From contig CAZTPW010000004.1 in the NCBI GenBank assembly GCA_964615725.1, forward strand, positions 1-54,356: a stretch of 54,356 nucleotides of DNA, in the 5' to 3' direction. This stretch comes from an uncultured Candidatus Saccharibacteria bacterium. Its GTDB lineage: Bacteria > Patescibacteriota > Minisyncoccia > Phycocordibacterales > CAZTPW01. Both the position numbers and the translations under genes were made by a program. This document shows positions 1 through 54,356 of this stretch, piece after piece; positions within the stretch are counted from its first letter, which is position 1, and the number at the start of each line of letters is the position of its first letter. The notes below the pieces were generated by a model. That model did no database searches. It worked only from the letters and a program-made list of their open reading frames with translations, and was not told where the DNA came from.

Positions 1-35
1 GCAGAGGGTCGTAGGTTCGATTCCTACTGGGCGCA
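1..35 (+). tRNA. 3' half of a tRNA (anticodon outside window; probably tRNA-Arg)
   Basis: Anticodon-stem 3' side GCAGA, variable loop, T-arm GTAGG-TTCGATT-CCTAC (11-27), acceptor strand TGGGCGC-A. A GCGCCC acceptor stem is typical of Arg tRNAs; identity is inferred. Confidence 0.7.
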
Positions 36-243
36 CAACGAACGAAGCGAAGCTGAGTGAGTGTAGCCCAAGCAACTGCCTTGAGGCAGTTGCGGGTAGG
101 AATCGAAAGGCTTTCTATGTTTCTGAGCCGCAGGCGAGGAAACCTGAAAGCCACGCGGCGTAGCCGAGATTCCTGAAATATCGCACGGAGCGTAGCGAGT
201 ACGATACGAAGACTGTACCGGCTCTGTAAGGACCGATTCCTAC
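36..243 (+). repeat. Structured tRNA-trailing element with copies of the tRNA T-arm
   Basis: GTAGGAATCGAA (96-107) is the reverse complement of tRNA 16-27; CGATTCCTAC (234-243) is a direct repeat of 18-27; perfect 9-bp hairpin at 72-93; three hairpins capped by GAGC-GNAG-CGA-like motifs. Confidence 0.6.
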
Positions 244-1016
244 TTTTCCAGCGTAGCCCACATATAAAGAAAAAACTGCCGAAACATTTTCACGATACTT
301 TCAGTCTCCAAAACAATTGTGTGGAGCTGATTATCTTTAAGCGAAAAACACACTGCCATTGAACCTCCCATAATCATCGTCCCCTCAAAGATGAAGGGGT
401 TGGGCAAAAATCTAACCTCGCGCAGAGGGTTTATTGTATAGTGTTGAGCGTGGGGCATGACTTCCCGCTTCGCAGATTCAGGTGCGATCATATTTACTTT
501 TATCTTGAGCTTCTCTCGACGGGCAATAATAGTATTCAGATATTTTGGTAAATGTTTTGAGATTTCTGAATTTGAATAAGTGTAAATCTGCTTGATTGAG
601 TGCTTTTCTAGATACTCATAGAGAACATCGAGACCTACCCTCGCGCCATTGTCACCTGTGTAAAGTTTTACATCTGGGGTATTTTTGTCGAGCCTAAAGA
701 GTTCATCAATATCTGGAAGAATACTAGAAATTAAAGCTTCTTTTTCTTTAAGACGCTCGATTAGTCTGCGAGGATTTTCTGCTGTATAGTGAGCAATATT
801 ATTTTTCTTAAAAATGGTCACAATACCGAGATTTCGGAGCTCCTCCAAAATACGATAAACCGTCGTTCGCGGAATTCGTGTATGTTTTGAGATTTTAAAT
901 GGTGTTTCATCGCCACTTTTTACCAAATAGAGATAGGTAGCGATCTGTTCACCATTGAGACCGTATTGCTTGAGAACCAATTCAATGTTGTGTGGGTTTA
1001 TCATATTACTGTCCAT
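240..1016 (-). CDS. TrmB-family transcriptional regulator (N-terminal wHTH, C-terminal effector domain)
   Basis: N-terminus YGLNGEQIATYLYL...ISKHTRIPRTTVYRILEELRNLG is a TrmB-type HTH, followed by a coiled coil and a PLD-like C-terminal domain. Alternative start at 1004. Confidence 0.85.
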   Translation of the reverse strand: MDSNMINPHNIELVLKQYGLNGEQIATYLYLVKSGDETPFKISKHTRIPRTTVYRILEELRNLGIVTIFKKNNIAHYTAENPRRLIERLKEKEALISSILPDIDELFRLDKNTPDVKLYTGDNGARVGLDVLYEYLEKHSIKQIYTYSNSEISKHLPKYLNTIIARREKLKIKVNMIAPESAKREVMPHAQHYTINPLREVRFLPNPFIFEGTMIMGGSMAVCFSLKDNQLHTIVLETESIVKMFRQFFLYMWATLEK

Positions 1017-1028
1017 TTTTTGGACAGT
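1008..1028. promoter_or_regulatory. Palindromic operator ACTGTCCA-N5-TGGACAGT
   Basis: Perfect 8-bp inverted repeat over the trmB start codon, just downstream of a minus-strand promoter TTGCAG(1060-1055)-17-TATTGT(1037-1032). Confidence 0.6.
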
Positions 1029-1164
1029 TTCACAATACCACTAATATCCTTATTCTGCAAGGTATTAAGCGATATCTGCCTTATTTCTAGCTCTTTTTCT
1101 GACACAGTTAAGACTTTTTTGTATATTCACCACGTCCAATATTTATCAAAATAGATTAAAAATC

Positions 1165-2118
1165 ATGAAAAAACTGTCACTTATTGTCGGTGCGCTCGTC
1201 ATTGTCCTGGTCATCGCTCTCTTAACACATTCATCAAAGAACAATGAATACGTCGTGAGAATCGGATATGCGCCTAATATAGGCTTCCTCCCTCTTCACA
1301 TAGCTGATCAGCAGGGTCTTTTCACCAAAGCGGGTGTAAGAGTTGAATTGAAACAGCTTCAGAGTGGCCAGCAGCTTTATGAAGCTCTTGTAAGAAAGGA
1401 GCTCGACTATGTACCCTTCCTCAGCATGGTGCCTGTTATGAATGGTGAGCTTGTCAGCCCTGGAAATGTAAAACTTGTTACCGTTACTGATATTTCACTC
1501 GAAAACCAGTTCGACGATATTTTGGTGAAAGGAAATTCAACCATCAAAAAGCTTTCTGATTTGAAAGGTAAAAAGATTGGGGTGTTCCCTGGTACTACGG
1601 GGACGAACTTCCTCAAAAAATACTTCGAGGAAAAAGGTATAGACTTCTCAAAGATAGAGTTTGTACAGCTTCCACCCCCAAGTCAGCTTCAGGCTCTCGA
1701 ATCTGGCTCGATCGATGCACTCCATGCGTATGAACCAAGTCTTACTATTGGCGTTGAAAAATCAGGTTTCAGAAAACTTGCTGGTGAATCTATTTTCGCT
1801 TCGCTTATCAACCATTCTGCGATTGGTGGCTATTGGTTTAGCACTAACTTTGCAGAGAAGCATCCGGATCTCGCACAAAAGATTGTTTCTGCTATGGATG
1901 CTGGAAATGAAGTAATTGTAGGCAATCCTACCTTGGCTCGATCAGTAGCAAAAATGACTTATAATCTCGACCAAACCATTGCTGACAGGGTTACTTTGAT
2001 CAAAATGGTGCCGAGTACTCAGTTTAAGCCTGAAATGCTCACCTCTTTTGTCGACTACCTCGTATCGATCGGTGAGCTAAAGTCTAAACCAGACCTCTCA
2101 CATATCTATTATCGCTAA
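1165..2118 (+). CDS. NitT/TauT (SsuA/THI5-like) ABC transporter substrate-binding protein
   Basis: N-terminal anchor; DLKGKKIGV motif; ALESGSIDA; first gene of an ABC operon. Confidence 0.9.
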   Translation: MKKLSLIVGALVIVLVIALLTHSSKNNEYVVRIGYAPNIGFLPLHIADQQGLFTKAGVRVELKQLQSGQQLYEALVRKELDYVPFLSMVPVMNGELVSPGNVKLVTVTDISLENQFDDILVKGNSTIKKLSDLKGKKIGVFPGTTGTNFLKKYFEEKGIDFSKIEFVQLPPPSQLQALESGSIDALHAYEPSLTIGVEKSGFRKLAGESIFASLINHSAIGGYWFSTNFAEKHPDLAQKIVSAMDAGNEVIVGNPTLARSVAKMTYNLDQTIADRVTLIKMVPSTQFKPEMLTSFVDYLVSIGELKSKPDLSHIYYR

Positions 2119-2871
2119 ATGATTTCACTCCAGAACATCTTCAAAAAATATACACGAACTGCGGCGCCAACGCAGGTACTTGAAGATGTTTCTCTTGAGG
2201 TTCCTAAAGGTCAGTTCGTAACAATTTTCGGACCGAATGGTTCTGGAAAAACAACGTTGCTCAATATTGTTTCTGGAGTAGATGAAGTGGATAGTGGTGA
2301 GGTTTTAGTACACGGAAAAAACCCAAAAGACGCAAAAGTCGGTTTTGTTTTTCAAAACTATAATGAGAGCCTCTTCCCTTGGAGAACAGTGTTGGAGAAT
2401 ATTACCTTCCCTCTCGAGGTTGCAAAGGTGAAGAAAGAGGATCAGAGGAAAATTGCTGAGCATCTTCTGGAGAAAGTAGGTCTTTCTGACTCGAAAAACA
2501 AATATGTTTATGAACTTTCCGGGGGACAGCGACAACTTGTCTCGATTTGTCGAGCAATTGCTTACGACCCTGATATTCTCATTATGGACGAGCCATTTTC
2601 TGCACTCGACTATTCGACGACGCGAAAGATGGAACTCGAGCTTCTCGATATTTGGCAGGAAAAGAAAATTACAACCATGTTTGTGAGCCACGATATTGAT
2701 GAAGCGATCTTCCTCGCTGATAAGGTGATTGTGCTTTCTCCACGACCCGCAAAAGTAAAAAAGATCTTTGAAGTGAATCTTGCCCGCCCTCGGTCGCTCG
2801 ACATGCTTTCAAGTAAAGAATTTACCGATCTTCGCAATGTAATCCTTAAAACATTCGACTATGAAAAATAA
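2119..2871 (+). CDS. NitT/TauT ABC transporter ATP-binding protein
   Basis: Walker A GPNGSGKT, signature LSGGQ, Walker B ILIMDEPF, H-loop VSHD. Confidence 0.95.
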   Translation: MISLQNIFKKYTRTAAPTQVLEDVSLEVPKGQFVTIFGPNGSGKTTLLNIVSGVDEVDSGEVLVHGKNPKDAKVGFVFQNYNESLFPWRTVLENITFPLEVAKVKKEDQRKIAEHLLEKVGLSDSKNKYVYELSGGQRQLVSICRAIAYDPDILIMDEPFSALDYSTTRKMELELLDIWQEKKITTMFVSHDIDEAIFLADKVIVLSPRPAKVKKIFEVNLARPRSLDMLSSKEFTDLRNVILKTFDYEK

Positions 2872-3613
2872 AAAGCTTTTCTACATTCTCATACCTGCCA
2901 CTCTTCTCTTTGTGTGGCACATGATCACATCTTTTAAGCTCGTAAACCCACTTTTCCTCGCATCGCCATACGAAGTGTTCTCGCACCTTTTTGCAGGTTT
3001 TGCGAGCGGATCAATATATCAAGATCTTGGGAGCACCCTCTATCGAGTACTTGTTGGGTTTGGAATAGCGGCCATTGTTGGTGTACCAGTCGGCCTTCTG
3101 ATGGGATATTCGAGTCGAATTTATAATGCCCTTGAATTTGTTGTTGAGTTTTTTCGAGGAATCCCAACGACCGCGCTCTTCCCTCTCTTTCTCTTGGTAT
3201 TTGGTATTGGAGATGAGGCAAAGTTTGCGGTGACTGCATGGGGCGCTGGACTCGTCATTCTCATACATTCAATGTACGGAGTACACCTAGGCAAAGAACT
3301 CCGAATACGCGTTGCAAAAACGATGAAAGTGCGGGGTTTTGAACTTTTTGCAAAAGTGGTTTTTCCTGAAGCGCTTCCTCAGATATTTTCAGGTTTCCGT
3401 GTCGCGCTATCACTTTCCCTTATCATCGTTATTGTGACTGAAATGTTCATTGGCACTAGTGCCGGCCTCGGAAAGCGTATTATCGATGCACAACTCGTCT
3501 ATCAAACCGCTGATATGTATGCAGCAATCCTTCTGACTGGTGTAGTAGGCTTCGTGTTGAACAAACTTATGATTTTTGCTGAAAATAAAATCGTCCACTG
3601 GAAAGGAAAGTAG
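2861..3613 (+). CDS. NitT/TauT ABC transporter permease
   Basis: Six hydrophobic segments; EAA-like loop (VVFPEALPQIFSGFRVAL); overlaps the ATPase gene. Confidence 0.92.
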   Translation: MKNKKLFYILIPATLLFVWHMITSFKLVNPLFLASPYEVFSHLFAGFASGSIYQDLGSTLYRVLVGFGIAAIVGVPVGLLMGYSSRIYNALEFVVEFFRGIPTTALFPLFLLVFGIGDEAKFAVTAWGAGLVILIHSMYGVHLGKELRIRVAKTMKVRGFELFAKVVFPEALPQIFSGFRVALSLSLIIVIVTEMFIGTSAGLGKRIIDAQLVYQTADMYAAILLTGVVGFVLNKLMIFAENKIVHWKGK

Positions 3614-3633
3614 GCATTTGTATTCCTAGAAAT

Positions 3634-3661
3634 TTGACTGCCTCTTAAAATCTGCTAAACT
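3634..3661 (+). promoter_or_regulatory. sigma70-type promoter facing the 3' end of the PemK-like gene
   Basis: TTGACT-16-TAAACT with TGn extension; the same -35/-10 pair occurs at 42800-42827 in front of the M23 gene. Confidence 0.6.
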
Positions 3662-3666
3662 TATCT

Positions 3667-3748
3667 TACAAACGCCTTCGGGCTATCAACAGGAAGGCCT
3701 GTTGGGGAAAAGATAATTACAGCAACTCCCTGAGTGCTGTTTTTATTT
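3667..3748 (+). ncRNA. Candidate ~80-nt structured small RNA, antisense to the toxin 3' end
   Basis: Promoter upstream; hairpins GCC-TTCG-GGC and CAACAGG-AAGG-CCTGTTG; terminator ACAGC(A)ACTC-CCT-GAGTGCTGT followed by a T-run (3719-3750); no ORF. Confidence 0.45.
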
Positions 3749-4109
3749 TTTGAAAATCTTCCTGTGTCGCGACACCCAACTTCCCTCTCAGTCTTTTTGT
3801 GTCATAAAGTCTAAGCTGGGAAATAATGACCGAACGAGGACCATTTTTCGTTTGAATAACTTTATAATATTTATTGTCCTCCTTGAGCTTGGTAGACAGC
3901 GCACAGCCCCAAAACAAATGGTTGTTAAACTTCCTTATCACGAGCACAGGTCTTTCAAAATATTTTCCCTTTCCATCTTCTTCATCGCCTACATTAATCC
4001 CGAGAAGTATCCATAAAATATCTCTTTCCTTACAGAAAATACTATGGAAGGCGCGGTCTTTGCCATCCTGAATCTTTTTAAGATCGTTCCAACGGTCGAA
4101 ATCCTTCAT
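3717..4109 (-). CDS. PemK/MazF-like endoribonuclease toxin (orphan)
   Basis: RDILWILLGINVGDEEDGKG...RPVLVIRKF...ISQLRLYDTKRL matches the PemK/MazF fold pattern; no antitoxin ORF adjacent. Confidence 0.8.
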   Translation of the reverse strand: MKDFDRWNDLKKIQDGKDRAFHSIFCKERDILWILLGINVGDEEDGKGKYFERPVLVIRKFNNHLFWGCALSTKLKEDNKYYKVIQTKNGPRSVIISQLRLYDTKRLRGKLGVATQEDFQKIKTALRELL

Positions 4110-4206
4110 ACATAAATTCTACTGAACACGAGATCAAGAATTTATAAAATAAATTTCGATTTTTAATAAACTCGACACATTCTTCACACTCAATTACTAT
4201 AACCTC

Positions 4207-4794
4207 ATGAAAATCTACGTCGGCGGCGTCAACGGCGTCGGCAAAACAACGATCACCCAAGAAGCGGCAAAAATCCTCGGTATGGAGTGTATTCGTGGTA
4301 GCTATGCCCTTATGGAATACCTCGGCTTCGGGCACGACTACACAAAACTCCGCGCACTTACCCAGAAGCAACGTGACATCGCCAATCGTGAATGCAGCGA
4401 ATTTCTCCTCAACTCAAAAGACAACTTCATAATGGACGGTCATTATCTCGGTCTCGTTCATGGCAAGGTGGATCGTGTCACAGATTCATGGATCAATGGC
4501 TATGACGCCCTCATCCTCATTGAAGCACCTTTCGAAGACGTCTGGGATCGCATTGCTGCCGACGAAAAAACTCGTGACCGCGCCCTCTTCCCCACCTCAC
4601 ACGACGAGGATAATAAAAAGACCATGCTTAAAAACTATATCGATCAAACTCGAGAAGAATTTACTCGCATTGCCGAGCTCTACAAGAAACCTCACATCAT
4701 CATTCAAAACGATCATGGCAAGCAAAATGTGGCTATTCAGGCATTTGTAGATTTTGTTCGAAAAAATGGCAGTTCTCCCAAAAGTGTTGTATAG
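4207..4794 (+). CDS. P-loop nucleoside monophosphate kinase, archaeal adenylate kinase (AdkA)-like
   Basis: N-terminal IYVGGVNGVGKTT; FIMDGH resembles the AdkA D-x-H motif. Confidence 0.7.
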   Translation: MKIYVGGVNGVGKTTITQEAAKILGMECIRGSYALMEYLGFGHDYTKLRALTQKQRDIANRECSEFLLNSKDNFIMDGHYLGLVHGKVDRVTDSWINGYDALILIEAPFEDVWDRIAADEKTRDRALFPTSHDEDNKKTMLKNYIDQTREEFTRIAELYKKPHIIIQNDHGKQNVAIQAFVDFVRKNGSSPKSVV

Positions 4795-4830
4795 TGAAAT
4801 CTGAAAAAAAGCACAAGAGAAAGGCACGCT

Positions 4831-5037
4831 ATGCCAGGAAAATGGAGAAAGAACTGGAAACCTCCGGGCCATGTCCCCCAAAAGGTGTGGTTGCAAGCAA
4901 ACAGGGCTCGGGCACGACTCGCCCGGGCAAAGACAGAAGTTCAAGCACCTACACAGCCTGCACCGGCTCCGATGTCTCGGAGGCGCAGGAACGCAAGCAC
5001 AATGGGCCGACACTTGTTCGGACACAACAAAGGCTAG
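4831..5037 (+). CDS. Small Arg/Lys-rich hypothetical protein (68 aa)
   Basis: TATAGT at 4789-4794, AGAAAGG shortly before the ATG, ends just before the terminator at 5067-5089. Confidence 0.45.
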   Translation: MPGKWRKNWKPPGHVPQKVWLQANRARARLARAKTEVQAPTQPAPAPMSRRRRNASTMGRHLFGHNKG

Positions 5038-5066
5038 CGACATTGGTCGCACCTCATAGGAATCAC

Positions 5067-5089
5067 CCGCCTCATGGCGGTCTTTTTTT
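5067..5089 (+). terminator. Intrinsic terminator
   Basis: CCGCC-TCAT-GGCGG followed by TCTTTTTTT. Confidence 0.7.
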
Positions 5090-5102
5090 ATTGAGTACAA
5101 AA

Positions 5103-5131
5103 TTGACAGCGCTTCAAGAAACATTTAGTCT
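5103..5131 (+). promoter_or_regulatory. sigma70 promoter
   Basis: TTGACA-17-TAGTCT. Confidence 0.7.
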
Positions 5132-5178
5132 TGTCTCCAGCCTCTCTAAATGAACGAGGGGAGTTCCACTAAACTCTT

Positions 5179-5604
5179 ATGAAACTGAAAGCTACCTATG
5201 CTGGTCTACCGCAGGGGGTCGTTGACCAATTCAACCGAATTCGCCCGCTGGCACTCAAATCCGTGCTCATACCACACCTCAAGGTATTGGACACGATCAG
5301 CCCCGCTGGTTTCTTCGTCCAGAAGTCCGATGTTGCGGATGATTCAACACACCAACCCTTTGTCCATGTTGGACTCTCGGGTGTTTCGCTCAATAACGAA
5401 CGTGCGGCCAATGATTTTCTGAAAGCTTGCTCCGCGCTCACCGAACTCTATCAGGGTATTCTTCAAGGCTGCATCGACCTCAAGGGCAAGACCGTGACTT
5501 TGTTCGTCGTGCTCTACCTCGATGGTAAACACCCCTCGACCGGCTCGTCGCTTGTCGAAAGCGGTGAAATCCAAATTGAAATCAAGGGTGACGGACTACT
5601 CTGA
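5179..5604 (+). CDS. Hypothetical protein (141 aa)
   Basis: ORF bounded by its own promoter and terminator; no motif recognised. Confidence 0.75.
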   Translation: MKLKATYAGLPQGVVDQFNRIRPLALKSVLIPHLKVLDTISPAGFFVQKSDVADDSTHQPFVHVGLSGVSLNNERAANDFLKACSALTELYQGILQGCIDLKGKTVTLFVVLYLDGKHPSTGSSLVESGEIQIEIKGDGLL

Positions 5605-5627
5605 ATGTAGTTTCAGTTTCGAGATCA

Positions 5628-5655
5628 AGCCCGGCGCAATGCGCTGGGTTTTTTA
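5628..5655 (+). terminator. Intrinsic terminator (possibly bidirectional with holA)
   Basis: AGCCCGGCGC-AAT-GCGCTGGGTT plus T-run. Confidence 0.75.
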
Positions 5656-5680
5656 TTCTCTAAAATTTCAGAGTTTACAC

Positions 5681-6400
5681 TTAAACACTCAAAAGAAATC
5701 TCTCAAGGGCAACATCAAGCGTAGCCCCTCCCCTTCGCGCATTGTGATAGATTTCGATACATTGCCGACCGATTTCACGCAACTCAGCAGCAGAAAAATG
5801 TGACGCATATGCTTGTGATTTTTTAAACACAAAAGGACTCAATCCTGACTGGGTAGCTGAAGAAACTTTTACGGAAACAAGCATAGCCTTCACTTGCCAC
5901 CAGAGAATTCCATGGATCTGCTCATCCTCTACACCGTCCATTTTTGCTTTTTGGTAGAGCACCCATAGAGACTTTTTGTCACGAGCGCCAAAAGCGTCGC
6001 AGAGTGCAAAAAGATTGTTGGCTTCTTTTTTTGCCACCACTTCATCAGAAACGCACTCTTGCACTTTTTCAGCATGTTTTTCAATTTTTGTAACAACAGC
6101 TTTTTCCAAACTCCCCTCTCGCACAATACAGATATGTTGGGATTCATGAAAGTCCTTGAGATTGGAGAGGATTGCGTCGCGAGTTTCCTTGTTTCCAAGA
6201 AGGTTTGAGAGCACGATAATATATTTGTGTGAAAAGAGGCCTTGGCTACCAAGATATTCACGAAGAGTTGCTTCGTTGAAATTTTCATCATTCATGGAAA
6301 ACACCTGCGCGTCAGGACGCTTCTTGAGAAGTGTTGCAACAAGGTCTTGAGTTTTTTCTCTCACGGTGTCGGTGTCTTTTCCGTATAGGAGGTAAAGCAT
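5681..6400 (-). CDS. holA: DNA polymerase III delta subunit
   Basis: MLYLLYGKD start; N-terminal AAA+-like GLFS..IIVL; C-terminal FALCDAFG..DKK and ..ALERFLL typical of HolA. Start refined to ATG 6400 (TATTCT 6 nt upstream). Confidence 0.85.
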   Translation of the reverse strand: MLYLLYGKDTDTVREKTQDLVATLLKKRPDAQVFSMNDENFNEATLREYLGSQGLFSHKYIIVLSNLLGNKETRDAILSNLKDFHESQHICIVREGSLEKAVVTKIEKHAEKVQECVSDEVVAKKEANNLFALCDAFGARDKKSLWVLYQKAKMDGVEDEQIHGILWWQVKAMLVSVKVSSATQSGLSPFVFKKSQAYASHFSAAELREIGRQCIEIYHNARRGGATLDVALERFLLSV

Positions 6401-6424
6401 GGGTATAGAATAGCTTGTTTTGGT

Positions 6425-6458
6425 AAAAGAAAAAAGCGCCGTCCTTGCGGACGGCGCT
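6425..6458 (-). terminator. Intrinsic terminator
   Basis: AGCGCCGTCC-loop-GGACGGCGCT 10-bp stem followed by a minus-strand T-run. Confidence 0.8.
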
Positions 6459-6477
6459 GTGAAATGTATGGGCAAGC

Positions 6478-6843
6478 TTAGTGGTCTGGCCGCTTCGGCT
6501 GTCGCAGATGAAACCCGCGACGACGATCATGTGCCATGCTAAGGAGAGTCCCGTAGAGATGCTGATCGCAGTCCTTGGGTGAGATCGGGCAAAACTGCCG
6601 GTATGCTGCCGAAAGTTTGAGTGCTTGTGCTCCTGTGTGATAGAAGGTGATCCAGATCACAAGAGCGCCACGCTCGAGGGCTTTCTTGGCGATGATGAAG
6701 TTGTGGGTGATGACAACCTCAGCATCATCAGCGCACGCGGCCTTCTCAAACATAGTGAGAGCTGTCGCAACAAGATTATCTGGGCACCAAACCCAACCGG
6801 GTTCCGGCACGTAACAGGCCTTGAAGGGAAAATTATTAGCCAT
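6478..6843 (-). CDS. Hypothetical protein (121 aa, Cys/His-containing)
   Basis: Own promoter TTGACT(6920-6915)-17-TACTAT(6897-6892), leader hairpin and downstream terminator. Confidence 0.7.
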   Translation of the reverse strand: MANNFPFKACYVPEPGWVWCPDNLVATALTMFEKAACADDAEVVITHNFIIAKKALERGALVIWITFYHTGAQALKLSAAYRQFCPISPKDCDQHLYGTLLSMAHDRRRGFHLRQPKRPDH

Positions 6844-6944
6844 ACATGAAAAGGAGCGTACTTCGGCCCATCCGAAGCACTTACAAGGTATATAGTACCT
6901 CGAAATATAGAATAAGTCAATATGATAAAATCACTCTCACAAAC

Positions 6945-9335
6945 CTATTTAAGCTCCCCCCAATTCTTCCCTATCGAATATTCAGCAACACACTTCACCC
7001 CAAAAACCTTTTCTGGTGGTAGGACCGCTTCCATAATTTCTTTGATCTTTGGTGCAATCGTTTTTGCTTTGCTTTCTGAAATTTCGTACACGAGTTCGTC
7101 ATGCACCTGGAGCATGAGGTGGACGTCCGTCTTAAGACCCTCCTTCTCGAGATATGCGTCAATCTTGATCATAGCTAGCTTCACGATGTCGGCTTCGGTA
7201 CCTTGAATTGGTGCATTGATAGCCATTCGCTCTGCCATCGCTTTGATAAAAGGAAGTTTTGACTTGATGCCCTCAAAATAACGACGGCGACCGTAGTAGG
7301 TTTCAACGTATCCTTGGCGGGCAGCGAGCGCCTTGGTCTGATCGAGATATGTTGCGAGACCAGAAAATTTCGCAAAATATTCATCGTAGAATTTTTGGGC
7401 CTCTTTTCGGTCAGTGCCGAGATTTTGACGAAGGGCATTCACCCCCATACCGTAAATAATGCCGAAGTTGATGACTTTGGCGCGTCGGCGCATTTCCTTG
7501 TCTACCTTTTCTGGTGGCACACCAAAAACTTCTGACGCAACGGCAGTGTGAATATCTCCCCCACTTCGAAAGATGTCGATTAGTTTTTTGTCCTGAGAAA
7601 GAAAAGCTGCGACGCGGAGCTCGATCTGTGAATAGTCAAAGGAAACGAGTGAATATCCTTTACTTGCGATGAATGCATTGCGAATCCGACGACCAAGGTC
7701 TGTCTTGATGGGAATATTTTGAAGATTGGGGTTTTGCGAAGACATTCGCCCTGTTGTTGTACCTGCCTGAATAAACTGGGCGTGAAGGCGCTCGTCGGTT
7801 CCAATAAGTGAGGGAATCGTGTCGATATAGGTAGAGAGGAGCTTCTGGAGTTCTCGATATTCGAGGATGAGACCGATAATAGGATGTGAATCTCGCATTT
7901 TTTCAAGCTCAGATTCGCGAGTTGAGCGTGCGCCTCCTGCGGTTTTTTTGAGACCTTTGGCGGTAAGGTGCATGGTGTCAAAAAGAATTTCGCCGAGCTG
8001 TTTTGGTGAATTGATATTGAATTCAGTCCCAGCTTCTTTCCAGATTTTTTTCTGAATTGCGTCGAGTTCGGTATGGTATTCCTTCGAAAGCGTAGCAAGG
8101 TAGGTACGATCAACACCAATTCCATGAACCTCCATCTGGTCGACAATCGGAATAAGAGGGAGTTCAATGTCGTTGAGGACGCCAGAGAGGTGGCGTGCCT
8201 CGATTTCTTTGAGGATAGCGGCGCGCGCCACCTCAAAATCTCGCGTCTTTGCAAAGTTCAAAATTTCCTCAATACCTGGATTGGCTATATTGGAATCCAA
8301 AACCCACAAAGCAATCGCAGTCTCGCGAAGCTTCTGAGGATTGATTGCGCTTGTGTCGATTGGTGTATCATCTACCACCTCACCAGGAGCAGCTGCAATA
8401 AGCATTGAACCCTGCAGAGAAAATGAGTTCTTCACCCGAGCGCCAAGCGATCTGAATTCAAGATCACTAAAGAGTTTTGCGATTTCATCAGTTGAAAGAT
8501 GATCCTTCCACGGCTTTTCTGGCAAAGCAAAATCAATCGGCGCATCGCGGTGAATTGTTGCGAGCATTTTACTAAACTTTGCCTCCTCTTCCCCATTTTT
8601 CAAAAGCTCGATAATACGCGGAGTGATTTTTACCGCAAGAAACTGCTTCTCGTCTTTTTTCAGTGCTTTGTATATTTGCTCGATCGTACCAAAATTTTGA
8701 ATAAGAATAGAGGCGGTCTTTTCACCAATACCTTTAATACCGATAATGTTGTCCGAAGGATCACCACGAAGTCCCTTATAGTCAGGAAGAAGCTCAGGAC
8801 CAAAACCAAAACGCTCTTTCACAGCGTCCTCATCATAAAGAATCGTATCTTTGATTCCCTTTTTAAGGGTGTAAACACGTACTTTTTTATCCTGAACAAG
8901 CTGAAGCGTATCCATATCACCTGAAGCGACGATAATATCGAGATTTTTCTGCTTTCGCATTCGTTCAACAATTGTGCCGAGCATATCATCCGCCTCGAAA
9001 CCCTCTTTTTCGTACATAGGGATATGGAAAGCGTGAAAAACATCACGGGCACGTTTGAATTGAGAAACGAGTTCGTCATCTGCTTTTTGACGACCAGCTT
9101 TGTAATCCTTATAAGCCTCATGCCGATAGGTAGGTTTAGGAAGATCAAAACAAGCAACCATGTAATCAGGATTGAGATCATCAACAATCTTCATGATCAT
9201 TGTGCAGAGCCCGTAAATGGCTCCCGTAGGCTCGCCTTTGCTTGAAGTAAAGTCTGGCAAGGCGTGATATGCGCGGTGCAAGATCGCGTGAACATCGAGG
9301 AGGACTAATCGTTTCATTCCCGCTTCTTTTTTCAT
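6945..9335 (-). CDS. polA: DNA polymerase I (5'-3' exonuclease + polymerase; 3'-5' exonuclease region reduced)
   Basis: LVLLDVHAILHRAYHALP, EADD, GDPSDNIIGIKGIG; motifs DYSQIELR, AKVINFGIIYG, LQVHDEL. Confidence 0.98.
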   Translation of the reverse strand: MKKEAGMKRLVLLDVHAILHRAYHALPDFTSSKGEPTGAIYGLCTMIMKIVDDLNPDYMVACFDLPKPTYRHEAYKDYKAGRQKADDELVSQFKRARDVFHAFHIPMYEKEGFEADDMLGTIVERMRKQKNLDIIVASGDMDTLQLVQDKKVRVYTLKKGIKDTILYDEDAVKERFGFGPELLPDYKGLRGDPSDNIIGIKGIGEKTASILIQNFGTIEQIYKALKKDEKQFLAVKITPRIIELLKNGEEEAKFSKMLATIHRDAPIDFALPEKPWKDHLSTDEIAKLFSDLEFRSLGARVKNSFSLQGSMLIAAAPGEVVDDTPIDTSAINPQKLRETAIALWVLDSNIANPGIEEILNFAKTRDFEVARAAILKEIEARHLSGVLNDIELPLIPIVDQMEVHGIGVDRTYLATLSKEYHTELDAIQKKIWKEAGTEFNINSPKQLGEILFDTMHLTAKGLKKTAGGARSTRESELEKMRDSHPIIGLILEYRELQKLLSTYIDTIPSLIGTDERLHAQFIQAGTTTGRMSSQNPNLQNIPIKTDLGRRIRNAFIASKGYSLVSFDYSQIELRVAAFLSQDKKLIDIFRSGGDIHTAVASEVFGVPPEKVDKEMRRRAKVINFGIIYGMGVNALRQNLGTDRKEAQKFYDEYFAKFSGLATYLDQTKALAARQGYVETYYGRRRYFEGIKSKLPFIKAMAERMAINAPIQGTEADIVKLAMIKIDAYLEKEGLKTDVHLMLQVHDELVYEISESKAKTIAPKIKEIMEAVLPPEKVFGVKCVAEYSIGKNWGELK

Positions 9336-9347
9336 ACAGGTATTATA

Positions 9348-9794
9348 CTATGCGGCATATTCCTGGTCGTCTATTACCCTCGTGGCTTCGTCAATAAAAG
9401 TAAAAGTAATGGTACGCGCGGTTTTTGGTAGTGCTTGACCGATATGTTCGGGCCATTCAATACAAATAAGGGTATGGGGATCTTTCAAAGCTTCAGCCCA
9501 GCCAAGTTTTTCAATATCAGATGCTTGTTCCAGACGATAAGCATCAATATGGGTCAGTTTTTGGAAAATAGGATGCTTCGTTGTATAAGATTTCATAAGA
9601 ACGAAGGTTGGACTTGTAATAACATCGTCAACACCCATCAGGCAGGCAAGGCATTTTACAAAGGCCGTCTTGCCGGCCCCCAAATCTCCCTTCAAAGCCC
9701 ATACCTCAGCATGTGATTTTTCACCATGAACACTTTCGAGAATACTTCGTGCGACATCTCGAGTTTCAATAAGAGAATGTGATTCAATCTTCAT
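9348..9794 (-). CDS. tsaE: tRNA threonylcarbamoyladenosine biosynthesis ATPase TsaE
   Basis: GDLGAGKT, SPTF, HIDAYRL, IEWPE. Confidence 0.95.
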   Translation of the reverse strand: MKIESHSLIETRDVARSILESVHGEKSHAEVWALKGDLGAGKTAFVKCLACLMGVDDVITSPTFVLMKSYTTKHPIFQKLTHIDAYRLEQASDIEKLGWAEALKDPHTLICIEWPEHIGQALPKTARTITFTFIDEATRVIDDQEYAA

Positions 9795-9851
9795 AGAAAT
9801 TAGTATGCACTATATTGCTTTCGCAGGATAGGGTCGCTACAATTGCCCAAC

Positions 9852-10547
9852 ATGAACCATCGCTTGTCAGTAATCATCCCCGCTTATAACGAGACATCTT
9901 ACATTGATACCATTCTCGAACGTGTCTTGAAGCAAAAAGAAGTATTTGAGGTAATTGTGGTCGATGATGGATCGACTGACACAACATGGAATATGCTCAA
10001 AAAATGGCCTAGTAAGGATCCTCGGGTGAAAATCTTTCAACTCTCTAAAAATCAAGGCAAAGGTGCTGCTGTCCATGAAGGAATTATCCATGTGTCTGGC
10101 AGTGCGGTGCTCATTCAGGATGCTGACCTCGAATACAATCCTGCTGACTACCCCACCCTCTTGGCAAAACTCTCTCCGCAAAACCCTGTGGTGTATGGTT
10201 CACGTTTTTTGAATAAAGATTCGCATGACGGTACGAGTCCGTGGTGGCACAAGTTTGGAAACACATTATTTACTTTGACTGCAAATTTCCTAAGCGGTCA
10301 AAACCTTACTGATGTGTCCACGTGTTACAAACTTTTTGATAAGAATGTACTTGATAGAATCAAGCTTCGTGAGAAAGGGTTTGAGTTTTGCCCTGAGATA
10401 ACAATGAAGGTGAGCGGTTTGGGAATACACATCCTTGAGGTGCCGATTTCCTATCGAGCTCGCACAAAACCCGAGGGGAAAAAGATTCGCTATTGGTCGA
10501 TATTTAGTATGGTGTTGGCACTCGTGAAGTATCGCGTAGAGAAATAG
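9852..10547 (+). CDS. GT2 glycosyltransferase (DPM1/ArnC-like)
   Basis: SVIIPAYNE, VVDDGSTD, NQGKGAA, QDADLEYNP. Start at ATG 9852. Confidence 0.92.
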   Translation: MNHRLSVIIPAYNETSYIDTILERVLKQKEVFEVIVVDDGSTDTTWNMLKKWPSKDPRVKIFQLSKNQGKGAAVHEGIIHVSGSAVLIQDADLEYNPADYPTLLAKLSPQNPVVYGSRFLNKDSHDGTSPWWHKFGNTLFTLTANFLSGQNLTDVSTCYKLFDKNVLDRIKLREKGFEFCPEITMKVSGLGIHILEVPISYRARTKPEGKKIRYWSIFSMVLALVKYRVEK

Positions 10548-10561
10548 AAGCATATGAATAA

Positions 10562-10585
10562 GGGCCGCTGTCTCCGCAGCGGCCC
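10562..10585. terminator. GC-rich hairpin between convergent genes
   Basis: GGGCCGCTG-TCTCCG-CAGCGGCCC. Confidence 0.6.
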
Positions 10586-10604
10586 ATTCGAAACTGAACA
10601 AGAA

Positions 10605-11075
10605 TTACTTTGCCCCCGCTTGTGAAGCTCGGTTGAGCCGCTTGAAGCACAACGTGCCGGAATGGAGGAGCATGAGATGGTCCAAGTGTCCTGGTGGTGC
10701 AATCTTGGGGAAATCAACCTTGATTTCAAGTTCCCGCTCTTCTGCCTGAGTGCACTTCTCCCAATCAACAGTGGGCATTGTAAGTGCCTCGGCAAATGTT
10801 GCGAGTACCGCAAGGTTTGATGAGTCGTTGGCGGTAATGGTGGCGTCCCAATGCTCCGGCAGTCCGAGCTCGATTCCATGTGCTGGAAACAGAAGCCCCT
10901 CTTTCGTCACCTTCCACCACCGACAGAGATGATTGCGAAGAAAGAGAAGCGCGGTGGCGTAGTGACACATATCGTGAAAAGTAGGGGCGGATGAGTTTCG
11001 ATGAAGACCGAGAAAGTGATTACCGTCAAAATCACCGCTGATCACGAGGCTGGCAATGAATTCGTGTTTTTTCAT
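10605..11075 (-). CDS. Hypothetical protein (156 aa, His/Cys/Trp-rich)
   Basis: GGAGA SD 7 nt before ATG 11075; the longer ORF-track start runs through a terminator. Confidence 0.65.
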   Translation of the reverse strand: MKKHEFIASLVISGDFDGNHFLGLHRNSSAPTFHDMCHYATALLFLRNHLCRWWKVTKEGLLFPAHGIELGLPEHWDATITANDSSNLAVLATFAEALTMPTVDWEKCTQAEERELEIKVDFPKIAPPGHLDHLMLLHSGTLCFKRLNRASQAGAK

Positions 11076-11145
11076 GTGAAGTTCTCCAGCCCCTACCCTC
11101 TCACTTTTCAAGAGCTTTGGCAAATACAAACCTAAAGACATAGTA

Positions 11146-11179
11146 AAAAGAAAAAAGCGCCCCGGATGTCGGGGCGCTT
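11146..11179 (-). terminator. Intrinsic terminator
   Basis: AAGCGCCCCG-loop-CGGGGCGCTT plus minus-strand T-run; 16 nt identical to 6425-6440. Confidence 0.8.
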
Positions 11180-11204
11180 GCTCATCAGCAGTGTTGCAAG
11201 ACAA

Positions 11205-11633
11205 TCACTTTCGGTGGAGATCGCGATTGTCGATCTTCCAGAGCCTCTCCTGTCGCTCATTCTCTTGAAGGTAGAACGAGCGGACATAGAAGTAAACCTG
11301 GTAGGTCGCAATCTCGTCTGTCGGATGGGTCAACGACTTCGCAGTCAAGTTAAACCGATCGCTGAAGTTGATGTGATGACTGTTAAACGAGAGGCTTCGA
11401 GTGGAGTGTGGGGCGATCTTGATCAGATCAAAACCAAGCCCACGAATCTGAACCTCGTCGTCGGTGTTGTTCACCATCACAACCGAGAAGGGCGACTCGA
11501 GGGTGAGCACCGACCCGCGCCAGGTGTTGACCGGCACCGTCCCTGGCTCAAAGGCCAGTGGACGCGTAGCTACACAACCCGTAAAGGCAAATGCTGTGAT
11601 GACAAAGAGCAAAATGAATTTCAATGTTTTCAT
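11205..11633 (-). CDS. Putative lipoprotein/exported protein
   Basis: MKTLK + hydrophobic core + lipobox-like FTGC; beta-rich mature part; own promoter and terminator. Confidence 0.75.
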   Translation of the reverse strand: MKTLKFILLFVITAFAFTGCVATRPLAFEPGTVPVNTWRGSVLTLESPFSVVMVNNTDDEVQIRGLGFDLIKIAPHSTRSLSFNSHHINFSDRFNLTAKSLTHPTDEIATYQVYFYVRSFYLQENERQERLWKIDNRDLHRK

Positions 11634-11701
11634 GGTCTGGAGTCGGGAATGCCTTTTAAAGGCGGTTTTGGTGGCTTTATACCACCGTTATTTCAGACTC
11701 T

Positions 11702-11731
11702 ATTATACCACCTCAGGACCATCTCTGTCAA
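11702..11731 (-). promoter_or_regulatory. Consensus sigma70 promoter
   Basis: TTGACA-18-TATAAT on the minus strand, with TGn extension. Confidence 0.8.
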
Positions 11732-11787
11732 GGGTCTTCTTCCTACCCCCCTACCCACGGTATACTTATCAATAAACCGCTATACAT

Positions 11788-13482
11788 ATGATTCAATTCG
11801 ACGAAGACAAGCAGGAAAAAAGGATCTCGGACCTCTACCGACGTGAGGAAGAGGAGGTGGCACAAATGCTCGCTTCGCGCTCAGGTATCAAATACGTAAA
11901 TTTTACCTACTCCCCCGTCAACAGTGATGCTATTCGTCTTATCGAAGAAAAAGAGGCCCGCGAAGCACGCATCGTCGCCTTTGATCGACACGACAAACGC
12001 GTTGATGTAGCTATTATTTCGCCACAATTTGAAGCGGCCCTCCAGTCAATCGAGCGACTCAAAGCGAAAGGCCATGAAGTTGTGATCCATATTGCTTCAA
12101 TGGGAAGCTTGGAAAAAGCATGGGCTGCTTATAAGGACCTGTCATTCGCCGTTGAAACAAAGGCTGGATCACTTGAAGTTTCTAATGAAGAAATTGCTGC
12201 CATCCTCAAAGAGGTAAAAACTGTTACTGATGTAAAAAATCGCATCACCTCAGTCCTCTCGCAAAACAAAAGTTTCCGAATTTCAAAAACCTTTGAAATC
12301 GTTCTCGCAGGAGCCCTCGCTACGGGCGCATCCGACGTGCATATTGAGCCAGAAGAAGAATACGTCCGCCTTCGCTATCGACTCGATGGTGTATTGAACA
12401 ATATCATCAACTTTGACCGCGAGACGTACGGCCTCCTTCTTTCTCGTATTAAGCTCCTCGCTGGTTTGAAACTCAATATTAAAAACGACGCACAGGACGG
12501 TCGTTTGAGTGTGAAGATGAATGATTCTGATATTGAAATCCGAGTTTCTGTCCTCCCTGGTGCCTACAACGAATCAGTGGTAATGCGAATTTTGAATCCA
12601 AAGAGTATTTCGGTGCCCCTCGAAGAGCTTGGTATTGACGCGAAGCTTCTTGATGCAATTATCAAAGAGCTCAACAAACCAGACGGTATGCTCTTGAACA
12701 CCGGTCCGACAGGTTCTGGAAAGACAACAACGCTGTATGCCTTTTTGAAAAAGGTTCACACTCCTGATATTAAGATCATCACCATCGAAGATCCGATCGA
12801 ATACCACCTTCCTGGTATTGTGCAGACACAGACGGATGCAGAAAAAGGCTACACATTCCTTGCAGGATTGCGTGCTTCACTTCGACAGGACCCTGACGTG
12901 ATTATGATTGGAGAAATTCGAGACGAAGAAACTGCACAGATCGCGATCCAATCCGCTTTGACCGGCCACCTTGTATTCTCGACCCTCCACACCAACAACG
13001 CAGCTGGTACCTTCCCTCGTTTGATCGATCTCAAGATCAATCCAAAAATTATTGGTACAGCCCTTAGTGTGGCGATGGCACAACGTCTTATCCGAAAGCT
13101 CTGTCCTCATTGCAAAAAAGAGGCGGTGCTCGAAGGTGATCTCAAAACTCAGACTGAGAAAATCGTCGCTTCTATTGTCGACAAAAACTACACCAAAGAC
13201 CTTGGGCCTCTTACCAAGCATTGGATTGCGGGTGGTTGTGAGAAGTGTAATATGACAGGCTACAAAGGTCGTATCGGCGTCTACGAGGCAATCTTTAAAG
13301 ACCCAAAGGTTGAAGATGTCATTGTAAAAAACCTTGGTGAACGTGAAGTAAAAATTGCTTCTATCCCTCAAGGCTTCCTCGATATGCGCCAGGATGGTGT
13401 GCTCAAGGTGATAAAAGGCATCAGTTCTTTCGAAGAACTTTCTCGTGTGATTGATATTGAAGAGGAAGTTCAGAGTGCTTAA
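11788..13482 (+). CDS. pilB: Type IV pilus assembly ATPase (GspE/PulE/PilB family)
   Basis: ASDVHIEP, QDGR, Walker A GPTGSGKTT, TIEDPIE, LRQDPDVIMIGEIRD, TLHTN, CPHC/CEKC zinc motif. Confidence 0.93.
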   Translation: MIQFDEDKQEKRISDLYRREEEEVAQMLASRSGIKYVNFTYSPVNSDAIRLIEEKEAREARIVAFDRHDKRVDVAIISPQFEAALQSIERLKAKGHEVVIHIASMGSLEKAWAAYKDLSFAVETKAGSLEVSNEEIAAILKEVKTVTDVKNRITSVLSQNKSFRISKTFEIVLAGALATGASDVHIEPEEEYVRLRYRLDGVLNNIINFDRETYGLLLSRIKLLAGLKLNIKNDAQDGRLSVKMNDSDIEIRVSVLPGAYNESVVMRILNPKSISVPLEELGIDAKLLDAIIKELNKPDGMLLNTGPTGSGKTTTLYAFLKKVHTPDIKIITIEDPIEYHLPGIVQTQTDAEKGYTFLAGLRASLRQDPDVIMIGEIRDEETAQIAIQSALTGHLVFSTLHTNNAAGTFPRLIDLKINPKIIGTALSVAMAQRLIRKLCPHCKKEAVLEGDLKTQTEKIVASIVDKNYTKDLGPLTKHWIAGGCEKCNMTGYKGRIGVYEAIFKDPKVEDVIVKNLGEREVKIASIPQGFLDMRQDGVLKVIKGISSFEELSRVIDIEEEVQSA

Positions 13483-13565
13483 ACCACTAGGACACAAAAA
13501 ATCTCTTACGTGCTATTGCGCCCTTTCCAGAGAGGGGTACAATAACAGTAAGAGTAAATTAAAAA

Positions 13566-13720
13566 TTCCAGAATATAAATCTCCAAGCAATACTTTAAAT
13601 CATAAAGATTTAAAGCCAGGCGAGTTTCTAAGGATAGTTCCAGCCAAAACCAGAACGTCCTCGTAAAAGCGCCATACCAACCCTTGCAGGTCACATTGCT
13701 TAGAGATTTATAGCCTGGAA
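13566..13720 (+). ncRNA. 6S RNA-like ncRNA
   Basis: Promoter TTGCGC-16-TACAAT (13516-13543). Closing stem of ~23 bp: TTCCAG/CTGGAA, TATAAATCTC/GAGATTTATA, AAGCAAT/ATTGCTT. Central bubble and irregular apical stem (GGCG/CGCC, AGGA/TCCT, GTTC/GAAC). Downstream hairpin at 13728-13747. Confidence 0.62.
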
Positions 13721-13789
13721 AAGAAAAGGCTCGTTTACTTCGAGCTTCAATAGTATCCTAGCATAAAACATTTTTTCTGTCAACCCCCT

Positions 13790-14806
13790 ATGCCTCACAA
13801 AGGACCAACCAAAGACAAGGAAAAAGATGTCGTAGATGAAGGGTTTTTGGACCAAACCCTACGCCCTTCCCGCTGGGATGAATACATAGGCCAGACAAAT
13901 ATCAAGCAAAATCTCCATATTTTGCTTACTGCAGCAAAAGAGCGTAATCATCCACCAGAGCACATCCTTTTTTATGGCCCCCCTGGTCTAGGAAAGACCA
14001 CCCTAGCGCACCTGATCTCCAAAGAGATGAATGCCCAGATGAAAGTCACTTCCGGCCCTGCCATTGAGAAAGTTGGTGACCTCGCCTCTATCCTCACCAA
14101 TCTCTCTGCTGGTGACATACTTTTCATTGATGAGATCCACCGACTCAATCGATCTATCGAGGAGATTCTTTATCCAGCTATGGAGTCAGGTTCTTTGGAC
14201 ATCATTATAGGCAAAGGTCCAAGTGCGCGCACTATTCAGCTCGATCTTCCCTCTTTCACCCTGATTGCTGCTACCACCCGCATTGCCCTCCTCTCTTCAC
14301 CACTTCGATCACGTTTCTCAGGGGGCACATTCCGCTTGGAGTTTTACACGAATGAGGAAATCGAAAAAATTGTTGCTCGTTCAGCAAAAATTCTTGGCGT
14401 TGAGATTGAGCCTGCCGCGACTGCTGAAATTGCACGCCGAAGCCGCTTTACGCCTCGTACCGCCAACTATCTTCTCAAACGCTGTCGAGATTTTGCTCAG
14501 GTAAAGAAAGGTGCGCTCACAAAAGCTGTGGTGGAGGATGCTCTCAAGCTCCTTGGTATTGATAAAGAAGGCCTCACCGCTTCGGATCGCGCTGTTTTGA
14601 GTGTCCTTATTGAAAAATTTGGTGGTGGTCCAGTCGGGCTCAACACGCTCGCCGCTTCTCTGTCAGAAGAGGAGGCGACGATCGAAGAAGTCCATGAGCC
14701 ATACCTGCTCCAGCTTGGGTTTATCGAGCGCACACCTCGTGGCCGTGTTGCAACAAGCAAGGCATACGCTCACCTCAATATCAAAGACGGGTCACGTTTA
14801 CTTTGA
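13790..14806 (+). CDS. ruvB: Holliday junction branch migration helicase RuvB
   Basis: [47 protein letters not shown]. Confidence 0.98.
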
Positions 14807-14861
14807 TAAAAATAAAACCGCTTGATGAAGGCGGCTTCGGTCTGATAAACAGACACAGTGG

Positions 14862-15017
14862 TCAGTAGACGTCGTGAAGAGATACAGGGGGCGGAAGTTC
14901 GCCAGGCCGACGAGTATGGTCATCATCCATGCTCGCAAGTGCTTTTCTTACCTCTTCTGGGCTGGGAAAACCTGTGGGCGGGTCTTCCTTCGATGGTGGA
15001 GTTTTTTCAGCTTCCAT
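14862..15017 (-). CDS. Small Pro/acidic hypothetical protein (51 aa)
   Basis: Short ORF MEAEKTPPSKEDPP... filling the ruvB-yebC gap. Confidence 0.3.
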   Translation of the reverse strand: MEAEKTPPSKEDPPTGFPSPEEVRKALASMDDDHTRRPGELPPPVSLHDVY

Positions 15018-15148
15018 AAAGTATAGTGTGCTATGCCCCAAAACAGTTGGAGCGATTGCATAAATCCTACCACTCGAAAAGCACATTGCAAGTTTACACC
15101 CTCCCCAACGCGTATATAATACGAATACCTAATCACTTTTTTAAAACC

Positions 15149-15679
15149 ATGTCAGGACATAGCAAATGGAAGCAGATCAAACACAAGAAAGCAAAGTCAG
15201 ATGGCCAGCGAAGTAAGATCTTTTCAAAGTACGCAAAACTCATCACACAGGAAGCAAAACGTGCAAAAGGTAGCCTCACTGACCCCGCGCTCAAGGCGGT
15301 GATTGAGCGTGCAAAGTCAGAAAATATGCCCAACGACAACATTGAGCGAGCAATCAAAAAGGCGACGACCGATAATTCAGCAATGCTTGAATCAATTACC
15401 TATGAAGCATATGGTCCGGGTGGATGCGCACTCATCATCGTTGCCCTGACAGACAATCGCAACAAAGCGGCGCAGGAAGTGAAGCACATCCTCACCAACA
15501 ACAACCTCACACTTGCAAGTATTGGCTCCGCGTCGTGGGCTTTCAAAAAGACCGCAGAAGGTTGGGAGCCGCAGACCACGATTCCCCTCTCACCCGAAGA
15601 TGAAACGGCTTTGGAAAAAGTAATCGAGGAGCTCGAAGATAACGATGAAGTCCAGGAGGTCTTCACCAATGCAGAATAA
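15149..15679 (+). CDS. yebC: YebC/PmpR family protein (short form, 176 aa)
   Basis: MSGHSKWKQIKHKK, NMPNDNIERAI, YEAYGPGG, TDNRN, ELEDNDEVQEVFTN. Confidence 0.95.
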   Translation: MSGHSKWKQIKHKKAKSDGQRSKIFSKYAKLITQEAKRAKGSLTDPALKAVIERAKSENMPNDNIERAIKKATTDNSAMLESITYEAYGPGGCALIIVALTDNRNKAAQEVKHILTNNNLTLASIGSASWAFKKTAEGWEPQTTIPLSPEDETALEKVIEELEDNDEVQEVFTNAE

Positions 15680-15681
15680 CC

Positions 15682-16182
15682 ATGCGTGTATTAGGAATCG
15701 ACCCAGGATATGAAAGACTCGGTATAGCGGTTCTTGAATATGGCATCCATGGTAAAAAAGACACCCTGCTCTTCTCTGAATGTTTTAAAACATCGGCGCA
15801 GGAATCTTTTGAGAAGAGACTAGCGATGCTTGGTGAAAAGATCGAGATGCTTTTTAAAAAATTTTCCCCTGAGTATCTCGCGATTGAAACCTTGTTTTTC
15901 ACGAATAACCAAAAAACTGCAATGCGTGTCGCTGAAGCGAGGGGTGTTATTCTCTACCACGCTGGGCGATTTGGCGCTGAAGTACATGAAATCACCCCAC
16001 CTGAGATCAAACTCGCTACAACAGGACATGGAAAAAGCGATAAAAAGCAGATTATTGCTATGATTCCACGACTTGTTGAGGTAAAGAAGGATATTGAGCA
16101 TGATGACGAGTATGACGCTATCGCGGTGGCCATCACCCATAGTGCCACGAACAGAAGCCGGATTCTCGGCTCGAAAAAGTAA
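15682..16182 (+). CDS. ruvC: Holliday junction resolvase RuvC
   Basis: VLGIDPG, LAIETLFF, VAEARG, TGHGKSDKKQ, DDEYDAIAVA. Confidence 0.96.
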   Translation: MRVLGIDPGYERLGIAVLEYGIHGKKDTLLFSECFKTSAQESFEKRLAMLGEKIEMLFKKFSPEYLAIETLFFTNNQKTAMRVAEARGVILYHAGRFGAEVHEITPPEIKLATTGHGKSDKKQIIAMIPRLVEVKKDIEHDDEYDAIAVAITHSATNRSRILGSKK

Positions 16183-16297
16183 TCCCTTATCCACATTGAA
16201 AAGGGCTTGCAAAGAATTTTTGGTTTGGTAATAATAGTGAATCCGAAGATTTTTAGCTTACGGAAAAGAAGACTAATTCTTTTTGAATATCGAATCC

Positions 16298-16546
16298 ATG
16301 CCTAAAAAACCCGCAAAAAAAGTTACGAAGAAATCTGCGCCAGCTCCAAAGAAGCAGCCGGAAAAGAAAATCAAACGCCAAGAAGAAGTTACCGACGAGC
16401 AGGACAACCTGATTCCAAAAGCATTGATGGATGATGAAGAAGAGTCTGCTGATATCGCTGAAGTAGACCCAGAAATCCTCGAGAGCGCCCTTGAGGATGA
16501 TGACTTCTCACCAGATATGGACGAAGAGGATGGTGATGAGTGGTAG
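16298..16546 (+). CDS. Small protein with basic N-terminus and acidic C-terminus (82 aa)
   Basis: MPKKPAKKVTKK... then a D/E-rich tail ending DEEDGDEW; followed by a terminator. Confidence 0.75.
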   Translation: MPKKPAKKVTKKSAPAPKKQPEKKIKRQEEVTDEQDNLIPKALMDDEEESADIAEVDPEILESALEDDDFSPDMDEEDGDEW

Positions 16547-16562
16547 ATACCGCACGTCTCCC

Positions 16563-16589
16563 AAAAAAACCGCCCTGTGGCGGTTTTTT
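16563..16589. terminator. Bidirectional intrinsic terminator
   Basis: AAAAAAACCGCC-CTGT-GGCGGTTTTTT between convergent genes. Confidence 0.85.
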
Positions 16590-17805
16590 ACTTTACTTTG
16601 ATTTTGATAAATCTTCGAGCTCCGATTTTGAGTGTGAGAGGTTTTGTAATGGTGATTGCGGGATCTGTGAGCTTTGCTCCCCCTACCTCTGACACACCCC
16701 CTTGCTCAATAAGTCGTCGATACTCTGACTTTGAGGAAACAAGTTCATACTTCACAAGCACATCTACAAGTGGGGTACCTGAAGCAACTTCTGCTTGGGG
16801 CGCATCATCAGGGACACCCCCTTTTTTGAAAACATTTTCGAAGTGAGCAACTGCCGCTAAAGCCGCTTCCTTGCCATGATAGAGTCCGACAATTTCCTTT
16901 CCGAGGCGAACCTTCATATCACGTGGGTTTACACCTGATGCAAGCTCTTTCTCGATCGAATGAATTTCCTCTGGAGTGAGGTCGGTGCAAAGATCGAAGT
17001 ACTTCACGATAAGTTCATCCCGAAGTGACATTACCTTGCCGAACATGTCGTTTGGGTCATCGGTGAGGTTGATTACATTACCCCAACTTGAGGACATTTT
17101 ACGCCCATCGGTGCCCTCGAGCATTTTCACGGTCATAATATCCTGCTCTGGCAATCCATAATGCTTTTGAATAACACGTCCCGCTTTAAGATTAAAAAGC
17201 TGGTCAAAGCCACCAAGCTCAACATCAGCCTTGAGAGGTACAGAGTCGTATCCCTGCATGAGAGGATACATAAATTCACGAAGTGATATTTCCTCACCCT
17301 TATCAAGCCGATCTTTGAAATTTCGTCGCTCGATCATCTGCTGGACGGTAAAGGCTTCAGCAAGCTCACAAATCTCAGCAAAAGTGAGTTTTGAAAGCCA
17401 TGTGCTGTTGTAGACGAATTCCGCCTTACTAACATCGAGCACTTTCGCCACCTGTTTCTTATAGGTCTTGAGGTTTTCTTCGACCGACTGCTTCGCGAGC
17501 ATCGGGCGCTTAGCAAGCTTGTCTGAGGGGTCTCCAATAAGAGCCGTGAAATCTCCGATCAAAAAAATAACTTTGTGGCCGAGATCTTGGAAAGCTTTGA
17601 GCTTTCGGAGTGCAATGGCCCGACCAATGTGAATGTTTGGTGAAGTGGGGTCCATTCCAAGCTTAATTCGAAGCTGTTTACCTGAGAGAAGCTTCTTTTC
17701 GAGAGATTCGCGCACCAAAACATCCTCAGTACCCCGTTCAAGGAGGGCTTTGATTTTAACAGGGTCAGTATCAATTTTTGGCGCCAAGCGAGAAAAGAGT
17801 GCCAT
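16588..17805 (-). CDS. tyrS: Tyrosyl-tRNA synthetase
   Basis: GMDPTSPNIHIG (HIGH), YPLMQGYD, ELGGFDQ, KMSSS, C-terminal S4 domain. Confidence 0.97.
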   Translation of the reverse strand: MALFSRLAPKIDTDPVKIKALLERGTEDVLVRESLEKKLLSGKQLRIKLGMDPTSPNIHIGRAIALRKLKAFQDLGHKVIFLIGDFTALIGDPSDKLAKRPMLAKQSVEENLKTYKKQVAKVLDVSKAEFVYNSTWLSKLTFAEICELAEAFTVQQMIERRNFKDRLDKGEEISLREFMYPLMQGYDSVPLKADVELGGFDQLFNLKAGRVIQKHYGLPEQDIMTVKMLEGTDGRKMSSSWGNVINLTDDPNDMFGKVMSLRDELIVKYFDLCTDLTPEEIHSIEKELASGVNPRDMKVRLGKEIVGLYHGKEAALAAVAHFENVFKKGGVPDDAPQAEVASGTPLVDVLVKYELVSSKSEYRRLIEQGGVSEVGGAKLTDPAITITKPLTLKIGARRFIKIKVK

Positions 17806-17848
17806 GGGAGTACTGTATCACAGGTGAAAGAAAGTGAAAAATGGAGTA

Positions 17849-19117
17849 TTACTCGCGCAGATCAGTAAGTGCCTTTTCAACACCACAGAGTGATTCACGG
17901 AGCGAGAATGCGTTTTTGTACGAAGTTTCATACCATTTCTTTCCGAGGTAATTTACCACTTCGGTATTAGACATATCAGTATTGAGGTCAGTTTTCCGAT
18001 AGCTTGCTGTTGGATTTGATGCGCATGAAAGTGCTGTCGCGGAGATTTCTGCAGTTACTGAATCATAAAAAAGCTTTTTTGTGGCGGTTGGATCAAATGA
18101 GTATTGATTGATCATGGTTTTGTATGATTCGACACGAGCCGCTTCCTGGGCTGAAAGGTGGGAAGGAAGCATACCTCTACCCGCGACATAGTCTATCGCT
18201 TGTGCCCACATCGTATAGGTGTTTTTGTAAATATACGTAAGTGATTTCCTCATACCAGCGAGCGTGACGGCAACTTCATCGTTGGTATAGGTAATTTTTG
18301 CTGAGCTTACGGCATTGAGTTTCGAGATTCTTGTATAAGCACTCTTTTGCGCGTACCAGCCAGCGAGGAGAAGCTCCGGTGTAGGGTGAGAAGCTGAACT
18401 TATCTTTGCGCCGAAATCTGCAAGGTCTCGCACATCTTGGATCGCGCGCACCGAGTCTTTACTTTTTTCATATACGTAGGATCGAAGGATTACCAGACGC
18501 GCTGTAAGGGTAAGGATTTCGGGAGCGCACCCTTTTGCACTATCACAATCATATACATCGAATTCAGCACTTTTATCAAAAGCATCAAGAAGTGGTTTTG
18601 CATTAGAAATAATCTTTTTTGCTTGGGTAAGTGGTGCCGCACTCAAATCTTGTGCATATTGATCAAGGAATTGTCGATCGGCTTGTGAGAGTGAAGTTGT
18701 CGCGAAAGTCGAAAAAAGTGAAGCGAAGCCTGTTTCGCGCAGACCTGTCTCTTGTGGCAAAAGGATACTTGCATCTGAAAAAGGCTTACTTGGTGACGCA
18801 GTATCAGGACCATTCATATCTTCAATAGTGTTTTCCCGAGGGGCGTTCATGACAAAGAAGTAGTAATAGGCTCCCCCACTCGCGAAGATAAAAAGAATAA
18901 TTACAATCAAAAAAACGAGTCCGAGATGTGATGATGATTGTGGTTGTAAATTCTGGACTGGAGGAATAACGCTTTTTGGGGTGATGTTTGCCTGTGCAAA
19001 GGCGCGTGCAATGTCCACCTCCTGCCATCCAGCACTTTGCATAGCTCGCGCTGTAACATCATCAGGAACACCCGCATTCCTTTGAGCTTGAATATAGAGC
19101 ATTACTTCATCGTTCAT
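17849..19117 (-). CDS. Single-pass membrane hypothetical protein
   Basis: Small helical N-terminal domain (YIQAQRNAG...AGWQEVDI), one TM segment, helical extracellular part with Cys pairs. Confidence 0.8.
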   Translation of the reverse strand: MNDEVMLYIQAQRNAGVPDDVTARAMQSAGWQEVDIARAFAQANITPKSVIPPVQNLQPQSSSHLGLVFLIVIILFIFASGGAYYYFFVMNAPRENTIEDMNGPDTASPSKPFSDASILLPQETGLRETGFASLFSTFATTSLSQADRQFLDQYAQDLSAAPLTQAKKIISNAKPLLDAFDKSAEFDVYDCDSAKGCAPEILTLTARLVILRSYVYEKSKDSVRAIQDVRDLADFGAKISSASHPTPELLLAGWYAQKSAYTRISKLNAVSSAKITYTNDEVAVTLAGMRKSLTYIYKNTYTMWAQAIDYVAGRGMLPSHLSAQEAARVESYKTMINQYSFDPTATKKLFYDSVTAEISATALSCASNPTASYRKTDLNTDMSNTEVVNYLGKKWYETSYKNAFSLRESLCGVEKALTDLRE

Positions 19118-19200
19118 AAATATAATTATAATCAATCTCAGAAAAAGAACCAAAAGACTTTCATGGAAAAGCGTCGGTATTTTTGCTATCCTTGAGTGAT

Positions 19201-21750
19201 ATGAAATGGCTCAAAAAACACCTTCTTCACCCAAGCTTTCGGTTTCATAAAAAGAAAATCCTAAAAAACCTCTTTCTCTTCTTTCTTTCTGCTGGGGTGA
19301 TTTTCTCTTCTTGTATCCTTATTTGGGTTTCGACTCTTCCCCTTCCTGACCTCAACACCTTCGAACAGCGTAAGGTTGCTGAATCAACAAAAATTTACGA
19401 CAAAACGGGTACAATCCTCCTCTATGATGTACACCAAGATATTAAACGCACCCTCGTACCTTTTGAAAACATTTCACAAAATATCAAGAACGCTACCATT
19501 GCAATTGAAGATGATGAGTTTTATGAGCACCATGGTGTCCGGCCGATCGCCTTTCTCCGGGCGGTGATCAGCAACATTTTCTCGCTAAGCTATAGCCAGG
19601 GTGGTTCAACTATTACTCAACAAGTTATTAAAAACTCAATCCTTACTAAGGAGAAATCCGCTACCCGAAAGTTGAAGGAATGGATTTTGGCTTTAAAACT
19701 CGAGCGTTCGCTTGATAAAAACTCAATCCTCAATATCTATCTCAACGAGTCTCCGTATGGAGGAAATATCTATGGTGTTGAGCAGGCTGCACAAGAATAT
19801 TTCGGAAAAACATCGAAAGATGTCACCCTCGCAGAAGCGGCATATCTCGCAGCGATCCCCCAAGCTCCCACTTTCTATTCCCCATTTGGTAAAAACAAAG
19901 CTCGTCTTGATGATCGAAAGAATCTTGTTTTGAAGCAGATGTATAGCCTCGGTATGATTCAAGAAAATGACTATACGAATGCAAAAAAGGAGGTAGTTAC
20001 TTTCCGCCGCTCTGAGGAAAAAGGAATCAAGGCACCCCATTTTGTCTTCTATATCAAAGATTATCTTGAGAAAAAATATGGTGATAGTGCTATTGAAGCG
20101 AATGGTTATAAGGTGATTACAACACTTGATTATTCTCTTCAGCAAAAAGCAGAAGAAATTGTTCGACGTCATGCCCTTATCAATGAAAAAGAGCTTGATG
20201 CTGAAAACGCCTCCCTCGTCGCGCTCGACCCAAAAACAGGACAAATCCTCGTCATGGTCGGCTCGCGCGACTACTTCGATAAAAAGATTGATGGCAACTA
20301 CAATGTGGCCACAGGAAAAAGGCAGCCTGGATCAACGTTCAAGCCCTTTGCCTACGCTACAGCTTTTTTGAAGGGCTACACACCCGACACCATGCTCTTC
20401 GATGTAAAGACAGAATTCTCTACAGAATGCAGCGCATCAAGCACCCCACTTAAACCTGATGCAAAATGCTATACCCCTAAAAACTTTGACTCGAAGTACC
20501 GTGGTCCAATGAGTATGCGAAACGCTTTAGCACAATCAATCAACATCCCTGCAATTAAAACTCTCTACCTCGCTGGGACCACTGATACCCTCCGCCTTGC
20601 AAAGGAGATGGGTCTCACCAGTCTCAATGAATCAAATCAATATGGCCTTACTATGGTTTTGGGAGGCGCAGAAGTTGGTCTCCTTGAAATGACTGGGGCT
20701 TATGGGGTCTTTGCAAATCAAGGTTTGAAGAATAGCCCTGTTGGTATTCTCGAAGTGCGTGATAAAAACAATACTGTGGTTGAAAAATATGAAAAGAATG
20801 AAACACGCGTCCTTGATGAAGATGTTGCACTTACAATAAGTGACGTTCTTTCAGACAATCAAGCGCGCGGACCAAGCTTTGGCTACAACTCACCTCTCTA
20901 CTTCCCTGGTCGCGACGTCGCAGCAAAAACTGGTACCACAAACGATTACCACGATGCATGGATTGTAGGATATACACCTTCTCTTGTGGTTGGGGCGTGG
21001 GCAGGTAACAACAACAACCGCCCTATCAAAAAGGAAGGGATTGCTCGACCTGTAATCACTCCGATGTGGAATGAGTTCATGCATGTAATACTTCCTACCG
21101 TTCCCAACGAATCCTTCCCTCGTCCTGCACCACGCGATACAAAAAACCTCAAACCAGTAATGAAAGGTTTCTGGCAAGGTGGTGAGAGTTACTACATCAA
21201 CAAAACAAATGGCCAACTTGCTACAGAATACACGCCAGAAGAACTCAAAGAAGAGCGTGTTGTGCAGTCCGTGCACGATATTCTTTACTGGGTAAATCCT
21301 GATGATCCACTTGGCCCCAAACCTGTAGATCCTACAAAAGAAAGCCAGTTCGAGCGTTGGGAGACTCCCGTACGCCAGTGGGCAAAAGATAATGGTTATA
21401 ACGACCAGGACCCAAAAACAGTCATTCCAACACAAATTGATGATGTTCATCGTCCCGAATTTGCTCCTAAAATAACCGTAGTCTCTCCAGCCTTAAATAC
21501 TGGCCTAAAGTCTGCATCACCAACTACTATTACATTCACAACAACAGGTAAATATTCTGTTGTGAAAGCTGAATTCTTCTTGAACAGTAGCTATCTTGGT
21601 GAAACAACATTCACCCCATTCCACTTCACCTTCGTTCCAAACGATGCTGAAAGCATTGCGCACAAGGCAGTAAACAACCTCAAAATTGTAGTCACCGACG
21701 CTGTTGGCAACAAAGGCGATGTCACTGTGCCAATAACAATCACTGATTAG
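19201..21750 (+). CDS. Class A penicillin-binding protein (PBP1A family) with C-terminal Ig-like domain
   Basis: Transglycosylase EDDEF, GGSTITQQ, RKLKE, YLNESPYG; transpeptidase SxxK (STFK), SIN, KTG. Confidence 0.95.
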   Translation: MKWLKKHLLHPSFRFHKKKILKNLFLFFLSAGVIFSSCILIWVSTLPLPDLNTFEQRKVAESTKIYDKTGTILLYDVHQDIKRTLVPFENISQNIKNATIAIEDDEFYEHHGVRPIAFLRAVISNIFSLSYSQGGSTITQQVIKNSILTKEKSATRKLKEWILALKLERSLDKNSILNIYLNESPYGGNIYGVEQAAQEYFGKTSKDVTLAEAAYLAAIPQAPTFYSPFGKNKARLDDRKNLVLKQMYSLGMIQENDYTNAKKEVVTFRRSEEKGIKAPHFVFYIKDYLEKKYGDSAIEANGYKVITTLDYSLQQKAEEIVRRHALINEKELDAENASLVALDPKTGQILVMVGSRDYFDKKIDGNYNVATGKRQPGSTFKPFAYATAFLKGYTPDTMLFDVKTEFSTECSASSTPLKPDAKCYTPKNFDSKYRGPMSMRNALAQSINIPAIKTLYLAGTTDTLRLAKEMGLTSLNESNQYGLTMVLGGAEVGLLEMTGAYGVFANQGLKNSPVGILEVRDKNNTVVEKYEKNETRVLDEDVALTISDVLSDNQARGPSFGYNSPLYFPGRDVAAKTGTTNDYHDAWIVGYTPSLVVGAWAGNNNNRPIKKEGIARPVITPMWNEFMHVILPTVPNESFPRPAPRDTKNLKPVMKGFWQGGESYYINKTNGQLATEYTPEELKEERVVQSVHDILYWVNPDDPLGPKPVDPTKESQFERWETPVRQWAKDNGYNDQDPKTVIPTQIDDVHRPEFAPKITVVSPALNTGLKSASPTTITFTTTGKYSVVKAEFFLNSSYLGETTFTPFHFTFVPNDAESIAHKAVNNLKIVVTDAVGNKGDVTVPITITD

Positions 21751-22001
21751 CGAATATCCTTAATAGGTGTTCCTGAGAGTTGACTAATTTCCTGAATAAG
21801 AAACCCCTTCTTGATATAGAGCGCATTCTTGAGGGAGGGGTTGCCGACCACGGTGAGTATCCCCTCTTTGAAGGTAATATCCTTCATAGAAAGTTCAATA
21901 GAAAACCGCTTCTGAATTACCTCAAGAGCGGTTTTTCGTACTCCCAAACCTTTTGCGCCAATATTTTTAAAAGCATCGAGAAATTGGGCAATGTTATGCA
22001 T
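21747..22001 (-). CDS. DciA/DUF721-like protein
   Basis: 84 aa directly downstream of dnaN; GILTV...LKNALYIKKGFLIQEIS resembles the DciA KH-like core. Confidence 0.55.
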   Translation of the reverse strand: MHNIAQFLDAFKNIGAKGLGVRKTALEVIQKRFSIELSMKDITFKEGILTVVGNPSLKNALYIKKGFLIQEISQLSGTPIKDIR

Positions 22002-22015
22002 GAAGGATTGAGACG

Positions 22016-23116
22016 TTATTTATTCATTGGCATTACGAGGTAAAGAAAAGACTTATCTGAAACACCTCGAACCACAACAGGTCGGTTCATAGCATTAAAC
22101 TGAAGAGATATGCTGTCAGCTTCGATTGATTGGAAACAATCGACTATGTACTTATGATTGAAGTTGATCTCGATATCATCACCTGTTAAAACTGCATCTA
22201 TACTGTTGGTATTTTCACCAACATCTGAATTTCGTGTACGAATCTGAAACTTTTTTGTATCCATCATCACTTTCATATTGACTTGATTGAAGGTGTCAGA
22301 AAAAACGTTCGCGAGTTTGAGTGCGCTCATAAGATCCTGTTTAAGAACAACTGCCTCTGTCTTAAATTCACGAGGAATGATTTGTTTGTAGTCAGGGAAA
22401 ATACCATCAACTACTCGGGACACGAGATAGAGCCCTTTATAACTAAAAGATATTTGGGTTTTATCGAGACGAACCTCGATATCATCATTCACAGAATCGA
22501 GGATTCTCACAATATCAGGTACATTTTTGTATGGAAGGAGGATTTGAGTAAAATCTTTTGGTTTTTTAACCTTTACTCGCTTTTCTGCGAGACGAAAGGA
22601 GTCAGTAGCAGCAAAAACAACGGTGTCTTCATCATTGTAGATAAAAATACTTGAAAGCTCAGGTTTAATACTCGTCGTACTCGCAGCATACCAAACCGCT
22701 TGTAACCCTTTTGAAAACTCTTTGGTATGCATCTCAAAGGTCTTACCTTCAGCGATTCGGGGGATTATAGGATATTCCTCATGAGGAAGCGCTTTGATCG
22801 TTGTAGCGTTGGTTTTGGTTGAAATACGGAGGTTTCCTTCGATAGTCTCCAAAGAAATATTCTTCTCGCTGTGGAGATTCTGAACAAAACTATTGAAAAT
22901 TGATGCGGGGACTGCAATTTCACCAGATTCAATAATCTTTGCTGGAATAGAAAGCTCAATACCGATGTCGAGATTGGTCGCTTTTATGGTGAGGACATCG
23001 TCTTTTGCTTCAATCAAGAAACATTTAAGAACAGGGAGTGTGAGATTCTTCCCTGCTATGCGTTCCGCTTTTTGAAGTGTTTCTGCGAGCCGATCCCTAA
23101 CGCATTCTGCTTTCAT
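22016..23116 (-). CDS. dnaN: DNA polymerase III beta sliding clamp
   Basis: LTIKATNLD, AATDSFRLA, GIFPDYKQII, C-terminal LVMPM. Confidence 0.97.
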   Translation of the reverse strand: MKAECVRDRLAETLQKAERIAGKNLTLPVLKCFLIEAKDDVLTIKATNLDIGIELSIPAKIIESGEIAVPASIFNSFVQNLHSEKNISLETIEGNLRISTKTNATTIKALPHEEYPIIPRIAEGKTFEMHTKEFSKGLQAVWYAASTTSIKPELSSIFIYNDEDTVVFAATDSFRLAEKRVKVKKPKDFTQILLPYKNVPDIVRILDSVNDDIEVRLDKTQISFSYKGLYLVSRVVDGIFPDYKQIIPREFKTEAVVLKQDLMSALKLANVFSDTFNQVNMKVMMDTKKFQIRTRNSDVGENTNSIDAVLTGDDIEINFNHKYIVDCFQSIEADSISLQFNAMNRPVVVRGVSDKSFLYLVMPMNK

Positions 23117-23412
23117 ATATTAATTATATTTTTATTTTTAAATCTATTACTACTATTAGTACTGTGGATATGTGTATAACATCTGAAATATGGTGATAAG
23201 AAAAGGTTTTTATGAGATTTTCTTATCACTGTATCTTGGGGATTGCTGATGATAGTGTGGGACAAAAGAGCGTTTCTTGATTCTAAGGAAAAATCTTTCC
23301 CCACACAATCCCTCAATTCTCACCAAGCTATCAAGAGGTTGTTCGGACGATTCCCCCAGACCTTTCCACAGGCTTTCCCCCAATTCACACGATATCCACA
23401 CCAGGTGATTTT
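23117..23412. other. Replication origin (oriC, dnaA-dnaN intergenic region)
   Basis: AT-rich 23117-23144; NAN trios TAT-TAC-TAC-TAT-TAG at 23145-23159; tandem DnaA boxes 23163-23171 and 23171-23179; further box-like 9-mers at 23297, 23362 and 23392. Confidence 0.85.
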
Positions 23413-24762
23413 TTACAACAAAGAACGAATCTGATTGAGCTCTTGAACGAGGGTTGGATCGGTTTTGATCTCGTTTTTAATCTTTTCACATGAGTGAATA
23501 ACGGTGGTGTGGTCCTTTCCCCCAAGCTTCTGCCCAATAGACGGGTATGAGATGTTGCAATCTTCTCTAAGGAGATACATAGCGACCTGTCGGGGCTTCA
23601 CAACCTCCTTTCGGCGTGAACGATCATAGATACTACTCTCTTCTACGTTGTAGAAGTCTGCGATAACCTTCACAATATCCTTCACAGCAACAATCTTTTT
23701 TGGCTTTGTGTTGTTTTTGATAAGGTTTTTGATATCAACAATAGAAAGTTCCTTGTTTTTGAGCTGAGTTTGCATGATAAGTGCATTCAAAATACCCTCG
23801 AGCTCACGGATATTACCCTCCACAGCAGTAGCAATGTAGTCTGCTGCCTCACGGCTGAGAGCAAAGTTATTTTGTGCTGCTTTTGAGAGAAGGATTGCTG
23901 CTCGTGATTCAACATCTGGGTAAGGAATATCCACAATCATACCTGATCCAAAGCGTGACTTGAGACGGTCCTCAAGGTTTGGAATGAAGTTTGGGTGTTT
24001 ATCAGATGAGAATACAATCTGCTTACCATTTTCGTGGAAGTGGTTGAAGAGATGGAAGAGTTCCTCCTGGCTCTTTTCTTTATTTGAGAAAAACTGAATA
24101 TCATCAATGATCAAAAGATCATATTTTCGATATTTCTCCTTAAAAAACGATATTTTATTGGTCTGAAGCGAGTTGATGTAGTCCTGAGCAAACTTCTCAG
24201 AGGTGAGATAGTAGACCTTCTTTTGCGGATAGTGCTTCTTGAAGTAGTTCCCTATCGCTTGGATGAGGTGGGTCTTGCCATGGCCGGTGCCGCCATAGAT
24301 AAAGAAAGGGTTGTAAATAGCACCAGGCTTCTTCACAAGAGTCTGTGCAGCTGCATGAGCGAGCTCATTGAAACTTCCAACAATGAAAGATTCAAATGTG
24401 TAGCGAGGATTGAGGCAATCGTCCTTGTTGATATAGAAATCTTGGAGCGGAAGCTCAGATGTCGGGTTTTTGAGGGGTACCTCGGCAGGCTTTTCTTTGT
24501 GCTTCTCAGGCTCCATAGTGATTACATACTCAAGCGCGCGGATATTCTCATCTTTTTCTCGAAGAGCACGAAGAATGTTCTTGTGGTATTTATTGCTCAA
24601 CCAATCTTTTACAAAGTTACTTGATACCCCGAGGTAAACAGTGCCGTCGGTGATCTTGAGAATGTAGGTGCCTTTAAACCAGGTAGTGAAGGTTGCTTTT
24701 GTGACAAGCAATTCTATATCGGTAAGTATAGAGTCCCAGAGTTTTTTAGCATCACCAGTCAT
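23413..24762 (-). CDS. dnaA: Chromosomal replication initiator DnaA
   Basis: LNPRYTFESF, YGGTGHGKTHL, LLIIDDIQF, RLKSRF, NIRELEG, GGKDHTTVIHS. Confidence 0.98.
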   Translation of the reverse strand: MTGDAKKLWDSILTDIELLVTKATFTTWFKGTYILKITDGTVYLGVSSNFVKDWLSNKYHKNILRALREKDENIRALEYVITMEPEKHKEKPAEVPLKNPTSELPLQDFYINKDDCLNPRYTFESFIVGSFNELAHAAAQTLVKKPGAIYNPFFIYGGTGHGKTHLIQAIGNYFKKHYPQKKVYYLTSEKFAQDYINSLQTNKISFFKEKYRKYDLLIIDDIQFFSNKEKSQEELFHLFNHFHENGKQIVFSSDKHPNFIPNLEDRLKSRFGSGMIVDIPYPDVESRAAILLSKAAQNNFALSREAADYIATAVEGNIRELEGILNALIMQTQLKNKELSIVDIKNLIKNNTKPKKIVAVKDIVKVIADFYNVEESSIYDRSRRKEVVKPRQVAMYLLREDCNISYPSIGQKLGGKDHTTVIHSCEKIKNEIKTDPTLVQELNQIRSLL

Positions 24763-24809
24763 GTGGAAATAATTATATTCTAGTGACTCTGTTTGCAACA
24801 CTTGCGGGC

Positions 24810-24841
24810 AGTGAATAACTATGTTGATAAATTGTGGATAG
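24810..24841. promoter_or_regulatory. DnaA boxes upstream of dnaA
   Basis: TGTTGATAA (24822-24830), TGTGGATAG (24833-24841), AGTGAATAA (24810-24818). Confidence 0.65.
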
Positions 24842-24936
24842 TGATTTTTCCCACAAAAATATTTTTTGTCACCCCCACTTCCCCTCTTTTAATGATGAGG
24901 TTGTCTTTTTTTAAAAAATGTTCTATACTCGTGCTC

Positions 24937-25080
24937 ATGTCATTCACATATAACCCAAAGAAAAAGAAGCGAGCAACAACTCACGGCTTTCTCGCACGCA
25001 CAAAGTCTCACGGCGGACGACGAGTTCTCCAAGCACGACGCCGAAAGGGTCGAAAGAGCCTCTCAGTTTCTTCTCGATAA
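24937..25080 (+). CDS. rpmH: 50S ribosomal protein L34
   Basis: MSFTYNPKKKKRATTHGFLAR...GRRVLQARRRKGRKSL. Confidence 0.97.
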   Translation: MSFTYNPKKKKRATTHGFLARTKSHGGRRVLQARRRKGRKSLSVSSR

Positions 25081-25087
25081 AAGCCTT

Positions 25088-25408
25088 ATGTTGGCACGCA
25101 AAAATCGGGTAAATACCGCTCTGTGTAGCCAAATAATGAAAGATGGTAGCTCGGTGTTTACCCCGCTTCTATCGCTTCGCTATATGAAAAACGCGCCATA
25201 CCCGCGTTTTTCTGTTCTTGTCTCAAAAAAGGTTGCAAAGACTGCCGTGGAGAGGGTTTCAACCCGACGACGTGTCTATGGCATCCTCAACCACGCCACA
25301 CTTCCCAAGCTCTACGCACTTATAAGCGTTAAAAAATCAATCAAAGACATTTCTTATCAAGAACTCACACGCGAAGTGCATAATCTTTTGGCAAAAGTGC
25401 GCCCCTAG
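25088..25408 (+). CDS. rnpA: RNase P protein component (divergent RNR motif)
   Basis: Position between rpmH and yidC; RFSVLVSKKVAKTAVER..RRR. Confidence 0.88.
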   Translation: MLARKNRVNTALCSQIMKDGSSVFTPLLSLRYMKNAPYPRFSVLVSKKVAKTAVERVSTRRRVYGILNHATLPKLYALISVKKSIKDISYQELTREVHNLLAKVRP

Positions 25409-25428
25409 TCTACAATTAAGTAACTTTT

Positions 25429-26160
25429 ATGTATCACACTTATATTTACGTTCCCCTTTATAACGGTTTGATCGCGATTATCAATACCCTCCCTATGTGG
25501 GCAGGAGTCGGTGCTGCGATTGTTATCTTTACTATTATTGTAAAGCTCGTCCTCTTCCCTCTCTCAAAGTCTACTCTCAAGACGCAGCTTCGAATGAAAG
25601 AGATCGAACCAAAAATGAAGACCCTTCGAGAGAAATATAAGGGTAATGCCCAGGAGATGTCTGCACGAATGATGCAGCTTTATCGAGAGGAGAAAGTAAA
25701 TCCATTTTCAAGCCTTATTGGACTCCTTCTTGTAATTATTCAGTTCCCAATTCTTTTTGCGCTCTACAGAATCTTCTATTCAGGAGGGCTCCCAAATGTT
25801 CACACAGAGCTCCTCTACTCTTTTATTCATGCACCTACCGAGACACTCAATATGACCTTTCTCGGTATCAATATTGCCACAAAGAGCATCATCTTCGCAC
25901 TCCTCGCCGGTATCGCTCAATACTTCCAGATGAAGTATTCATTCGCTCAAATGACCACATCAAACACCCCTGCTGTTGATGCAAAGCCAGGTATGGGAGA
26001 CATGATGATGACGATGCAAAAGCAGATGAAATACACCTTCCCTATTCTCATGGTGTTGATTGCGTACTCAGTAAACTCTGCTATTGCGCTTTACCTTATT
26101 ACAAGTAGTTTGTTTGCACTTGGACAAGAGGTTGTAATGCGACGATCACTCCGACGGTAG
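25429..26160 (+). CDS. yidC: Membrane protein insertase YidC/Oxa1 (short form)
   Basis: AIVIFTIIVKLVLFPL, MKEIEPKM, YREEKVNPF, Q.PIL.ALY, ALYLITSSLF. Confidence 0.95.
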   Translation: MYHTYIYVPLYNGLIAIINTLPMWAGVGAAIVIFTIIVKLVLFPLSKSTLKTQLRMKEIEPKMKTLREKYKGNAQEMSARMMQLYREEKVNPFSSLIGLLLVIIQFPILFALYRIFYSGGLPNVHTELLYSFIHAPTETLNMTFLGINIATKSIIFALLAGIAQYFQMKYSFAQMTTSNTPAVDAKPGMGDMMMTMQKQMKYTFPILMVLIAYSVNSAIALYLITSSLFALGQEVVMRRSLRR

Positions 26161-27456
26161 TTAGTTGAGTTTGAGGCTCCAGAGAGAACCATCTTTTTTG
26201 TTTTTAAAGAGAAGGAAATTTTCCTGAGTGTCGAGCTTTAGGTCAATACTATCTATTTTCTGGTTCACGAGACTGGTTGGATTTGCTATCTCTGTCTGTG
26301 TGCCTGTTTTTGTGTTGATTCGATAGAGTTTGTCGCTGAAAGAGGCAACCCCTTGATACCAATCATCAGGGTAAAAACCAGAGGGTATTTGGTTGGGTAC
26401 TGCACAATAAAGCACGTCCTTTTCTTTTTTACTCCACACACACTTTTCAGGCATGGTAGTGAGTGAAAGTTTTGATGATTGCGCAGTTGGAATACTGTAG
26501 AGTGCGGTCTCGATGACAGTATTTCTTGAATAAGCATAAAGGACCTGATTGTTATCTGGTGAAATCAATGCAGTAAGGCCAGCGAAGCCGCCGATGATCT
26601 TATCAAGTCTACCGGTGCTTGTGTTGAGGGTGTAGAAGTTACCGGGTAGTAGGTAGGTTGGTTTTGAAAGAATTGTTGCGAGACTATCTTTTGGGAGCGA
26701 TCCACTCCATTCAGCAAGAGGTGAGCTGAAAATTTGAGTCTTTTTACTTCCATCTGCTTGGGCAAAAACCGCTGAACCCTTATCCCCTGCTTTTGTAATA
26801 TAGAAGATTGAATTACCTGATGCGGTGTAGAGTTCATCAATGTCTTGAGGTAAAAATGTACTCTTAATATCGTATGAAGCAAAGCTTACACCGTCTGTTG
26901 AGCTGGTTGCGCGGGCTTTCTGAATAAGTTTTCCATATACGGTCTGGATAGTTTCAGAGCCATCAGCAACATACCTGAGATACACAACATCCCCTTTTGG
27001 TGACCACACCGCCTCTTGTACGACAGGTATATCGGTGGACGTAAGCTTCAAGACCGCAGCGTCTCCTGTTTGAGTTTCATAGGTCTGTCCCTTTGTAACT
27101 TCAGTGTAGCGAACAACATTTTCAGTCAGCTTCGCACCTTTTTTTGTTGGGTCAGGAACAGTCCGTTCATAGGTTACATATCCCGCCACCGCATTTTGTG
27201 AAATTTGTCGAAGACGAGGAAGTGGAATTGGTTCATCAACAAGAGGAGGGGTTGTTGTCGCGTTTGGATTTGTAGATGTGGATGTAGGTCTGTCAGGGTT
27301 TGTAGGACGAGTCGGCCTGTTTGGGTTGTTGGGATTGGTATCAACAGGGCCAGGAAGGACACCGGTTTTTGGAAGTATGAAGAAAAACACAAAGAGTGCA
27401 ATGATGAGTGCCCCGATGATGCCGCCTATGAGATAAAGTGTAGTTTTCTTTTGCAT
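26161..27456 (-). CDS. Membrane-anchored protein with Pro/Thr linker and probable beta-propeller
   Basis: N-terminal TM segment, PTRPT/PNNP linker, repeated WSP/ISPD-type blades. Confidence 0.8.
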   Translation of the reverse strand: MQKKTTLYLIGGIIGALIIALFVFFFILPKTGVLPGPVDTNPNNPNRPTRPTNPDRPTSTSTNPNATTTPPLVDEPIPLPRLRQISQNAVAGYVTYERTVPDPTKKGAKLTENVVRYTEVTKGQTYETQTGDAAVLKLTSTDIPVVQEAVWSPKGDVVYLRYVADGSETIQTVYGKLIQKARATSSTDGVSFASYDIKSTFLPQDIDELYTASGNSIFYITKAGDKGSAVFAQADGSKKTQIFSSPLAEWSGSLPKDSLATILSKPTYLLPGNFYTLNTSTGRLDKIIGGFAGLTALISPDNNQVLYAYSRNTVIETALYSIPTAQSSKLSLTTMPEKCVWSKKEKDVLYCAVPNQIPSGFYPDDWYQGVASFSDKLYRINTKTGTQTEIANPTSLVNQKIDSIDLKLDTQENFLLFKNKKDGSLWSLKLN

Positions 27457-27458
27457 AG

Positions 27459-28547
27459 CTATTTACAAGGGACTGATTTTATTTGCCTACCCACCCGAAT
27501 CGTCTTGGTGTCGTGATTACACTTATCGCGATAATCGATCGCATCTTTGAGTTCTTGAGATTTCGCCACAACAGCATCCAAAATATCTTTTTTAGCGTCT
27601 GTTTTTGCCTTTTCAAGCTTAGCCGCCACTTCCCCACTTGCAGGGTCTGGGTTGAGGGTAATTGCGTCGATATCAGCTGCCATGATTGATGTGGTATCAA
27701 TCATCTTTTGTAACTGCTGTCGAGCCTGAAGTATGTTTTCTTTTGTGGTACCCTCTCCTATTAAAAGGCGGATATTACCATCGTATTCGTTGAGTTTTAC
27801 ACCAACTTCAAGGCGAACGGAATTGATCTTTGAGTTATTCTCAGTTGAAACACCATCGTAGGTGGTTGCTTGGAGATTGAAAATAGTGGGGTTTGGTGTG
27901 CTTGGTGTTCTTGGGCTGTTAATATTGTTTTTTACCTGGTTGATGAGTGCTTGTTGGGCCGGTGTCAATTTTCCGTTATTTGCGCTTGGGGTAAAGGTGG
28001 TTGGGGTACCAGGAAGGTTTGGGGTGACTGATTTGATATTGTTGAGGCCAGTGAGATCAGGGTTTATGGTATAGAGAATCAAATATGATGAAAGCGCAAT
28101 AGCAAGTCCGATGAGTGAGTTCTTGATTCGGTCCATACCATCAGTTTTACCAAGCTCGCTCGCTGAAAGCATGTATTGGAAACCACCAACAGTAATCATA
28201 ATAACCGCTGCTATTGATGAAAGTGCAATGATAAGCTGAAAAAGACCCTTCAGGTAAACAACATAGTTTGTCTTACAATCAGTCGCAGAGGTTTTGTCGC
28301 AATTTTCATTAACGAGTGTTCCAATGATAGGTGCGAGCGGTGTAATATTGTGTACCTCTGGCTGAGTACCACCTGTCGGAGTGCCCCCACCCACACTTGG
28401 GCTTAGGGGTACTGTTGGAGCTGCGGCTGGACCACCAATTGGCTTCCCTCCTACTGTTGCATTAGGGTATATCTGGGCATTCACCACAAAACCATGAAAA
28501 AGTGTGACGATACCAATTGTGAGAATGAGATGTTTCCAGTGTTTCAT
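27459..28547 (-). CDS. Pilin-domain protein (TrbC/VirB2-like) with C-terminal extension
   Basis: Signal peptide; two hydrophobic helices flanking GGFQYM.SA...RIKNSLIGL...LILYTINPDL. Confidence 0.75.
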   Translation of the reverse strand: MKHWKHLILTIGIVTLFHGFVVNAQIYPNATVGGKPIGGPAAAPTVPLSPSVGGGTPTGGTQPEVHNITPLAPIIGTLVNENCDKTSATDCKTNYVVYLKGLFQLIIALSSIAAVIMITVGGFQYMLSASELGKTDGMDRIKNSLIGLAIALSSYLILYTINPDLTGLNNIKSVTPNLPGTPTTFTPSANNGKLTPAQQALINQVKNNINSPRTPSTPNPTIFNLQATTYDGVSTENNSKINSVRLEVGVKLNEYDGNIRLLIGEGTTKENILQARQQLQKMIDTTSIMAADIDAITLNPDPASGEVAAKLEKAKTDAKKDILDAVVAKSQELKDAIDYRDKCNHDTKTIRVGRQIKSVPCK

Positions 28548-28556
28548 AAGAATAGT

Positions 28557-29726
28557 TTAAAACGAAACTTCCGAATTGTTTAATTTAGTAATAGCTATTG
28601 ACGCCTCAGCGCTTGCTCGCTGGAAGACTCGATCTGTGTGTCGTGCCTCAACACTAATCTGTGCTGTCCCCTCTTGCCCTTCCTGAGTGCTGAACGAAAT
28701 TTCAGGTTTTGTTTGTCCTGAAAGTGCCGAACCATTAAGGAACCAAGTGTATTTTGTGGATGCTTTTGGTGATAGTGAAGAGTAGAAATATGGCACCGCC
28801 GCAAACTTAATTTCCTGTTTTGTGAGATTGAATATCGAATTAATAGCACTTTGGAGCTGGGTACCTTTAAGTGGGCTTACCTCGTAGATAAGTACTTTTG
28901 GAGCAATTTGGGTGAGGTATATACGTTTTGTCGCTTTGATGGTGCCGTCGAGTGACGATGCCTCCACATCAATTTGCGTTCCATCAAGTGGTACTGGGTC
29001 TTCGAGATAGATGATGCTTTTTCCAAACCCTGAAACCTGGTTCATAATCTCACCATCTTTTTTCCACTTATAGACCATGGTGTTTGGCGAGATTTTTGTG
29101 CCAGCTTGCATCATGTTGGGAACTGCTACCAATTTAATTTTTGACTGATAGGAAGGGAGCGCTCTTCCTTTATAAAAAGGTGGTGTGTAGGTCTGTGCCT
29201 CCCAAAGAATATCAACTTCAGCAGGACCAATTTTCATGTTTTGTGAGCTGATATTGCCATCTGATGTTTCAACGGTAATGGTGAGATTTGATACAACCCC
29301 AAGATTTCCGGTGGTGAAATTGAAGGTCTTGATACCAATTCCCTGCTCAAGCACCTTGCCGTTTAGGGTCCAGGTGATTTGAGCTCGATTGAGATCAGTT
29401 GCATAACTTTCAATTCGCACCTCAACGGCTTGGTTTGGTCCAGGTATTTCTGGGTAGAGATCAACTGTGAGTGGAATTTGTCGATAGATATCAGTGTCAC
29501 CGTTATTGTAATATTTCAAAATATCGAGCGAGGTATTACCGTTTTGATAGTCGGTAATATCTTTGATCATCTGCTCATAAGGATCTAGGGGTGCGGTAGT
29601 TGTGGGTGTTGATGTTGCGCTAGGGGCCTGAGCGTGAAGCGGTGTTGAAAATACCACGGAGAGGGTTCCTACAAGAAGGGTCAATAGTACGTATTTTCTT
29701 ACTGATATGAGAATATGAGCCACCAT
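28557..29726 (-). CDS. Exported protein with repeated Ig-like domains
   Basis: Signal peptide ending HAQA; repeated YxW/xTWxLNG beta-sandwich motifs. Confidence 0.8.
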   Translation of the reverse strand: MVAHILISVRKYVLLTLLVGTLSVVFSTPLHAQAPSATSTPTTTAPLDPYEQMIKDITDYQNGNTSLDILKYYNNGDTDIYRQIPLTVDLYPEIPGPNQAVEVRIESYATDLNRAQITWTLNGKVLEQGIGIKTFNFTTGNLGVVSNLTITVETSDGNISSQNMKIGPAEVDILWEAQTYTPPFYKGRALPSYQSKIKLVAVPNMMQAGTKISPNTMVYKWKKDGEIMNQVSGFGKSIIYLEDPVPLDGTQIDVEASSLDGTIKATKRIYLTQIAPKVLIYEVSPLKGTQLQSAINSIFNLTKQEIKFAAVPYFYSSLSPKASTKYTWFLNGSALSGQTKPEISFSTQEGQEGTAQISVEARHTDRVFQRASAEASIAITKLNNSEVSF

Positions 29727-29777
29727 ATAAAGAGATTTTACCACAGGATATCCACAATGTAATTCACAGATAGTACC

Positions 29778-30353
29778 CTAAGCGGCGAGACGCTCATCTT
29801 CGAGAGCGGCTTGAGGCTTCTCTTGGTTTGCGAAGTCTTTCCTTAGGTCAACCATATTTGAGACTTTTCCTGTTTTGGTCGTATTATCAAGCGCTTTTTG
29901 TGCAATTGATGATTTGAGACGATTGAATGCGCCTTGCGCCTGGGGTAGTTTTGTGGGCAATTGTGGCCCTCCCCCACCCATTTTTGCTTGCGCCGCCATT
30001 TTTACCATCTGACCTACCGCACCTAATTGGCCAGCAAATTTGTCGATATACTCCTGCCCCTTTACTGAAAGGAGAATAAATATCGCATCCATCACCCAAA
30101 CCCCTTCGCCGGCAAAAGCCTCAATACCGAAACAGGAAATAATACTAATAACCCGAGTCTTGGTAAGCTTAATGCCACGTACTCGACAATAAAAGAGGAG
30201 TGAACATGCCACAAGTACGTCTATGAGCGGGTTTACAAATAAACCAACACCATAAAGTGCATCAAGTCCTATCTCAACGAGGTCGATCATTACAAAAATA
30301 CCTATGAAGAATCCCCATGCGGTATTCGACATTGGCTTACTACCTTTTTCCAT
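29778..30353 (-). CDS. Membrane hypothetical protein (T4SS-like cluster)
   Basis: Three hydrophobic segments plus basic tail; TATAAT 7 nt before the ATG. Confidence 0.78.
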   Translation of the reverse strand: MEKGSKPMSNTAWGFFIGIFVMIDLVEIGLDALYGVGLFVNPLIDVLVACSLLFYCRVRGIKLTKTRVISIISCFGIEAFAGEGVWVMDAIFILLSVKGQEYIDKFAGQLGAVGQMVKMAAQAKMGGGGPQLPTKLPQAQGAFNRLKSSIAQKALDNTTKTGKVSNMVDLRKDFANQEKPQAALEDERLAA

Positions 30354-30376
30354 GGCTTTTATTATACCCTACCCTC

Positions 30377-32197
30377 CTACTGAATTCCCATTTCAGCTTT
30401 TTTCTTTTCAATCTCGAGGATTTTTGATGGATCTGAAGTGATGATTTGGTCCTCTGCATATGATGCGATGACCTTGATAGCAACGTGTTTAAGTCCTACG
30501 AAGAAAAGCCCCTCCCCCACATCTGATTCAAGCAAAAGGTACTTTTCTTCATCGGTGAGATTGAACGTTTGCTGGAGTTTGTCGATCGAAGTTGGTGACT
30601 GCTTGAGGAGAATCTGGATAGAAGAGTTGGTAATGATCGGTAGACCATAGGGAGATTTCATAAAGTCATCCACGTCCTGAGTGATGGTTGCAAGTCCAAG
30701 GTAGTATTTTCGTCCTCGCTTTGCCATACCAAGGAGGAAGGATGCTGTGTCCTCTGATTTCATCATCCACCATGCCTCGTCAATTACGAGAAGGCGCTTT
30801 CGCTTGTTTTTTCGCACTGCATTCCAGATATAGTGAGTCACAATATACATCGCTACCGGCTTGAGCTCATCTTCCATGTCTCGAAGTGAGAACACCACGA
30901 ATTTATTGTTGATGTCGACGTTGGTTGGGCGGTTCAAGAAGCCAGACCATGTACCTCGAGTGTACTTAGTGAGTCGTTGTACAAGGGATTCTGCACCTTC
31001 CATGCCAGCAAGCACGAGCTCAAAGTCTGACATGAGGGGCGGCTCAATGTTTGCAAAGTTTGAATCTGCGGTGATGTCTTTGAGGGCGTAGGTTTCAGTA
31101 ATTGCTCGGTCGATGATTGCATCTTCCTCAGGGGTAAGACCACCGAGCATGATTCGGAAAATACCAACGAGGTTGATGATGTTTGATCGGAGTACATCAG
31201 CTGCAGACTCATCCTTTCCCGGTACTGGGAGATCGAATGGGTTGATGTGGTGAACTGAGTTTAGAGAAATATTGAAGTACTTCCCTCCTGTTGCCTGGGC
31301 CATGTATTCGTATTCTCGTTCTGGGTCGAGCACAATCACTTCAGTATCGAACATGAGTGTTCGCAAGATTTCGAGTTTAGTACAGTACGACTTTCCGGAA
31401 CCAGATTTTGCAAAGGTGATTGAGTTGTAGTTTTCGAGTGAGAATCGATCGAAAAGTACAAGGCTCGAGTTGTGGCGGTTTATACCATAGAGAATTCCGT
31501 TGTTTGAGGTGAGGTCAAATGATGTGAACGGAAATACACTTGAGAGCGGAGATGAGTTGAGTTTTGAGTGGACGCCAAGCTCGTCGGTGGCGATAGGAAG
31601 AACACTCTTGTAGCCCTGCTCTTGCTGGAAGAGCGCCGGTCGTACGTAAATGAGTTTTGATTCAAGGATAGACTTGATCTCTGACTCGAGTTTGTCGAGC
31701 TCCTGCTCATTTTCACCATAGACTGAGATATAAAGGCCAACATCGAAGAGCTTCTCCTGCGCCTGCATGAGGTTGTCTCGGAGATTTTCGAGGTCTTGGT
31801 ATGCCGTGTCGAGCATCGGGTCTCGCACAAGTCCCTGCTCCTCCCGTCGGTGAATCTGACTCTGCACCTCGGCCACTTTTTTTTGAAACTGACGAAGTAC
31901 TTTTTGTGTTTCGACAGGGTGAACAAAGATTGAAATATCAAAAATTTTATCGAGGTTGATGATTGGCGAAAACCATCCTTCTGAAATAAAACGAGGATAT
32001 GAAATAACAAAGAATGTGCGTACAAGCTTCTCCCCTACGCTCAGCGAGCGGGGTGTGACCTTGATGGCCGATGGAGCGATAATGTCTTTTAGCTCAAGCG
32101 TGCTTGCTTCGTAAATATCTTTTGGCAATACCGTAGCCGTGCCCGGTGCTCCCGTGCCTGGTGTTGATTTTCCAAAAATTTTAGAAAAAATTCCCAT
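30377..32197 (-). CDS. VirB4/TraC-like ATPase
   Basis: Walker A AKSGSGKS, LDPERE, Walker B LLVIDEAW, RKYY, TQD. Confidence 0.92.
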   Translation of the reverse strand: MGIFSKIFGKSTPGTGAPGTATVLPKDIYEASTLELKDIIAPSAIKVTPRSLSVGEKLVRTFFVISYPRFISEGWFSPIINLDKIFDISIFVHPVETQKVLRQFQKKVAEVQSQIHRREEQGLVRDPMLDTAYQDLENLRDNLMQAQEKLFDVGLYISVYGENEQELDKLESEIKSILESKLIYVRPALFQQEQGYKSVLPIATDELGVHSKLNSSPLSSVFPFTSFDLTSNNGILYGINRHNSSLVLFDRFSLENYNSITFAKSGSGKSYCTKLEILRTLMFDTEVIVLDPEREYEYMAQATGGKYFNISLNSVHHINPFDLPVPGKDESAADVLRSNIINLVGIFRIMLGGLTPEEDAIIDRAITETYALKDITADSNFANIEPPLMSDFELVLAGMEGAESLVQRLTKYTRGTWSGFLNRPTNVDINNKFVVFSLRDMEDELKPVAMYIVTHYIWNAVRKNKRKRLLVIDEAWWMMKSEDTASFLLGMAKRGRKYYLGLATITQDVDDFMKSPYGLPIITNSSIQILLKQSPTSIDKLQQTFNLTDEEKYLLLESDVGEGLFFVGLKHVAIKVIASYAEDQIITSDPSKILEIEKKKAEMGIQ

Positions 32198-32215
32198 ACG
32201 ATATCTTATTATATA

Positions 32216-32851
32216 CTACCGAAGCTGAATCGGCTTTTCAGCGTCCCCAGGATTGAATATTTTATAGAAAAGCTCAATGATTTCCTCGGTACCAAGCTGC
32301 ACTGCACGAATTCCACATCGAGTAAGACCCTGCTCCACTACGCTAATACGTTGCTCAAGCTGAGATTTATTCTCAATAAAACTATCTGTCTGCTCAGGAT
32401 TTTGTGCCGACTCAACCTTTTTTGCCCCAAAAAGTCCTTTTGATTTTGTTGCATTAATGATTGCGGGAGAATACGGCACCACAACAAAGAAACTCTTGGT
32501 CATAATGCTCTGTTGCTCGGTGAATTTTTTGATGAACTCGATGTATTCTCGAGTCTGGAGCTTAAAGAGCTCCCCTGTCTGCTCCTTATAGCGACTCTCA
32601 AGTAGAGCAATGTAGGGGCGAATATCAAGGCGCCGTGATTCGATGAAGATTTGCACAGGAAAGTCGAGTGAGTTCAAAAAATTTTGAAACTGAAAAATAA
32701 TTGCTTCCTGGTTTTCTTGAGATTTGAGGGCAAAGTTGAGTGATGACGTAAGAAGAATAGCTCGCATTGAGCCGTCGTTTAAGATCGCGATACCATCGCG
32801 TGCTTCTTTGAGGGGGACGAATTGTTGTGACGCACTTGAACGAATTGCCAT
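32216..32851 (-). CDS. VirB4-associated (TraC N-terminal-like) protein
   Basis: INFALKS..QEAII..FQNFLNSLDFPVQI pattern resembles the N-terminal half of VirB4; lies between PrgI and VirB4. Confidence 0.7.
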   Translation of the reverse strand: MAIRSSASQQFVPLKEARDGIAILNDGSMRAILLTSSLNFALKSQENQEAIIFQFQNFLNSLDFPVQIFIESRRLDIRPYIALLESRYKEQTGELFKLQTREYIEFIKKFTEQQSIMTKSFFVVVPYSPAIINATKSKGLFGAKKVESAQNPEQTDSFIENKSQLEQRISVVEQGLTRCGIRAVQLGTEEIIELFYKIFNPGDAEKPIQLR

Positions 32852-32856
32852 ATATA

Positions 32857-33282
32857 CTATTTTTCTTCTTTAGTGACTGGATTGAGCGATTCTGAAATAT
32901 CCAAACTCCATGTCATGTCTTTTAGTTTACTATCACCAAGCTTGGGAACATAGAGGCCAGACTCACTATCTTGTGCCTGCTGGCTCGCAACAGGCTTTTT
33001 CTCATTCTTTTTCCAAAGATAGAGCTTATCCTTTACGAAATACATGAACGCACTCTCGAGAAGGACAACGAAAGCTTGTTTTTCGTTGGGTTTGTAGAAA
33101 GCGAGCGCAAGGGCAAGTGCTGCAAATGGAATACAGAGAAAGATTGCGATATAGATCGGGGTAAATTTGAAGACAAGGAAGACAGCTCCCGCTCCACCTG
33201 CAAGGTAAATAAACTGTTTTATCGTAAGCTGACCGAAGATTTTGTCTTCGACTTCGATAAATTGTGGAACTTGAAACTGCAT
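32857..33282 (-). CDS. PrgI-family (VirB3-like) membrane protein
   Basis: MQFQVPQFIEVEDKIFGQLTIKQFIYL followed by two TM segments. Confidence 0.88.
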   Translation of the reverse strand: MQFQVPQFIEVEDKIFGQLTIKQFIYLAGGAGAVFLVFKFTPIYIAIFLCIPFAALALALAFYKPNEKQAFVVLLESAFMYFVKDKLYLWKKNEKKPVASQQAQDSESGLYVPKLGDSKLKDMTWSLDISESLNPVTKEEK

Positions 33283-33301
33283 ACCTCCCTATTATAGCTG
33301 A

Positions 33302-34126
33302 TTAGAAGCTTTCGCGGTATGGATCGTTTTGTTTTTGTGTGGATGGAACGGTCTTTATTGTTTCTTCACGCGTCTCAGTCTTTTTGAGCGATACAACGTT
33401 GCGGAGCTTTGCCATTGCTATTGGGTCGGCCTGTACATCAGCCTTCATGGTGTGCATCATTGGGGTTTTGGGATAGTAAGTTGGTGATGGTGGTATTGCG
33501 GGATTTTGTGAAGGTGGTTTGGGAACTGAACCGAGGCCTGAGATAGGTGGCTTAGGAACGCCAGCCATCGCTGCTGGGCGGGATATTTGGGTGGTTGGTG
33601 GCTTTGGCACCAAAAACTGAGCTTTTGTTGGGTTTGGGACAGGTTGTTTTGCTGGAATTGGTGAGAGAAGATGTGAAGGATCTTCAATGCGCGCAAGAAT
33701 ATGCTCCTTGTCCGAAACGGCAACGGAAGTTTCTTTTACTACAGACTGAAGGGTTGCTTCCCTGCCCGGCACAGACATGTCGGGATCCTCCTCACCCTCA
33801 TAAGCTTTCATAAGGGCTATGATGTTCGGTTTTAGAATTTCTCCCTCAAGAGCTATGGTGAGAGCAGAAAGATCATTTGCTTCAATACCAAGGGAATTTT
33901 TGAGGCGATCTTTGAGTGCAGATCGGTACTCCATACCGAGAAAAATAAGAATGAGTATCCCCTCAATACGACCAGCGAGTTCTGGGTTGAGGTTGAGATT
34001 CCCGAGAATGTTGATAATTGACTTATGAAATGAGTCAGCAAAAACAACATCTTTGAGTTCACGAGGTAGATTTGCTATTCGCGCATCAATCTCGGCTGGA
34101 TTTTGAATCGAGGTGTCGATTTTCAT
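33302..34126 (-). CDS. Hypothetical protein with Pro-rich C-terminal half
   Basis: Helical N-terminal domain, repeated PKPP motifs, terminal DPYRE. Confidence 0.8.
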   Translation of the reverse strand: MKIDTSIQNPAEIDARIANLPRELKDVVFADSFHKSIINILGNLNLNPELAGRIEGILILIFLGMEYRSALKDRLKNSLGIEANDLSALTIALEGEILKPNIIALMKAYEGEEDPDMSVPGREATLQSVVKETSVAVSDKEHILARIEDPSHLLSPIPAKQPVPNPTKAQFLVPKPPTTQISRPAAMAGVPKPPISGLGSVPKPPSQNPAIPPSPTYYPKTPMMHTMKADVQADPIAMAKLRNVVSLKKTETREETIKTVPSTQKQNDPYRESF

Positions 34127-34128
34127 AG

Positions 34129-36546
34129 TTATTTTTTCTTATCGTCTTTCTTTCCTTCATCTTTTTTCTCGCCCCCACCAGATTTTTTTCGTTCTTCTTT
34201 ATCCTCAAGTCGTTTTATTTCTTGCTCCGCATTTCGACGAGCTCGCTGTGCATCCTGGATTCTTTCAATATCTGTCTTAATTTTTGCGTAAGCCTCGATT
34301 TTACTCTTCATTGAGCCCTCAAGCTTTTCTTTAATCGAGGTCTTCTCTGCGGCGTCAGTAGGCTTTGGAACACCTAGACTAGCGCGGCTTTCAATCGCAG
34401 CGAGATTGCTTTCAAGACGTTTTCGCTCATCGGCAGGCATAACACCTGCAGAGAGGTCAATGGTTTTGAGTTCAGCTTCAAGATTCGCAATTCGATTTCG
34501 CTCTTCCTCGATGAGGTGCTCATTGAGTTCTCGAACAAATTCAAGCTCTTCATCCTCAAACTTTGTTTCCTTATTAGCAATTTTCTTTGCAATATTTTTT
34601 GCAATGTCCTCACCTTTCTTGCCCTGTTTTTTAAGGGCAGTCTGAAGTCCACTATTGAGGCCCGCCTCACCACCTGCCATCGATTTGAGATGCTCAAGTG
34701 AGCTGTTGACACTCTTTGCAATGAGTTCACGCTGCTTTTCCATATTTTCTGCATCTTTTTTCTCCTTATCCGCTTCTTTTCCAGATTCTTTAAGCTGCTT
34801 TGCAATTGCTTCTTCCCCAGCCGTTCTGTAAGAGCTGTCTCGTGTTACACCACGCACGATCATACCACCCAAGCTACCTGTTTTTTCGGCTTCGAGGTAT
34901 CGATCCATGATACTCGCTTTTCTGTTGGCGAATTCCTCATCGGTTTCATCAGCTTTTTTCTTAAGATCTTTAACGTAATCTGCTGTCTTTTTGTAACTCT
35001 CCTTTGCGTCTGCCTTCTTGGTTTTAATTGCTTGGTTGTAACTATCCCCAAACATCTTTGCATCAGAAACACTTTCAAGGTTTCTACGAACGCCTCTTCC
35101 GATTGTTGGTGACCAAGCCTCAAGGCGCTTCACGAATTGTGAATTCGCAGCCATATTCGCACCCTTTCCAACAGTACCTCGGCTCAAAACACCAAGTGTC
35201 ATATTTGTTCCCTTTTTCTTCCAATCCATCAAAGTATCAGCGCCCAACGCACTGTACTCCTTTGCCTGGGTGAGTGACTGAAGCATGAATGAGATGATGA
35301 TGATGAAGTTCAAAATAACCCCAAACATATGCTCATCAGGATTTTTTGAGGTAAAAAGCGCAGCAAGACCGTTGAATGAGAACGGATTTGAGGCTGTAGG
35401 CATAATTGTCGATGTATATGCTGGACTGTTGAGGATGCTGAAAGCAATCCAGAGGAAAAGCATGAATACTGGAGGGAAAATCGCCACATCCATAAGGTCT
35501 TTCCACCATGAGTTTGAGTAGGATTTGAGTTGAGGAAGTACTCGACCTGAGAATGCCAAAGGTGAGAGGACAAGGACTTTGATGATCTTCACAAGTCGGA
35601 GAATGAGCATGATAGCTCCTGCTAGGAAGGTGAAAATCGTGATGAGCATAAGGAGCGCTCCCCCACCGAGTGTGATCAAGAGGTTTGGAATATCAACAAG
35701 ACTATGATTTCCAATCGCCATCTGTTTTGCAAAGTTGAATGCTGATGATGCTCCATTATCAAAAATACTTGGGAGGTTGAGGCCTCGCATAATCATTCCG
35801 CTGATGCCGTTGATTGATCCTGAGTTTGGAATTTGATCCCAAATACCAACCGCCACAACACTCGAAACGTCGAGAATAACTTTTGCAATAACCATGCTGA
35901 AGTTCATGAAAATCGCGGCAATAATAAGGTTGCCCACCGTCTCTTTGAGGTTTACTTTATTGGTACCGAGAATCGTATTCACCGCTGCCCAAAGCAGGAT
36001 GAATATGAAGAACATGTTGATGAAATCACGAAGTACCGCCCACACGTTTTGAATGACCGGATTGAGTGTTGCGAGTGTCTTTGGCAGTTCAAGAATACTC
36101 AACTTGATTGCAAAGTTCATAATCAAACCAGCGCCTCCTGTAATCCATGCAAGAATTTGAAGCGCAAGAACTCCCGCCACTTTCAGTGCTCGCGGGATCA
36201 TGTTTACTGGGTTTAGGAAATTCACAATACAATCAAAACCACAATCTTCATCACCACTTGCGTTCGAGCTATTTACCTCCGCATCATCCTTTTTTACAGC
36301 ATCTTGGCGAGCTGATTCAACTTGAAATTCGCTAAGCTGATTCCCATCCTCATCATAGACAGGTCTCTCGTAGTCGATCGACTTTAAATCTTCTCGGGTC
36401 AAAGCATTACCACTCGAATCGTAGAGTTTTGCCCCTGTGTTGTCGGTATATACCGGAGATTGCTGTGCAAAAGCAAATGATGGGGTGATGATGAGAATCA
36501 ACCCAGTGATGAATGCTACGAGGATTTTTTTATAATGTGTGCTCAT
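34129..36546 (-). CDS. VirB6/TrbL-like polytopic membrane protein with coiled-coil C-terminus
   Basis: Signal peptide, W..LRDFINMFFIFILL, about eight TM helices, K/E-rich tail; located in the VirB4 cluster. Confidence 0.78.
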   Translation of the reverse strand: MSTHYKKILVAFITGLILIITPSFAFAQQSPVYTDNTGAKLYDSSGNALTREDLKSIDYERPVYDEDGNQLSEFQVESARQDAVKKDDAEVNSSNASGDEDCGFDCIVNFLNPVNMIPRALKVAGVLALQILAWITGGAGLIMNFAIKLSILELPKTLATLNPVIQNVWAVLRDFINMFFIFILLWAAVNTILGTNKVNLKETVGNLIIAAIFMNFSMVIAKVILDVSSVVAVGIWDQIPNSGSINGISGMIMRGLNLPSIFDNGASSAFNFAKQMAIGNHSLVDIPNLLITLGGGALLMLITIFTFLAGAIMLILRLVKIIKVLVLSPLAFSGRVLPQLKSYSNSWWKDLMDVAIFPPVFMLFLWIAFSILNSPAYTSTIMPTASNPFSFNGLAALFTSKNPDEHMFGVILNFIIIISFMLQSLTQAKEYSALGADTLMDWKKKGTNMTLGVLSRGTVGKGANMAANSQFVKRLEAWSPTIGRGVRRNLESVSDAKMFGDSYNQAIKTKKADAKESYKKTADYVKDLKKKADETDEEFANRKASIMDRYLEAEKTGSLGGMIVRGVTRDSSYRTAGEEAIAKQLKESGKEADKEKKDAENMEKQRELIAKSVNSSLEHLKSMAGGEAGLNSGLQTALKKQGKKGEDIAKNIAKKIANKETKFEDEELEFVRELNEHLIEEERNRIANLEAELKTIDLSAGVMPADERKRLESNLAAIESRASLGVPKPTDAAEKTSIKEKLEGSMKSKIEAYAKIKTDIERIQDAQRARRNAEQEIKRLEDKEERKKSGGGEKKDEGKKDDKKK

Positions 36547-36567
36547 ACAATACATCTCCAGCGAATA

Positions 36568-37467
36568 TTATCTTCCTAAGCCTTTCTGCATAATCTGTGA
36601 TACACCAAGGTTTAGGAGAGCTATCACGATATCATCGAATTCTCGAGCAAGGTTAAGGTTGTCGAGCTCAAGTCCAGTAGCTTTTGAAAGGTTCTGCTCC
36701 ACATAAGTACCAGGTGTTTGAATCTCACCGTTTCGATTGAGAATTGATTTGAAGCCCCTTCCCCAGTCAAGTGTCATCTTTGCTGAGTTTTGTCGCGCAC
36801 TAATTTTTGCTTCAGCTTTTTGCTCGGCAAGAAGGTATGAACCGTAAGGGTTGTTCTGGGTTTGGGCGAGCGAGAACCATCCTGTCCACCCACCATCTTC
36901 GAAATTTCCTTTAATGAAACCGTCAAAGTTTTTCACGATCGATGTGATGGTACAACGAGGAATACTTCGTGATCGGTTTCTCTGGCCAAGGAATGAAAAT
37001 TGAATCTGGATTCGGAACGGATCACATACAAAACCAAGGGCACTTCCATCAATAAGTCGCCCGAGCTCTTCGTCAGCAATATTCATGAAGAATTGCTGGG
37101 GGTTGGTAACGAATGTTGGACCACCTTCGAAACCACGATTGATCCAATCAATAATAGAGCTAACAACCTGATGAATGACCTCTTTTGCTATGTTTTTTAC
37201 GATGGTGTTAAGGTAACATTCTTTGGTATTCAAACCCTTAGTGTAGTTTTGAGTTTGCATCGTCATCTGAAAAACACCAGAGTCAGATACAGGTACGGAT
37301 GTTTGGTTTGTAGAAGGTGTCGGAGTGTTGGGTGGGCAGGAAAGCGCTTCTACACGAGATGGTTGGCTCAACCCTACCGCAATAGGTGTACCAATAAGGA
37401 CAAGAAAAAAGGCAATCGTGAGAAATTTCTTTCCAAAGCTACTTCTAAAAAGAGAGACGGATTTCAT
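36568..37467 (-). CDS. Exported hypothetical protein (T4SS-like cluster)
   Basis: Signal peptide; Cys residues; WINRGFEGGP.FV.NP. Confidence 0.8.
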   Translation of the reverse strand: MKSVSLFRSSFGKKFLTIAFFLVLIGTPIAVGLSQPSRVEALSCPPNTPTPSTNQTSVPVSDSGVFQMTMQTQNYTKGLNTKECYLNTIVKNIAKEVIHQVVSSIIDWINRGFEGGPTFVTNPQQFFMNIADEELGRLIDGSALGFVCDPFRIQIQFSFLGQRNRSRSIPRCTITSIVKNFDGFIKGNFEDGGWTGWFSLAQTQNNPYGSYLLAEQKAEAKISARQNSAKMTLDWGRGFKSILNRNGEIQTPGTYVEQNLSKATGLELDNLNLAREFDDIVIALLNLGVSQIMQKGLGR

Positions 37468-37482
37468 CTCAGTAATTATATA

Positions 37483-38487
37483 TTACTTCATTTCCACCGT
37501 GAAGATATGACCTGGGGACTGTTCATTGAAGACAACACCTTTTTGTGCAAAATACCCAACGAGGCTGTTAAAGGCTGCCGTCATCTGGTCAACATGGACA
37601 CTGTATGGCGTAATGTGTGCAAGCGAAACCACAATATCCTGACCGGCTACAGAAAAACCTTCAATATTTGTGGTAACGGCACTCATAGCATTGATAAAGG
37701 CAAGATGCTTCTCGAGTGCATCCTGTGGTACGGGTATTGCGAGGTAAGCTTTGATTATAGCCTTATAACTAGCCACAATTTCCTTTAAATGACGGGTTTT
37801 TGACCCATCGTCATCACCGTTTTCAGCAATATCACCGAGAAGGGCGAGCTCGTTGTATACCTGTTTTGGAGAGTTTTTCTTTACCGCTATAGCCATGGCG
37901 TCTGCATATGCACGCGCAGCACTTACATCAGAAATAGGGCCTACAATAAGGTTTTTAGCAGTATAAGTCTTGTACTGTATTGTAAGGGTAATCTCGTTGA
38001 TCGCACTATTTAAGATGACTTTTTGGTCCTCATCCGTCAGGTCTGCCCCATTTTTCTTGAGAGATAGGTATTTTATGAAGATACTTCTCCCCAATTTTTG
38101 GGTAGTGTTAAGGTTTTTTACATCCCCTATTGCTGTCTCGGAGATATCTCGAGACGAGTTGCCTTGACGCTTGTCGTTTGGACCTTTTACACGAGGGTCT
38201 CGATCTGAATTAACCTCAGCGCCATCTTTTGTGCCATCTTTGTCCGTATCTGGGTTTTGAGGGTCAGTGCCCCAAATGGTTTCCTCCCAATCCTTAAGGC
38301 CATCATTGTCAGAATCAGTGTTCTGAAGAGTCGATTCAATACCAATAAGAGGTGTTTCCTCCCTAGTGATTGAGGTTTGAGCGCTATTTTCACCCGCAAT
38401 CGGTCGATATTTTGTTATGTAGACAATTGAGCCAAGCACCACAACCACAAGTGCCGCGAAGAGAATTCTTTTTGAAACAAATTTCAT
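37483..38487 (-). CDS. Membrane-anchored protein with thrombospondin type 3-like Ca-binding repeats
   Basis: DSDNDGLKDWEE..GTDPQNPDTDKDGTKDG.EV; N-terminal TM segment. Confidence 0.82.
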   Translation of the reverse strand: MKFVSKRILFAALVVVVLGSIVYITKYRPIAGENSAQTSITREETPLIGIESTLQNTDSDNDGLKDWEETIWGTDPQNPDTDKDGTKDGAEVNSDRDPRVKGPNDKRQGNSSRDISETAIGDVKNLNTTQKLGRSIFIKYLSLKKNGADLTDEDQKVILNSAINEITLTIQYKTYTAKNLIVGPISDVSAARAYADAMAIAVKKNSPKQVYNELALLGDIAENGDDDGSKTRHLKEIVASYKAIIKAYLAIPVPQDALEKHLAFINAMSAVTTNIEGFSVAGQDIVVSLAHITPYSVHVDQMTAAFNSLVGYFAQKGVVFNEQSPGHIFTVEMK

Positions 38488-38536
38488 CTTAAAAGTATAC
38501 CACCTCCTTATTACTGCATGATATACTTTTATACAC

Positions 38537-39586
38537 ATGATGTTTTCTCATCTATTCCGAAAAATCTCCCTCATATGTTTGTTTGTAAGTGGTTGCGTCC
38601 TACTCTTCCCTATTTCCTGGGTTTCTGCAGCGACCGGACCCTTTGCAGGAGATCTTTCTTTTGGTCAAACGAGCGATGACGTAATCCTTCTCCAAAAAAT
38701 ACTCAACGCTGATCGTGACACACAAGTTGCGGAGAGTGGTCCTGGATCTTTAGGAAATGAAACTCGATACTTTGGACGTGCAACCCGAAATGCAGTGATT
38801 CGTTTCCAAAATAAATATGCACGAGATATTCTCATACCAGCCGGACTTGTGCGTGGTACTGGGTATGTGGGTGTGCGCACTCGACAAAAAATGCAACTTT
38901 TAAGCACACCTACGCAATTACCAAAGAATCAAGATGATATGAAACCAAAGACTGATGCCACTGATGCTATTGCGGCATATTTCGGTTTTCAATTTCGAGA
39001 ATCTCTGTCGGTGCTTCGCATTGTCGGTCAGTCTTCTGAGGTTGTTAGAAAGGGCGACACTCTAACACTCTTCGGTAGCGGATTCGACACCACATCGAAC
39101 ACAATCCATTTTGGTGAGTTGGTAACAGTTCAGGCCGCAGCACAGAGCACATCGAAACTTTCTTTTCAGATCCCCGACTCAGTTCCGCCAGGAAAGTATT
39201 CTCTCAAGGTATCGCATTCTCAAGGTACGACAGATTCATCTCGTGTAATTGTTGTGCTCGATCGCGATGTGCAGCTCACACCACCAAAGATCACCTTCCT
39301 TTCTCCTGAGGTGGGCCGTATTGGTACCGAGATCGTTATTACCGGTGAAAATTTTTCGGCATTGAATGACATTCGTACAACCTACGCCTATTTCCCAAAT
39401 GTACCATCACTCGATGGAAAAACGATCCGCTTTACCTATACAAAACCAGAGTTCGCAAATCTTCAGGCTATGAAAACAGCAGGAAAAAAAGTCGCTGACC
39501 TCGACATTCCATTCTATGTTACTATTGTGAATGCAAACGGTGTTTCATCTCAAGGAAAAAAATTTACACTTCAAATACGAAAATGA
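38537..39586 (+). CDS. Peptidoglycan-binding domain + IPT/TIG domain surface protein
   Basis: LSFGQ.SDDV..LQKILN...YFG.ATRNAVIRFQ (PG_binding_1-like); two IPT/TIG-like segments. Confidence 0.82.
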   Translation: MMFSHLFRKISLICLFVSGCVLLFPISWVSAATGPFAGDLSFGQTSDDVILLQKILNADRDTQVAESGPGSLGNETRYFGRATRNAVIRFQNKYARDILIPAGLVRGTGYVGVRTRQKMQLLSTPTQLPKNQDDMKPKTDATDAIAAYFGFQFRESLSVLRIVGQSSEVVRKGDTLTLFGSGFDTTSNTIHFGELVTVQAAAQSTSKLSFQIPDSVPPGKYSLKVSHSQGTTDSSRVIVVLDRDVQLTPPKITFLSPEVGRIGTEIVITGENFSALNDIRTTYAYFPNVPSLDGKTIRFTYTKPEFANLQAMKTAGKKVADLDIPFYVTIVNANGVSSQGKKFTLQIRK

Positions 39587-39999
39587 AACGAACCATACTC
39601 CTAGCAATTTTAATGAGCGCCGCGCTTATCACAGGAGCGTTCATCGCAAGTAAAAAGACGCAAGCACAAAGCGCAAGCGGCCTAAGGGCTTTTGGTGGGC
39701 AGATCACAAACACACAGTATTGCTGTAACGGAATTATTTTGACAGTATCTGGTCAATATGGCGGCGAATTTTTTATCGACTATGCAAGTATTGCAATACC
39801 AACAATCAATTACGCAAACTACCAAGTTTACTATGGCCAAAGTCAGTACACACTCGGAAATGCATCATCTGGCGGGGTGTGCGTTACCACGAGCTCTGAG
39901 TGCGAGAGTTCACAGACTGTTTCGGGTGGAAATATTGTTCAAATCGGAACAGGATATCCAGGTGGAAGCTCAGGGGGTGGTGATGGCGGAGGAAATTAG
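39583..39999 (+). CDS. Small secreted Cys-containing protein
   Basis: Signal peptide; FGGQI...CC...GGVC...C; Gly-rich tail. Confidence 0.78.
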   Translation: MKRTILLAILMSAALITGAFIASKKTQAQSASGLRAFGGQITNTQYCCNGIILTVSGQYGGEFFIDYASIAIPTINYANYQVYYGQSQYTLGNASSGGVCVTTSSECESSQTVSGGNIVQIGTGYPGGSSGGGDGGGN

Positions 40000-40793
40000 G
40001 CTTTTTGTGTGAGGAAATGATAGATTGATCCCCATTGCTCGACCGAAACTTCTTCAGGTCGAGTGTTTTTGTGGGTTTTTGTTGCAACAAAGAACGCTTC
40101 CCGCTTTTCTTGGGCCACTTCAAGGTTTTGACAGAGTACTTTACGCTTATGAGCAAAACCCTTTCGAAGCATCGCAAAAAATGTTTCCTCGTCAATTTCT
40201 TTGAAAAAGATTTTTGAAATATTTTCAATGAGGAGAATTGCAGAGTCTACTTTTGGCGCAGGTGCAAAATATTTTGCGGGAACTTTTTCTATGTATTTCG
40301 GATTACCATATACTTTTACACTGATTGACAGGAGGCTCTCTTTTTTATCTGAGGCCACAATACGTTGCGCTACCTCTTTTTGTACCATAAGGACCATTCG
40401 TTTTGGCTGAATGGTTTCTGAAAGAAAGCGACGGATGATAAGCCCGGTAATGTAGTATGGAATATTTGCGACCAGGGTGTATTCTCCTTGCTTTAGGCCG
40501 AGGTTGGGTGGATCAATTTCGAGGATATCACCATGAACGATCTCAAGTTTTTTATTTTGAAGGGCTTGTGCAAACTTTTCTGTGAGAAATGGGATCATGC
40601 GATCGTCCTTTTCTACAACAAGAGTTTTTGCGGAGTGTTCTATTAAACCTTCTGTGAGAATTCCCTTTCCCGGACCAATTTCAAGTGCAATGTCATTTTC
40701 TGACAAACTTGCAGTCTGAATAATGGTACGTACGGCACCTTTTGATTTGAGGAAATTTTGGCCGAGAGATTTTTTCGCGTAGAGGTGGTCCAT
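39996..40793 (-). CDS. rsmA: 16S rRNA m6,2A dimethyltransferase
   Basis: AKKSLGQNFL, LEIGPGKG, ANIPYYIT, MVQKEVA, PAPKVDS. Confidence 0.97.
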   Translation of the reverse strand: MDHLYAKKSLGQNFLKSKGAVRTIIQTASLSENDIALEIGPGKGILTEGLIEHSAKTLVVEKDDRMIPFLTEKFAQALQNKKLEIVHGDILEIDPPNLGLKQGEYTLVANIPYYITGLIIRRFLSETIQPKRMVLMVQKEVAQRIVASDKKESLLSISVKVYGNPKYIEKVPAKYFAPAPKVDSAILLIENISKIFFKEIDEETFFAMLRKGFAHKRKVLCQNLEVAQEKREAFFVATKTHKNTRPEEVSVEQWGSIYHFLTQKA

Positions 40794-42749
40794 TTAATCA
40801 AAGAAAATGAGTCGTTCCTTACCCTTGTATTCACCAGTATCGTGGAGGAGGTGCTCCGAAAGGTTTTCATCAATATCCCCAAGGAATTCTGATGGAATGT
40901 TCATTCTTCGTGAGCCAAATATAGTACGAATACCAGCGTAGGTCAAAAAGAGTCGTTTTTTTGCGCGCGTTACCGCCACATAGAAAAGTCGTCGCTCCTC
41001 CTCAGCCTCTTCTTGGCTTAGTGAATTTTCATCAAGCCTTTTGTGTGGGAAAAGGTCTTCCTCGAGGCCAGTAATGAAAACATATTCGAATTCAAGACCT
41101 TTTGATGCGTGAATCGTCATAAGGCGCGCGGCATCACGCTTTTCCTCGAGCTCATCTTGATCGGATTGGAGGGCAGCTTCTTCAAGAAGCTTTTCGATAC
41201 CCTGAGGTGCTGGGAGAAGGTCGTATTTTGTAGCAAGGGTCACAAGCTCTTGGAGGTTTTCAATTCGTTCAAGGTCTTCTTCGGTTCCCGACTCTTTGAA
41301 ACTTCGTTCAATGCCCGATGCCCGCATAGCATAAAGAACAACCGATGAGGTTTTTTCTTCTTGTGCAAGTCTTTTGATTTCGCTGAGAATTGTATAAAAG
41401 GAAGAGATTTTGTCTCGGGTGGCACCGGTTATCTGGTCCTTTTGACCGCTGAAAAGTTTTACGATAGTTACCTTCCCAATTCCACGCGCAGGAGTGTTGA
41501 TGATGCGCTTGATATCCGTGAGAGATTCTGGGTTGAGTGCAGCGCGAATGTATGAAAGGACATCCTTCACTTCCTTTCTCTCGAAGAACTTTGTACCGAG
41601 AAGCTGGTAAGGAACATTTTGAGAGAGAAATGCTTCTTCAAGGACGCGCGACTGGAAGTTTGCTCGATAGAGCACGGCAATTTCCTGTGGTCGTACCCCA
41701 GAAGCAATAAGCTCTTTTGTTTTTGTAGCAATAAAGTGTGCCTCAGAACCCTCATCGTATCCTTCAAAAATACCAATCTTCTCCCCTTGCCCGTTATGTG
41801 TGAAGAGGTTTTTTTCTCGGCGCTTCTTGTTTTTCTTGATAATGGTGTTTGCTGTGGTGAGGATGGTTTGGGTCGATCGATAATTTTCCTCGAGGGTTAT
41901 TACCTTTGCATCGGGATAATCTTTTTCGAAATCCAGAATGTTCTTGATATCAGCACCACGCCAGCTGTAGATGTTTTGATCGATATCCCCCACTACGCAA
42001 ATAGCCCGGTTTTTTTCTGCGAGCAGTTTTGCGATCATATACTGGACTTTGTTGGTGTCCTGATACTCATCAATGTGAATGTAGTCCCAAGTATTTTGGT
42101 AGTGCTCGAGGATTTCTTTGTGGTCGCGAAGCAGGAGTGCTGTTTTAAGGAGAAGGTCGTCAAAATCCATCGCCTGCTCCCGGCGCAAGGTCGCCTCATA
42201 TTTTTTCCAGATGCTTGAAACAATGTTTGAAAAGTATTCGGAATTCGTAAGGGATTCAAATTTTTCGACACTAACCATATTTCCCTTCTCGCGAGAGATG
42301 ACGCGAAGGATTTTTGCGGGTTCAAACTGCTTTGGGTCGAGCCCCGAGTCAACAATTGCTTCCTTAATTGCGCGGAGCGAGTCGTTCCTATCATAGAGTG
42401 AGAAGTGTCGGGTGAGGCCGAAGATTCGCGCATTTTCCTTGAGAATATGCATACCAAGTGAGTGAAAGGTGCTTACAAATGGGCGCTCATGGAAGCTGAT
42501 CGGATTTTGTAGGCTTGTGTCGTGTTCAATGAGATGGGCAATACGCTCACGCATTTCCTTAGCGGCTTTGTTGGTAAAGGTGATCGCTAGGATTTTTTGC
42601 GGCGCCACTCCTTGGTGGATAAGGTGGAGTATTCGGTGGGTAACCGTCTTTGTCTTGCCTGCCCCAGCCCCTGCCAATATCAAAAGCGGCCCTGACAAGG
42701 TGATAACCGCTTCTTTTTGAGCGTTATTGAGTGAATCGAGGTAATTCAT
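40794..42749 (-). CDS. pcrA: UvrD/PcrA superfamily 1 helicase
   Basis: AGAGAGKT, TFTNKAA, DEYQDTN, VGDIDQ, ENYRS, TIHASKGLEF, EERRLFYVAVTRA. Confidence 0.95.
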   Translation of the reverse strand: MNYLDSLNNAQKEAVITLSGPLLILAGAGAGKTKTVTHRILHLIHQGVAPQKILAITFTNKAAKEMRERIAHLIEHDTSLQNPISFHERPFVSTFHSLGMHILKENARIFGLTRHFSLYDRNDSLRAIKEAIVDSGLDPKQFEPAKILRVISREKGNMVSVEKFESLTNSEYFSNIVSSIWKKYEATLRREQAMDFDDLLLKTALLLRDHKEILEHYQNTWDYIHIDEYQDTNKVQYMIAKLLAEKNRAICVVGDIDQNIYSWRGADIKNILDFEKDYPDAKVITLEENYRSTQTILTTANTIIKKNKKRREKNLFTHNGQGEKIGIFEGYDEGSEAHFIATKTKELIASGVRPQEIAVLYRANFQSRVLEEAFLSQNVPYQLLGTKFFERKEVKDVLSYIRAALNPESLTDIKRIINTPARGIGKVTIVKLFSGQKDQITGATRDKISSFYTILSEIKRLAQEEKTSSVVLYAMRASGIERSFKESGTEEDLERIENLQELVTLATKYDLLPAPQGIEKLLEEAALQSDQDELEEKRDAARLMTIHASKGLEFEYVFITGLEEDLFPHKRLDENSLSQEEAEEERRLFYVAVTRAKKRLFLTYAGIRTIFGSRRMNIPSEFLGDIDENLSEHLLHDTGEYKGKERLIFFD

Positions 42750-42867
42750 TGACACTACTATAGCATGTAAACACTATCCCCATCTTTTCCCCACTACCGT
42801 TGACTTTAAAACCCTGTGGGCTAAACTTTACTGGCTCCTCTTTTTCTAGGGGTTGGTGACAGTAAAT

Positions 42868-43989
42868 ATGGCTCAACAGAGCCATTCTATGGACAGAAAC
42901 GCTAAAAAACCTAATACTAGCAACGCTTTTTCGGAATTCAATCGAATCCCAACAAAAAGTGTCCATCACCCTTCCCTTCGGGTTGTTATGTCTATGGCTC
43001 TATTGAGCCTTATTTTGGTGTCTTCTCCAGTGAAGGCGGCACAATTTAGCTTCTTTTCAGATCTTTTGGCTGCAAATGGTGAGGCTATGGAAATCGACAC
43101 CCGGGTCAATTCTCAGAATATGCCGCTCTTGACAGCTACCCCAAATCCTTCTCTAGCATCAAAGCGTACGAGCGAAGCCACCTATATTTCAGGTAATTCC
43201 CTAGCGGTGGTGACCGGCCCGCTTGGGACGATGAGTGATGTTGAGGAATACCCGTGGAACCACCAGATTACTTTCTATACTGTTCGCGAGAATGATACCC
43301 TCTCTGGAATTGCTGAGATGTTTGATGTCTCGGTAAGTACCATTTTAATGGCAAACGATATCGATAAGGGTATCAAAAAGGGCGGCGTGCTCGTTATTTT
43401 GCCTGTCTCGGGTGTACTCCATACAATTAAGGCAGGAGATACTATCAAATCGATCGCTGCGAAATATAAGATTGATGAAGATGAAATCCTCTCTTTCAAC
43501 GATCTCGATAAAAGCTCGAAACTTACTCCCGGTACAACTATTACTATTCCCGATGCTGACCTTGCCCAAACGGCTCCTAAGACCCAAAAGCGAACCAGTG
43601 TATCTCGCCCACTGGTAAAGGGATCAGCCTCAGGTCCATATATACCAGGGTATTTTATTAAACCTGTAGCGGGTGTCCGTACTCAAGGCCTTCACGGACG
43701 AAATGCGGTAGATATTGGTGCTCCAATAAGTTCACCTATCTGGGCAGCGGCTGATGGAACGGTTGTTGTTGCAAAACGTGCTGGTTGGAACAATACCTAT
43801 GGTAATTATGTTGTAATTTCACACCCAAACAACACACAAACCCTCTATGCGCACATGTCAAAGGTAAATGTTTCTGTGGGCGATGAGGTGTTCCAGGGCG
43901 ACACAATCGGGTATGTCGGTATGACTGGACATACAACCGGGCCGCATGTTCATTTTGAAGTATTGAACGCCGCGAATCCGTTTAGATAA
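42868..43989 (+). CDS. LysM-domain M23 peptidase
   Basis: Two LysM repeats; HGRNAVDIGA (HxxxD) and HVHFE; promoter TTGACT-16-TAAACT at 42800-42827. Confidence 0.92.
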   Translation: MAQQSHSMDRNAKKPNTSNAFSEFNRIPTKSVHHPSLRVVMSMALLSLILVSSPVKAAQFSFFSDLLAANGEAMEIDTRVNSQNMPLLTATPNPSLASKRTSEATYISGNSLAVVTGPLGTMSDVEEYPWNHQITFYTVRENDTLSGIAEMFDVSVSTILMANDIDKGIKKGGVLVILPVSGVLHTIKAGDTIKSIAAKYKIDEDEILSFNDLDKSSKLTPGTTITIPDADLAQTAPKTQKRTSVSRPLVKGSASGPYIPGYFIKPVAGVRTQGLHGRNAVDIGAPISSPIWAAADGTVVVAKRAGWNNTYGNYVVISHPNNTQTLYAHMSKVNVSVGDEVFQGDTIGYVGMTGHTTGPHVHFEVLNAANPFR

Positions 43990-45435
43990 TTACCAGCGAT
44001 CCCTCTCGTGCAGTTCCACCGCTTCCTTGAGGTGGTGGTTTTTAATTTCCTCAGATTGCTCCAAGTCAGCAATAGCCCGCGCTATTTTTATAACGGAGAT
44101 ACGAGAGCGTTCGGACAGGTGATGTTTTCCTGATGAAAACAAGGCTTCAATACGAGGATCTTGTCTGTCTATCGAGGATAAATGGTGTAGTCTGCGCTGT
44201 GCAAATACCCGAGCGGCGGTAACTTTTTGCCGTACCTCTATCGAGCTCTCAGGACCACCTTTATGCTTATCTTCAGTATCACTAACCTTAAGTACAAGGT
44301 CAATTCTATCGAGAATAGGTCCCGAAATTTTCCGTAAGTATTTTTTGACACTGTTGTTGGGACATATGCATCGCCTTGTCTCTGATTGATAATAGCCACA
44401 AGGACAAGGATTCATTGTTGCGCAGAGAATAAAATTTCTCCCCGCCCCTGACCCCTTTACTGGATCGAGAGGCTCGCGCATACTCTCGAGTACTCTTCGG
44501 TCAAATTCTGGAAATTCATCTAAAATCAAAATACCGTGATTGGTAAGATCAATTTCACCAATTCTTCCTTGGCTATTTCCCATGATCGCCGCATATGATG
44601 CGGTGTGGTGCGGGTATCGCTTCGGTGGCCTGTTGGGTGTTGGTGGTGGGATCTGGGAGCGTGAATACATAGAGCAGACCATGTTGTAGTGATCCTTTGG
44701 TAAATCAGGTAATATTTCAGCAAAGCAGTGAGCTAAAAAGCTTTTTCCAACACCCGGCTCGCCCCAGAGCAAAACATGGAGATTCCCTACCGCAGCAATC
44801 ATAAGGGCTCGCTTTTCGTAATTCTTCCCCTGGATCTTTTTGAAATCATAGAACTTTTCATGCACCAAGGGTAAAAAATCCCTCTCAACCTCACCTGTGT
44901 GATGGGGTAGAACTTTTTCACCATTGAGATGCTGCACAACTTCACTAAGATGGGAGACGAGATAGATCTCGGTATTTTGGAGGGTGCCTATATCAGCCTT
45001 ATTTTCACGAGGTATGTACGCAACACATCTTTTTTGAGAAGATATTTTTTCAAGAATGGAGAATACGTTTGGAACTTTTCGAATCTTCCCATCGAGTGAT
45101 AACTCACCAAGAAACACCTTCCCCTCGACATTGCCACGAATCTCTGAAGCTGCTCTCAGGTACCCTACTGCAAGAGCTAAATCAAAACCCGATCCTTCTT
45201 TACGGATAGCGGACGGTAGTAATGAAATGGTGATTTTATGATTGTGGGTTTTGGGAGAGCGGAAGCCGGAGTTTTTTATTGCAGATGAAACTCGCTCCCT
45301 CGCTTCATGAACACCCTTATCGACCATACCAACGATTGAAAACATATGAAGTCCTCGACTTATGTCGGTCTCAATCTCAATAATATGAACCCCATCTCTA
45401 CTAGCCTGACCACTCAAAAGTTTTGAGAACTTCAT
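43990..45435 (-). CDS. comM: YifB/ComM Mg-chelatase-like AAA+ ATPase
   Basis: GLHMFSIVG, EARERV, GELSLDG, GEPGVGKS, PHHTAS, LDEFPEF, NPCPCG, ISGPILDRID. Confidence 0.88.
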   Translation of the reverse strand: MKFSKLLSGQASRDGVHIIEIETDISRGLHMFSIVGMVDKGVHEARERVSSAIKNSGFRSPKTHNHKITISLLPSAIRKEGSGFDLALAVGYLRAASEIRGNVEGKVFLGELSLDGKIRKVPNVFSILEKISSQKRCVAYIPRENKADIGTLQNTEIYLVSHLSEVVQHLNGEKVLPHHTGEVERDFLPLVHEKFYDFKKIQGKNYEKRALMIAAVGNLHVLLWGEPGVGKSFLAHCFAEILPDLPKDHYNMVCSMYSRSQIPPPTPNRPPKRYPHHTASYAAIMGNSQGRIGEIDLTNHGILILDEFPEFDRRVLESMREPLDPVKGSGAGRNFILCATMNPCPCGYYQSETRRCICPNNSVKKYLRKISGPILDRIDLVLKVSDTEDKHKGGPESSIEVRQKVTAARVFAQRRLHHLSSIDRQDPRIEALFSSGKHHLSERSRISVIKIARAIADLEQSEEIKNHHLKEAVELHERDRW

Positions 45436-45494
45436 GAGATAAGTGTAGCGAATCACGCATCAAAGCTTTTTCAAAGCAAAATCAATTTTTTCTC

Positions 45495-45530
45495 AAAAAA
45501 AGATAAACCCCTCATAAAGAGGGGTTTATC
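45495..45530 (-). terminator. Intrinsic terminator
   Basis: GATAAACCCCTC-ATAAA-GAGGGGTTTATC 12-bp stem plus minus-strand T-run. Confidence 0.8.
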
Positions 45531-47112
45531 GTGTGATTCTTGCTTTAATAATTCGATCGAGCACTTCCTTAAAGGTAGTTTCGTTTGTTGTTATCACGAT
45601 CGTACTCGAATCGATTACTGAGTAAAGAAGGATGATTTGACCAGCACCATTTCGGACAACACGCACCTCTTTATTTTTTATAACAGCATCCTGGAATTCA
45701 TAGCGTGTACCAGACGCGGACACTTGTGAGGTTCCTACAACACGATCCTCAGGTTTGAAGAAGATATTTTGAAGATCAAAAATCATCGTCTTCTCCCATG
45801 AAATCATTCCTGCATACGAAGTTTCATAATCTCGAGACCTAAGGACGAGTATTGAGTTTAAGAGACCTGTATTGTGAACACCAAAAAAGAATTTTGGTTC
45901 AAGTACCCGTATGAGTGAAGGCGAAATGTTTTTGTTGAGTGATGTGAGGAGCTCTTGGAGAGAAAGCTCAGATTTTTTTGATGAGTCTTTAAATATTCGA
46001 AGTTGCTCAATTCCTTGAAGAGAAATCTTTGAATTTTCAGACTCACTTCTCATTGTGCCACTGAGAACATCTTTCGATAGTGCTTCGGTAACAATCTGTC
46101 GAGACCCATCAACTGAGAAGAAGAGATTCTCTTGTTCTTGACGAACTTCTACGACCTGTACCTGTTTTTTGTAGAAGCCGTAGTAGTACGCAACTCCTGC
46201 CCCACCACCGATCAAGACAATACTAAGAAGGATAAGAAATATATTTCTCAATGTACTCATTTTCCTCTGACTCGCCATCTCTATTTCCATTTTTTCCTGA
46301 GCCCTTCTCTGTGATTCTGCCATTGAAATCTGGGTAAGGTTGATATGATCACGCGTAACCGAATCACCTACATCACTTGTATAGGTGTGGATTGGGCTGA
46401 GGGTGTTGTCACGTGGGGTGGTGTCTTGTGTAGGCGGTGGCGTCGGTACAACACTTTGGGATTCAATGAAGGGGTTGGTCGTGATGGTTGGTGCCTGGCG
46501 AGGTGCTTGAAATGACGCGGTTGGTGCGGGTTTTGGTGGTGGAGGAACGGGAATTGTCGAAACTTTTGGTGGTGGGGGTACCGGAATCGAAGACGCGACA
46601 CTTCTTAATGGCTGTATTGGCTGCGGAGCGGTTTGTACTTTAGAAATTGGCTGAGCACTTGGTGTTGGGTCTTTTGGCAAAGAATTGAGAAAAGACCTGA
46701 GATTGTTGTTGGGATTGAGTGGTGGGTAGTTGGTGATTTTGGGAGGGGTTGGCACTACAGGTGCTTTGTTGATGAAAGATGATCTCTGGATGGTCGACGA
46801 AGGGGTGTTCTGAGGTTGTGGAGCAGGAGAGGGCGTTGGTGCGGGTTTGGGAACGGGAGGCACTATTTTTTGTGGAGCGGCGAACGACGGAGAAACACTT
46901 CCTGAAAAGTTTGGCTTTGGTGTACTCAGTGGTTGGAGTGGTTTTGGTGGTATTGGTGTCGCTGTTTTGTTTTCCTTCAATCCCTTCAAAATCTTTTCCA
47001 AAGGAATAGAAACTTCCGCAGAACTGCCCTGCTGGGCGTCGTTCATGTCATCGAGATAGGTATGGATTTTTTTTGCCCCCTGCGGTGCCGCAGGAGTATT
47101 TCCATCAGTCAT
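45526..47112 (-). CDS. Single-pass membrane protein with long Pro-rich cytoplasmic N-terminus
   Basis: About 230 aa of Pro-rich low-complexity sequence, a TM segment, then an extracellular alpha/beta domain. Confidence 0.82.
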   Translation of the reverse strand: MTDGNTPAAPQGAKKIHTYLDDMNDAQQGSSAEVSIPLEKILKGLKENKTATPIPPKPLQPLSTPKPNFSGSVSPSFAAPQKIVPPVPKPAPTPSPAPQPQNTPSSTIQRSSFINKAPVVPTPPKITNYPPLNPNNNLRSFLNSLPKDPTPSAQPISKVQTAPQPIQPLRSVASSIPVPPPPKVSTIPVPPPPKPAPTASFQAPRQAPTITTNPFIESQSVVPTPPPTQDTTPRDNTLSPIHTYTSDVGDSVTRDHINLTQISMAESQRRAQEKMEIEMASQRKMSTLRNIFLILLSIVLIGGGAGVAYYYGFYKKQVQVVEVRQEQENLFFSVDGSRQIVTEALSKDVLSGTMRSESENSKISLQGIEQLRIFKDSSKKSELSLQELLTSLNKNISPSLIRVLEPKFFFGVHNTGLLNSILVLRSRDYETSYAGMISWEKTMIFDLQNIFFKPEDRVVGTSQVSASGTRYEFQDAVIKNKEVRVVRNGAGQIILLYSVIDSSTIVITTNETTFKEVLDRIIKARITR

Positions 47113-47115
47113 AGC

Positions 47116-49239
47116 TTAAGCTTTTTTAATAAAATTCGGATCGCGCTCTTTAATCGAGAGGTTGATTCGATTTTTTTCATCGATCTCTTTTATTATAACA
47201 GGAACTTTATCGCCGACATGAAGGTAGTCACCGATTGCTTCAATACGAAATGGTGCAATTTCTGAAATATGAACAAGTCCCTCAGTGGTGTCACTAATTT
47301 TTACAAAGGCACCAAAGTCGAGGATTTTTGTGACCACACCCTCATAAATCTCACCCTTTTCGTATGTATGGGTAAGGGATTGAATTATTGCTTCAGCACG
47401 TTTCGGTCCACCATCCTGCCCCGTTATGTAAATAATACCATCGTCATGAACATCGATGTTATCAACGCCAGTTTTTTCTGTGATCATGCGAATGGTTTTT
47501 CCGTTTGGACCAATGACCGAAGCAATCTGGTCCTGCTTAATACTCATGCGGACAATTTCTGGAGCATTCGGTGAAATGTGTGGGCGTGGCGCTGGAATAG
47601 TTTTTTCAATAACATCGAGAATTTTCTTTCGCCCAATAAGTGCTTTTTCAAATGCAACACTCAAGACTGATAGTGGAATACCTGAGACTTTGATATCCAT
47701 CTGAATCGCCGTGATGCCGTCGCGCGTACCCGCAACCTTGAAGTCCATATCGCCGTAATGATCCTCTGGGCCTTGTATGTCAGTGAGTATCACAAAATGC
47801 TCAGGCGATTCGATCATTACGCCCGATGAAATTCCTGCTACGGGTTTTTTAATGGGCACTCCTCCGTCCATAAGTGCCAGTGTGCTGCCGCATACTGAGG
47901 CCATTGATGTTGAACCGTTTGATGAGAAAGCTTCAGAAACGAGTCTAATAGTATAGGGAAAATCATTTTGAGAAGGTAAAACTGGAATCAGTGCTTTTTC
48001 AGCGAGTGCACCATGTCCAATCATGCGACGATTTGTACCACCAAGTTTACCCGTTTCACCGGTCGAAAAAGGTGGAAAATTGTAATGGTGAATGTAATGC
48101 TTCCCTTTTGAGTCTTGAGGTGCGTCTTCAGTGACGAGGGTGTCTTGCGGGCTACCAAGGGTAAGTGCTGTGAAAATATGTGTTTCACCTCTGAAGAAAA
48201 TTCCGGATCCATGAAGTACGCTCGAAACACCACCAGCTTGTGCGTAGAGTTCTCGAATATCATCTACTCCCCTACCATCGACACGTTTTTTGTTTCGAAT
48301 TACTTGATCATGAATAAAGGCATTGACTCTATCCTCAAAGAGAAATGCATGAGCTTCGCGATGAACATTTTCAGGGCGGCCGTCTTTGTAATGGGTGTGA
48401 ACGAGATCGCCCCACACTGTTTTAAGTTTTTGGATCCCCTCATCGCCCGACGTTTTTGTGAGGAGCGTTTGGGGCATGATTGGTGAAATTTCTTTTTCAA
48501 AAAGATCCAAAAGATCCTGCGGAGTATTCGGTCTTGCGAGAGCTCGCTTTTTGGGGGCGATACGATTAAAAATGTCCTTCTGGAATTTTTGAATTTTTTC
48601 AATTATCAAACTTGCTTCTTTGAGAGCGTTGAGCGCGACGTCTTCTTTAATTTCACGCGCAGCGCATTCAATCATTGTGATGTTGCCATCCTTTCCACAT
48701 ACAGTAAACTCAAACCCGTCAGGAAAATCCCCATGACCACGATCAGGGTTGATCACATAAGGCGTTTGCGTCCCTCCGGATATTTTTACTGAAGATACGG
48801 GGCCATTCCAAGGAATGTGAGATGTACCAAGCGCAAGAGAAGCTGCTATGACACCCAACGCATCGACATCCTCACTCCCCACGGCAAGGGTGGTAACCAC
48901 AACCTGAATTTCATTTCTGATCCACTGATCAAAGAGTGGTCGAATTGTTCGGTCAATAATTCTTCCTGAGAGAATTGCTTTTTCAGAAGGTTTTCCTTCA
49001 CGGCGCATAAAACGCGAACCGAGAATTTTCCCAAGCGCATAGTAACGTTCCTCAAATTCTACGGTAAGTGGAAGAAAATCGATGCCCTCTTTTTCTGTCT
49101 CGGACATTGTTGCAGTAGCAAGGAGAACTGTCTCGCCATATTTCACCATGACCGAACCTTGGGCGCGCTGTGCAAGATTGGTAAATGATGCGGTAAGCGT
49201 CTTCCCCCCTATCTCCATAGAGAAATCTTGAGTGTGCAT
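47116..49239 (-). CDS. pnp: Polyribonucleotide nucleotidyltransferase
   Basis: RPLF, RGET, HHYNFPPFS, SNGSTSMAS, GDMDFKVAG, KH and S1 domains. Confidence 0.98.
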   Translation of the reverse strand: MHTQDFSMEIGGKTLTASFTNLAQRAQGSVMVKYGETVLLATATMSETEKEGIDFLPLTVEFEERYYALGKILGSRFMRREGKPSEKAILSGRIIDRTIRPLFDQWIRNEIQVVVTTLAVGSEDVDALGVIAASLALGTSHIPWNGPVSSVKISGGTQTPYVINPDRGHGDFPDGFEFTVCGKDGNITMIECAAREIKEDVALNALKEASLIIEKIQKFQKDIFNRIAPKKRALARPNTPQDLLDLFEKEISPIMPQTLLTKTSGDEGIQKLKTVWGDLVHTHYKDGRPENVHREAHAFLFEDRVNAFIHDQVIRNKKRVDGRGVDDIRELYAQAGGVSSVLHGSGIFFRGETHIFTALTLGSPQDTLVTEDAPQDSKGKHYIHHYNFPPFSTGETGKLGGTNRRMIGHGALAEKALIPVLPSQNDFPYTIRLVSEAFSSNGSTSMASVCGSTLALMDGGVPIKKPVAGISSGVMIESPEHFVILTDIQGPEDHYGDMDFKVAGTRDGITAIQMDIKVSGIPLSVLSVAFEKALIGRKKILDVIEKTIPAPRPHISPNAPEIVRMSIKQDQIASVIGPNGKTIRMITEKTGVDNIDVHDDGIIYITGQDGGPKRAEAIIQSLTHTYEKGEIYEGVVTKILDFGAFVKISDTTEGLVHISEIAPFRIEAIGDYLHVGDKVPVIIKEIDEKNRINLSIKERDPNFIKKA

Positions 49240-49295
49240 GTGTCTATTGTAACAAAAAACTCCTCCGCGAGGAATTCGGGAAGAGTTTTATGTGT

Positions 49296-49883
49296 TTATG
49301 CGATCGGATTTTCTGGTGTGACCGGTTTCTGGGGTCGTCGGTGGCGGTTTCGCGGATTGTTTGATCGGCCAAAGCCATTTCCAATGAGGTACTTTTGTGG
49401 GTTTGCATCGAGGTCGATGAACTCATCAGCTGCTTCCTTAAGCATTCCCGAAGCGGACTTACCAAAAGTAACCACTTCTACCTGACAACCCTCGTGGGTC
49501 TGGAGGTATTTAACCAATGGCACGAAGTCACCATCCCCTGTTACAAGGATAATTGCATCGAGTTTTGGAGCCAAGGTGATGGCGTCAACCGCCATTCCAA
49601 CATCCCAGTCGGCCTTTTTTGCTCCTCCAGCGAATACTTGGAGGTCTTTGGTCTTTGCCTCGATGCCCATTTTTGTAAGAGCCTCGAAAAATGCCGTCTC
49701 ATCCCCTGCTTCCGTAGTAATTACGTAGGCAATAGCTCGAATAAGTGCCCGACCTGCGAGGGCATCTTTCAAGATTTGACCAAAATTTACTCGAGAATGG
49801 TAGAGATTTTTTGCTGTGTGATAAAGGTTTTGAGTGTCGATATAGATACCAACACGCTGTTCTTTGTGTTTAATAACTGTCAT
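49296..49883 (-). CDS. NYN/LabA (DUF88) PIN-like domain protein
   Basis: IYIDTQN, KKADWDV, VTGDGDFVP, ADEFID. Confidence 0.92.
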   Translation of the reverse strand: MTVIKHKEQRVGIYIDTQNLYHTAKNLYHSRVNFGQILKDALAGRALIRAIAYVITTEAGDETAFFEALTKMGIEAKTKDLQVFAGGAKKADWDVGMAVDAITLAPKLDAIILVTGDGDFVPLVKYLQTHEGCQVEVVTFGKSASGMLKEAADEFIDLDANPQKYLIGNGFGRSNNPRNRHRRPQKPVTPENPIA

Positions 49884-49974
49884 AGATTATAAAAATTAAT
49901 CCTGCTTATGAACTTTTATATGAAAATTACCGAAAAAAACAAAATGGGTGTGTTTCCCCATTTTGCTTAGAATC

Positions 49975-50247
49975 TTAGGCTTTTTTCTTGAGATCGAGTT
50001 TCTTCATGAGAGCGTTGAAACGTCGTGTGTCCTTCGACTGAAGGTACTTCATGTGAGTTTGACGATCGGCAACCATCTGGAGAAGTCCACGTCGAGAGTG
50101 TCGATCGTTTGGATTTTTCTTCAAATGAGAAGCAAGTTCCTCAATTTTCTTTGAGAGGAGTGAAATCTGAACGTCAGCAGAGCCCGTATCCTTATCATGG
50201 ATCTGGGTTGCTTTCATTACTTTTTCCTTTTTCGTTTTCGTAAGCAT
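49975..50247 (-). CDS. rpsO: 30S ribosomal protein S15
   Basis: HDKDTGSADVQI, HLKKNPNDRHSRRGLL. Confidence 0.97.
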   Translation of the reverse strand: MLTKTKKEKVMKATQIHDKDTGSADVQISLLSKKIEELASHLKKNPNDRHSRRGLLQMVADRQTHMKYLQSKDTRRFNALMKKLDLKKKA

Positions 50248-50347
50248 TGGTGAAATCGTAGCATAAATCAGAAATTAATGCAAGGGGGTACAAGAGCGAG
50301 GAATAATCTTCGAGCATGGTATACTTTCTATGTCGTACAATTATTTT

Positions 50348-51286
50348 ATGGATCTTCCCACACTTAAGCGCGAATTTCTTGAATATATCGAGATTGAAAA
50401 AGGACGGAGTCTCAAGACTGTGGTCAATTATGATCATTATTTAAGCCGTTTTTTAGCCTTTTCAAAGATTACTGACCCTAAAAAAATCACTGACGACACT
50501 GTGCGTGAATTCCGCCTTTGGCTCAATCGTCAAGTGGCTCGTGAGTACTCCAAGGACAAAACTCTCACTCTCAAGAAGCGAACTCAAAATTACTACCTTA
50601 TTGCATTGCGTTCTTTTCTAAAATATATTGCAAAACGAGGCTATTCTTCCCTTCCACCAGACAAAATCGAGCTGGCAAAAGTGCCCGAGCGCTCCCTCGA
50701 CCTCATTTCCCCTATTGAACTTGCTCGCCTTATGAATTCCCCCGACCAAACTACTGAAAAAGGCTTACGGGATAAGGCTATTTTGGAACTCTTCTTCTCT
50801 ACAGGTCTTCGAGTTTCTGAGCTTTGCAATTTGACTAGAGATCTCGATCTTAATGCCGATGAATTCTCTGTGCGAGGAAAGGGCGAGAAAGTTCGGGTTG
50901 TTTTTCTTTCTGATGAGGCAAAAACCGCTCTGAAAAACTACCTTAAGGTCCGAAAGGATATGGATGATGCGCTTTTTGTGCAAACACAAGGGCCAATCCG
51001 AAAAAACCTTGAAAAAAAGCCCACCATTAGCCTTACTCCACGCTCTATTGAGCGAATTGTGAAGCATTATGCTATCAAGGCCGGTATCTCAAAGAAAGTG
51101 ACACCCCATGTTATTCGCCATAGTTTTGCCACCGACCTCCTTCAAAACGGCGCCGATCTCCGCTCGGTCCAGATGCTTCTTGGCCACTCAAATATAGCCA
51201 CAACACAGATTTATACCCATATTACTGATAAACACCTCCGCGAAGTGCATAAAAATTTCCATAGCAAGCGGAGGAAGTCCGTGTAG
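50348..51286 (+). CDS. XerC/XerD-family tyrosine recombinase
   Basis: RDKAILELFFSTGLRVSEL, RGKGEKVR, TPHVIRHSFAT, LLGH, TTQIYTH. Alternative ATG at 50330. Confidence 0.93.
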   Translation: MDLPTLKREFLEYIEIEKGRSLKTVVNYDHYLSRFLAFSKITDPKKITDDTVREFRLWLNRQVAREYSKDKTLTLKKRTQNYYLIALRSFLKYIAKRGYSSLPPDKIELAKVPERSLDLISPIELARLMNSPDQTTEKGLRDKAILELFFSTGLRVSELCNLTRDLDLNADEFSVRGKGEKVRVVFLSDEAKTALKNYLKVRKDMDDALFVQTQGPIRKNLEKKPTISLTPRSIERIVKHYAIKAGISKKVTPHVIRHSFATDLLQNGADLRSVQMLLGHSNIATTQIYTHITDKHLREVHKNFHSKRRKSV

Positions 51287-51299
51287 CAGCCTCTTTTTA

Positions 51300-51315
51300 T
51301 GTTTCACGTGTACCT
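51300..51315. other. parS-like site (degenerate)
   Basis: Minus strand AGGTACACGTGAAACA, 14/16 to the B. subtilis-type TGTTACACGTGAAACA; intergenic. Confidence 0.4.
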
Positions 51316-51342
51316 TTTGGGCTTTTTGTGTACAATTGTCAC

Positions 51343-52110
51343 ATGAATATTGTTTCGTGGAACGTAAATGGGCTCCGCGCCGTATTGCGAAAAGGCTCAT
51401 TTGACTGGCTACTCAAAGCAAAGCCCGACATTATCTGCCTTCAGGAGACAAAGTGCCAAAGTGACCAACTCCCCCCAGAAATTGCTTCTATTCCAGGCTA
51501 TCACTGCTACTATTCATGGCCGAAGGTGAAAAAGGGATACAGTGGTGTTGCTCTTTTTTCAAAAGTTAAGCCGGAAAAGGTTGAATATGGTATGGCGCAA
51601 GAAGATTTTGATGCTGAGGGGCGCATGATTGTGGCCTATTTTAAGGATTTTGTACTCATTAACTGTTATTTTCCAAATGGCGGCGGCGGTCCAGAAAGAC
51701 TAGAGTTTAAGCTTAATTTCTACGATCATTTTCTCCATTTCATTACTACACTTCGAAAAAAGGGCCACAATGTTATGTTTTGTGGTGATATTAACACTGC
51801 TCACCATGAGATTGACCTCGCGCGCCCAAAGGAAAATGAAAAGAACACGGGTTTTTTGCCAGTAGAGCGAGAGTGGATGGATCAGCTCGTAAATAATGCC
51901 TTTATTGATGTATACAGACATTTCCATCCAACTAAAAAAGATGTCTATACGTATTGGGACATGAAAACCTTTGCGCGATCACGTAATGTTGGTTGGAGAA
52001 TCGACTACTTTTTTTGCGCTCATAATCTCATTTCTAAAATTCGAGAGATAAAAATATTAAGCACAATCGAGGGTTCTGATCACTGCCCAATTGAGCTCAC
52101 TCTGAAATAA
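51343..52110 (+). CDS. xth: Exodeoxyribonuclease III
   Basis: IVSWNVNGLRA, LQETK, YSGVA, EGR, YFPNG, GDINTAH, GWRIDY, GSDHCP. Confidence 0.96.
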   Translation: MNIVSWNVNGLRAVLRKGSFDWLLKAKPDIICLQETKCQSDQLPPEIASIPGYHCYYSWPKVKKGYSGVALFSKVKPEKVEYGMAQEDFDAEGRMIVAYFKDFVLINCYFPNGGGGPERLEFKLNFYDHFLHFITTLRKKGHNVMFCGDINTAHHEIDLARPKENEKNTGFLPVEREWMDQLVNNAFIDVYRHFHPTKKDVYTYWDMKTFARSRNVGWRIDYFFCAHNLISKIREIKILSTIEGSDHCPIELTLK

Positions 52111-52164
52111 GGCCTATAAGAAGGGCTTTTAGACATGACTTTTATGTCTTTTAGAATGTCCGAG

Positions 52165-52211
52165 TTATCCACAGGAAATGTCCTTTACGTGTCTTTTATG
52201 TACGATATACT
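52165..52211 (+). promoter_or_regulatory. Perfect DnaA box plus sigma70 promoter
   Basis: TTATCCACA at 52165-52173; TTTACG-16-TATACT at 52184-52211. Confidence 0.55.
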
Positions 52212-52218
52212 ATTCACA

Positions 52219-52512
52219 GGTCAGTAGCGACCGTGCAAAAAAATTCACGACGGCAAGGTACCAAGGAATCCTTCGTCGAAAGAAATAAAAACAAAAAAAC
52301 GCACAACGCGAGAAACTGACAGATCTTTCCCACAATTTAACGAGGTGCTCATAACAAATCTCGTAGTTCGCGCAGCCACACGGTGAACGTGTCGGTATTA
52401 AAAAATCTTTTTCGTGCTTCGTAAGCACAAGCAAAACCATCATTAGTTCTTTTCGTTCCCAATAGGCTCGCGCAAGAAGGCCTGACCCACTCTCCATTGG
52501 TCGGCCTTTTTT
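52219..52512 (+). ncRNA. Unidentified ~290-nt structured ncRNA
   Basis: Promoter upstream; ends pair (GGTCAG/CTGACC); at least five internal helices; intrinsic terminator at 52477-52512; no ORF longer than ~30 aa on this strand. Confidence 0.55.
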
Positions 52513-52559
52513 ATTTTCCTATATTTTTTGTCTCAACTCCCCTTTCTCAAACGAAAAGT

Positions 52560-54089
52560 CTATTTTACCCAGTGCTTCTTGCGAATTTCTTCAATGTCTT
52601 GCTCCTCAGCAAGTTCTTTTTTTTCTTTACCAGATTCACCAAGCTTCTTTAGCGCACTTTCAGAGAGATTTATGAGCTCTTGTGCCCTACCCTCGAGGTA
52701 CTCATGGGTGTTGAGCTTCGGATTTTCGAGAACTTCCTCAAGAAGTGCATGCAATATGAAGCCGATCTTCGGACCTGGGGCGAGGTTGAGCTTTTGGATG
52801 AGTGTATTTCCGTCAATTTTGAGCATTCCGACGCTGATTGGGTCCCGGAGCGCCTCTTCTATCATTGAGCGGTATTTGCGAAGCCTATAAGGGTTTTCTT
52901 TTGGTCTACCAGTGCCTATTCTGTCGCAGGTACGTACGTCGAGGAGGTCCCAGATATTCTCCTTCCCTACATTCACGATCATTCTCCGCACCGCAGAGAG
53001 TGTAATCTGCTCGGTATCAGCAAAAAACATATGCCACCGCACCATGGTGACGACTTTTTTTGTAAGATCCTGAGGATATTTGAGTCTCTCAAGGATCTTT
53101 TTTGTCATTTTTGCCCCCACCACCTCATGTCCGTAGAAGGTGAATTCACCATTCTTCCCCGTTCGGCGTGTTGCTGGCTTAGCAATATCATGAAAAAGCG
53201 CTGTAAGTCTTACATCAAGCCCCCACCCCTTGTCGGCGGCGTGCTGTACTGAGCGTAAAAGATGTTCCCATACATGAAAAGCGTGAGCTTGGTTCTGCTC
53301 TACCCCAAGCGCCTCAAGAAGCTCTGGAACAATATGACCCAAAATACCCAATTCATGGCTCAAAATAAGGCCTTTCATGGGTTCTGGAGACAAAAGGATC
53401 TTGCTAAACTCATCTCGAATTCGCTCCCAAGATATCTTTTCGATCAGGGGTGCATTTTCAATAATCGCACGTCGTGTATCGGGTTCGATGGTGAGATTAT
53501 GCTCCGTGGCAAGACGAACTGCTCTCATAAGGCGCAAAGCATCTTCCTTAAAGCGTTCATCGGGATTCCCAACGGCTCGTAAAATCTTGTTTTTGAGGTC
53601 TTTTTGTCCCCCAAACTGATCGATAAGCTTACATACGCAGATATTCCCTGTTTTACGTGAAACACTCAAGGCAAGGGTGTTGATTGTGAAATCTCGTCGC
53701 TTTAGATCCTCGTCGATCGTTTTGCTAAATATCACCTCATCAGGGCGTCGATTATCAGAGTATTTTGCTTCTCGTCGAAATGGGGTAACCTCCACCACTT
53801 TAAGACTTGGATCATCCGACTCCTCCCCTTTTTCAGATAGAGGCACAACACCAACGGTCCCAAACTTGTTTTCATAGAAAGTCTTTGGAAAAAGAGCAAT
53901 AATCTGCTCTGGAGTGGCGTCGGTCGTAATATCCCAATCTTTTGGCTTTTTACCGGTGATTAGATCACGAACACATCCCCCAACAAGAAAGGCCTGAAAA
54001 CCTGATTTCACAAGGGTTTCTGCCGTTGTGAGCACCCCTTCAGGGATTTGCATCTCGTATTCTTTTTCTTCTGAGAGAATGGTAGACAT
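52560..54089 (-). CDS. cca: CCA tRNA nucleotidyltransferase with HD domain
   Basis: VGGCVRD, DWDITT, RRDFTIN, EDALRLMRA, ERIRDE, LFHDIAK. Confidence 0.93.
   Translation of the reverse strand: MSTILSEEKEYEMQIPEGVLTTAETLVKSGFQAFLVGGCVRDLITGKKPKDWDITTDATPEQIIALFPKTFYENKFGTVGVVPLSEKGEESDDPSLKVVEVTPFRREAKYSDNRRPDEVIFSKTIDEDLKRRDFTINTLALSVSRKTGNICVCKLIDQFGGQKDLKNKILRAVGNPDERFKEDALRLMRAVRLATEHNLTIEPDTRRAIIENAPLIEKISWERIRDEFSKILLSPEPMKGLILSHELGILGHIVPELLEALGVEQNQAHAFHVWEHLLRSVQHAADKGWGLDVRLTALFHDIAKPATRRTGKNGEFTFYGHEVVGAKMTKKILERLKYPQDLTKKVVTMVRWHMFFADTEQITLSAVRRMIVNVGKENIWDLLDVRTCDRIGTGRPKENPYRLRKYRSMIEEALRDPISVGMLKIDGNTLIQKLNLAPGPKIGFILHALLEEVLENPKLNTHEYLEGRAQELINLSESALKKLGESGKEKKELAEEQDIEEIRKKHWVK
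53649..53664. other. parS site within cca
   Basis: TGTTTTACGTGAAACA, 15/16 to the consensus TGTTTCACGTGAAACA; translates as VSRKT in Cca. Confidence 0.6.
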
Positions 54090-54148
54090 GAAAGTATTTT
54101 AGTATATTCTTTGTGTTTTTCATAGTTTTGGCGTATGATGGTGCCATT

Positions 54149-54220
54149 GCTCCTGTGGTGAAATGGATATCACAACGGTCTTCGGAACCGTTATTCCAGG
54201 TTCGAGTCCTGGCGGGAGCA
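54149..54220 (+). tRNA. tRNA-Arg(UCG)
   Basis: Acceptor GCTCCTG/CGGGAGC-A, anticodon arm ACGGT-CTTCGGA-ACCGT, T-loop TTCGAGT; CCA not encoded. Confidence 0.93.
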
Positions 54221-54294
54221 CAGATTAGATTTCTTTCGAGCAGCCATCTCTTTGGATTTGGAGTTTTTTTGCTATCGTGTATAATGTTTGCAAC

Positions 54295-54356
54295 GCGGTC
54301 ATGGTTTAGTGGTAGAACACGACCTTGCCAAGGTTGAGATGGGAGTTCGATTCTCC
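54295..54356 (+). tRNA. tRNA-Gly(GCC), truncated by the window end
   Basis: GCGGTCATGGTTTAGTGGTAGAAC, anticodon loop TTGCCAA, T-arm GGGAGTTCGATTCTCC; TATAAT at 54280-54285. Confidence 0.9.

Follow-up and report, generated by a model that had tools for sequence, protein, structure and literature searches.

A PemK/MazF-family toxin gene and its convergent, covarying small RNA, a candidate RNA antitoxin of Patescibacteria and other bacteria

The toxin gene and its surroundings

The window (the whole stretch of 54,356 nucleotides analysed here) carries a gene for a PemK/MazF-family endoribonuclease of 130 amino acids (3717-4109, - strand), flanked by a divergent P-loop kinase gene (4207-4794, + strand) and by an ABC permease gene convergent with that of the toxin, and a conserved stretch lies between the two convergent genes. 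The assignment of the toxin is based on the Pfam family PF02452, on its predicted fold and on the alignment of its catalytic positions. PF02452 (PemK_toxin) is the sole Pfam match of the protein (E 1.8e-10, 41.4 bits against a cut-off of 23.1, residues 28-130), and among the PHROG families number 9567, a 'MazF-like growth inhibitor', also matches it (E 4e-17). A profile of the toxin family aligns with the MazF of B. subtilis (4mdx) at E 2.7e-7 with its RP and S/T catalytic positions in register, so that R53-P54, which are invariant, and S72/T73 are aligned with the catalytic R25 and T48 of the B. subtilis enzyme. When the AF2 model of the toxin (pLDDT 85.7) was compared with the PDB by Foldseek, the best 50 matches were all of the MazF type (MazF, YdcE and MoxT; probability 1.00, TM 0.57-0.80), the highest ones being the MazF proteins of B. 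subtilis and S. aureus, and ToxN was absent among these 50 top-ranked matches. As modelled, the toxin is a true MazF fold that keeps the catalytic Arg and Ser/Thr, which bears out the 'PemK/MazF-like toxin' of a first-pass annotation of this DNA. A PADLOC run gave no match. In comparison with classical MazF, which lacks such an element, the toxin shows an extra helix at its N-terminus (residues 4-15), within a subfamily-specific extension where K2, W7 and K11 are invariant and D3 and D5 are common.

A candidate -10 box of the toxin gene, TAGAAT, had been pointed out 6 nt ahead of the ATG and is indeed found there (4116-4121, - strand), without a good -35 element. Across the family, a good -10 box occurs 4-12 nt ahead of the start codon in 21% of the loci and in 5% of control positions, roughly a 4-fold excess. 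The toxin mRNA of the window may plausibly lack a leader. Upstream of the toxin, the gap of 97 bp that separates it from the kinase gene is free of ORFs, in agreement with the earlier remark that there was no room for a protein antitoxin. Moreover, a search for a conserved neighbour protein across 81 loci revealed no ORF common to more than 4 of them, the upstream neighbours of the toxin in relatives being unrelated housekeeping genes. No MazE-like ORF adjoins the toxin in any of the 81 loci, and ten short upstream ORFs from such loci were searched for MazE-, AbrB- and RHH-type domains with no result.

A small RNA gene facing the toxin

On the opposite strand, a promoter scan recovered the promoter that had been read by eye, with its -35 box TTGACT (3634-3639), a 16-nt spacer, a TG at 3653-3654 and the -10 box TAAACT (3656-3661, all on the + strand). 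Taken alone, the scan yields 5 sites per 2 kb against 2.6 expected, and the single site of the window is not significant in isolation. This promoter would drive a small RNA gene of ~85 nt (about 3668-3752, + strand), for which we place the start at A3668 and the end within a run of U. Covariance models match this RNA at 3666-3752 with 92 bits (R1) and 59-65 bits (R2 and R3), and the fold of 91 nt of the + strand has a z-score of -5.2.

The putative RNA would begin with the motif ACAAAC (3668-3673, + strand), single-stranded in the predicted folds, for which the family consensus is U-A-Y-A-A-A-Y, with column frequencies of 81-98% in 53 sequences. It is followed by a small hairpin P1, GCC-UUCG-GGC (3674-3683, + strand), with a UUCG loop in 34 out of 43 sequences and a stem that covaries between GC and UA and between CG and GC. 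A second hairpin, P2, reads CAACAGG-AAGG-CCTGTTG (3687-3704, + strand) and has 7 bp in the window; compensatory changes are seen in all 8 of its modelled pairs, 96% of its cells are paired and GNRA loops occur in 19 of the 43 sequences. An A-rich linker, GGGAAAAGATAATT (3705-3718, + strand), leads to the last hairpin, P3 (ACAGCA...TGCTGT, 3719-3740, compensatory changes in 9 of 9 pairs), and to the U-run TTTTATTTTTT (3741-3751). The complement of the linker is a U-rich tail behind the hairpin on the toxin strand. P3 and its flanks form a predicted terminator for both strands, embedded in the toxin stop codon and the final 11 codons. At least 5 A are present in the 9 nt that precede P3 in 30 of the 43 sequences, and at least 5 U in the 9 nt that follow it in 39. 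The RNA and the toxin ORF overlap on opposite strands, most commonly by 36 nt. In this way, every part of the ~80-nt non-coding RNA of the first-pass annotation (the UUCG hairpin, the 7-bp hairpin and the terminator antisense to the last 11 codons) could be located.

The same annotation proposed a three-way junction on the toxin strand, closed by TTATCTT/AAGATAA, which did not survive the comparison. Both sequences exist in the window, but their helix is unused in minimum-energy folds, falls upstream of the inferred start of the RNA and is not maintained in the four closest relatives; as the closing helix is not conserved, the junction was rejected. Two other candidates were discarded. A small ORF hidden in the RNA region would have no space there, and the conservation pattern is that of a paired RNA. 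An integron attC site is ruled out by the two small independent hairpins with UUCG/GNRA loops, by the promoter and by the terminator, and R''/R' core sites were absent.

Conservation of the RNA with its toxin

Close relatives of the module were taken from exact-protein look-ups, a single-protein metagenome scan having given distant relatives only. About 110 nt past the toxin stop are nearly invariant in loci where the proteins are only 61-67% identical to that of the window, and where the flanking genes differ. Model R3 revealed an antisense-strand match at the 3' end of the toxin gene in 82 of 93 homologous loci, and the element accompanies the toxin irrespective of the downstream gene or of gene orientation. 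In the RNA alignment, 19 of the 20 base pairs show compensatory changes and 94.5% of the paired cells hold a pair, in comparison with 34-54% in slid controls, and RNAalifold returns the same three helices P1, P2 and P3. A count of 52 G-U against 8 A-C pairs favours an RNA made from the + strand. The TTGAC of the -35 box is invariant in the 5 closest loci, and 58 of 59 RNA copies keep counterparts of the promoter of the window, sigma-70 promoters scoring at least 9 of 12 whose -10 box ends 4-5 nt before the model start and which set +1 at the A of ACAAAU. Beside this toxin subfamily, loci from CPR phyla, Campylobacterota, Pseudomonadota, Bacteroidota and Verrucomicrobiota all keep the promoter, the 5' end of the RNA, both covarying hairpins and the terminator in the overlap.

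The first-pass annotation had staked its idea on the conservation of promoter and structure among homologs, a test that the module passed strongly. Such conservation among homologs indicates that the RNA element is more than a chance feature, and the comparative data show a real RNA gene, predicted to function on the + strand from its own near-consensus promoter. No match was obtained in Rfam with the locus (E<=10), with the whole window (gathering score) or with 12 related loci, nor was a description of this RNA family found in Rfam or in the literature searched.

The association between RNA and toxin is also specific. Where toxin paralogs occur in tandem, three in one locus (L053) and two in another (L066), each one has an RNA of its own. 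Mapped on the toxin tree, the RNA subtype requires 4 changes, in comparison with 20.5 in shuffled data, and none of 500 shuffles was as low. Altogether, these sequence comparisons show an RNA that co-occurs one-to-one with the toxin subfamily and diversifies with it. Extra RNA copies without a toxin gene also exist (L018), and one of them (L069:3585-3641) is devoid of the overlapping part. As a separate observation, one copy of the module sits in a 543-bp cassette between direct repeats of 28-31 nt.

A relative on the Campylobacter jejuni plasmid pVir

The protein pVir0047, encoded by plasmid pVir of C. jejuni 81-176, is 41% identical to the window toxin over 106 aa (BLASTP, E 5e-23). As observed for the window toxin, it belongs to the PemK subfamily, shows an N-terminal FDxWNxxKK motif and has no gene for a protein antitoxin. 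Just downstream and convergent, as in the window, lies the gene of a 77-nt small RNA, CJpv3, visible on a Northern blot (Dugar et al. 2013, PMC3656092). Its promoter, TTGATT-17-TATAAT, sets a start 7 nt past the -10 box. CJpv3 greatly exceeds the toxin mRNA in abundance, the reported step height being 16164 for its start against 28 for that of the messenger (PMC3656092, Tables S5 and S12).

The two modules also show clear differences. CJpv3 lacks the 5' ACAAAU and the UUCG hairpin, and its 3' end lies 5 nt ahead of the toxin stop codon, whereas the RNAs of the window family end 36 nt inside the ORF. The pVir toxin mRNA, from the sole relative with mapped start sites, has a 26-nt leader, whereas that of the window may be leaderless. 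Model R3 found nothing at the pVir, H. suis, C. coli and CJIE4 loci, and only a weak match at that of Nitratiruptor. Since the pVir RNA neither starts with ACAAAU nor matches the model, this 5' motif is not shared by all members of the wider family.

CJpv3 and pVir0047 probably correspond to the published CjrA/CjpT system, which Shen et al. reportedly described in 2016 (in Mol Microbiol 101:909) as a 'type I' toxin-antitoxin pair. Passages in two other papers (PMC10470494, PMC7826846) report CjrA as an RNA antitoxin on pVir and cite it as type I, but provide no coordinates for the pair. A second candidate for CjrA/CjpT is present on the same plasmid, where CJpv2 faces the 41-codon pVir0034, ~5 kb from the PemK-like gene. 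The claim that the arrangement matches neither classical type holds, but the arrangement probably has an experimental precedent on pVir.

Comparison with known toxin-antitoxin types

The convergent type I systems of B. subtilis (txpA/RatA, bsrG/SR4, bsrE/SR5) share with the module a convergent RNA gene with a strong promoter of its own and a 3'-terminal overlap of the two transcripts in the region of the terminator hairpins. As in type I, the predicted RNA is encoded in cis and is complementary to the toxin transcript, its gene overlapping the last 36 nt of the ORF. The toxins of those systems, however, are short hydrophobic membrane peptides (below ~60 aa), whereas the one of the window is a soluble MazF-fold RNase of 130 aa; SymE and RalR are known exceptions to the short hydrophobic type I toxins. 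Moreover, the overlaps are longer in the convergent type I systems (about 75-120 nt) and their antitoxin RNAs lack cross-phylum sequence conservation; in the RNA of the module, by contrast, conservation is highest in the 5' domain, outside the overlap.

The likeness to type III systems (ToxIN, AbiQ/antiQ, CptIN, TenpIN) is of another kind. These also combine an endoribonuclease toxin with a Kid/MazF-like core and the lack of a protein antitoxin, and their toxin is controlled by a structured RNA thought to fill the active-site groove as a product-like ligand. Type III antitoxins, however, are arrays of tandem repeats that lie upstream of the toxin gene, within its operon, and that the toxin cleaves into units, whereas the module has a single-unit RNA, downstream and convergent, with its own promoter and terminator. 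No tandem repeats were found in 3300-4500, and the toxin belongs to PF02452 as a genuine MazF, and not to the ToxN, AbiQ, CptN or TenpN families.

Finally, the type II systems MazEF/PemIK (Kis-Kid, and EndoA-EndoAI of B. subtilis) have toxins of the same family, with the same fold and catalytic residues. They differ from the module, which has no MazE or PemI gene and whose toxin carries the extra N-terminal helix. In place of an adjacent, co-transcribed protein antitoxin, we find the ORF-free gap of 97 bp and no shared neighbour.

A proposed mode of action and its alternatives

All these data can be accommodated by a self-contained two-gene module of ~520 bp, in which a convergent RNA of ~85 nt would replace the MazE-type protein as the partner of a MazF/PemK endoribonuclease. 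The strong promoter would supply the RNA in large excess, and the RNA would neutralise the toxin at two levels. At the first one, its 5' domain (pppA-Y-A-A-A-Y at the extreme 5' end, P1 and P2) would bind the toxin dimer directly and occupy its RNA groove as a mimic of substrate or product. The closest solved relative, B. subtilis MazF, cleaves at U^ACAU, so an RNA starting with ACA would resemble the downstream product of cleavage, devoid of a scissile bond. At the second level, the 3' part of the RNA with the shared bidirectional terminator, complementary over ~45 nt to the 3' end of the toxin mRNA, would lower the stability of this messenger, as in convergent type I systems. If the module were lost, transcription were shut off or a phage attacked, synthesis of the RNA would stop, and the RNA, being labile, would decay and set the RNase free.

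That the RNA acts as an antitoxin, by whichever route, is probable from the comparative evidence, whereas the two-level scheme as a whole has a chance that falls just short of even. Much the same holds for direct protein binding as a main component of RNA action, which we regard as almost as likely as its opposite. Direct binding is favoured by the sequence motifs conserved outside the antisense overlap, by a 5' domain that does not pair specifically with the start region of its own toxin gene and by the RNA copies without a toxin gene, one of which (L069) also lacks the overlapping part. The antisense layer finds its support in an overlap that is constant, mostly 36 nt of the ORF, and in the hairpin, which has an A-tract on one side and a U-tract on the other. 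That the convergent layout never varies could point to an antisense function or only to the inheritance of a very compact unit. A possible targeting of the translation start by the 5' domain was rejected, since pairing of this domain with the start region of cognate toxins was no better than with non-cognate ones (p 0.78). A test for self-avoidance found no depletion of ACAAA-type words in the toxin ORFs (z +2.15), which gives no independent hint of this word as the cleavage site, without disproving it.

The alternative that survives best, rather unlikely in our opinion but a serious one, keeps the antisense part of the scheme only. The terminator region of the RNA would pair with the 3' end of the toxin mRNA, and either the duplex would be cut (e.g., by RNase III) or the messenger would lose a protective 3' hairpin, so that no toxin is made, with ACAAAU, P1 and P2 merely setting the stability or turnover of the RNA. 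The txpA/RatA and bsrG/SR4 systems of Bacillus are known to work in this way, and the bidirectional terminator and the convergent ORF overlap of ~36 nt, invariant across phyla, would suit it. The pVir relative points in the same direction through the passages that cite CjrA as type I (PMC10470494, PMC7826846) and through a start signal of the small RNA ~580-fold above that of the toxin mRNA; the pVir RNA, however, ends 5 nt short of the toxin stop and thus has zero overlap with the ORF. Moreover, antisense action alone leaves unexplained why the 5' motif and the UUCG loop, outside the overlap, are conserved in sequence across phyla, and why the copy at L069:3585-3641 exists without the overlapping part. 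Type I toxins are typically short hydrophobic peptides and not enzymes of 130 aa, and an RNase that escaped repression would face no brake at the protein level.

Less probable, and improbable in absolute terms, is that the RNA is a dedicated partner of the protein without being its antitoxin, either joined with the MazF-like protein in a ribonucleoprotein or as its specific substrate or regulator, in another role such as phage sensor, RNA-processing factor or cassette mobility function. The strict one-to-one linkage and co-diversification would be expected from such a partner, and the conserved N-terminal helix that classical MazF lacks, together with the single 543-bp cassette and its flanking 28-31-nt direct repeat, would fit as well. 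The fold and catalytic residues of a toxic RNase are nevertheless kept, and a strong RNA promoter facing a weak toxin promoter in a tiny autonomous unit follows the logic of toxin-antitoxin systems. Relatives occur on plasmids and prophages, elements that commonly carry addiction modules, and PADLOC found no match.

It is more doubtful still that the toxin is restrained by other means, the RNA being an accessory regulator. The brake would be an unlinked protein antitoxin or the toxin's own acidic, Trp-containing N-terminal helix, which recalls the tail of MazE, also carrying a Trp. The subfamily-specific extension, with K2, W7 and K11 invariant and D3 and D5 common, would agree with the second option. 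In favour of the first one, the solitary MazF of M. xanthus is controlled by an unlinked factor, MrpC (PMC2701414). A dependence on a host-encoded partner, however, fits poorly with a module present in many unrelated contexts and phyla and with tandem toxin-plus-RNA units that have nothing else in common, and the 81 loci are devoid of MazE-like ORFs next to the toxin. Lastly, we give hardly any credit to the idea that there is no separate RNA gene and that the conserved stretch merely comprises the terminators or 3' UTRs of the ABC permease and the toxin plus a promoter by chance: its location between convergent genes, a P3 that is a good terminator for both and a promoter match not significant in isolation would allow it, but it is already contradicted by comparative data, namely an element that follows the toxin whatever the downstream gene or orientation, promoters kept at a constant distance in 58 of the 59 copies, a G-U bias and UUCG and GNRA loops that are all strand-specific, a 5' domain that covaries beyond any terminator, and the mapped start site and Northern band of the pVir relative.

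Implications and distribution

MazF is among the best-studied bacterial toxins, with the protein MazE as its textbook partner, and pairing with an RNA is almost undescribed for this toxin family. If the two-gene scheme holds, a whole MazF subfamily would use a small structured RNA in place of MazE, which would account for numerous 'orphan' annotations of PemK/MazF genes in uncultured bacteria, those of the CPR included. We can only tentatively propose, at a confidence clearly below even, that these loci form a large unrecognised class of modules, hundreds of protein clusters in size, in which a genuine MazF is blocked directly by an RNA of ~85 nt, present as a single copy and transcribed independently. 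If so, the RNAs of the class, starting exactly at A-Y-A-A-A-Y, would be born as product mimics without a scissile bond and, unlike the repeat arrays of type III, would need no processing, whereas the shared terminator would add a type I-like antisense layer, resulting in a hybrid that fits no current type. Such a class would be centred on CPR/Patescibacteria and would have spread by transfer to Campylobacterota, Pseudomonadota, Bacteroidota and Verrucomicrobiota. The two-gene scheme would also tie the CPR modules to a little-known Campylobacter plasmid system with an abundant convergent small RNA (Dugar 2013) and a reported RNA antitoxin (CjrA). The minimal toxin-RNA unit of ~520 bp would offer a model for the restraint of a MazF-fold RNase by RNA (as product mimic, as antisense or as both), and a new and strongly covarying RNA family would become available for curation.

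Among 1.84 billion representative proteins, 398 clusters fall into the toxin subfamily with a threshold of E<=1e-30, and 1906 with one of E<=1e-10. The module is found in at least 588 genomes at the species level, with CPR/Patescibacteria as its centre. Carriage by phages is rare, with 2 loci in IMG/VR and 7 Campylobacter prophage or phage records among the GenBank phages.

Anatomy of the toxin locus

The toxin gene of the window (3717-4109, minus strand) encodes a 130-aa protein matching the Pfam family PemK_toxin (PF02452) at 41.4 bits, where the cut-off is 23.1, and E 1.8e-10. It converges with a plus-strand ABC-transporter operon, whose last gene, a permease, ends at 3613, and diverges from a P-loop kinase-like gene (4207-4794). 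The 97 bp between toxin and kinase-like genes hold no ORF, so that, as the first-pass annotation claimed, no protein antitoxin lies there. The sequence features described in that annotation are all present at the locus. From the 103-bp gap 3′ of the toxin stop codon onwards, and in plus-strand order, there are a promoter found by scanning (TTGACT-16-TAAACT, 3634-3661), ACAAAC (3668-3673), a GCC-UUCG-GGC hairpin (P1, 3674-3683), a CAACAGG-AAGG-CCTGTTG hairpin (P2, 3687-3704), an A-rich linker and the hairpin P3 (ACAGCA...TGCTGT, 3719-3740), which together with the TTTTATTTTTT that follows it spans the toxin stop codon and last 11 codons. The 91-nt plus-strand RNA folds 5.2 sd better than shuffled sequences. 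A single promoter-like match in 2 kb carries little weight alone, and we therefore turned to a comparison with relatives.

Two further observations concern the surroundings of the RNA gene in this genome, which comes from a wastewater metagenome. In 3614-3752 (plus strand), no terminator for the ABC-transporter operon precedes the RNA gene, and read-through transcripts of the operon would cross the RNA sequence and end at the same hairpin P3. Beyond the kinase-like gene, about 300 nt (4795-5100, plus strand) have a G+C content of 0.56, above that of the surroundings, contain only overlapping ORFs on both strands and end with a terminator-like CCGCCTCATGGCGG and a T-run. This stretch could be an unrecognised RNA gene; it has no Rfam match at E≤1, and its fold z-score is only -1.6.

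A conserved RNA family on the opposite strand

Four closer relatives of the toxin (61-67% protein identity) occur in entirely different gene neighbourhoods, with a Mur ligase gene 4 nt away, a YgjP-like gene, a gene for an unknown 111-aa protein or a divergent gene upstream. Despite this, they share an almost invariant stretch of ~110 nt 3′ of the stop codon. Within it, compensatory substitutions alter the 7-bp hairpin (CAACAGG/CCTGTTG, CAGTAGA/TCTACTG, CGAGAGA/TCTCTCG), and the antisense strand keeps an invariant TTGAC followed by a -10 box at the right spacing. The three-way junction proposed for the toxin strand, closed by TTATCTT/AAGATAA, is not supported: that helix is specific to the window. 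In the CPR contig of one related locus, L092, an FtsH-type protease (AAA and Peptidase_M41; 1-571) is interrupted by an intein that contains a LAGLIDADG homing-endonuclease domain; its gene lies upstream of the toxin gene, with FemAB and Mur ligase genes between them.

A covariance model seeded with five sequences (the window and the four closer relatives) and refined twice was run against 93 sources. It matches the antisense strand across the 3′ end of the toxin gene in 82 of them at E<1 and in 61 at the stricter E<1e-3. Of the few matches elsewhere, most are extra copies or come from the terminator, which is palindromic, being read on the opposite strand, and most of the remaining loci carry variants of the RNA recognisable by eye. 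Among 43 strong matches, 94.5% of cells hold standard pairs, versus 34-54% with slid partners, both-sided changes occur in 19 of 20 pairs, and the covariation score reaches 0.744 versus at most 0.145 in slid controls. These alignments were fitted to the model; the slid controls agree with them, as does RNAalifold, which independently recovers the same three helices. Read on the window plus strand, which is the functional RNA strand, G-U pairs outnumber A-C pairs by 52 to 8. Of the 43 sequences, 34 have a UUCG loop in P1 and 19 a GNRA loop in P2. Rfam 15 has no match for this RNA.

A sigma-70-type promoter scoring at least 9/12 precedes 58 of 59 copies (at least 10 in 44). The distance from the end of its -10 box to the start of the model is 4 nt in 46 copies and 5 nt in 9. 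Transcription usually starts at the seventh base downstream of a -10 box, and this position falls on the A of a U-A-Y-A-A-A-Y motif in which each position is conserved at 81-98%. The downstream promoter and covarying structure for which the first-pass annotation had proposed to look among homologs are thus both conserved. P3 has an A-rich tract 5′ and a U-run 3′, which makes it a bidirectional terminator; most commonly, its 3′ end reaches 36 nt into the toxin ORF.

Toxin and RNA as one unit

When all ORFs lying up to 700 nt from the toxin were clustered, no family was present in more than four of 81 loci, and the four loci reached by one family belong to near-identical genomes. Moreover, ten short upstream ORFs contain no MazE, AbrB or RHH domain. 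Tandem toxin duplicates each have their own RNA (three in the Sulfurovum locus L053, 1810-3322; two in locus L066, 2329-3421). A few loci also carry extra RNA copies without a toxin: locus L018 has two promoter-bearing copies in tandem (about 3440-3560, antisense strand), and L069:3585-3641 keeps only the 5′ domain (ACAAAU-P1-P2), lacking the overlap part. Two RNA subtypes, with either a CC-UUCG-GG P1 or a 4-bp P1 such as UGGC-AUCA-GCCA, track toxin phylogeny and not host taxonomy (4 changes versus 20.5 in shuffles, 0/500 as low), and therefore protein and RNA evolve and move together. The unit in L094 (2932-3505) is a 543-bp insert between 28-31-nt direct repeats (2932-2962 and 3475-3505), the repeat being the duplicated 3′ end of the upstream YgjP-like gene, and looks like a cassette insertion. 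No such flanking repeat was found in the window or in the related loci L089, L092 and L096. Altogether, the MazF gene, with its weak promoter, and the convergent structured RNA, with its strong one, form an autonomous unit.

The family profile of the protein matches B. subtilis MazF (4mdx, 1ne8; E about 3e-7), with the invariant R53-P54 aligned to its catalytic R25 and S72/T73 to T48. In an AF2 model (pLDDT 85.7) the chain forms a MazF barrel with an additional N-terminal helix in front (residues 4-15), bearing the invariant K2, W7 and K11. The first 50 matches in the Foldseek ranking are MazF-type toxins throughout (MazF, YdcE, MoxT), none of them ToxN or AbiQ; PADLOC gave no match for the toxin, and PHROGs a 'MazF-like growth inhibitor' family. 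Homologs are numerous and mostly from CPR bacteria. With clustering at 50% identity, 398 clusters fall within the subfamily at E≤1e-30, and the looser E≤1e-10 gives 1906. When each species was represented by a single genome, a pattern scan gave at least 588 loci encoding such a protein, in CPR phyla, Rickettsiales and other Pseudomonadota, Campylobacterota, Bacteroidota, Verrucomicrobiota and Deinococcota.

How the RNA may act

We infer that the RNA is probably the antitoxin. Antisense pairing and direct binding are both compatible with the locus anatomy. Since both transcripts share a terminator, each ends in a stretch of about 45 nt that is complementary to the other and could pair with it, an arrangement known from txpA/RatA or bsrG/SR4. 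Alternatively, the 5′ domain of the RNA would bind the toxin protein, and direct binding as a main component is the reading that we prefer, at somewhat less than an even chance. The most conserved RNA parts (the 5′-terminal AYAAAY, the UUCG hairpin and P2) sit outside the overlap and show no specific pairing with the toxin start region (p 0.78); the type of 5′ part co-varies with the protein clade, and the 5′ parts persist in the L069 copy devoid of overlap, all of which favour direct binding. Short single-stranded words are what MazF enzymes bind, and the nearest relative of known structure cuts U^ACAU. An RNA beginning with ACA... would thus resemble a downstream cleavage product, uncuttable at that point. 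The one independent check on this reading, a search for depletion of ACAAA-type words in the toxin ORFs, was negative.

Experimental relatives

Relatives with 33-41% identity occur in Campylobacter, Helicobacter and Nitratiruptor plasmids and in C. jejuni CJIE4 prophages. Among them, pVir0047 of C. jejuni 81-176 (405 nt) shares 41% identity across 106 aa, the FDxWNxxKK motif among them, and is faced on the opposite strand of its 3′ side by TTGATT-17-TATAAT. A start site was mapped 7 nt after that -10 box, at pVir 31119 (minus strand), with a step height of 16164, the highest among the pVir entries consulted in Table S5; that of the toxin mRNA start, at 30608, is 28 (Dugar et al. 2013, PMC3656092). 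The 77-nt product, CJpv3, was seen by Northern blot (PMC3656092, Tables S5 and S12).

The toxin mRNA of pVir has a 26-nt leader (PMC3656092), and the leaderless toxin mRNA proposed for the window is therefore not general. In the window itself it is plausible from the sequence, given TAGAAT 6 nt before the ATG and the roughly 4-fold enrichment of such -10-like boxes before toxin starts in the family.

A pVir 'type I' system with the RNA antitoxin CjrA is attributed by later papers (PMC10470494, PMC7826846) to Shen et al. 2016, and CjrA/CjpT is likely CJpv3/pVir0047. The alternative lies ~5 kb away, where the Northern-validated sRNA CJpv2 (PMC3656092) runs towards a 41-codon ORF on the opposite strand with a hydrophobic N-terminal half (pVir0034 in 81-176; L102:945-1238, that is, C. 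jejuni IA3902 pVir 25244-25537), an arrangement that resembles a classical type I toxin-antitoxin pair. As for CJpv3, it differs from the window RNA family in that it has no model match and no ACAAAU, and stops 5 nt short of the toxin stop codon, hence not overlapping the ORF; it is therefore an analogue within the same toxin subfamily, and not a member of the RNA family.

What the first reader, a model, noticed from the sequence alone, without database searches (positions are those of the whole stretch)
52165..52512. Unidentified ~290-nt stand-alone structured RNA gene with a DnaA box at its promoter
Seen: in a 450-bp gap between convergent xth and cca there is a perfect DnaA box, a promoter (TTTACG-16-TATACT) and a transcript starting near 52218. 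Helices: GGTCAG/CTGACC (52219-24/52482-87); CGACG/CGTCG (52248-52/52274-78) with inner AAGG/CCTT; ACGAGGT/ATCTCGT (52340-46/52358-64); GCGCAGCC/GGCT(C)GCGC (52370-77/52465-73) enclosing ACACG/CGTGT and GTGCTT/AAGCAC. An A-rich linker and a terminator (52477-52512) complete it. The 5' GTCAGT can instead pair with ACTGAC (52314-19) or locally, and the terminator competes with the end-to-end helix. It lacks the hallmarks of tmRNA, RNase P, SRP, T-box and group I/II introns, and no gene lies downstream on its strand. A 28-codon GTG ORF (MQKNSRRQGTKESFVERNKNKKTHNARN) is embedded. Inference: a novel large CPR ncRNA with conformational switching, possibly DnaA/cell-cycle regulated.
Basis: partly seen in the sequence, partly recalled or inferred. 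Interest (0 to 1): 0.72.

Follow-up and report, generated by a model that had tools for sequence, protein, structure and literature searches.

The report
Conserved boxA-bearing RNA gene, Paceibacteria
The gap between the xth and cca genes holds a real, separately transcribed gene for a ~295-base folded RNA. The gene sits at this spot in most Paceibacteria (tiny uncultured bacteria) and matches no catalogued RNA family. It has a promoter with a phase-locked DnaA site and, in the RNA, a motif like the boxA signal of ribosomal RNA operons; its function is unknown.

Summary

By itself the fold is unremarkable (z = -1.7). The comparative evidence is what makes the case.
- The same promoter-to-terminator unit lies in the xth-cca gap of about 50 of 58 related genomes, in either orientation.
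- It also lies beside cca and/or xth in 51 of 53 metagenome loci that were fetched by the promoter motif alone.
- A strain about 95% identical keeps promoter plus RNA at 2.3% divergence, against 11-18% in the flanking spacers. Its indels break the 28-codon ORF.

No Rfam family matches the window or 40 homologous loci, even at loose thresholds.

The family shares the following:
- a DnaA box set 4-6 or 14-16 nt from the -35 region, never in between;
- TGTCCTTTA words over the promoter;
- a 5' hairpin domain;
- an invariant GUUCUUU followed by an A-rich run, which fits the boxA consensus (the window has GAUCUUUCC);
- a fast-evolving structured body with covarying helices;
- an intrinsic terminator.

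Short metatranscriptome contigs lie inside two homologues.

Best reading: a DnaA-gated stable ncRNA that loads Nus factors.

The parts
52136..52153 (+). Two upstream operator-like words, TGACTTTTA (52136-44) and TGTCTTTTA (52145-53)
   Evidence: Read from the sequence. The word search clusters its matches here. The words are unchanged in strains X2 and X3 while the neighbouring spacer bases vary.
52165..52173 (+). Perfect DnaA box TTATCCACA, at -53 to -45 from the inferred start and 6 nt from GTCC
   Evidence: Found. It is present in the same orientation upstream of the homologous promoter in at least 37 of 80 relatives. The spacing is bimodal, 4-6 or 14-16 nt, with none between.
52179..52198 (+). 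TGTCCTTTA (52179-87) and TGTCTTTTA (52190-98), words that overlap the -35 hexamer and the spacer
   Evidence: The motif ATGTCCTTTACATGTCTTTTAT is nearly invariant in relatives. It shows no change in strains X2 and X3.
52184..52211 (+). Sigma-70-type promoter: TTTACG (-35), 16-nt spacer, TATACT (-10)
   Evidence: A homologous -35 and -10 are found in about 50 relatives.
52218..52512 (+). The inferred ~295-nt non-coding transcript, from the start at A52218 (conserved CAGR context) to the terminator U-run
   Evidence: The start is inferred from the -10 hexamer and the conserved CAG(A/G) in relatives. Promoter plus RNA (52160-52512) differ by 2.3% in strain X2, against 18% and 11% in the flanking spacers. 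There are no RNA-seq data for this copy.
52220..52320 (+). 5' hairpin domain, closed by GUCAGU (52220-25) / ACUGAC (52315-20); it holds the hairpin 52248-52278 (loop UACCAAGGAAU) and an A-rich linker
   Evidence: Present in the MFE and centroid folds. A closed 5' domain just before the motif occurs in 64% of 123 family members, against 26% of shuffles. The loop ACC(G/A)AGGA is shared with the group A relatives.
52322..52330 (+). boxA-like motif GAUCUUUCC, a variant of the family's GUUCUUU plus A-run
   Evidence: GTTCTTT in 102 and GATCTTT in 9 of 140 motif hits among the 145 members; the motif lies a median 54 nt after the -10 hexamer. The published boxA consensus is GYTCTTTAANA (PMC5725501). 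In strain X2 the site reads GAUCUUUUCU.
52340..52364 (+). Hairpin ACGAGGU / AUCUCGU
   Evidence: Unchanged in strain X2.
52370..52473 (+). 3' domain closed by GCGCAGCC / GGCU(C)GCGC, with the inner hairpin GUGCUU/AAGCAC and a second GUUCUUU at 52446-52452
   Evidence: No strain X2 changes fall inside it. Other family members also carry a second GUUCUUU.
52474..52512 (+). Intrinsic terminator: AAGAAGGCC(U)GACC, an 11-nt loop, GGUCGGCCUUUUUU
   Evidence: Equivalent terminators end the homologous RNAs.

Best explanation
Window 52136-52512 is a self-contained gene for a ~295-nt non-coding RNA. It belongs to a family that occupies the xth-cca gap across Paceibacteria.

Shown:
- The unit is conserved in position, promoter, 5' architecture and terminator.
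- It is autonomous: its orientation flips between lineages.
- Both the RNA and the promoter are under purifying selection.
- Helices covary within subgroups.
- Homologues appear as short contigs in metatranscriptomes.
- No Rfam family matches.

Inferred mechanism:
- Transcription starts near 52218 from a sigma-70-type promoter.
- The promoter's activity is set by DnaA, bound to a box kept on one face of the helix, and by an unknown protein that reads the TGTCYTTTA words over the -35 hexamer and the spacer.
- The nascent RNA first folds a 5' hairpin domain and then exposes a boxA-like motif (family GUUCUUU plus A-run; here GAUCUUUCC).
- NusB-S10 and the other Nus factors bind that motif, as on rRNA leaders.
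- This makes RNA polymerase resistant to premature (Rho-type) termination on the untranslated transcript, and may help the transcript fold, until the intrinsic terminator at 52474-52512.

The released RNA is a stable structured molecule that acts in trans. Its body evolves fast, so its role probably depends on the conserved 5' module and on general structure rather than on a specific body sequence.
For: Conservation and autonomy:
- Synteny is conserved and the promoter is nearly invariant.
- The gene is inverted within the same gap in 13 loci.
- Of 53 loci fetched by the promoter motif alone, 51 lie beside cca and/or xth.

Strain X2:
- Divergence is 2.3% across 52160-52512, against 18% and 11% in the spacers.
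- Seven of the eight changes fall at unpaired positions.

No known family:
- Rfam gives no match in the window or in 40 homologous loci.
- ARAGORN finds no tmRNA.

The boxA-like motif:
- GUUCUUU is exact in 102 of 145 members and is followed by an A-rich run. This fits the boxA consensus GYTCTTTAANA (PMC5725501).
- The E. coli boxA, GCTCTTTAACAA, was verified about 100 nt upstream of the 16S gene.
- In 122 kb of non-coding DNA from relatives, about 20 of the 26 strict matches lie inside this gene.

Structure and expression:
- A closed 5' hairpin domain precedes the motif in 64% of members, against 26% of shuffles; mean z = -2.95.
- DnaA-box spacing is 4-6 or 14-16 nt only.
- In an 11-member subgroup, 12 pairs show changes on both sides, against 6.2 +/- 1.4 in shuffles (0 of 500 shuffles as high) and 1-5 in the slid controls.
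- Metatranscriptome contigs of 65-308 nt lie inside the RNA genes of L095 and L097.
Against: - There is no transcript evidence for the window's own copy. Metatranscriptome contigs can also contain DNA.
- The window's motif departs from the boxA consensus at position 2 (A instead of a pyrimidine) and lacks the AA that follows. Only 9 of the 140 motif hits share GATCTTT.
- The window's RNA body has no detectable sequence similarity to any homologue. Its family membership therefore rests on position, promoter, 5' architecture and terminator.
- Binding by NusB-S10, DnaA or any other factor is untested.
- I could not check whether this genome has nusB or rho, or which boxA its own rRNA leaders use.
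- Predicted accessibility of the motif is no higher than background.
- The window fold is only marginally better than shuffles.
Confidence: 0.6

Rival explanations
1. Nus-factor decoy, or 'empty pre-rRNA'. On this reading the RNA's function is the boxA module itself. A stable, abundant, DnaA-gated RNA binds NusB-S10 (and perhaps other rRNA-leader-binding factors) and so tunes rRNA transcription or ribosome assembly to the state of replication.
For: - Only the promoter, the 5' hairpin, the boxA-like motif and the terminator are conserved across the family, while the body is replaced freely.
- Several members carry two boxA copies in tandem (L033, L057, L059, L006). The window has a second GUUCUUU at 52446.
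- From my own knowledge: over-produced boxA RNA is reported to titrate NusB in E. coli.
Against: - The motif is not predicted to be more exposed than background.
- About a third of members carry a purine-rich partner that could sequester it: 46 of 129, against 20.5 +/- 3.4 in shuffles.
- Covarying body helices are not needed for a simple decoy.
- There are no binding or abundance data.
Confidence: 0.17
2. The act of transcription matters, not the RNA. On this reading the unit is a DnaA-controlled transcription unit next to a replication-origin or centromere hub, like mioC and gidA beside the E. coli oriC. It would modulate local DNA unwinding or supercoiling.
For: - The DnaA box is phase-locked to the promoter.
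- Further clusters of DnaA boxes and TGTCCTTTA words lie 0.5-2 kb away, upstream of the tRNA/cca genes, in relatives.
That note is unchecked.
Against: - Compensatory base changes in RNA helices show selection on the RNA product.
- The RNA sequence is conserved as strongly as coding DNA between strains.
- The gene's orientation flips relative to its neighbours, which a directional effect on an origin would not tolerate easily.
- GC skew in the window is uninformative.
Confidence: 0.07
3. GUUCUUU is not a Nus site. On this reading it is the recognition element for a different protein, or a seed for base pairing with a target RNA, and the RNA is an ordinary trans-acting regulator.
For: - The motif is invariant in sequence and shows no covariation. 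That fits any sequence-specific reader.
- The window variant, GAUCUUUCC, is a poor boxA.
Against: - The match extends to the A-rich run that follows, and to the position after a 5' hairpin near the start of an untranslated transcript. That is the rrn-leader arrangement.
- No tRNA among the 227 in the relatives' loci is complementary to the motif.
Confidence: 0.12
4. It is a strongly diverged copy of a universal RNA (RNase P RNA, 6S, SRP RNA or tmRNA), or it is a small protein gene.
For: - CPR RNase P RNAs are known to be diverged and to fall below Rfam thresholds (PMC8172020).
- A 28-codon ORF and a 95-codon antisense ORF exist.
Against: - No hit to any of these families appears at E <= 10 in the window or at E <= 5 in 20 homologues. 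The diverged CPR RNase P RNAs, by contrast, were still found with RF00010 at lowered thresholds.
- There is no P4-type motif, no tRNA-like end and no SRP domain IV motif in the sequence.
- The fold is a multi-hairpin shape, not a 6S-like rod.
- Indels in strain X2 shift the ORF frames.
- The antisense ORF has no Pfam hit.
- The hairpin that overlaps a short ORF in subgroup E changes by compensatory pairs, not by conservative codon changes.
Confidence: 0.04

Closest known systems
Leader of bacterial rRNA (rrn) operons: boxB hairpin, boxA (E. coli GCUCUUUAACAA), boxC, read by NusB-S10, NusA, NusG and SuhB (the rrnTAC complex)
   Same: - A strong promoter.
- A 5' hairpin followed within about 50-100 nt by GYUCUUU plus an A-rich run.
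- An untranslated, highly structured transcript.
   Different: - No rRNA, and no other gene, follows. The unit ends at its own terminator after 160-480 nt.
- The promoter carries a DnaA box and TGTCCTTTA words.
- The window's motif is the minority variant GAUCUUUCC.
- No boxC was identified.
boxA elements outside rRNA: the suhB 5' UTR (PMC5725501) and, from my own knowledge, CRISPR-array leaders, where Nus factors counter Rho on untranslated RNA
   Same: A boxA sits near the 5' end of a transcript that is not protected by ribosomes. The proposed role in processivity is the same.
   Different: In those cases boxA serves a downstream gene or array. Here the RNA that carries it is the whole product.
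The mioC and gidA transcription units flanking the E. coli oriC, with a DnaA box in the mioC promoter (from my own knowledge)
   Same: A DnaA box lies at the promoter of a unit whose product has no obvious role.
   Different: Here the RNA is structured, its helices covary, it ends at its own terminator, and its orientation is not fixed. Proximity to an origin has not been shown.
Orphan lineage-specific structured ncRNAs (raiA, OLE, ROOL, GOLLD)
   Same: A stand-alone, conserved, structured RNA that is restricted to one lineage and has no known function.
   Different: Those classes keep a conserved core fold and sequence. This family keeps its promoter and 5' module while the body is replaced between subgroups. 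None of those Rfam models matches.
6S RNA
   Same: A stand-alone RNA of a few hundred nucleotides, presumably abundant, with a housekeeping-type promoter.
   Different: There is no rod with a central bubble and no RF00013 hit. Length varies about threefold within the family.

Membership tests
Paceibacteria xth-cca gap RNA (uncatalogued family defined here) | The gene lies in the gap between xth and cca | tested here: met
   In the window, xth is at 51328-52110 (+) and cca at 52560-54089 (-). The same arrangement holds in 58 of 80 relatives. Of 53 loci fetched by the promoter motif alone, 51 lie beside cca and/or xth.
Paceibacteria xth-cca gap RNA (uncatalogued family defined here) | Promoter module: TTATCCACA, then 4-6 or 14-16 nt, then GTCCTTTAC(A/G)TGTCYTTTAT, then a -10 hexamer, then CAGR at the start | tested here: met
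   The window has TTATCCACA, 6 nt, GTCCTTTACGTGTCTTTTAT, TATACT and CACAGG. blastn of this part gives E-values down to 4e-9 against relatives.
Paceibacteria xth-cca gap RNA (uncatalogued family defined here) | A 5' hairpin domain followed by GUUCUUU plus an A-rich run | tested here: inconclusive
   The closed 5' domain is present at 52220-52320. The motif is the variant GAUCUUUCC, shared by 9 of the 140 motif hits, and is not followed by an A-run.
Paceibacteria xth-cca gap RNA (uncatalogued family defined here) | Sequence or structure similarity of the RNA body to other members | tested here: not met
   blastn and an nhmmer profile built from 30 members find nothing in the window's RNA body. 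Bodies also differ between subgroups, so body similarity is not a family-wide feature.
rrn-type boxA antitermination site | Sequence GYUCUUUAANA (the 8-nt core bound by NusB-NusE) | tested here: inconclusive
   The family consensus, wGUUCUUUvAAAAA, fits (against PMC5725501 and PMC3177189). The window's GAUCUUUCC fits at only 6 of the 8 core positions.
rrn-type boxA antitermination site | Binding of NusB-S10 and resistance to termination | not testable with these tools
   This needs biochemistry or reporter assays.
rrn-type boxA antitermination site | Located in the leader or spacer of an rRNA operon | tested here: not met
   There is no rRNA in the window or in any of the 200 loci. The transcript ends at its own terminator.
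RNase P RNA (RF00010, RF00011) | A match to the covariance model, and the conserved P4 sequences | tested here: not met
   There is no hit at E <= 10 in the window or at E <= 5 in 20 homologues. No GAGGAAAGUCC-type motif is present in the sequence.
6S RNA (RF00013) | A rod-like helix with a central bubble, and a model match | tested here: not met
   No Rfam hit. The folds are multi-hairpin.
tmRNA / SRP RNA | A tRNA-like domain with a tag ORF (tmRNA); the domain IV motif (SRP RNA) | tested here: not met
   ARAGORN finds no tmRNA. There is no Rfam hit.

The most novel reading that the evidence does not exclude
The RNA is a DnaA-gated 'empty pre-rRNA'. It would be a stable transcript that carries only the rRNA-leader module (hairpin plus boxA). 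By binding NusB-S10 and other leader-binding factors, it would couple the replication-initiation status read by DnaA to ribosome synthesis. Such a link would matter in bacteria with one rRNA operon and very few regulators. A second, unknown factor that reads TGTCCTTTA would set the promoter's activity together with DnaA.
Probability: 0.15. Interest if true: 0.85.

Novelty: new variant of a known kind. Interest (0 to 1): 0.62.

Why it matters
Paceibacteria are a large, uncultured part of the bacterial tree, with minimal genomes and very few recognisable regulators.

This RNA gene is kept at one locus across the class. Its promoter is better conserved than its product. The replication initiator's binding site is locked in helical phase with that promoter. 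The RNA itself carries an rRNA-type Nus-loading motif.

Together these features make it a strong candidate for a central growth or replication control element in these organisms.

The work also gives annotators a concrete new RNA family to add. It gives experimenters three simple, testable interactions: DnaA with its box, the unknown factor with TGTCCTTTA, and NusB-S10 with GUUCUUU.

Tried and rejected
1. Rfam at gathering and at loose thresholds, on the window and on 40 homologous loci: only tRNAs and scattered chance hits.
2. ARAGORN: no tmRNA.
3. blastn of the RNA body against 200 loci, and an nhmmer profile of 30 long-form members against the window: no similarity beyond the promoter.
I therefore could not look in this genome for RNase P, 6S, SRP RNA, tmRNA, nusB, rho or the rRNA leaders.
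5. A search for rRNA genes in the fetched loci, to compare boxA sequences: none found.
6. RNA-seq for the window copy: no run found.
7. Predicted accessibility of the boxA-like motif: no different from background.
8. Hand-inspected ideas that were dropped for lack of consistent support:
   - a kissing interaction between the 5' loop ACCRAGGA and the terminator loop UCUAACCU;
   - pairing of the 5' end with the terminator loop;
   - mimicry of 16S helix 45 by the AACCGC/GCGGUU terminator stem, which is just a typical A-tract, GC stem and U-tract terminator;
   - GATC (Dam-type) sites at the transcription start.
9. Complementarity of GUUCUUU to tRNAs: none in 227 tRNAs.
10. GC skew as a marker of the origin: uninformative.
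11. Literature searches for a described CPR RNA of this kind found none. A search for Gram-positive boxA strings returned only noise.

Full report
**What is in the window.** The 450-bp gap lies between an exonuclease III-type gene (51328-52110, +; Exo_endo_phos family) and a CCA-adding enzyme gene (52560-54089, -; PolyA_pol plus HD domains).

- TTATCCACA at 52165-73;
- TTTACG-16-TATACT at 52184-52211;
- the listed helices. The only slip is ACTGAC, which is at 52315-20.

The minimum-free-energy (MFE) and centroid folds of 52215-52515 keep five elements:
- the local closure GUCAGU/ACUGAC;
- the 52248-78 hairpin;
- the 52340-64 hairpin;
- the 52370-52473 domain;
- the terminator 52474-52511.

They do not keep the end-to-end helix. 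The energy is only marginally better than shuffles (z = -1.74), so the fold alone proves little.

**Not a catalogued RNA.**
- Rfam 15 gives nothing in the gap at gathering thresholds, and only chance-level hits at E <= 10.
- The homologous genes in 20 species representatives and in 20 metagenome loci at E <= 5 give only tRNAs and scattered noise.
- ARAGORN finds no tmRNA.
- CPR RNase P RNAs are known to be diverged, but they were still recovered with RF00010 at lowered thresholds (PMC8172020). Nothing of that kind appears here.

**A class-wide gene.**
- Loci fetched with the cca protein (L001-L080; Parcubacteria/Paceibacteria MAGs with 52-64% identical cca) keep the order xerC-xth-gap-cca in 58 cases.
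- About 50 of those gaps contain the same promoter module: GTTATCCACA ... ATGTCCTTTACATGTCTTTTAT ... TAnAAT ... CAGA.
- In 13 loci the unit is inverted inside the same gap. It is therefore an autonomous gene, not a leader or trailer of a neighbour.
Of the 53 loci with enough flanking DNA, 35 have both xth and cca within 1.2 kb, 12 have only cca, 4 have only xth and 2 have neither.
- Predicted RNA lengths run from about 160 to 480 nt, with a median near 290. The window's ~295 nt is typical.

**Selection on this copy.** Contigs from a second sample (X2, about 95% identical) show the following divergence:

| Region | Differences | Divergence |
|---|---|---|
| Promoter plus RNA, 52160-52512 | 8 in 353 nt | 2.3% |
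| Upstream spacer, 52111-52159 | 9 in 49 nt | 18% |
| Spacer after the terminator, 52513-52559 | 5 in 47 nt | 11% |
| Flanking coding DNA | | 2-4% |

- Seven of the eight changes fall at positions unpaired in the MFE.
- A 1-nt deletion at 52237 and a 1-nt insertion after 52286 shift the frame of the 28-codon ORF. The same indels shift the 95-codon antisense ORF, which has no Pfam match. Neither ORF is a gene.

**What the family shares.** Across 145 non-redundant members, the RNA bodies fall into many subgroups with no mutual sequence similarity. The window's body matches none of them.

*The promoter.*
- The DnaA box always lies on the RNA's strand.
- Its distance to GTCC is 4-6 or 14-16 nt and never in between. 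This holds both in the genome sample and in the metagenome sample, where 2-26 nt was allowed. That is one helical turn, and the window has 6 nt.
- TGTCYTTTA words overlap the -35 hexamer and the spacer. In the window two more copies lie upstream at 52136-53, and the words cluster only here.

*The 5' segment.* The stretch between the transcription start and the motif folds into a closed hairpin domain in 64% of members, against 26% of shuffles, with a mean z of -2.95. The window's GUCAGU/ACUGAC closure is the counterpart.

*The heptamer GUUCUUU.*
- It is exact in 102 members. The variants are GAUCUUU in 9 (including the window), GCUCUUU in 8, GUUCUUC in 8 and GUUCCUU in 7.
- It lies a median 54 nt after the -10 hexamer and is followed by an A-rich run.
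- In 122 kb of non-coding DNA from relatives, about 20 of the 26 strict matches lie inside this gene, and none lies in a tRNA leader.

*The 3' end.* Each member ends in an intrinsic terminator.

**Structure is selected.** In a compact ~200-nt subgroup of 11 sequences:
- the consensus fold has 35 pairs, and 96% of pair-by-sequence cells form a standard base pair;
- 12 pairs change on both sides, against 6.2 +/- 1.4 in shuffles (0 of 500 as high) and 1-5 in the slid controls;
- the small helix that involves GUUCUUU shows no covariation, so the motif is kept for its sequence.

**Reading the motif.** wGUUCUUUvAAAAA fits the published boxA consensus GYTCTTTAANA (PMC5725501). The 8-nt core is the part bound by NusB-NusE (PMC3177189).

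As a yardstick, I verified the E. coli sequence TGCTCTTTAACAATTTA. It occurs a median of seven times per genome, and in the one copy I inspected it lies about 100 nt upstream of the 16S gene.

A hairpin followed by boxA near the start of an untranslated, structured transcript is the rrn-leader arrangement. Earlier notes from this scan on other genomes had proposed the same reading. I treated them as leads and re-derived the motif statistics here.

The window's GAUCUUUCC is a minority variant. For this copy the assignment is weaker.

**Expression.**
- No RNA run holds the window's copy.
- For L097, three metatranscriptomes hold contigs of 177-308 nt that match only a conserved ~100-140-nt stretch of the RNA body.
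- For L095, four freshwater metatranscriptomes hold contigs of 65-204 nt inside the RNA gene. One 204-nt contig spans nearly the whole predicted RNA and does not run beyond it.
- This supports discrete transcripts in relatives. The caveat is that such libraries can contain DNA.

**Function.** What the mature RNA does is not known. The data fit best a stable trans-acting RNA whose conserved business end is the 5' module.
- A NusB-S10 decoy or 'empty pre-rRNA' reading is attractive, because some members carry tandem boxA copies and the bodies are freely replaced.
- It is not favoured by the accessibility analysis, or by the enrichment of purine-rich partners that could sequester the motif.
- A purely transcriptional, mioC-like role is made unlikely by the covariation in the RNA and by the flipping orientation.

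**Limits.**
The genome's own RNase P, 6S, SRP RNA and tmRNA genes, its nusB and rho genes and its rRNA leaders could therefore not be examined.
- No fetched locus contains an rRNA gene.

Noticed in passing
window 16183-16546: The window's only other perfect DnaA box (16187-95) sits in the loop of a small hairpin (CCCTT...AAGGG), about 11 nt upstream of a TTGCAA -35-like hexamer. An 87-codon ORF follows at 16283-16546; its N-terminus is lysine-rich and its C-terminus very acidic.
   Followed up: no
window 52130-52157: A second promoter-like site, TAGACA-16-TAGAAT (10 of 12 matches), lies upstream of the DnaA box. In strains X2 and X3 its -10 hexamer becomes TACAAT or TATAAT, while its -35 hexamer is destroyed in X2. 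It might be a weak upstream promoter or a chance match.
   Followed up: partly
L033 ~2029, L057 ~3100, L059 ~3085, L006 ~4865 (RNA strand): Some family members carry two boxA-like motifs in tandem, 14-17 nt apart, for example GTTCTTTAGAGAAAATAGTTCTTTGAAG.
   Followed up: partly
L056 ~2431, L058 ~1096, L061 ~427, L070 ~1537, L045 ~1502; L043/L044/L046/L058 palindromes: In relatives, composites of TGTCCTTTA with two or three DnaA-type boxes (TTATCCACA, TTGTCCACA, TTATCCCCA) lie 0.5-2 kb upstream of cca, near the tRNA genes. Perfect palindromes TGTCCTTTATAAAGGACA occur in other gaps. This points to a widely used but unidentified DNA-binding factor, and possibly to an origin-like region.
   Followed up: no
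A1 columns 101-119 (L087, L095, L132, L146, L164, L172, L183, L184): The short subgroup has a covarying hairpin whose 7-nt loop is the conserved, self-complementary CUGAUCA. Two RNA molecules could form a loop-loop dimer through it.
   Followed up: no
window 54295-54356: Rfam finds a second tRNA that is cut off by the window's end. ARAGORN reports only tRNA-Arg(TCG) at 54149-54221.
   Followed up: no
window 39996-49883: The neighbouring genes are rich in RNA-metabolism functions: KsgA-type rRNA dimethylase (39996-40793), PNPase (47116-49239) and an NYN-domain nuclease (49296-49883). A UvrD-type helicase and a ComM-like ATPase are also present.
   Followed up: partly
L097 14369-14512: A stretch of about 100-140 nt in the long-form RNA body (…GGUCAGUUUCG… plus a hairpin) recurs at 93-98% identity in contigs from three unrelated metatranscriptomes. 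The flanks of those contigs differ from L097. This stretch is the most conserved part of that subgroup's body.
   Followed up: partly
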